Origin: Octopus sinensis
Taxonomy: Eukaryota
Direction of reading: 5' to 3'
Assembly (NCBI RefSeq): GCF_006345805.1
Contig: NW_021824105.1
Location: 1 to 19,556, forward strand
DNA length: 19,556 nucleotides
Below the pieces are notes generated by a model. It had not been told where the DNA came from. It saw nothing but the letters and a program-made list of their open reading frames with translations, and did not search any database. Every line of letters begins with the position of its first letter. Position 1 is the first letter of the stretch. The translations under genes were made by a program, and so were the position numbers. Positions 1 to 19,556 of the stretch are shown piece by piece.

Positions 1-290
1 CGTGACCTGAATCCTGAAAGAGAAGCCCGATATATGTTGCAGCGCAGAAATAAGCGTTCAGAAGAAAGTACAGAACTGACTACGATTCAGAATCTGTCAA
101 ATGCAGAAAGTGCGGCGAAACTGGAAACACAATGTGGAATATTTTGACCGAATTTAGTAAATTGGTTCGGAGAGAATTACAAAAGGAGACACGACGATAT
201 CGCCAGAAACGACTTATTGGGAACTATGTAATAGGTTTGGATTGGAAAGGCGGGGGGGGGGGGGGAATGGTACGAACATGGAACAAAGGT
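1..290 (+). mobile_element. Decayed C-terminal (CCHC zinc-knuckle region) fragment of an R4/Dong-type non-LTR retrotransposon
   Basis: Manual translation across frameshifts and a stop gives DLNPEREA..AAQK*AFR..CRKCGETGNTMWNILTEFSKL..YKRRHDDIAR..WELCNRFGLER..EWYEH. This matches the AAQEQ / CRxCxxxxETxxHIxxxC / YxxRHD block of RLE-type LINEs. Runs off the window edge. Confidence 0.8.
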
Positions 291-972
291 TCATGTTCAT
301 ACTAAAAAACCGCGTTATTCGGGTGCTTGCTGAGTAGACACCGAGTAAAATTGCAGATGCTGAAAGTTCATCCTTGAACAGCACTTGATCCAGGACTGAA
401 ACTTGTTCAAGAGCGACAACCGCCAGGAAAATGTGTCAATTGAAAAGTGTTTTTCACCTGCTCACCGTGACCGTTATTACGATGATATCGGGATACTTCC
501 AGGTAGGTTGGCCTAAACACGTACCGTGCACCATTAATGACAGCAGTGTAAGCCCCTACGCAGTAGATGTTTAGTTTACGGTTCTTCTGACTAGAGGAAC
601 CCGTATCTTCAAAAAAAAAAAAAGAAAAAGAAATAATAATAAGAGAAAGGAAAAGCGAAAAACATACGTTCCCATCAGGCCAGATTTTTCATAGGGCAAG
701 ATATACTATGTTAATTTCAGATGTTATTATATACCAACGAACGATGTACCCATAAGTCACTTCCATTTAAAACATTTAGAGAAAATTTCAGCTCACCTGA
801 ATGAAACTGATAACCATGCTCGCGACCTATACATAATTCTTCTATTCTTGAAAGGCTGGTTCAAACCAGAGTTTCAGAATTTTAACCAGACTTTGGGTGC
901 AGCAATAGAAGTAACCGCAAAACAGATACAGATTTTCTTTGCTCCAGTTGGAGATGGGATAAAGACTTCAAC

Positions 973-1423
973 TAGCCACAAGGGTGGCTGTGTGGTAAGT
1001 AGCTTGTTTACTAACCACATAGTTCCGTGTTCAGTACCATTGCGTGGTACCTTGGGCAAGTGTCTTCTACTATAGCCTCGGGCCGACCAAAGCCTTGTGA
1101 GTGGATTTGGTAGACGGAAACTGAAAGAAGCCCGTCGCATATATGTATATATATATATATAAATATATATATAAATATATATATATGTGTGTGTGTGAGT
1201 TTGTATGTCTGTGTTTGTCCCCCCAACATCGCTTGACAGCCGATGCTGGTGTGTTTATGTACCCGTCACTTAGCGGTTCGGCAAAAGAGACCGATAGAAT
1301 AAGTACTGGGCTTACAAAAAGTATAAGTCCCGGGGTCGAGTTGCTCGATTTAAAGCGGTGCTCCAGCATGGCCGCAGTCAAATGACTGAAACAAGTAAAA
1401 GAGTTAAAGAGAGTAAAAGAGTA
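973..1423 (+). mobile_element. tRNA-derived SINE family A, copy 1 (CORE-like body, internal TA/TG microsatellite, GAGTAAAA-type tail)
   Basis: A-box TGGCTGTGTGG, B-box-like GTTCAGTACC, CORE-like ACCTTGGGCAAGT. Closely similar to 7547-7946, 8562-8962 and 18665-19095. Confidence 0.92.
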
Positions 1424-1816
1424 TCTATCCAACAGTAGGGTCCAGTGCCGAAACGTACGGGAAAGATGTGATGGAGAAATTTTTGACGACCGAGCGCGAG
1501 GCGTGAAATGATCCTGAAATGTGGCCACTTAGTTTGACCGACAAACAGGTACCATGGTAAATTATAGCAATCCAATCCCTGAAGAAGACGCTGTAACTGA
1601 CCGGACTTTGAACAGCAGCCATGTTGCGGTGCTGGGCTTTGTTCTACGATCTAAACTTGTCTTTACTCGATTTAATATTTCTTCGCAATTGTTGAGAGAA
1701 CTGTGATGGGGTTTATTTTCAGAGCAACGCTCAAATGTTTATGAAATCTATCGTTACGACACAGAATGCTTGAATGTCCATACAGATGTCACGTATGTTC
1801 ATTAGTCAGGTGATAG

Positions 1817-2048
1817 GGCGGCGAGCTGGCAGAATCGTTAGCACGCCGGGCGAAATGCGTAGCCGTATTTCGTCTGCCGTTACATTCTGAGTTCAAATTC
1901 CGCCGAGGTTGACTTTGCCTTTCATCCTTTCGGGGTCGATAAATTAAGTACCAGTTACGCACTGGGGATCGATGTAATCGACTTAAACCGTTTGTCTGTC
2001 CTTGTTTGTCCCCTCTATGTTTAGCCCCTTGTGGGTAGTAAAGAAATA
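1817..2048 (+). mobile_element. tRNA-derived SINE family B, copy 1 (tail type 1)
   Basis: A-box-like TGGCAGAATCG, B-box GAGTTCAAATTCC. Target-site duplication AGGTGAT(A/G)G at 1808-1816 and 2049-2057. Homologous to 15966-16178 and 17968-18365. Confidence 0.9.
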
Positions 2049-2650
2049 AGGTGATGGGTGTAAAAATAATTGTGCTAGGTACCATTTGTATAACAGTGTA
2101 ATATTTTCGATGTAAGTGAATTTATGCGTCATGCGGAGACAACGCAAAGTTCTCGTAATGAAACACGAGAGTAGCAAATTTTTACACATAAAGACCGTTT
2201 ATCTGATTTTAAAATAGCACACCAAGAAGTCACATTATTTCGTATACATTTTCACCACACTTACACATTTACAGAATCTTATATTCAAACAAGCAGATAT
2301 ACCCAACATCATGCAACACTACAAAAATATTTAGCTAAAGGACTATCCTACAGCTACACAGAAATCTGTTGCAAACATCCAAGCTTCAAGCTCTACCGAT
2401 TACAAGAATAAATATTAAATATTAAATATTTGGCAACGACAGGTGAACATTTCGTGGCTACGCTATGAATTGCATGTTCATAAACCACTAGAAAGGAAAT
2501 TAATATTTGTAGATTTGTACAGAACAGAAGAAAGTAAAAATAATATTTTTTGGATTCTACTATAAGCTTTTGATATCTTCAGGGGGTTAGCTCTTGTATT
2601 TATTAGACAAAAGAAACAAGTGGATGGATGCATAAATCCATAAATACTTA

Positions 2651-3037
2651 TTTGGAAGCACTCCGTCGATTACAACGACAAGGGTTCCGGTTGATCCGAA
2701 TCAACGGAACAGCCTGCTCATGAAATTAACGTGTAAGTGGCTGAGCACTCCACAGACACGTGTACCCTTAACGTAGTTCTCGGGGATATTCAGCATGACA
2801 CAGAGAGTGACAAGGCCGGCCCCTTGAAATACAGGTACAACAGAAACAGGAAGTAAGAGTGAAAGAAAGTTGTGGTGAAAGAGTACAGCAGGGATCACCA
2901 CCATCCCCTGCCGGAGCCTCGTGGAGCTTTAGGTGTTTTCGTTCAATAAACACTCACAACGCCCGGTCTGGGAATCGAAACCGCGATCCTACGACCGCGA
3001 GTCCGCTGCCCTAACCACTAGGCCATTGCGCCTCCAC
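2651..3037 (-). mobile_element. tRNA-derived SINE family C, copy 1
   Basis: Minus-strand head GTGGAGGCGCAATGGCCTAGTGG..GTTTCGATTCC. TSD AAATACTTA at 2642-2650 and 3038-3046. Nearly identical to 5241-5628. Confidence 0.93.
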
Positions 3038-3084
3038 AAATACTTACTTACTTCTACGAATTACTGCGATTACTGACTAGGCTA

Positions 3085-3440
3085 CCTCTATAGCCTGCTA
3101 GAAACAACAACCAATCCTACATCAACTCAAGCATTAAATAATGTTCTTCTAGATATTGAGAAAAAGGTGGGCTAGTCATAACTGAGGTGCCTTCGATCTT
3201 AGATCTGCTGGGTCAGGAGTGACCTAGAATTAAACAACAACTGCCATAGACGACAGGGAGTCTCTATGTGGATACCTGATCTGCTTGAAATATCAGTCTA
3301 ACTATTTTCAAATCACACCCTACTCTCTTAAGAAAGGGAATGCCATTAGGTAATTTAGTCTGTTATGTTCCAGAATATTAGGGATCATCATAACAGAATG
3401 CCTTTGATCATAGGTCTCCTCAATCAGGATAGAACTGATG
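3085..3440 (+). repeat. Two adjacent old, diverged copies of a ~160-190 bp retroposon 3' end
   Basis: Shared blocks between ~3085-3241 and ~3255-3440: CTGCTAGAAA/CTGCTTGAAA, TCATAAC, TGCCTTCGATCTTAGATCTGCT/TGCCTTTGATCATAGGTCTCCT, TCAGGA. The first copy ends in AAACAACAAC. Confidence 0.55.
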
Positions 3441-3793
3441 GTGATGGTGCGAAGGAGAGGTTAATAACAACCAAAACAATAACAAAAGTCTCTATCAGAT
3501 GTATCTATCAATTTGGAATCAACAGTATTGACTTTGTGCAGGAAATCGATACTATTTACGTCATGTACGTAATTCTTGTTCTACATCGAATACCGAAACA
3601 ATTCTCATACCAAACTTTTAGGTAAGGCAGCAAGAACAATGTCAGAGCAGAGAACATATAAAATTCAATTCCACTTTTATTAAAGCGAACGGACTTCAAT
3701 GAGGTTGTCGTTCTTCTGCTTGCGCAAGATATTATGTAGCGAAATCGCTAAAAAAACAAAGTACAGTTAACTTGTCTTGAGGAATGAAAAAAT

Positions 3794-3824
3794 CCAACGT
3801 TTCGAACACAATCTTTCTTCAGGG
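3794..3824 (-). ncRNA. Minimal type I hammerhead motif in the inverted Penelope terminal repeat (stems eroded)
   Basis: Minus strand CC-CTGAAGA-AAGATTGTGTTC-GAAAC-GTT-GG. Core intact, palindromic AACGTT stem III, stem I only 2 bp, stem II weak. Confidence 0.55.
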
Positions 3825-3989
3825 TGAAAAGTTGAAAAGAGAGAAATTAACGAGGCACAGCAGAATCTTGGATCCTCAAACTTGAAAAAAAAACTGGCTG
3901 CAACTGATAAGGATCGCAGATCCACGTGAGCTTCAACTATTTTAAAATTGAAGAAGGAAAGATTAATGGAATGAGGAGAAATTTACTAC

Positions 3990-5140
3990 TCTGGGGAAAT
4001 TTATAAACATGTTGGTAATGAAGCTATGGAAGTAGAATGGTCGCCAGTTATGCCATATTATTTGTAGGCCATATTGAAGAGCTAATATTTGCTCAGTAGA
4101 CCCATACCAGAACAATATGGTCGTTATTTCGACGACACTGTCGGCGCCATAACCGTTACCAGATAACAGCTCAACAACTTGATCTCTTTCGCTGATGCCT
4201 TTCTTCCTATCTTGGAATTTATCTCCACGGTATCCGATAGTTCTGTTAGTGATCTAGTTATCTCCATCACAATAAATAGTATCTATATTGCCACCTCTGT
4301 CCACTACAAACCCACTGAGTCCCACTCTGCTTTTATTCTCACCCCCCACAAATTAAATTTTCCATAACTTTCAATTCCTTCACCTTATCCTTCTCTGAAG
4401 CATTGATTTAGATCTTGAATCCAATGCTAAAGAACCTGACAATTCTTCCTGAATCGAGAGTACACCGGATTACTCTTGGACCTGGCAATCTGCCGGGTCC
4501 AGGCAATCATCCGTGCCATTGTTTTCCTACAGTTTTTATGCACATCCACTCTCACTTTTTCTCTCGTCTTCTTAACTCGTCGTCTTCCTATTGAATGATA
4601 AACTCATCTGAAACTTCCATATTCTAATTTCAACAACATAACCTCTCCAGTCTTGCCCGAACTACCTCACATCAATTTTTAAAGAAGATAATATCTTCGG
4701 TAATCTCCAAGAGCGAAGTTCTGCAGCATCGATCTCCACACAACGAGGTACTTTTAAATACGATCATCACCGATCCTACACCTACCCCAACATTTACAAT
4801 ACAACCATCACTGGGCATAAGACACAACATGATATTGCCCAGAACTTGTATAATATATTGTCTAACCTTACATATTGCATCATATGCAAACTATGGGGCG
4901 CCCTTTACATTGAGGAAATAAGTCGACAACTTGTTAATCGCTTTCGGGAGCATATTCAAAGTATACTGCTACGTATATCCAACCAATCTGTGAATGCCCA
5001 CTGTAGTTCTACAGGCCATTCCATGACTCACTTATCAACGTGTATTACTGCGCACCATGTTTCCACATTCTTAACGAAACGGAGGGAACAACGCTTTACA
5101 TGTAAACTCGGTACCATATCACCGACAGGTTTAAATGAAG
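3990..5140 (+). pseudogene. Penelope-type reverse transcriptase C-terminal half + GIY-YIG endonuclease, frameshifted
   Basis: GEIYKHVGNEAM..RMVASYAILFVGHIEE; YGRYFDD; TSVHYKPTESHS; linker GTFKYDHHRSYTYP (decayed Cys motif); SNLTYCIICKLWGALYIEEISRQLVNRFREH..HS..REQRF..KLGTISPTGLN. Confidence 0.9.
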
Positions 5141-5240
5141 TGTTTTTCTTCTTAAACCCTTTCTTATCTTTCAAGCATCATCTCTCCTCGTTTCCCCCTT
5201 CACCTCACTAACGACATTGCCCGCTTTTCCTCATTACATT

Positions 5241-5628
5241 GGAATGGAAGCACTCCGTCGGTTACGACGACGTTGGTTCCGGTTGATCCGAATCAACGGA
5301 ACAGCCTGCTTGTGAAATTAACGTGTAAGTGGCTGAGCACTCCACAGACACGTGTACTCTTAACGCAGTTCTCGGGGATATTCAGCGTGACACAGAGAGT
5401 GACAAGGCCGGCCCTTTGAAATATAGGTACAACAGATACAGGAAGTAAGAGTGAGAGAAAGTTGTGGTGAAAGAGTACAGCAAGGATCACCACCATCCCT
5501 GCCGGAGCCTCGTGGAGCTTTAGGTGTTTTCGCTCAATAAACACTCACAACGCCCGGTCTGGGAATCGAAACCACGATCCTACGACCGCGAGTCCGCTGC
5601 CCTAACCACTGGGCCATTGCGCCTCCAC
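5241..5628 (-). mobile_element. tRNA-derived SINE family C, copy 2, nested in the Penelope-like element
   Basis: 12-bp TSD CCTCATTACATT at 5229-5240 and 5629-5640. Pol III A/B boxes at the right end. Confidence 0.94.
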
Positions 5629-6539
5629 CCTCATTACATTACAATTCTATTCTACCTTCTTACATTTTTTCTCCTCCCGCTTCTTGTTCAGTTATGGCGA
5701 TCTTTCGTTCTCTCGTTCCTCTTCCGTTGCAGCCAATTTTTATACATCATAGTATATAAGCCTCTACTGTATCTCATTAATTATTTTTCTCCTTTAAACT
5801 TTTCCCTCGATCAAGAATTTTGTGTGAAATATCGGGTTTTTAACTCCTCACAGCAAGTTCACTATGCTCTTGTTGTTTTGATATATATATATTTATATAT
5901 ACATAACTATTACACACATACACGCAGGTACACTCACACAAAGAGAATGCACTACAAACTATGCATCATATTAAGATATCCCGTCTGACAAAGAGAAAAA
6001 TATAACGAGACTAGAACAGTCGCAAAACTTCGGAAATTAGCTTATAAATTAACATGTACGTCATAGCAAATATGAGAAATGTAGTCGTATTAGACATAAG
6101 ATAAGGTGATATGTCAGAGGAAAATACATATTTTAAAACTGATGTGTATTATTCAATTTAAACGACAATATTGCATGATTGAAACTTCAACCGTAAATGT
6201 ATGTGTGTATGTGTATTTGTGTATGTATGTATGTGTATCCCCCTCTTTGTTTTAAGAATAGAACTAAGATTTCAGAATATGAAACTCTATAAATAGAAAT
6301 TTTAATTATGAAATTAATCTAATGCCAGGAACATTTAAACAGTTAAAAATCGATACATCTTTGTATCGACTAACGAAAATCAAACCCGAAGACAAAAACT
6401 TAATGATGCAATAGCAATAACAATAAAACATACAAATCTAGCCATTATAAACTCAATGGAAACAGATTCAAATATCAATAACCTTAGAATGTTCAAAGAA
6501 TAATACATGTGGCAGCCACAAAAGTTAGAAAGATATATA

Positions 6540-7445
6540 CAGGGTGCGGAGAATAAATTGTCGTCTAATTTACGCAAAATTTAAAATAACACTGACGTCT
6601 CATGTTAACAGGTATATTTACCAAAATTACATTGAAATATCTTGAAATATCAAAGAGTAAATTTATTCAATAAAATTGCCATTGGCTTCAACCATGGCGT
6701 CCAGACGACTTCAGAATCTCTTGCAATTCTTCTGGATGGTCTACTTGTTTAAGTTGGTGAATGTTGCCATAATTCTTGCCTTCAGCTCATCTTTGGTGTT
6801 ACAAGGAGTTTTGTTGGTCTTTCATTCAACTGTGCCCCACTCATTATAATCAAGGGGGTTGAAGTTTGGGAAGATAGGTAGCCAGATGTTAGGGGTGATG
6901 TGGTCGCAGAAATTGTCTGACGGCCATGATTGGTTTCTCCTGCTTGTGTGGCATGGTGCAGAGTCCTGTTGCCGGACATAGCGTCTTCCTGCATGCACCC
7001 TCTTGATCCAAGGCAGCGCTACCTCCTCCAGTCACTTGATGTAGGCCTCCGTGTGGAAAGATGAATGGAGGCATAAAGTCGCCATCACTAGTGATCACTC
7101 CAAACACTATGATGTTTGATTTTTGTTAATTTCAGTACCATGTTTTGGGGACATGGCAAGTCAACGGTTGTTCTCTGTGTTCACCATCTGTTCGTATTAG
7201 AGCTTCCGGAGCGAATGCCATCCAAACACTCTGAAATGTTCGTATTGGAGCTTCTGGCGTGAATGCCAAGCAGTACAGCATGCCGTTTCCAAGTTTCTGG
7301 AAGAGTGAATTGCATCCTGGTGCTGTTTTTCTCACAAACAGTGTCCAACTGACACAACTATGCTGTGCAGTCGACGAAATCAAAAACAGTGCGCATGCGT
7401 GAAATCGAAAATATATAATGGCGACAATTTACCCATCGCACCCAG
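6540..7445 (-). mobile_element. Internally deleted Tc1/mariner transposon, DD37D (maT) family
   Basis: Imperfect ~26-bp TIRs (CAGGGTGCG..TAAATTGTCG / CGACAATTTA..CGCACCCAG) with TA on both sides. Minus-strand VFGVITSDG..MPPFIFP..QQDSAPCH..WLPIFPNFNPLDY, with 37 residues between the two Asp. Stops present. Confidence 0.9.
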
Positions 7446-7546
7446 TATACTACCTCACATCTTCTCATATAGGAGGATCAAAAGGTATGTAAGCAAGGCG
7501 GAAAAGAAACATAGAAGGAAAGATTGAATATACATTCGAAATTTCA

Positions 7547-7946
7547 TTTTTTACTCTTTTACCTGTTTCAGTCATTTGACTGCGGCCATGCTGGAGCATC
7601 GCCTTTAGTCGAGTAAATCGACCCCGGGACTTATTCTTTGTAAGCCCAGTACTTATTCTATCGGTCTCTTTTGCCGAACCGCTAAGTGACGGGGACATAA
7701 ACACACCAGCATCGGTTGTCAAGCAATGCTAGGGGGACAAACACAGACACACAAACATATACACACACCTATATATGTATACATATATACGACAGGCTTC
7801 TTTCAGTTTCCGTCTACCAAATCCACTCACAAAGCATTGGTCGGCCCGGAGCTATAGCAGAAGACACTTGCCCAAGATGCCACGCAGTGGGACTGAACCC
7901 GGAACCATGTGGTTTTAAGCACGCTACTTATCACACAGCCACTCCT
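7547..7946 (-). mobile_element. SINE family A, copy 2
   Basis: Reverse complement of 973-1423. B-box GGGTTCAGTCCC on the minus strand. Confidence 0.92.
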
Positions 7947-7997
7947 ATTAACAGCAAAGACATAACTTTCGAATAATACGGTCTCGGGTTCATAGGA

Positions 7998-8024
7998 AGA
8001 GAGAGAGAGAGAGAGGGAGAGAGG

Positions 8025-8057
<33 letters not shown>
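7998..8057. repeat. (GA)n microsatellite
   Basis: Seen directly. Confidence 0.95.
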
Positions 8058-8058
<1 letters not shown>

Positions 8059-8561
8059 ATAATTACAAAAACACGACACAAAATTCGAATTTGAAAGGTC
8101 TGAGAAAAGAGAACACCGTTAAGTTTCAAAAAGAAAAAAATATCAAAAAAAATCAGCAAAAACAAAACATCCCCGCCCCCAAATCTGTTGTAATAGAAAA
8201 AAAATGCATTAATCATTTGAATAAAATAATCAGAATCCGACCTAATGGCAATGTTATTAAAAACTTAAAAACTTGAAAATAACTAAGCAGAAATCAATGC
8301 GGCGCCAATAGCAATATAAGTTGAAGAATATTGGAGAGGAATATTTTAAAAATATATGCAGCATCTGAAAATTTGTGACAAAACTATTACAACACAATAA
8401 ACAGCTCATACGCCATACAGATTGAACAAACGAAAAGTAACTGAACTTGGATAGAAATGCTATCGGACATAATCAACCATATTTTGTATGTGACGAACTC
8501 AAGTTGAAAGAAAAACAACCATAGGCAATACTTTTACATCGTCACTAGACAAATTGATGTA

Positions 8562-8962
8562 TACTCTTTTACTCTTTTACTCTTTTACTTGTTTCAGTCA
8601 TTTGACTGCGGCCATGCTGGAGCACCACCTTTAATCGAGCAACTCGACCCCGGGACTTATTCTTTTGTAAGCCCAGTACTTATTCAATCGGTCTCTTTTG
8701 CCGAATCGCTAAGTAACGGGGACGTAAACACACCAGCATCGGTTGTCAAGCAATGCTAGTGGGACAAACACAGACACACAAACACACACACGCACATATA
8801 TATATACACATATATACGACGGGCTTCTTTCAGTTTCCGTCTACCAAATCCACTCACAAGGCTTTGGTCGGCCCGATGCTATAGTAGAAGATACTTGCCC
8901 AAGATGCCACGCAGTGGGACTGAACCCGGAACCATGTGGTTGGTAAACAAGCTACTTACCAC
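8562..8962 (-). mobile_element. SINE family A, copy 3 (truncated within the A-box)
   Basis: (TACTCTTT)n tail at the left. Homology stops at CTACTTACCAC. Confidence 0.92.
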
Positions 8963-9049
8963 TTACCAAAATATCTATTGCAAACATTGAATACATGAAA
9001 ATTAATTACCAAAATTTCTAATGCCTCACCAAAAGACAAAAAAAAAAAT

Positions 9050-9136
9050 CGAAACCACCTTGCCTGGACTTGTGTCTCGGAGGGGAACTTTCTAGGTGCA
9101 ATCCCATGGTCTGTGTCGTGGCCGAATGGGGTCTCC
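9050..9136. repeat. Probable short fragment of another interspersed repeat
   Basis: GC-richer island resembling a SINE end as recalled from cephalopod DNA. No second copy in the window. Confidence 0.3.
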
Positions 9137-9244
9137 TCTGTATATGCATTTATTATTATTATCATTATTATCTTCCCTTAAAGTGTCAATTATGTAGGCA
9201 TCTTTTTTGTTTTTCACTACTTACCCTTCAACCGTCTAGGTGCA

Positions 9245-9246
<2 letters not shown>

Positions 9247-9282
<36 letters not shown>
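9247..9282. repeat. (GT)n microsatellite
   Basis: Seen directly. Confidence 0.95.
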
Positions 9283-9284
<2 letters not shown>

Positions 9285-9550
9285 ATGTTTTGACTGTATG
9301 TATTGGATGTATTTTCCTCTGTCCGTGTAAGTGGTGGTTTATATACACATATATATGTATTTGTTTATTTCCGTAACCCTGCCTTCGTCTTTTGTCTATT
9401 TTCATAAAGCTTCCCGTTATATATAGTCTCTCAGCGCGCCAGAACCAAGACGTTTGAAATTTTATTCCCGATGTAATCGGTAAGACTAAGCACGTGTCTG
9501 TCTTGACACAGAGAGCTGGGGTTAGTCTTGCGGTTTGCATCACGAGGACC

Positions 9551-9628
9551 GAATGTACTGAAGAAGTCACGGACACTTGAATTATGCAAGTAATTCTTTT
9601 GTTAAGACCGAAACCGAGGTATGCATTT
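9551..9628 (+). ncRNA. Type I hammerhead ribozyme, predicted cleavage after GUA (9621)
   Basis: Stem I GAATGTA(9551-57)/TGCATTT(9622-28); core CTGAAGA 9558-64; stem II GTC/GAC capped by hairpin GAATTA/TAATTC; GAAAC 9610-14; loop CGAG; GTA 9619-21. Confidence 0.78.
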
Positions 9629-9896
9629 AAGTCTGTTATTTATTTAATTTTTCATATGTCCTGCCCGCCAAAGTTGGTTCTGGTGTTCGCTGAATTCTTC
9701 CTCTAGAGAATTTCCCTTGTAGTTTGTATCGTTGATGATCTTCTTCTAGCATTCTGGCCGGCTACCTAGCAGGCCAGCCCTGCCAATATACACATATATT
9801 TGAATTTTCTCTGACTCCTCAGATTTTTTGAATGCTGGACTACTGGTTTTAAATTGATATTAAAATTAATATTAATTATCTCCCTCAATTTTTAAA

Positions 9897-10260
9897 ATAT
9901 ATACATATATTATATATATATATATACGTGTTTTAGATATATATGTGAATGTATACGTGTATATACGTAAATGTATATAAATACATACATATATATGTAC
10001 GTATTACATGTTATACATATATGTTTGTGTCTGCGTCTGTGTATATTTATGTATATGTGGGCTTGTAATTACACATATGTGCAAAAACCTGTATACAAAC
10101 GTTTGCTTGTATATATGTATATACATGCGTGTAATATATATTATATATATATATAATATATACACATGTATATATATACATGTGTGTAGGTATGTATGCA
10201 TGTATGTATGTATTTATGTATGTATGTAATGTATGTATGTATGTATGTATCTATCTATCT

Positions 10261-10325
<65 letters not shown>
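9897..10325. repeat. Compound (TA)/(TG)/(TATG)/(TC) microsatellite tract
   Basis: Seen directly. Confidence 0.95.
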
Positions 10326-10326
<1 letters not shown>

Positions 10327-10805
10327 GAGGGATAGCATGTATCATGAATTGATATATCCTTACTTTCTCGTTTTCTTTTTCTTTTTCTGATTTTTTTTTT
10401 ATTTTCCGCTTTGATGAAGTTCTACTATTTAAATTGGTATAATCAATTTTCTTTTTTTTAGTTAACTTCTTTTTTATTACCAGTTTTTTTCCTGTCATTA
10501 TTTAAGACAGGACGAAGAGGGGGGGACCGTAAAATCTTGTAGAAACGAAATAGAGAACATGACCTTTTATTTTGAAGAGAAGAAAGGAAAAGAGAAAAAA
10601 AAAATTAAAACCTAGTGTACGGAATTAAATAATTACTTACAACGATAATAATCATTATTATTGTAGTAGTTAAGCCTGAGAATAGCGCCAACAGAAACAG
10701 CTGTCAGATGAGATTTTGTCTTTTTATATCCAATAAATGATAATTGATGTTTATCAATTATCAGTCATCAATTATATCTGCGTTTTCTGTTTTCCTGATA
10801 TATAT

Positions 10806-10872
10806 ATTTGATTTTTGATTTTTGATTTTTCTAGTTTCAGCTAATGAGCCGTGGCCATGCTGGGGCACCGCC
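10806..10872 (-). mobile_element. 3' tail fragment related to SINE family A
   Basis: GTTTCAG..TGGCCATGCTGGGGCACCGCC matches the family A 3' end, but the tail repeat is (TTTTTGA)n. Confidence 0.65.
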
Positions 10873-10905
10873 ATATATATATCCGACGCGGAATAGCTGT
10901 GAAAA

Positions 10906-11073
10906 CAGCCTAAAAAATTGGGTAAACAACACTAGAAGGTGGGAAAAAGTTGCCAGCAGAAAGTCGCACGCAGCTGGTATCCTTGTCGTACAGATTTCGA
11001 TTCTCTGAAAATTCTCTGTAGTTTTTTTTTTTTTTACCATTGTCTAGTAGTATTTGCTCAATTTTCTAGGCTG
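10906..11073. mobile_element. MITE-like element with 37-bp imperfect inverted repeats
   Basis: 10906-10942 versus the reverse complement of 11037-11073: 28/37 matches by manual count. Confidence 0.6.
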
Positions 11074-11233
11074 CTCGAAATTTACTTAATTTTCTGTAAA
11101 ATGCCAATCCATTCGACACCTCTACGTTTTTATAAGCGCACACACACACACAGACAGGCAGACAGACAGACAGACAGATACACACACACACACACGCAAA
11201 CATACACACACATTATTCAAAACAGTTTGATCC

Positions 11234-11285
11234 GGATTCCGTGCTACTTCAAGTTTCAAAGCCCTCGTCAGGCTGGTAAGAATCC
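11234..11285 (-). ncRNA. Type I hammerhead motif, left arm of palindrome (core intact, stem II deleted)
   Basis: Minus: GGATTCTTACCAGC-CTGACGA-GGGCTTT-GAAAC-TTGAA-GTA-GCACGGAATCC. Confidence 0.68.
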
Positions 11286-11290
11286 AAATT

Positions 11291-11359
11291 CGGATTCTTA
11301 CCATCCTGACAAGAAAGGCTCCGTTAGGGGCTTCGAAACTTGAAGTAGCACGGAATCCG
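11291..11359 (+). ncRNA. Type I hammerhead motif, right arm of palindrome (stem II intact, G8>A core change)
   Basis: CGGATTCTTACCATC-CTGACAA-GAA AGGCTCC gtta GGGGCTT C-GAAAC-TTGAA-GTA-GCACGGAATCCG. Confidence 0.68.
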
Positions 11360-11593
11360 AATAAAATTATTTTGAAAAATACATGCAACTCCCAATAAAT
11401 GTGTGAGTGCTCTTTATTCTTTATAAACTGTGAATTTTCCTGTCTAGTACTTTCATACATACTCCTTTTGTCTCTGATGACGTAATACCCAGTGTACAGA
11501 CATGCTAGCCTACCATTAGGGATATCCCAGAAACAGCTAATAAATGAGTTGAAATAATCGTCTTGCCTTGGTTTTGATGTCCATTTCCTCTAA

Positions 11594-11654
11594 TATATGT
11601 ATGCATGTATGTATATATGTGCGTTTATATACATGTATATATATATATATATAT

Positions 11655-11700
<46 letters not shown>
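11594..11700. repeat. (TA)n-rich microsatellite
   Basis: Seen directly. Confidence 0.9.
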
Positions 11701-11701
<1 letters not shown>

Positions 11702-11713
11702 CATAGTTAATCT

Positions 11714-11920
11714 AAACATGAATACACAAAGAGAAAACACAACAACGCGAGGACGTGGAACAAGTATAGTATTATTGGACGTTCAGGAAAGAAGGAAAGA
11801 AGGAGGATTTAACGTTTCGAGCGGAGCTCTTCGTCAGAAACATAGGAAAAGGAAAGATCCAAGTAAGGGAAGACGGAGGGAAAAAAATCGCCAACAATAC
11901 ACACGCGGTCACATTTTGAA
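11714..11920 (-). mobile_element. Short non-coding Penelope-terminal-repeat-like unit carrying a hammerhead, embedded in TA repeats
   Basis: Central HHR motif, pyrimidine-rich flanks on the minus strand, TA microsatellite on both sides. Boundaries approximate. Confidence 0.55.
11807..11841 (-). ncRNA. Minimal type I hammerhead ribozyme (palindromic stem III, GUU site)
   Basis: Minus: GTTT-CTGACGA-A-GAGC tcc GCTC-GAAAC-GTT-AAAT. Confidence 0.75.
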
Positions 11921-12550
11921 TATATATACATACATATATACGGGCATGCATGCATACAAACATGTATATGTTTGTGTGTGTATAAGAAAGAATTATATCA
12001 GAGGCTCACAAAAACTCAGATATGAGCAATCTGCGTATCATACTTAAGACAGATACATCAGTGTATGCCAAGTGCATTGCAGTATTCATCCTGATATTAT
12101 ACCATTCATAGACCTACAGTGTTAGAAAAAAACACCAAAAAACACAAAGAAATATATCTCTTTTCGACGAAAATATTTCAACAGCATGAGGGAGTAAAGA
12201 CACACAAATAGAACAAAAAGTAACTAAATGAATAAATAAAATAATTCTTTTTAAATTAATGAATAAATGATTAGGAATGAATACAGTTAAACTTAATTAG
12301 GTATAATTAATAAGTAAGAATAATGTAGCAGTTCTGATAATAAGGTATAGATAAAATATTTTTAACTGGATGCTAAATGAATTAGCAAAATCCTACTAGA
12401 AAACAAGAGATAGTAACTACAGTTAGAATCTACCACCAAAATATCACTAAAGAAAGAGCATTTGAACTGGTAATAAGGAAATATTCGTTTTATAAATGGA
12501 AAATATATATCTAAATTCGAAAAACAAAGAAAATATTATGTAGATACGTA

Positions 12551-12771
12551 TGGCGGGAGTGCAGAAAAATTCCTGGCTTCTAGTAAAAGAAAATACAGGT
12601 TAATATTGGTTTTATTCAAAATATTTCTCTTTCATATTCACACACTTATTGCAACGACCCTTCAGTTTCTCTTCAGTTTTTCCAAACCCTGTAAAAGAAC
12701 TCGGAAGGTTGTGTCTCAACCAGGCCCTTCGCGGTACCCTTAAAGCCAGGAACTTTTCAATACCTCCTCTC
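12551..12771. mobile_element. Mariner-derived MITE, ~220 bp
   Basis: TIR pair GGGAGTGCAGAAAAATTCCTGGCTT / AAGCCAGGAACTTTTCAATACCTCC. TA precedes the left end. Non-coding interior. Confidence 0.7.
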
Positions 12772-12919
12772 AGAAAACATGTACAAAACAAAGCCTACAT
12801 ATATATATATATATATTTTTTTTTGGGGGGGGGGGGTTCAGTCAAGTCAACAAATATAAACAGAAGCTGAAGCAATACAGCAGCTAACAGACGTTTAAGT
12901 CGCAAGAGATATAATTATC

Positions 12920-12986
12920 TATCTTTTAACTTTTCTCATTTGCCTGTTTCAGTCATTGGACTACGGCCATGTTGTGGTATCCCCTT
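12920..12986 (-). mobile_element. Old 3' fragment of SINE family A
   Basis: TGTTTCAGTCATTGGACTACGGCCATGTTG matches the family A tail. Confidence 0.65.
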
Positions 12987-13349
12987 AATAATAGCCTAAT
13001 GATAATGATGAATACTGACAAAAATAAAAGACAAAGACTAGTCATTACTACCCCCCCCCCCACACACACACACGGCATTAAACAAATACATACCCCCACG
13101 GAAAAAATAGGGGTAAATATTAGTTTGTTTTTTTAACTCGTTTGAGTACATTTATTTGTTTATAATTATAGAAGCCGTACTCTATCAAATTGTCTGCGCT
13201 AACAGATAAGTTCCGGAGCCTAGTACTAACACGAATGTGTTAATGACAATTAGATAATGCTCATGTCGGATTATAGGAAATATTAACAATGACCAATAGT
13301 AAAAAATGAAAATAATATCAGTGATGATAATAATAATAATAATAATAAT

Positions 13350-15945
13350 GAAAGGAAGCGGTTGGAATCTCTCCATGTCCTGATTGATGATACATCTAGT
13401 GCTGGTGTCACAATAAAAACACTGATAATTGTGCAACCTGATAATCGCTTCCTCATATGAGTTACAATGAAAATACATATTATTGTGAATAGCGGTAGCA
13501 ATGAAACTGAAGCTCCTGATGGTGACAGTGTTCCACCCGGCAGTCTCGGAAATACTTGTCCGGCTCCAGCCTGTTGTTATTCGCAATGGATTAGCATACT
13601 CGGCGTAGATGGAACAATGCCGTGGTCATAGAGTGTTACTACCTGAGCAACCCTGTAGACGAAAATAGTGCTCTTATTAGAGGATACCGACAACGTATGT
13701 ATGATCAATGGAAAGAAAGGGGATTGTTTCAACTCACGGAACAGAGATTATGTGGTCAAGCTAGAGCAATACGAAAAAATCGTTGGTTCACAGAAGTAGA
13801 GTTCGAAGTTATCAAAAAAACGGGTCTTGGAAAATAGCAGCAGAGGAAACGATGAAAATATAGTTCTTACTGATAGCAGAATCTCATAGCAGAAAACAGA
13901 GGTGAGATCTCTAATAAACCAGAGAAAAGGAACAGTGATGGCTTTCTCGATGAGAGACATATAAATGGTCTGGAAGACGACAATGAAACTCATGGTGATA
14001 TGACAGATGGGCGAAAGGCAATCTATGACAGAATAAAGGCAAGCTTATAGGAGAACGATAGTGACATTATTTGCAACGTTAAAAAGGTTTATCGGTGGAA
14101 ATTGAACCAAGAAACGAAAAATGTAAATGAAATTCTGAAATACATCAGAACGAAAAACATCACAGACACAAATACTTTGATCAAGATATAGAAATATAAG
14201 GGGGGTGTCAAAAGAAAAGATTCATGGTGGAAAAGAAGAATAGAGATAGGGTTAGATATGCTCTCGAAGGACATTTGTGTGTTAGACTGAAAAGAGAAGG
14301 GAAGCTTAAAAGCGAACAGAAATACAGGTCATTGAACTGTAAATACGATAGTGAAAGAAAGGGCCTGAAATTGGCAATGGAGGAACTGAAACAGCGCCTC
14401 ATCGCAAAGAAAGCAAAGATGGTAAGATACCACCAAAGAATGAAAGGATACCAGCAGAATAGGTTATTTAGAGTAGATCAGAAGAAATTCTACAAAGAAA
14501 TAAATGAAGAGTGAAAAGATAAAATGTTGATACCAGATAACATTGAAAGTCAAAGGTTTTGGAATGACATTTGGAGCAAAGACAAGAACAACAAGAAGGA
14601 TGCTGAAAGGTTGCAAGAACTGAAACAAACAGTAGTCTGTCCAAAACAGACAGAACTAGCAATTTCAGATAGAGAAGTGAAGGAAATCAGCAAAAAATAG
14701 GCAACTGTAAGGCCTCGGGACCAGATGGAGTTCAAGGTTACTGATCAAAAGATTTGGTGAATGTCATACATGAATAGCTGCCCAACTCAACACCTCATTA
14801 AATGCCGACCAAGTAACACCAGAGTGGTTCAAGCACAGTGCTGTGCTTGAAAAACATAGAAAAATGCAATACGGTAGACAATTACAGGCCGATATCCTAC
14901 TTGCCACTTATGTGGAACATTATTGACTAGAATAGTCGCAGAGACAATATACGGATATCTGGTAAAACTGGAGTCCTTCCACACGAGCAGAAAAGTTACA
15001 AGCGTAAGTGCAGAGGTACCAAGGATCAACTCCTGGTAGACAAAACTGTACTTAGAGACTGCAAGAGGAGGAAAAGTAACTTAACCATGTCATAGATAGA
15101 TTATCGTAAGGCATACTATATGATTCCAAGTTCTTGGATTATGAAATGTATGAACCGATTTGGTATTGCATCGAATGTTGAGCGATTGCTTGGAAAATGT
15201 ATGGCGAAGTGGAGGACGGAGCTGACAGCATATGGAAGATGTTTAGGAACAATAGAAATCAGTAGAATAATTTTCAAAGGAGACTGCCCGTCCCCACTGA
15301 TCTTTGTACTATGCATGACACCACTAGCACTGATTCTGAGGAAAGCAAAAGCTGGGTATGTATTCAAGTGCCGTCAACAAAAAGTCAACCACTTGTTATT
15401 CATGGGTGACCACAGACTTTATTGTAAAAATGAATTCCAAGTCAGTTCCCTCGTTGATAGGGTGTATACTTTCAGTGCTGATATCAGAATGGAGTTCGGA
15501 CTGAGAAAGTGTGGTGTGTTAGTCTTGAAGAGAAGCAAAATTAAATGTGTGGACGGGCTAGCGAAACCGTCGGCGGAGGTTAGGAAGCAAATAGAAGAGA
15601 CGGGTTATAAGTACCTGGGGATAATGGAAATGGATAAATTGATAGAGAAAGAAATGACAGGAAAATTTAAAGTGGAGTACTTGCGCGGACTGAGTCTGAT
15701 CCTTAAGTCCAAATTAAATGGACGGAATAAGATTGAAACTATCAACACCTGGGCGGTTTCACTCTTTAGATGTAGAGAAGGGGTAATCGCATGGACAGTA
15801 GAGGAACTAAACAGCTTAGTCAGAAAGACAAGTATCTTGCTGACAAGACATGGGATACTCCACCCAAAAAGTGACACAGACAGACTGTATGTACCAAGAA
15901 AAAGAGGGGGAAGAGGACTGATTGGATGCGAACACAGTATTATAA
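13350..15945 (+). mobile_element. Decayed R4-clade (Dong-like) non-LTR retrotransposon, 3' part (zinc knuckle/endonuclease) missing
   Basis: Single long broken ORF from ~13468, with no APE domain seen before the RT. 5' boundary approximate, directly after (TAA)n. Confidence 0.85.
13468..15945 (+). pseudogene. Non-LTR reverse transcriptase pseudogene
   Basis: [24 protein letters not shown]; YQQNRLF; KASGPDGVQGY; NYRPI; [11 protein letters not shown]; DYRKAY; IFKGDCPSPLIF; HLLFMGD (from FMDD); FGLRKC; YKYLG; RLYVPRKRGGRGL. Many stops and frameshifts. Confidence 0.92.
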
Positions 15946-15965
15946 TAAACACAGTATAATAATAA

Positions 15966-16178
15966 TTCTTTCTACTATAGGCACAAAGCTTCAAATTTGT
16001 GGAGAGGGGATTAGTCGATTAGATCGACGCCATTGTTTCACTGGTACTTACTTTATCGACCCCGAATGGATGAAAGGCAAAGTCGACCTCAGCGGAATTT
16101 GAAATTAGAACGTAGCAACGGGCGAAATACCGCTAAACATTTCGTCCAGTGTGCTAACGATTCTATCAGGTCGCCGTC
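15966..16178 (-). mobile_element. SINE family B, copy 2 (tail type 2)
   Basis: Head and body homologous to 1817-1985; tail like 17968-18015. Flanked by AAT repeats on both sides. Confidence 0.88.
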
Positions 16179-16179
<1 letters not shown>

Positions 16180-16236
<57 letters not shown>

Positions 16237-16795
16237 TAAAATTGTTGTGACGATGATGACACCGACGTCAACGACAATGACGACGATGGCCATGTTGATT
16301 GTGATATTGGTGACGATGACGACGCTTCTGCTGCGGCTCAGGAATGATGAAGACGACGGCTATAACGGCGATGGTGACCACCACGGTGACGACGGCAACC
16401 AGGGTGACGAAGGCACTGAAAACTTTGAAGACAACGGAGACGACTTCGACGACGACAACAATATTTGAAGATATGTTTCTTTATTAGCCACACAGGGCTG
16501 CAGACAGACAGGACAAATTACAAGGTAGAGGTTTTCTTTTGGGGGTAAAAAAAAGAGGGTTTAGTTTTCGATCAAAAGGGATCGTAAAAGGAGAGAAAGA
16601 GGACAAAAAAAAGGGGGGGATAAAAAATGAAGATAACAGCTACAATGAGGATGCCAACGATGCCGCCGATGCTGCTGCTGCTGATGATGATGGTGATGAC
16701 GCCGACGAGTAATATTTGAAGACAACGACTACAATGATGTTGCCGACGACGCTGACAACGACTACAACGACGACGATGATGATGACGACGACGAT

Positions 16796-16826
<31 letters not shown>

Positions 16827-16875
16827 ACGATGCTGATGACGATGCTGATGACGATGATGATGATGATGATGAAGT

Positions 16876-16907
<32 letters not shown>

Positions 16908-17015
16908 GTGACGGTGGTGGTGGTGGTGATGAGGATGGTGATGATGTTGATGATGATGCTGATGACGATGATGATGATGATGGTGTGATGATGACGATCA
17001 TGATGATGATGGTGA

Positions 17016-17047
<32 letters not shown>

Positions 17048-17103
17048 ATGAAGATGATGATGATGTTGATGGTAGTAGTAGTAGTAGTAGTATTTATTAT
17101 TAC
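16180..17103. repeat. Long compound trinucleotide tract (AAT, GAC/GAT, GCT, GGT, GTA)
   Basis: Seen directly. Interrupted by 16470-16625. Confidence 0.95.
16470..16625 (-). mobile_element. Retroposon 3'-end fragment sharing its terminus with SINE B tail type 1
   Basis: Minus TTTGTCCTGTCTGTCTGCAGCCCTGTGTGGCTAATAAAGAAACA versus SINE B TTTGTCCCCTCTATGTTTAGCCCCTTGTGGGTAGTAAAGAAATA. Confidence 0.55.
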
Positions 17104-17260
17104 TATTCATTTGATAAACAACAAGCTTTTTTCGAAAAAAAAAAATCTTACCGAAATTCATCTGGGAAAATATGCATAAAAAACGTCGGAGGTTATAAAA
17201 GGTGCGTAAGAATGTTTTAAACAATATGCACAGATCCTTGTATTGTATGTTACGAACAAC

Positions 17261-17293
<33 letters not shown>

Positions 17294-17967
17294 ATTCGTA
17301 TACGTAATCTCTCAAATGCTTTTTGCAGATGTGATTGCGCATTTCTCTTAATTGTATCACTTACAAATGAGGTTATTGTCACATTTCTTAACAACCATAA
17401 TTATCATTTTTTTTAATGTAATAGCAAAGTCAACGTAATTCCATAACGTTTTAGCTTGTTTGTGCTCAGTATTATAGTAATTAGGTATGGCTTTGTCGAC
17501 AATTAGTACACTATTGTCATTTTTGGCATAAAAAAAATTAATGTATCCGTTTTATTATGTGCTGTCATGTGGAATGTTTGTATTGCATTCTAAATTACGA
17601 TAGTGTCTTCGCAATGTCATTTCAATAGTCATTTTGGGTTTGAGTATTTTCTTGCACAGGTGGTCAATCGTATTTAGATTCGATTTGCTGCGTTATTGTG
17701 TTCCCTATTTCAAATGTAATCGATAGGCAATAATATAGGACACTCTGATAAAAAACAACTGGAATGAAAATTTTTGTAGCATCTGAAAATCACTTCCAGT
17801 ATGGGCGTTTGCAGCTGATGGATTTACTCACTAGGGAGAGAGAAAAACAACGCCATCTCTAATTCTTGGAGCAAGGAATGTCTGACGGCCAGACGTCAGT
17901 GCATAATTGAAGCGAGGAAAGTATTTATTTTTTCTTTCTGTTCAACATTTACGTTCCTTATTGCGTA

Positions 17968-18365
17968 TTTCTTTTCTACTCTAGGTAAAAGGCCCGAAAT
18001 TTTTAGGGAGGGGGCCAGTCGATTAGATCGGCCCCAGTATGCAACTGTTACTTAATTTATCGACCCCGAAAGGATGAAAGGCAAAGTCGACCCCGGTAGC
18101 ATTTGAAACCAGAATGTTGCGGCAGACGAAATACCTATTTCTTTACTACCCACAAGGGGCTAAACACAGAGGGGACAAACAAGGACAGACAAAGGGATTA
18201 AGTCGATTATATCGACCCCAGTGCGTAACTGGTACTTAATTTATCGACCCCGAAAGAATGAGAGGCATAGCCGATCTCGGCGGAATTTGATCTCAGAACG
18301 TAACGGCAGACGAAATACAGCTAAGCATTTCACCCGGCGTCTAGCGTTTCTGCCAGCTCGTTGTC
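17968..18365 (-). mobile_element. Dimeric SINE family B: full monomer with tail 1 (18365-~18135) fused to an A-box-less monomer with tail 2 (~18134-17968)
   Basis: TACTTAATTTATCGACCCCGAAAG occurs twice. Junction GGCAGACGAAATACCTATTTCTTTACTACC. Confidence 0.88.
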
Positions 18366-18664
18366 TTTCACAGCGTATTTTTGAACGACCATTACTTACC
18401 ATTAATATTTTTGTTGTATCTTTTGGTGTTTTTGTTAGAGATGTGTTCGTGTATTTTTTCTGTTTTATAATTTTGTTTTTGTTGCTCTGAAGGTGCTTAT
18501 ACAGTTGATGATGCAAGTGACTGCTCGATGGAATTTCTGCTGCTTCATTGATACCTTCAGCTTTAAATTTGGTGTCACCCCCTTTTGCCTCGACATTGTA
18601 AGCTTTTCAGTCCGGGGTCGTGTCGATCCGGATCCACAATGAGATCTTGAAGCTGGAGGAGCTT

Positions 18665-19095
18665 ACTCCTTTACTCGTTTCAGTCATTTGACTGCGGCCA
18701 TGCTGGAGCACCGCCTTTAATCGAGCAACTCGACTCCAGGACTTATTCTTTTGTAAGCCCAGTACTTATTCTATCGGTCCTCTTTTGCCGAACCGCTAAG
18801 TGACGGGGACATAAACACACCAGCATCGGTTGTCAAGCAATGCTAGGGGCACAAACACAGACACACAACACACAAACGCATAATATATATATATATATAT
18901 ATATAATATATATATATATACATATATACGACGGGCTTCCTTCAGTTTCCGTCTACCAAACCCACTCACAAGGCTTTGGTCGGCCCGAGGCTATAGTAGA
19001 AGACACTTGCCCAAGGTGCCACGCAGTGGGACTGAACCCGGAACCATGTGGTTGGTAAACAAGCTACTTACCACACAGCCACTCCTGCGCCTACA
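18665..19095 (-). mobile_element. SINE family A, copy 4 (complete head)
   Basis: Head GTAGGCGCAGGAGTGGCTGTGTGG on the minus strand. Possible 5-bp TSD AGCTT at 18660-64 and 19096-100. Confidence 0.93.
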
Positions 19096-19556
19096 AGCTT
19101 GTTGAATGAAGAAGGAAAAAGTTTGAACGCCTTGTTTCATTGGACTTGTTTCATTGGCAAGATACGTGCTTCATTGTGGTGCTGGTGGAAGAGCTGTTAT
19201 TTAAGTAGTGCTGTTACTCTCTGCTATTGCTACTGTTTGCATGAATTTTTGTTGAGGTTTTGCTGCTCTGGCTACGCTATCTGTTGTTCATGCTGGTGTG
19301 TGAGAAGCTGGGAAGGGTCCGGGATTTATCTATTATTGGCGGTTGATCCTTAATCGTTCGATAGCAAGATAAGCGTGGAACGTTTGATTTTATATATATA
19401 TATATATATATATTGGTATATCGTAGTTACAAACAGCTGCATGCCATTTGGAAACCCGATATCGGTGATGATGGTGGTGGTGTGGCGGGGTGGTGGTGGT
19501 GGTGATGGTTTCGGATTGCTCGTGGAATAAGGAATTCATTGAATTTCTGTCAAACT

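What the first reader, a model, noticed from the sequence alone, without database searches (positions are those of the whole stretch)
9431..9693. ~260-nt highly structured unit enclosing an apparently intact hammerhead (retrozyme-like monomer)
Seen: outer stem TCAGCGCGCCAGAACCAA (9431-48) with TTGGTTCTGGTGTTCGCTGA (9674-93). Long hairpin 9470-9541 (GATGTAA/TTGCATC, AAGACTAA/TTAGTCTT, GTGTC/GACAC). Then an HHR at 9551-9628 with 7-bp stem I, extended stem II, near-palindromic ACCGAGGT stem III and a GUA site. It lies in a ~550-bp non-coding island (~9350-9900) between microsatellites. Known: metazoan non-autonomous retrozymes are a few hundred nt long, carry type I HHRs and give circular RNAs. 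Inference: a solo copy of such an element, or a Penelope terminal repeat.
Basis: partly seen in the sequence, partly recalled or inferred. Interest (0 to 1): 0.72.

Follow-up and report, generated by a model that had tools for sequence, protein, structure and literature searches.

The report
Solo copy of hammerhead retrozyme repeat
This stretch is one incomplete copy of a roughly 546-letter protein-free jumping repeat that carries a hammerhead RNA motif predicted to cut itself and was likely pasted into a TA microsatellite by enzymes borrowed from Penelope-like retrotransposons; the kind of element is already known, so it is a new family member and not a new kind.

Summary
The outer stem, the long hairpin and a type I hammerhead (CUGAAGA 9558-64, GAAA 9610-13, GUA 9619-21, 7-bp stem I) are all present. 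A relaxed hammerhead descriptor hits this one site in the window and nothing in 300 shuffles.

The 263-nt "unit" is only an inner domain. The real repeat unit is about 546 nt. The window holds a solo piece of less than one unit (9425 to about 9897), cut short at its 5' end and lying in a (TA)n tract.

The family occurs as head-to-tail arrays, 5'-truncated copies and head-to-head inverted arms. It has two fixed 3' ends and scattered 5' ends, which is the Penelope-like (PLE) insertion pattern.

Three related families in the same genome (B, D, C) keep the hammerhead with compensatory changes in stems I and II: 93.8% of cells paired against 27-43% when partners are slid. Family D has a canonical core.

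The window's family A has an A·C mismatch at 10.1/11.1 and a helix II of about 45 nt. No Rfam model detects any of the families.

Cleavage, circular RNA and the autonomous partner are untested or not found. Copy ends show no cleavage footprint.

Earlier notes of this scan list eight other retrozyme families in this genome. Verdict: new member of a known kind (metazoan non-LTR retrozymes).

The parts
9417..9424 (.). TA tract at the 5' junction (ttatatat). It is also the tail of a separate, very abundant repeat that ends at 9425.
   Evidence: (depth above 2000 for 9380-9419 in runs guessed to be RNA, with loose ends at 9425).
9425..9897 (+). Solo, 5'-truncated copy (about 473 of about 546 nt) of retrozyme-like family A.
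   Evidence: 26 of 29 other loci carry 64 further family bases upstream of the 9425 equivalent. Similarity to the family ends near 9897, where the window turns into TA-rich repeat. GC is 0.39.
9431..9448 (+). 5' strand of the long-range 'outer' helix.
   Evidence: MFE fold. RNAalifold predicts 14 pairs, kept in 27 sequences of 4 families mostly through one-sided G.U-compatible changes.
9470..9541 (+). Long hairpin (GAUGUAA/UUGCAUC and AAGACUAA/UUAGUCUU).
   Evidence: pair 62-109 is GC 13 / AU 12; pairs 63-108 and 64-107 are each AU 22 / GC 3.
9551..9557 (+). Hammerhead stem I, 5' strand (positions 2.7-2.1).
   Evidence: Three of the 7 pairs change on both sides between families.
9558..9564 (+). 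Core box CUGAAGA (C3-A9). Position 9562 (N7) is A in 30 and U in 8 of 38 family A copies.
9565..9609 (+). Extended helix II in three parts: base A.C, G-C, U-A, C-G; middle GACA/UGUU; distal 7 bp capped by GCAA.
   Evidence: Pair 21-64 is GC 17 / UA 11 / UG 10; pair 30-55 is AU 18 / GC 18.
9610..9613 (+). Core GAAA (G12, A13, A14, A15.1).
9613..9620 (+). Helix III, ACCGAGGU. Alone it gives 2 bp plus a tetraloop. It is near-palindromic, so two copies could form an 8-pair helix with tandem G.A.
   Evidence: The dimer pairing is read from the sequence and is an inference.
9619..9621 (+). GUA triplet. The cut is predicted after A9621.
   Evidence: Position in the motif. Cleavage is untested.
9622..9628 (+). 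Hammerhead stem I, 3' strand (positions 1.1-1.7).
9674..9693 (+). 3' strand of the outer helix. It is also where 8 of 32 family A copy 5' ends fall (unit positions 52-72).
9786..9799 (+). Internal TA-rich stretch (AUAUACACAUAUAU), used as the first of two fixed 3' ends in other copies.
   Evidence: 13 of 33 family A 3' ends at unit 172-177. One search shows a loose end of ATATAT behind 9799.
9800..9897 (+). Most conserved block of the unit (3' module), with an A/U hairpin at about 9851-9878. The second fixed 3' end lies at its end.
   Evidence: 0-2 majority differences per 30 columns, against 14.6% overall. (module shared with family C)..
9898..9926 (.). TA-rich microsatellite at the 3' junction.

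Best explanation
Window 9425 to about 9897 is a solo, 5'-truncated copy of a non-coding repeat with a unit of about 546 nt; the repeat carries a type I hammerhead motif, is likely copied into (TA)n tracts by the reverse transcriptase and endonuclease of Penelope-like elements, and is predicted, not shown, to cut its RNA after A9621.

Shown:
- The family exists as head-to-tail arrays, 5'-truncated copies and head-to-head arms.
- Its 3' ends fall at two fixed TA-rich sites, and its 5' ends are scattered.
- Related families B, D and C keep the three hammerhead helices through compensatory changes, and the core boxes are the same in the majority of copies of all four.
- The outer helix and the long hairpin are also kept.

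Inferred:
- Arrays are transcribed into multimeric RNA.
- The hammerheads, with a weak near-palindromic helix III, act best in pairs and release unit-length RNA that a host ligase may circularise.
- A Penelope-type enzyme nicks a TA repeat, starts reverse transcription inside the RNA at one of the two TA-rich sites, and copies a variable length, sometimes switching strand to give inverted arms.
- Every multi-unit copy, and this copy too, runs through the cut site. The RNA used as template was therefore uncut or religated there.
- The window copy has one ribozyme and less than one unit, so it cannot itself yield a unit-length RNA or a circle.
For: Repeat family:
- 40 of 40 scored own-genome hits, the window itself among them, are 98-100% identical over the 263 nt.
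- The family A hammerhead 18-mer has 178 exact sites in the genome.
- I recovered 21 complete units of 538-552 nt.

Unit and truncation: 26 of 29 loci continue 64 nt upstream of the 9425 equivalent, and 4 insertions start after (TA)n at other points.

Copy ends:
- Family A 3' ends: 13 of 33 at unit positions 172-177 and 19 of 33 at 281-293.
- Families B and D 3' ends: 24 of 69 at 169-174 and 39 of 69 at 262-285.
- 5' ends are spread over the whole unit (32 for A, 64 for B/D).
- Inverted arms abut in 8 arrangements.

These features match the published description of PLE insertions: 5' truncation, partial tandems, an inverted 5'-truncated copy and a (TA)n bias (PMC8557442, passages).

Possible helpers: intact PLE ORFs are present (781 aa, RVT_1 plus a C-terminal GIY-YIG).

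Hammerhead:
- One descriptor site in the window against 0 of 300 shuffles.
- In alignment A1 (40 rows, 4 families), 93.8% of cells are paired against 26.7-43.4% when partners are slid. 9 of 24 pairs change on both sides. 85 such cells were seen against 32.7 +/- 8.6 in shuffles (0 of 500 reach it).
- RNAalifold finds stem I and helix II on its own.
- Stem I pair 2.5-1.5: of 30 family D rows, 28 have U at 2.5. Of the 24 of these with a readable 3' strand, 23 have A and 1 has G at 1.5. The 2 rows with A at 2.5 have U at 1.5.
- Family D has CUGAUGAG with a GGCC/GGCC helix II base.
- Canonical Rfam hammerheads of the same genome share the CUGAAGA box and a short near-palindromic helix III.

Other properties: no ORF longer than 97 aa in 3-unit concatenates, and GC 0.37-0.39. 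The whole unit folded as a circle gives z = -4.4 (A) and -5.0 (B).
Against: - No Rfam hammerhead model matches families A, B, C or D, even at E<=1 to 10.
- Family A has A.C at 10.1/11.1, where G-C is highly conserved in known hammerheads (PMC4209133, passage).
- Copy 5' ends do not pile up at the predicted cut: 2 of 96 lie within 3 nt, against about 1.2 expected. The genome therefore holds no record of cleavage.
- For a lizard PLE, uncut RNA was the main substrate and no RNA-seq reads ended at the hammerhead site (PMC11167929, passages).
- Units within an array are no more alike (97.9%, 24 pairs from 4 arrays) than units of different insertions (98.3%, 504 pairs). This does not favour read-around of one monomer circle, but the loci were chosen for likeness to the window, so the comparison is biased.
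- No autonomous partner sharing sequence was found.
- Rows of A1 were picked with patterns that require the core boxes, and 8 of 30 family C loci failed them. Core invariance within A1 is therefore partly by construction.
- The number of independent compensatory events is small, roughly six to eight by my reading.
Confidence: 0.8

Rival explanations
1. It is a piece of the terminal repeat (pLTR) of an autonomous Penelope-like element, not a separate non-autonomous family.
For: Hammerheads sit in PLE terminal repeats (PMC4209133, abstract and passages). Xenopus retrozymes resemble PLE termini (bioRxiv 10.64898/2026.07.22.740005, section 14). The genome holds many PLE ORFs: 147 GIY-YIG matches among 150 candidates scored, out of 5029 candidates.
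Against: Arrays repeat every ~546 nt with no room for an ORF, and the longest open frame in 3 units is 97 aa. The 30 GIY-YIG loci (+/-1.5 kb) and 7 canonical-hammerhead loci gave only two low-complexity hits. The 3' flanks of three full PLE copies look unlike the element. PLEs with an N-terminal endonuclease were not examined at their 3' ends.
Confidence: 0.08
2. It is ordinary satellite DNA that carries a hammerhead and spreads by unequal crossing-over, not by retrotransposition.
For: Head-to-tail arrays of up to at least 7 units exist. Units within an array differ from one another as much as units of different loci do.
Against: The copies are dispersed over many contigs. Their 5' ends are variable, their two 3' ends are fixed, their flanks are TA repeats and some have inverted arms. 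These are marks of reverse transcription at a nicked target.
Confidence: 0.04
3. The hammerhead is a chance look-alike, or the 263-nt unit is a miniature DNA transposon whose terminal inverted repeats are the 'outer stem'.
For: No Rfam match. The two arms of 18-20 nt do resemble terminal inverted repeats.
Against: 0 of 300 shuffles give a site. Covariation holds across four families. The repeat extends well beyond both arms, and I saw no target-site duplication at 9431/9693.
Confidence: 0.02

Closest known systems
Metazoan non-LTR retrozymes (Cervera and de la Pena 2020, PMC7229834; abstract and passages read)
   Same: Non-coding head-to-tail repeats with a type I hammerhead. Low GC (0.39 here; below 45-50% there). 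Helix III of 2 bp plus a tetraloop, as in invertebrate motifs. A mismatch at the base of helix II has a precedent in axolotl HHR_Amex2 (U.U), which cuts weakly alone and well as a dimer.
   Different: The unit of about 546 nt is longer than the 150-450 bp given there. Helix II is about 45 nt in three parts, where the canonical helix II is about 4 bp (PMC4209133). The cleavage triplet is GUA. RNA circles and cleavage were shown there and are untested here.
Hammerheads of Penelope-like elements (Cervera and de la Pena 2014, PMC4209133; abstract and passages read)
   Same: Short palindromic helix III suited to dimer action. Helix II larger than usual. An unpaired base at the 5' end of helix II (the A after CUGAAGA here). 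Compensatory changes between families within one genome.
   Different: Those motifs lie in the repeats flanking an RT-endonuclease ORF and keep G10.1-C11.1. Here I found no ORF. Family A has the extra A facing an extra C, and helix II is much longer than the 6-8 bp described there.
PLE insertion architecture and internal initiation of reverse transcription (Craig et al. 2021, PMC8557442; Frangieh et al. 2024, PMC11167929; passages read)
   Same: 5' truncation, partial tandems, an inverted 5'-truncated copy and a (TA)n target bias. Fixed 3' ends inside the template sequence fit internal initiation.
   Different: Those papers describe autonomous elements. The link between this family and any particular PLE clade was not established here.
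Rfam Hammerhead_1 (RF00163)
   Same: Same core boxes and helix order. Seven true matches elsewhere in this genome share the CUGAAGA box and the near-palindromic helix III.
   Different: This motif and its relatives score below every reporting threshold, most likely because of the long helix II.

Membership tests
Metazoan non-LTR retrozyme | Type I hammerhead with the conserved core and three helices | tested here: met
   CUGAAGA, GAAA and GUA with stems I-III. Covariation holds in 4 families. Caveat: A.C at 10.1/11.1 in family A.
Metazoan non-LTR retrozyme | [quoted passage not shown] | tested here: met
   The period is 543-552 nt in family A and 538-544 nt in B, with arrays of up to at least 7 units. 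The window copy itself is solo and shorter than one unit.
Metazoan non-LTR retrozyme | No coding capacity, no LTR, low GC | tested here: met
   The longest frame in 3-unit concatenates is 97 aa, on different strands in A and B. GC is 0.37-0.39.
Metazoan non-LTR retrozyme | Self-cleavage of the transcript at the hammerhead | not testable with these tools
   Needs a bench assay. Copy ends give no footprint: 2 of 96 5' ends lie near the site.
Metazoan non-LTR retrozyme | Expression as linear and circular unit-length RNA | not testable with these tools
   Only assembled contigs were on hand, and no raw RNA reads.
Element mobilised by Penelope-like elements | 5' truncation, partial tandems, inverted 5'-truncated arm, TA-repeat target; PLEs present in the genome | tested here: met
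   Searches show the architecture. Searches show intact RT plus GIY-YIG ORFs. That these enzymes actually act on the element is inferred.
Terminal repeat (pLTR) of an autonomous Penelope-like element | Flanks an RT-endonuclease ORF | tested here: not met
   There is no ORF in the arrays. 30 GIY-YIG loci and 3 full copies show no similarity. The sample is limited.
Rfam Hammerhead_1 / _3 / _II / HH9 / HH10 | Score at or above the family's gathering threshold | tested here: not met
   No match at gathering. None at E<=10 or E<=1 for families A, B, C and D.
Miniature inverted-repeat DNA transposon | Terminal inverted repeats at the true ends, plus a target-site duplication | tested here: not met
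   The inverted arms are internal to a longer repeat. I saw no duplication at 9431/9693.

The most novel reading that the evidence does not exclude
The four sister families record selection acting on the ribozyme itself. A canonical hammerhead (family D: CUGAUGAG with a GGCC/GGCC base) lost its G10.1-C11.1 pair (B2: A.C). The helix was then rebuilt in two different ways: in B1 by C11.1 to U, and in A by an added U with G to A opposite it. The family with the still imperfect base (A) is the youngest and has the most intact copies. That would mean a tuned, weakened or dimer-only hammerhead spreads better than a fully active one. It would also mean that the strong outer helix around the ribozyme shapes where the reverse transcriptase stops and turns back.
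Probability: 0.25. Interest if true: 0.55.

Novelty: new member of a known kind. Interest (0 to 1): 0.4.

Why it matters
The main value is as a clean worked example.

- It shows that a family of real, covariation-supported hammerheads can escape every Rfam model, even at very permissive thresholds, because of a long helix II. Ribozyme counts in animal genomes made with those models are therefore too low.
- The copies give a clear record of Penelope-type copying: two fixed start sites, random stops and strand turn-backs.
- Sister families with canonical, broken and differently repaired helix II bases offer a ready-made set of natural variants. They could be used to test how much self-cleavage a retrozyme needs in order to spread.

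The kind of element itself is known, and this scan has noted eight other such families in the same genome.

Tried and rejected
- **Rfam scans:** no hammerhead match at gathering on the window, nor at E<=10 or E<=1 on the region or on loci of families B, C and D. The hits were microsatellite-driven miRNA look-alikes.
- **Sequencing runs:** no RNA holder listed. All 24 runs are kept as contigs.
- **Laid contigs:** I laid contigs of 8 runs. Contigs of runs guessed to be RNA cover the element at low depth. There were no back-joints and no ends at 9621/9622. Contigs cannot show RNA ends, so this says nothing either way.
- **'Sharp 5' end at 9425':** my first reading was an artefact of using the window copy as the query. 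One search corrected it.
- **'Thousands of copies':** my guess from 944 first-look candidates was too high. Exact 18-mer counts are 178 (A), 87 (B) and 39 (D).
- **Autonomous partner:** blastn of A and B units against 37 loci (30 with GIY-YIG, 7 with canonical hammerheads) gave only two TA-rich hits. The 3' flanks of three full PLE copies are unlike the element. The ORF-like stretch beside a family C copy (L122) is an LTR-retrotransposon-like insertion.
- **RT fragment in the window (15120-15959):** unrelated to the PLE ORF.
- **Cleavage footprint in copy ends:** none.
- **Rolling-circle test by within-array against between-array identity:** inconclusive and biased.
- **Search by sequence in earlier findings of the scan:** nothing.

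Full report
**What is in the window.**
- TCAGCGCGCCAGAACCAA (9431-9448) pairs with TTGGTTCTGGTGTTCGCTGA (9674-9693).
- A long hairpin spans 9470-9541.
- A type I hammerhead layout follows: stem I 9551-9557 with 9622-9628 (7 pairs, two of them G.U); CUGAAGA 9558-9564; a 45-nt helix II 9565-9609; GAAA 9610-9613; ACCGAGGU 9613-9620; GUA 9619-9621.

The + strand of 9431-9693 folds at -81.4 kcal/mol, against -64.9 +/- 5.0 for shuffles (z = -3.3; 0 of 200 fold as well). The - strand gives z = -2.5. A relaxed hammerhead descriptor that I wrote finds exactly one site in the 19.6-kb window and none in 300 dinucleotide-preserving shuffles, although the window holds 15 CTGANGA words. The descriptor asks for CUGANGA, at least 3 of the first 4 helix II pairs, GAAA, a closed helix III, U-H and 7 stem I pairs. 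Against this, no Rfam hammerhead model matches, either at gathering or at E<=10 on 9300-9800. Positions 10.1/11.1 are A.C.

**It is a repeat, and the 263 nt are not its unit.** All 40 scored own-genome matches, the window itself among them, are 98-100% identical over the 263 nt. Several lie 543-549 nt apart. My first comparison seemed to show a sharp 5' end at 9425. That was an artefact of using the window copy as the query.

In 26 of 29 other loci, the 64 nt upstream of the 9425 equivalent are conserved family sequence that continues from the 9907 equivalent. The other three loci (L004, L016, L020) break off at other points inside it. In these three and in L014, the insertion starts right after a (TA)n tract.

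I recovered 21 complete cut-site-to-cut-site units: 11 of family A (543-552 nt) and 10 of a sister family B (538-544 nt). The window therefore holds a solo piece of about 473 of about 546 nt. It starts after ttatatat (9417-9424) and ends near 9897, where TA-rich repeat begins. The exact family A hammerhead 18-mer occurs 178 times in the genome. The family numbers in the hundreds, not the thousands I first guessed. Three-unit concatenates have no open frame above 97 aa, and GC is 0.37-0.39.

**How the copies are built.** I made a census of copy ends in 30 family A loci and 60 B/D loci.
- 3' ends fall at two fixed places. In family A, 13 of 33 lie at unit positions 172-177 (window 9793-9798; most at 177, after AUAUACACAUAUAU, the 9799 end), and 19 of 33 at 281-293 (equivalent to window 9902-9914, just after the 3' module). 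In B/D, 24 of 69 lie at 169-174 and 39 of 69 at 262-285.
- 5' ends are scattered over the whole unit (32 and 64 ends).
- In 8 arrangements, an inverted 5'-truncated arm abuts a direct one head to head.

5' truncation, partial tandems, an adjacent inverted 5'-truncated copy and a (TA)n target bias are the published signature of Penelope-like element (PLE) insertions (PMC8557442, passages). Fixed 3' ends inside the template fit the internal initiation of reverse transcription shown for a lizard PLE (PMC11167929, title and passages). The genome has many PLE genes: 147 GIY-YIG matches among 150 candidates scored, out of 5029. [quoted passage not shown]

**Is the hammerhead real?** Copies of family A are too alike to say. 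In the 38-47 copies covering 9545-9632, the window equals the majority at every column. Only two variants reach 4 copies: 9557 A to G (4 of 38; this keeps the pair as G.U) and 9562 A to U (8 of 38; this is the free core position N7). I therefore looked for diverged relatives in the same genome.
- Family B: 87 exact pattern hits, 82-88% identical to the window element.
- Family D: 39 hits.
- Family C: older, found through a variant of the 3' module (155 hits). Its hammerhead region gave 380 first-look candidates, and the 39 scored copies other than the query itself are 85-90% like it.

All have the same layout and a hammerhead at the same place.
- Family D has a canonical core, CUGAUGAG, with a GGCC/GGCC helix II base.
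- Family C has CUGAAGA-GUC...GAC-GAAACCGGUC, with a palindromic ACCGGU helix III and a GUC site.
- B2 has A.C, G-C, C-G at the helix II base. B1 has A-U, G-C, C-G.
- Family A has A.C, G-C, U-A, C-G.

On an alignment of 40 rows (3 A, 6 B, 10 D, 21 C), the hammerhead structure I wrote gives these results.
- 93.8% of cells are paired, against 26.7-43.4% when the 3' partners are slid by 1-3 columns.
- 9 of 24 pairs change on both sides.
- 85 such cells were seen, against 32.7 +/- 8.6 in shuffles (0 of 500 reach it).
- Stem I: pair 8-82 is UA 27 / AU 10; pair 9-81 is CG 18 / UA 18; pair 11-79 is UA 18 / UG 10 / CG 9.
- Helix II: pair 21-64 is GC 17 / UA 11 / UG 10; pair 30-55 is AU 18 / GC 18.

RNAalifold, given no structure, returns stem I (7 pairs), the helix II base (3), the middle (2) and the distal part (4).

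Within family D, 28 of the 30 rows have U at 2.5. Of the 24 of these with a readable 3' strand, 23 have A and 1 has G at 1.5. The 2 rows with A at 2.5 have U at 1.5.

Caveats:
- Rows were found with patterns or a regular expression that demand the core boxes. 8 of 30 family C loci failed the expression and were left out. I chose 10 of the 30 D rows by hand. Core invariance inside this alignment is therefore partly by construction. The stems are not.
- The rows are related, so the independent compensatory events number perhaps six to eight.

**The rest of the fold.** I ran RNAalifold on 27 rows covering the 9425-9705 equivalent. Of the 37 rows, I dropped 10: one near-duplicate A row, one D row left out by choice, and eight rows whose first 100 nt are truncated or rearranged.
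- The outer helix is predicted with 14 pairs, kept mostly through one-sided changes such as GC 13 / GU 13.
- The long hairpin is predicted with changes on both sides: pair 62-109 is GC 13 / AU 12, and pairs 63-108 and 64-107 are each AU 22 / GC 3.
- The apical GUGUC/GACAC of the hairpin is not conserved in family C.

As circles, whole units fold with z = -4.4 (A) and -5.0 (B) on the + strand, and -3.1 and -1.8 on the - strand. For the window motif alone, the best fold that keeps the hammerhead pairs is -12.8 kcal/mol, against an MFE of -14.5 that already contains stem I and the two outer parts of helix II.

**Comparison with known hammerheads.** The seven true Rfam Hammerhead_1 matches elsewhere in this genome read CUGAAGAG-ACCC...GGGUC-GAAACAUGUGUC. 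They have the same CUGAAGA box and the same short, near-palindromic helix III as here.

Published PLE hammerheads have a larger helix II, an unpaired base at the 5' end of helix II, a conserved G10.1-C11.1 pair and a palindromic 15.2-16.2/loop 3. They are thought to work as dimers, with low activity in vitro (PMC4209133, passages). Invertebrate retrozyme motifs have a 2-bp helix III with a tetraloop. Axolotl HHR_Amex2, with a U.U mismatch at the base of helix II, cuts 22% in an hour alone and much better as a dimer (PMC7229834, passages).

The window motif fits this picture: ACCGAGGU gives 2 bp plus a tetraloop alone, or an 8-pair helix with tandem G.A between two copies. It departs in its 45-nt three-part helix II and the A.C at 10.1/11.1. 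Rfam also misses families B, C and the canonical-core D. The long helix II is therefore the likely reason, more than the mismatch.

**What the DNA does not show.**
- Only 2 of 96 copy 5' ends lie within 3 nt of the predicted cut, where about 1.2 are expected.
- Every array, and the window copy itself, runs through the site. The template RNA was continuous there. This fits either uncut multimeric transcripts (as reported for a lizard PLE, PMC11167929) or religated circles (the retrozyme model, PMC7229834).
- Units within arrays are no more alike than units of different insertions: 97.9% over 24 pairs from 4 arrays, against 98.3% over 504 pairs. The loci were chosen for likeness to the window, so I treat this as inconclusive.
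- Eight of 32 family A 5' ends fall at unit positions 52-72, which is window 9673-9693, the 3' strand of the outer helix. This hints that the helix forms in the template and stops or turns the reverse transcriptase. These ends come from only about five insertions.
- No autonomous partner sharing sequence was found.
- No raw RNA reads were on hand.

**Verdict.** The element is a new family of a known kind, metazoan non-LTR retrozymes that likely ride on Penelope-like elements (PMC7229834; bioRxiv 10.64898/2026.07.22.740005, abstract and section 14). Earlier notes of this scan list eight other such families of 352-602 nt in the same genome. Those are unchecked AI notes.

Two points are of some interest. 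The first is a covariation-supported hammerhead variant that no Rfam model detects. The second is a natural series of canonical, broken and differently repaired helix II bases among sister families. Self-cleavage, RNA circles and the helper element remain to be shown.

Noticed in passing
window 9380-9425: This is the end of a different and far more abundant repeat. Summed contig depth is above 2000 in two of the four runs guessed to be RNA (322-921 in the other two), against 5-100 over the retrozyme copy. In other copies it is followed by TA repeats. The retrozyme copy sits in its short TA tail.
   Followed up: partly
window 8567-8968: Another interspersed repeat. Pieces of it lie at varying distance and orientation near family A copies in 7 of 29 other loci (L004, L019, L023, L025, L026, L029, L030), at 85-92% identity.
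   Followed up: no
window 15120-15959 (+): A 279-aa open frame with the C-terminal part of an RVT_1 reverse transcriptase domain (E = 1.1e-7). It shows no similarity to the 781-aa PLE ORF, so it is probably a fragment of another retrotransposon class.
   Followed up: partly
window 16775-17071: A (GAT)n array of about 99 copies. The window also holds many TA, TG, AG and TAA microsatellites.
   Followed up: no
L061-L067 (own genome, e.g. C16:25146363 and C16:25146794): Seven canonical Rfam Hammerhead_1 matches of the form CUGAAGAG-ACCC..GGGUC-GAAACAUGUGUC. Two of them lie 431 nt apart on one strand, probably another retrozyme or terminal-repeat family.
   Followed up: partly
L188:5430-5480 and the matching place in L189 (reverse strand): Near the 3' end of the 781/883-aa PLE copies, just before their TA tail, lies UUGAUAAGGUUC...GGAACUGAAACAUGU. 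It looks like a hammerhead with a departed core (UUGAUAA in place of CUGAUGA), and it is conserved between two copies.
   Followed up: no
L122 (own genome C2:188243076-188246096), downstream of a family C 5' part: A family C copy is interrupted about 190 nt in. The sequence that follows has broken frames that, by eye, resemble the RNase H and integrase of an LTR retrotransposon. No family search was run on them.
   Followed up: no
family A unit positions 52-72 = window 9673-9693: 5' ends and head-to-head junctions of copies cluster on the 3' strand of the outer helix: 8 of 32 ends from about five insertions. In 6 of 8 head-to-head arrangements, the two arms end at different ones of the two fixed 3' sites.
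   Followed up: partly

What the first reader, a model, noticed from the sequence alone, without database searches (positions are those of the whole stretch)
11212..11380. Palindrome built from two back-to-back hammerhead ribozymes with complementary defects
Seen: what looks like a foldback MITE is an inverted dimer centred on AATT (11287-11290), and each arm read outward is a type I HHR. The left (minus) arm keeps CUGACGA but lacks 15 nt of stem II. The right (plus) arm keeps a 7-bp stem II but has CUGACAA. The merged sequence, GGAUUCUUACCAGC-CUGACGA-GAAAGGCUCCGUUAGGGGCUUC-GAAAC-UUGAA-GUA^GCACGGAAUCC, has a complete core and a bulged stem I. Known: bulged stem I is typical of tertiary-stabilised type I HHRs; HHRs occur in Penelope terminal repeats and in metazoan retrozymes, which are usually direct tandem arrays. 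Inference: this is either an inverted terminal-repeat junction of a non-autonomous Penelope/retrozyme-like element, or a both-strand self-cleaving hairpin element I cannot assign to a described family.
Basis: partly seen in the sequence, partly recalled or inferred. Interest (0 to 1): 0.8.

Follow-up and report, generated by a model that had tools for sequence, protein, structure and literature searches.

The report
Back-to-back Penelope retroelement ribozyme ends
This palindrome is two decayed, back-to-back end pieces of a Penelope-like jumping gene, each carrying the hammerhead ribozyme motif that such elements are known to have; it is a common leftover in this genome, likely made in one insertion event, and not a new kind of element.

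Summary
The palindrome and both hammerhead (HHR) motifs are really there. The idea of 'complementary defects' is not supported. The feature is one copy of a dispersed family: short inverted arm, long arm, ~60-nt tail, set in microsatellites. Longer copies run upstream through a promoter-like segment and a microsatellite into a GIY-YIG endonuclease and RT frame. In sibling subfamilies the same tail runs downstream into the ORF start. The ORF has the motifs of the Hydra clade of Penelope-like elements (PLEs), whose published HHRs have the same stem III. Head-to-head inverted copies with a one-sided tail are described PLE anatomy. Here 40 of 70 tail-selected copies have them, and all 26 junctions examined differ, so the hairpin is not a self-copying unit or a MITE. 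The HHR covaries between subfamilies but decays like its flanks inside copies. Each window arm has two defects, and the intact palindrome out-folds the ribozyme by ~60 kcal/mol. One new observation: arm 5' ends pile up at the ribozyme's 5' edge (48 of 108) and not at the cut site (2 of 108). This suggests uncleaved, short templates.

The parts
11139..11211 (.). (CA)-type microsatellite flank, the likely insertion target
   Evidence: family flanks
11212..11289 (-). short inverted arm: 5'-truncated pLTR copy running from the 5' edge of HHR stem I (11289) to the inner family end (11212), without tail
11245..11271 (-). HHR core of the minus arm: CUGACGA intact, stem II cut from 22 to 7 nt, C11.1>U, GAAA at 11257-11254, predicted cut between 11245 and 11244
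11288..11289 (.). head-to-head junction; both arms begin at the first A of stem I and share the dinucleotide AT
11288..11380 (+). long arm: 5'-truncated pLTR copy with a type I HHR (core 11306-11312 with G8>A, stem II 11313-11334, GAAA 11335-11338, palindromic stem III 11338-11346, predicted cut after 11347, distal stem I 11288-11297 with 11353-11362)
11381..11413 (+). one-sided PLE 'tail' (about 60 nt in the family; here cut short by an unrelated repeat that starts near 11413)
   Evidence: (loose ends at 11404 and 11413)

Best explanation
The palindrome is a head-to-head pair of 5'-truncated terminal-repeat (pLTR) copies of a Hydra-clade Penelope-like retroelement, each holding that element's hammerhead motif, likely written into a microsatellite in one insertion event and decayed since. 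Shown: the family, its ORF link, the clade motifs, the one-sided tail, the variable junctions and the covariation between subfamilies. Inferred mechanism: the element's GIY-YIG nuclease cuts both target strands. The RT starts at two internal RNA sites about 60 nt apart (inner end and tail end), one on each strand, as reported in vitro for the Anolis PLE. The two cDNAs meet by microhomology. The templates were likely uncleaved RNAs, and many likely began at the ribozyme's 5' edge (a putative transcription start), which would make such mini-palindromes the commonest product. In the parent the HHR would cleave as a stem-III dimer or with protein help; this copy is predicted to be inactive.
For: Family: 79 matches from 40 scored of 238 candidates; 102 exact hits to a 23-nt tail motif, control 0. 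Architecture: 40 of 70 tail-selected copies have an inverted arm within 1.5 kb upstream, 32 of 70 with a span of 260 bp or less, control flanks 0 of 30; by eye, 39 of those 40 inverted arms lack the tail. ORF link: the focal upstream segment continues into a GIY-YIG-like frame in L104/L140 and L141 (tblastn 4e-39). 15 of 29 endonuclease-selected loci (L141-L169) carry an arm within 1.5 kb. The tail runs into the ORF in L250 and L251, with RWK in L251. An inverted, 5'-truncated ORF abuts the focal upstream segment in L106, L253 and L254 (these three are paralogous duplicates). Clade: CxCX5C linker, CxxC before E, CxH after N and no internal CCHH in L159/L170/L174, as defined in PMC8557442 section 11. 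Of 69 homologues of 650 aa or more, 68 have DK[TS], 56 RW[KR] and 61 CxCX5C. File S2 of that paper lists Hydra HHRs with the same stem III, and Penelope-13_HM with an inverted 5'-truncated copy and an HHR on both strands. Covariation: pair 2.1-1.1 is C-G in 29 of 37 focal arms and G-C in 22 of 33 tail-selected arms; distal stem I and stem III show 37 two-sided changes against 18.5 in shuffles, 0 of 500; N7 is free (G34, C33, T14, A6 of 88). Decay: within copies the core is 0.89 conserved against 0.91 for non-core columns. 5' ends: 48 of 108 fall 30-62 nt upstream of the cut and 2 of 108 within 3 nt of it; loss per nt is 0.035 there against 0.007 downstream and 0.004 upstream. 24 of 25 focal copies start no more than 11 nt upstream of stem I. 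The two arms of a copy are more alike than arms of different copies (0.788 against 0.741, 0 of 5000 permutations).
Against: No intact full-length copy of the focal subfamily was found. The tail-to-ORF junction is shown only in sibling subfamilies, and the L104 endonuclease piece gave no tblastn hit (linked by 70-75% DNA identity and by translation). Pfam gave no PLE family for any of 8 fragments. In one search the pair-level measures did not beat the shuffles (406 and 463 of 500), and the two-sided changes come from few events between related subfamilies. The 5'-end calls come from local alignments to 18 reference copies: some are wrong where no matching subfamily was present (L233, L234), and the self-complementary stem I can inflate calls near -50 in about 8 cases. 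Later deletions in palindromes also move apparent ends. The transcription start is inferred from an initiator-like motif (consensus recalled) and was not measured. PMC3846280 proposes self-priming on an antisense template for such head-to-head junctions. No cleavage assay was possible.
Confidence: 0.88

Rival explanations
1. Same parent element, but the inverted arm arises by fold-back self-priming (on an antisense template, or through stem I of the nascent cDNA), and the pile-up at the ribozyme's 5' edge reflects RT release at the structured HHR rather than a transcription start.
For: Proposed for rotifer PLEs in PMC3846280 (passage read). The arms of a copy share variants. Some copies (L024, L048, L191, L216) join exactly through the stem I repeat.
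Against: A fold-back copy of the first cDNA should run on into the tail, yet 39 of 40 inverted arms stop at the inner family end (by eye). PMC11167929 shows both strands cut and extended from two internal start sites that bound the tail. A stall would be expected at the 3' side of the structure, not its 5' edge (inference).
Confidence: 0.3
2. A non-autonomous hairpin element that is copied as a whole and cleaves itself on both strands.
For: Short palindromes are the commonest form (32 of 70); the arms of a copy are alike; one junction type recurs in similar form in several copies.
Against: All 26 junctions differ in sequence, with GAAA boxes 40-158 nt apart. Solo, long-armed and ORF-bearing copies share the same ends. 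Both cores are intact in 1 of 25 pairs. The hairpin folds at -92.9 against -32.3 kcal/mol for a forced HHR fold.
Confidence: 0.04
3. A DNA-transposon MITE or fold-back element whose resemblance to a hammerhead is chance.
For: Long terminal inverted repeats and small size; no Rfam hammerhead hit.
Against: Asymmetric ends, a variable centre, 5'-truncated solo copies and a link to RT and GIY-YIG frames; compensatory changes in stems I and III and a free N7; Rfam also missed 2 of 2 intact copies.
Confidence: 0.02

Closest known systems
Hydra-clade Penelope-like elements (Craig et al. 2021, PMC8557442; e.g. Penelope-13_HM, Hydra-1_Obim)
   Same: C-terminal GIY-YIG without CCHH, CxCX5C linker, CxxC and CxH motifs, RWK; a type I HHR near the end with a palindromic 4-bp stem III around one loop base; (TA)n-type targets; an inverted 5'-truncated copy with the HHR on both strands (Penelope-13_HM); a tail at one end only.
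   Different: The HHR sequence differs from all Hydra rows in File S2 as read, including the octopus Hydra-1_oBim, so this is another family. The focal subfamily has an 8-9-bp bulged stem II closed by G10.1-C11.1 and a 2-bp proximal plus 10-bp distal stem I. The tail is about 60 nt against the 30-40 bp given in the paper.
PLE minimal hammerheads (Cervera and de la Pena 2014, PMC4209133)
   Same: Type I, long helix II, short helix I, palindromic loop III; mostly dispersed single motifs; the paper reports 'dual min-HHRs' 100-700 bp apart on opposite strands in Schistosoma.
   Different: Here the two cores are typically under 100 nt apart, and there is an extra distal stem I.
Poseidon element PAc of Anolis (Frangieh et al. 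2024, PMC11167929)
   Same: Two internal RT start sites bounding the tail; both target strands cut and extended; AT-rich targets; HHR cleavage not needed for insertion.
   Different: Other clade. In PAc the HHR and start sites overlap the ORF start; here they lie in the 5' UTR, with the start codon about 55 nt beyond the tail end.
Metazoan non-LTR retrozymes (bioRxiv 10.64898/2026.07.22.740005; PMC7229834 seen in search listing only)
   Same: Non-coding repeats with a type I HHR, proposed to derive from PLE pLTRs.
   Different: Retrozymes are defined as direct tandem arrays with at least two complete HHRs; this is an inverted pair with no intact HHR.

Membership tests
Type I hammerhead ribozyme (family master) | CUGANGA / GAAA / UH core around three stems | tested here: met
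   19 of 88 arms keep all 12 core positions; column majorities give the full core; N7 is free
Type I hammerhead ribozyme (family master) | Compensatory changes in the stems | tested here: met
   2.1-1.1 C-G 29 of 37 against G-C 22 of 33; 37 two-sided cells against 18.5 shuffled; stem II A:U 34 against C:G 15 of 88. The pair-level counts were not above the shuffles.
Type I hammerhead ribozyme (this copy) | Intact core and stems in at least one arm | tested here: not met
   Plus arm: G8>A and a broken 2.2-1.2 pair. Minus arm: 15-nt deletion and C11.1>U.
Type I hammerhead ribozyme | Self-cleavage at the predicted site | not testable with these tools
   needs an assay
Rfam hammerhead families | Covariance-model match | tested here: not met
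   No hit on the window or on 2 of 2 intact copies
Tertiary-stabilised (canonical) type I HHR | Helix I about 6 bp and helix II about 4 bp with interacting loops | tested here: not met
   Proximal stem I 2 bp, stem II 8-9 bp against the geometry given; a different contact is not excluded
EN+ Penelope-like element | [quoted passage not shown] | tested here: met
   Decayed RT-EN frames; linked upstream for the focal subfamily (L104, L141) and on both sides for siblings
EN+ Penelope-like element | 5' truncation, inverted copy at the 5' end, tail at one end | tested here: met
EN+ Penelope-like element | Complete pLTR-ORF-pLTR copy of the focal subfamily | tested here: inconclusive
   None among the loci fetched; genome searches score only the best 40 candidates
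Hydra clade | CxCX5C linker; CxxC and CxH around E and N; no CCHH in the endonuclease | tested here: met
   L159, L170, L174, L176 against the definition
Hydra clade | RWK and DKT motifs | tested here: inconclusive
   RWK in L251. DKT was not seen in the 10 genomic stretches scanned, which are 5'-truncated; it is present in 68 of 69 long homologues.
Hydra clade | Placement in an RT phylogeny with reference PLEs | not tested
   No named reference proteins were available as tool sequences
Hydra clade | Insertion in (TA)n-type microsatellites | tested here: met
   36 of 50 located tail ends are followed by alternating purine-pyrimidine runs
Non-LTR retrozyme | Direct tandem units, at least two with a complete HHR | tested here: not met
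   Inverted pair here; one direct duplication only (L073/L080/L081, 866-bp unit including flank)
MITE / DNA transposon | Symmetric ends and a fixed interior | tested here: not met
   One-sided tail; 26 of 26 junctions differ
MITE / DNA transposon | Target-site duplication | tested here: inconclusive
   Flanks are microsatellites, and the window's right end is lost to another repeat

The most novel reading that the evidence does not exclude
Miniature ribozyme palindromes are the main product of this PLE. Transcription starts at the ribozyme's first base, the RT initiates about 90 and 150 nt into the same uncleaved RNA on both cut target strands, and runs off the RNA's 5' end. The junctions would then be a fossil map of the transcription start, in vivo support for insertion from uncleaved RNA, and an explanation for 'dual opposite-strand hammerheads' and many MITE-like repeats in invertebrate genomes.
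Probability: 0.4. Interest if true: 0.55.

Novelty: new member of a known kind. Interest (0 to 1): 0.3.

Why it matters
As a sequence feature it is ordinary PLE debris, and it shows how such debris can be misfiled as a MITE. The family is useful for the open question of what PLE hammerheads do and how inverted pLTRs form. It offers a rough 10^2 focal and 10^3 total fossil insertions (25 exact hits / 0.12 and 102 / 0.06), several subfamilies with covarying ribozymes, and an end distribution that avoids the cleavage site and stops at the ribozyme's 5' edge. This turns the in vitro model of PMC11167929 into a genomic prediction that can be tested by 5'-end sequencing and by an insertion assay.

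Tried and rejected
Rfam: no hammerhead hit on the window, the 201-nt region or two intact copies; only miRNA-hairpin look-alikes far below the gathering score. First ORF lead: a shared 800-bp endonuclease-like segment beside L027 and L090. It is another Hydra-like family with its own two 3' ends; none of the 29 further loci (L111-L139) had our upstream segment or arm, so it was rejected as parent. 'Nematis' label: my first guess from recall, replaced after reading the Hydra definition. Pfam on 8 ORF fragments: no PLE family. Whole-HHR covariation on one MAFFT alignment: the sibling cores were misaligned, so only distal stem I and stem III were counted there, and the rest by anchors (37 of 88 and 33 of 70 arms parsed). 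Expression: no RNA holder listed; the three runs laid are contigs and cannot show strand, start or level. Earlier scan findings: none. Literature: five searches; none listed a paper on this family or on miniature head-to-head pLTR pairs as a class, but Repbase/Dfam libraries and subscription journals were not searchable, so the family may already exist under another name. Lunse et al. (PMC5785218) is not held and is known only through the review PMC6765202 (passages). Supplements of bioRxiv 10.64898/2026.07.22.740005 were not seen and may list related pLTRs. The host organism was not tested.

Full report
1. Observation. The sequence holds an inverted repeat at 11212-11380 centred on 11287-11290. 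It folds as one hairpin at -92.9 kcal/mol (z -15.7). Two things were missed. Each arm has a second defect: C11.1>U on the minus arm, and an unpaired 2.2-1.2 position on the plus arm. And the element runs on, on the right only, into a tail at 11381-11413. Rfam finds no hammerhead here, nor in two natural copies with intact cores, so that test is blind to this type.

2. The family. A DNA search of the own genome gave 79 matches from 40 scored of 238 candidates, at 66-93% identity apart from the self match. The first 67 loci reduce to 44 distinct places. They share fixed 3' ends: an inner end, and a tail end about 60 nt further, both usually abutting microsatellites. The 5' side varies. To avoid selecting for palindromes I took copies by an exact 23-nt tail motif (102 hits, control 0) and examined the first 70 listed. 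40 of 70 have an inverted arm within 1.5 kb upstream, 32 of 70 within 260 bp; the control flank had 0 of 30. By eye, 39 of the 40 inverted arms stop at the inner end. In the 26 of 44 loci where both GAAA boxes could be located, all 26 junction sequences differ, with spacings of 40-158 nt. A MITE or a hairpin copied as a unit would not look like this.

3. The parent. Longer copies extend about 230 nt upstream of the ribozyme and then into a microsatellite. In L104 this continues into a frame with the C-terminal signature of a GIY-YIG endonuclease. Searching with it gave 29 further loci, 15 of which carry an arm within 1.5 kb. These mostly belong to sibling subfamilies with the same tail and a shorter stem II. 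Upstream lie RT motifs. In L250 and L251 the tail runs on into the ORF start, with RWK in L251. In L106, L253 and L254 (duplicates of one locus) an inverted, 5'-truncated ORF abuts the focal upstream segment. The linker is CxCX5C, CxxC and CxH flank the conserved E and N, and CCHH is absent: the definition of the Hydra clade (PMC8557442, section 11 read). The best 120 of 464 homologues carry these motifs in most long members, many with PF26215. File S1/S2 of that paper (part 2 of 59 read) lists Hydra ribozymes with the same palindromic stem III and notes an inverted 5'-truncated copy in Penelope-13_HM, with the ribozyme on both strands. The octopus entry there has a different ribozyme sequence, so this family is not that one. 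Limits: no intact full-length copy of the focal subfamily was found, L104 gave no tblastn hit, Pfam named none of 8 fragments, and no tree was built.

4. The ribozyme is real in the lineage and dead in the copies. Among 88 focal arms (hits scoring 40 or more and reaching the ribozyme start, out of 125 hits), column majorities give a complete core with N7 free, and 19 of 88 keep all core positions. Between subfamilies the stems change on both sides: pair 2.1-1.1 (C-G 29 of 37 against G-C 22 of 33), two pairs of distal stem I and one of stem III (37 two-sided cells against 18.5; 80% paired against 19-56% in slid controls; the pair-level counts were not above the shuffles), and one pair of stem II. 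Within copies the core is no better kept than neighbouring columns (0.89 against 0.91), arms differ from the column majority by 16% on average, and G8>A tracks CpG context (13 of 33 against 3 of 34). Only 1 of 25 pairs keeps both cores. The window's defects are therefore ordinary decay. They also could not complement: in a stem-III dimer, the CUGANGA box and stem II come from the same molecule (established dimer geometry; PMC4209133, parts 1-2 of 4 read). A read-through transcript would form the hairpin (-92.9) rather than the ribozyme (-32.3 when forced). The stem lengths fit the PLE-type, dimer-dependent ribozyme and not the tertiary-stabilised form.

5. Mechanism. Known: PLE insertions are 5'-truncated and often carry an inverted truncated copy and a one-sided tail (PMC8557442, passages; PMC3846280, passages; PMC8969392, passages). 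Dual opposite-strand minimal hammerheads were reported in 2014. The Anolis PLE protein cuts and extends both target strands, starts RT at two internal sites that bound the tail, and does not need ribozyme cleavage (PMC11167929, parts 1-2 of 4 read). Inferred here: one cDNA starts at the tail end and the other at the inner end, on opposite strands, and they join by microhomology (AT at 11288-11289 in this copy). The arms of a copy share variants more than chance, which fits one template or one master. New observation: of 108 mapped arm 5' ends, 48 lie 30-62 nt upstream of the cut and only 2 at the cut; loss per base is five times that downstream and ten times that upstream. In the focal subfamily, 24 of 25 independently selected copies start within 11 nt of the stem I edge or inside it. 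That edge matches an initiator-like motif with CCAAT-, E-box- and YY1-like motifs upstream (consensus recalled, not tested). The D. virilis element has its promoter and start in the pLTR (PMC2377424, passages). My preferred reading is run-off from a transcript that starts there, with RT initiating in the 5' UTR. RT release at the structure and fold-back priming remain possible, and the end calls have the artefacts named above.

6. Verdict. Identity as a decayed head-to-head pLTR pair of a Hydra-clade PLE: about 0.9. Twin initiation: about 0.65. Run-off at a transcription start: about 0.4. Self-copying both-strand ribozyme element: about 0.04. It is a new family of a known kind in a known arrangement; interest 0.3, carried by the end-distribution result.

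Noticed in passing
window 3700-5900: A second, unrelated decayed PLE-like element: RT- and GIY-YIG-like frames on + (4642-5211), an inverted terminal copy with a minimal hammerhead motif on - (3791-3822), interrupted by a SINE-like repeat at about 5243-5627. Clade not tested; no Pfam or P0004 hit.
   Followed up: partly
window 11810-11837 (-): A third minimal hammerhead motif from another frequent repeat family, also seen in the flanks of L010, L013, L190, L201 and L239.
   Followed up: no
L192, L195, L202, L215, L228, L232 and others: A sibling subfamily appears to carry C instead of U at core position 4 (14 of 33 parsed tail-selected arms), a natural core variant whose activity is unknown.
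   Followed up: partly
window 11245 and 11248: One contig of run X1 (only guessed to be RNA, depth 5, another organism label) has T>C at both places, that is A>G on the minus strand inside the hairpin, one of them at the cleavage-site base. It could be A-to-I editing or plain divergence; there is no matched DNA.
   Followed up: partly
L108-L139: Another Hydra-like PLE family with two 3' ends about 170 nt apart and frequent inverted pairs; I did not identify a canonical hammerhead in it.
   Followed up: partly
L006:210-463: A head-to-head palindrome of the sibling subfamily lies 1 kb from a palindrome of the focal subfamily.
   Followed up: yes
L073/L080/L081 (G000 C2:38765157-38766825): An inverted arm followed by two identical direct copies 866 bp apart; a recent tandem duplication or an assembly duplication.
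   Followed up: no
L084:1599-2021: Two copies in tail-to-tail orientation, the rare arrangement.
   Followed up: no
window 13600-15960: Decayed LINE-type reverse transcriptase (open frame 15096-15959) ending near an (TAA)n run.
   Followed up: no
window 11413-11540: A different high-copy repeat abuts and truncates the tail (depth rise and loose ends).
   Followed up: no
L068:1769-1938: A separate 170-bp palindromic, MITE-like insert upstream of the element.
   Followed up: no
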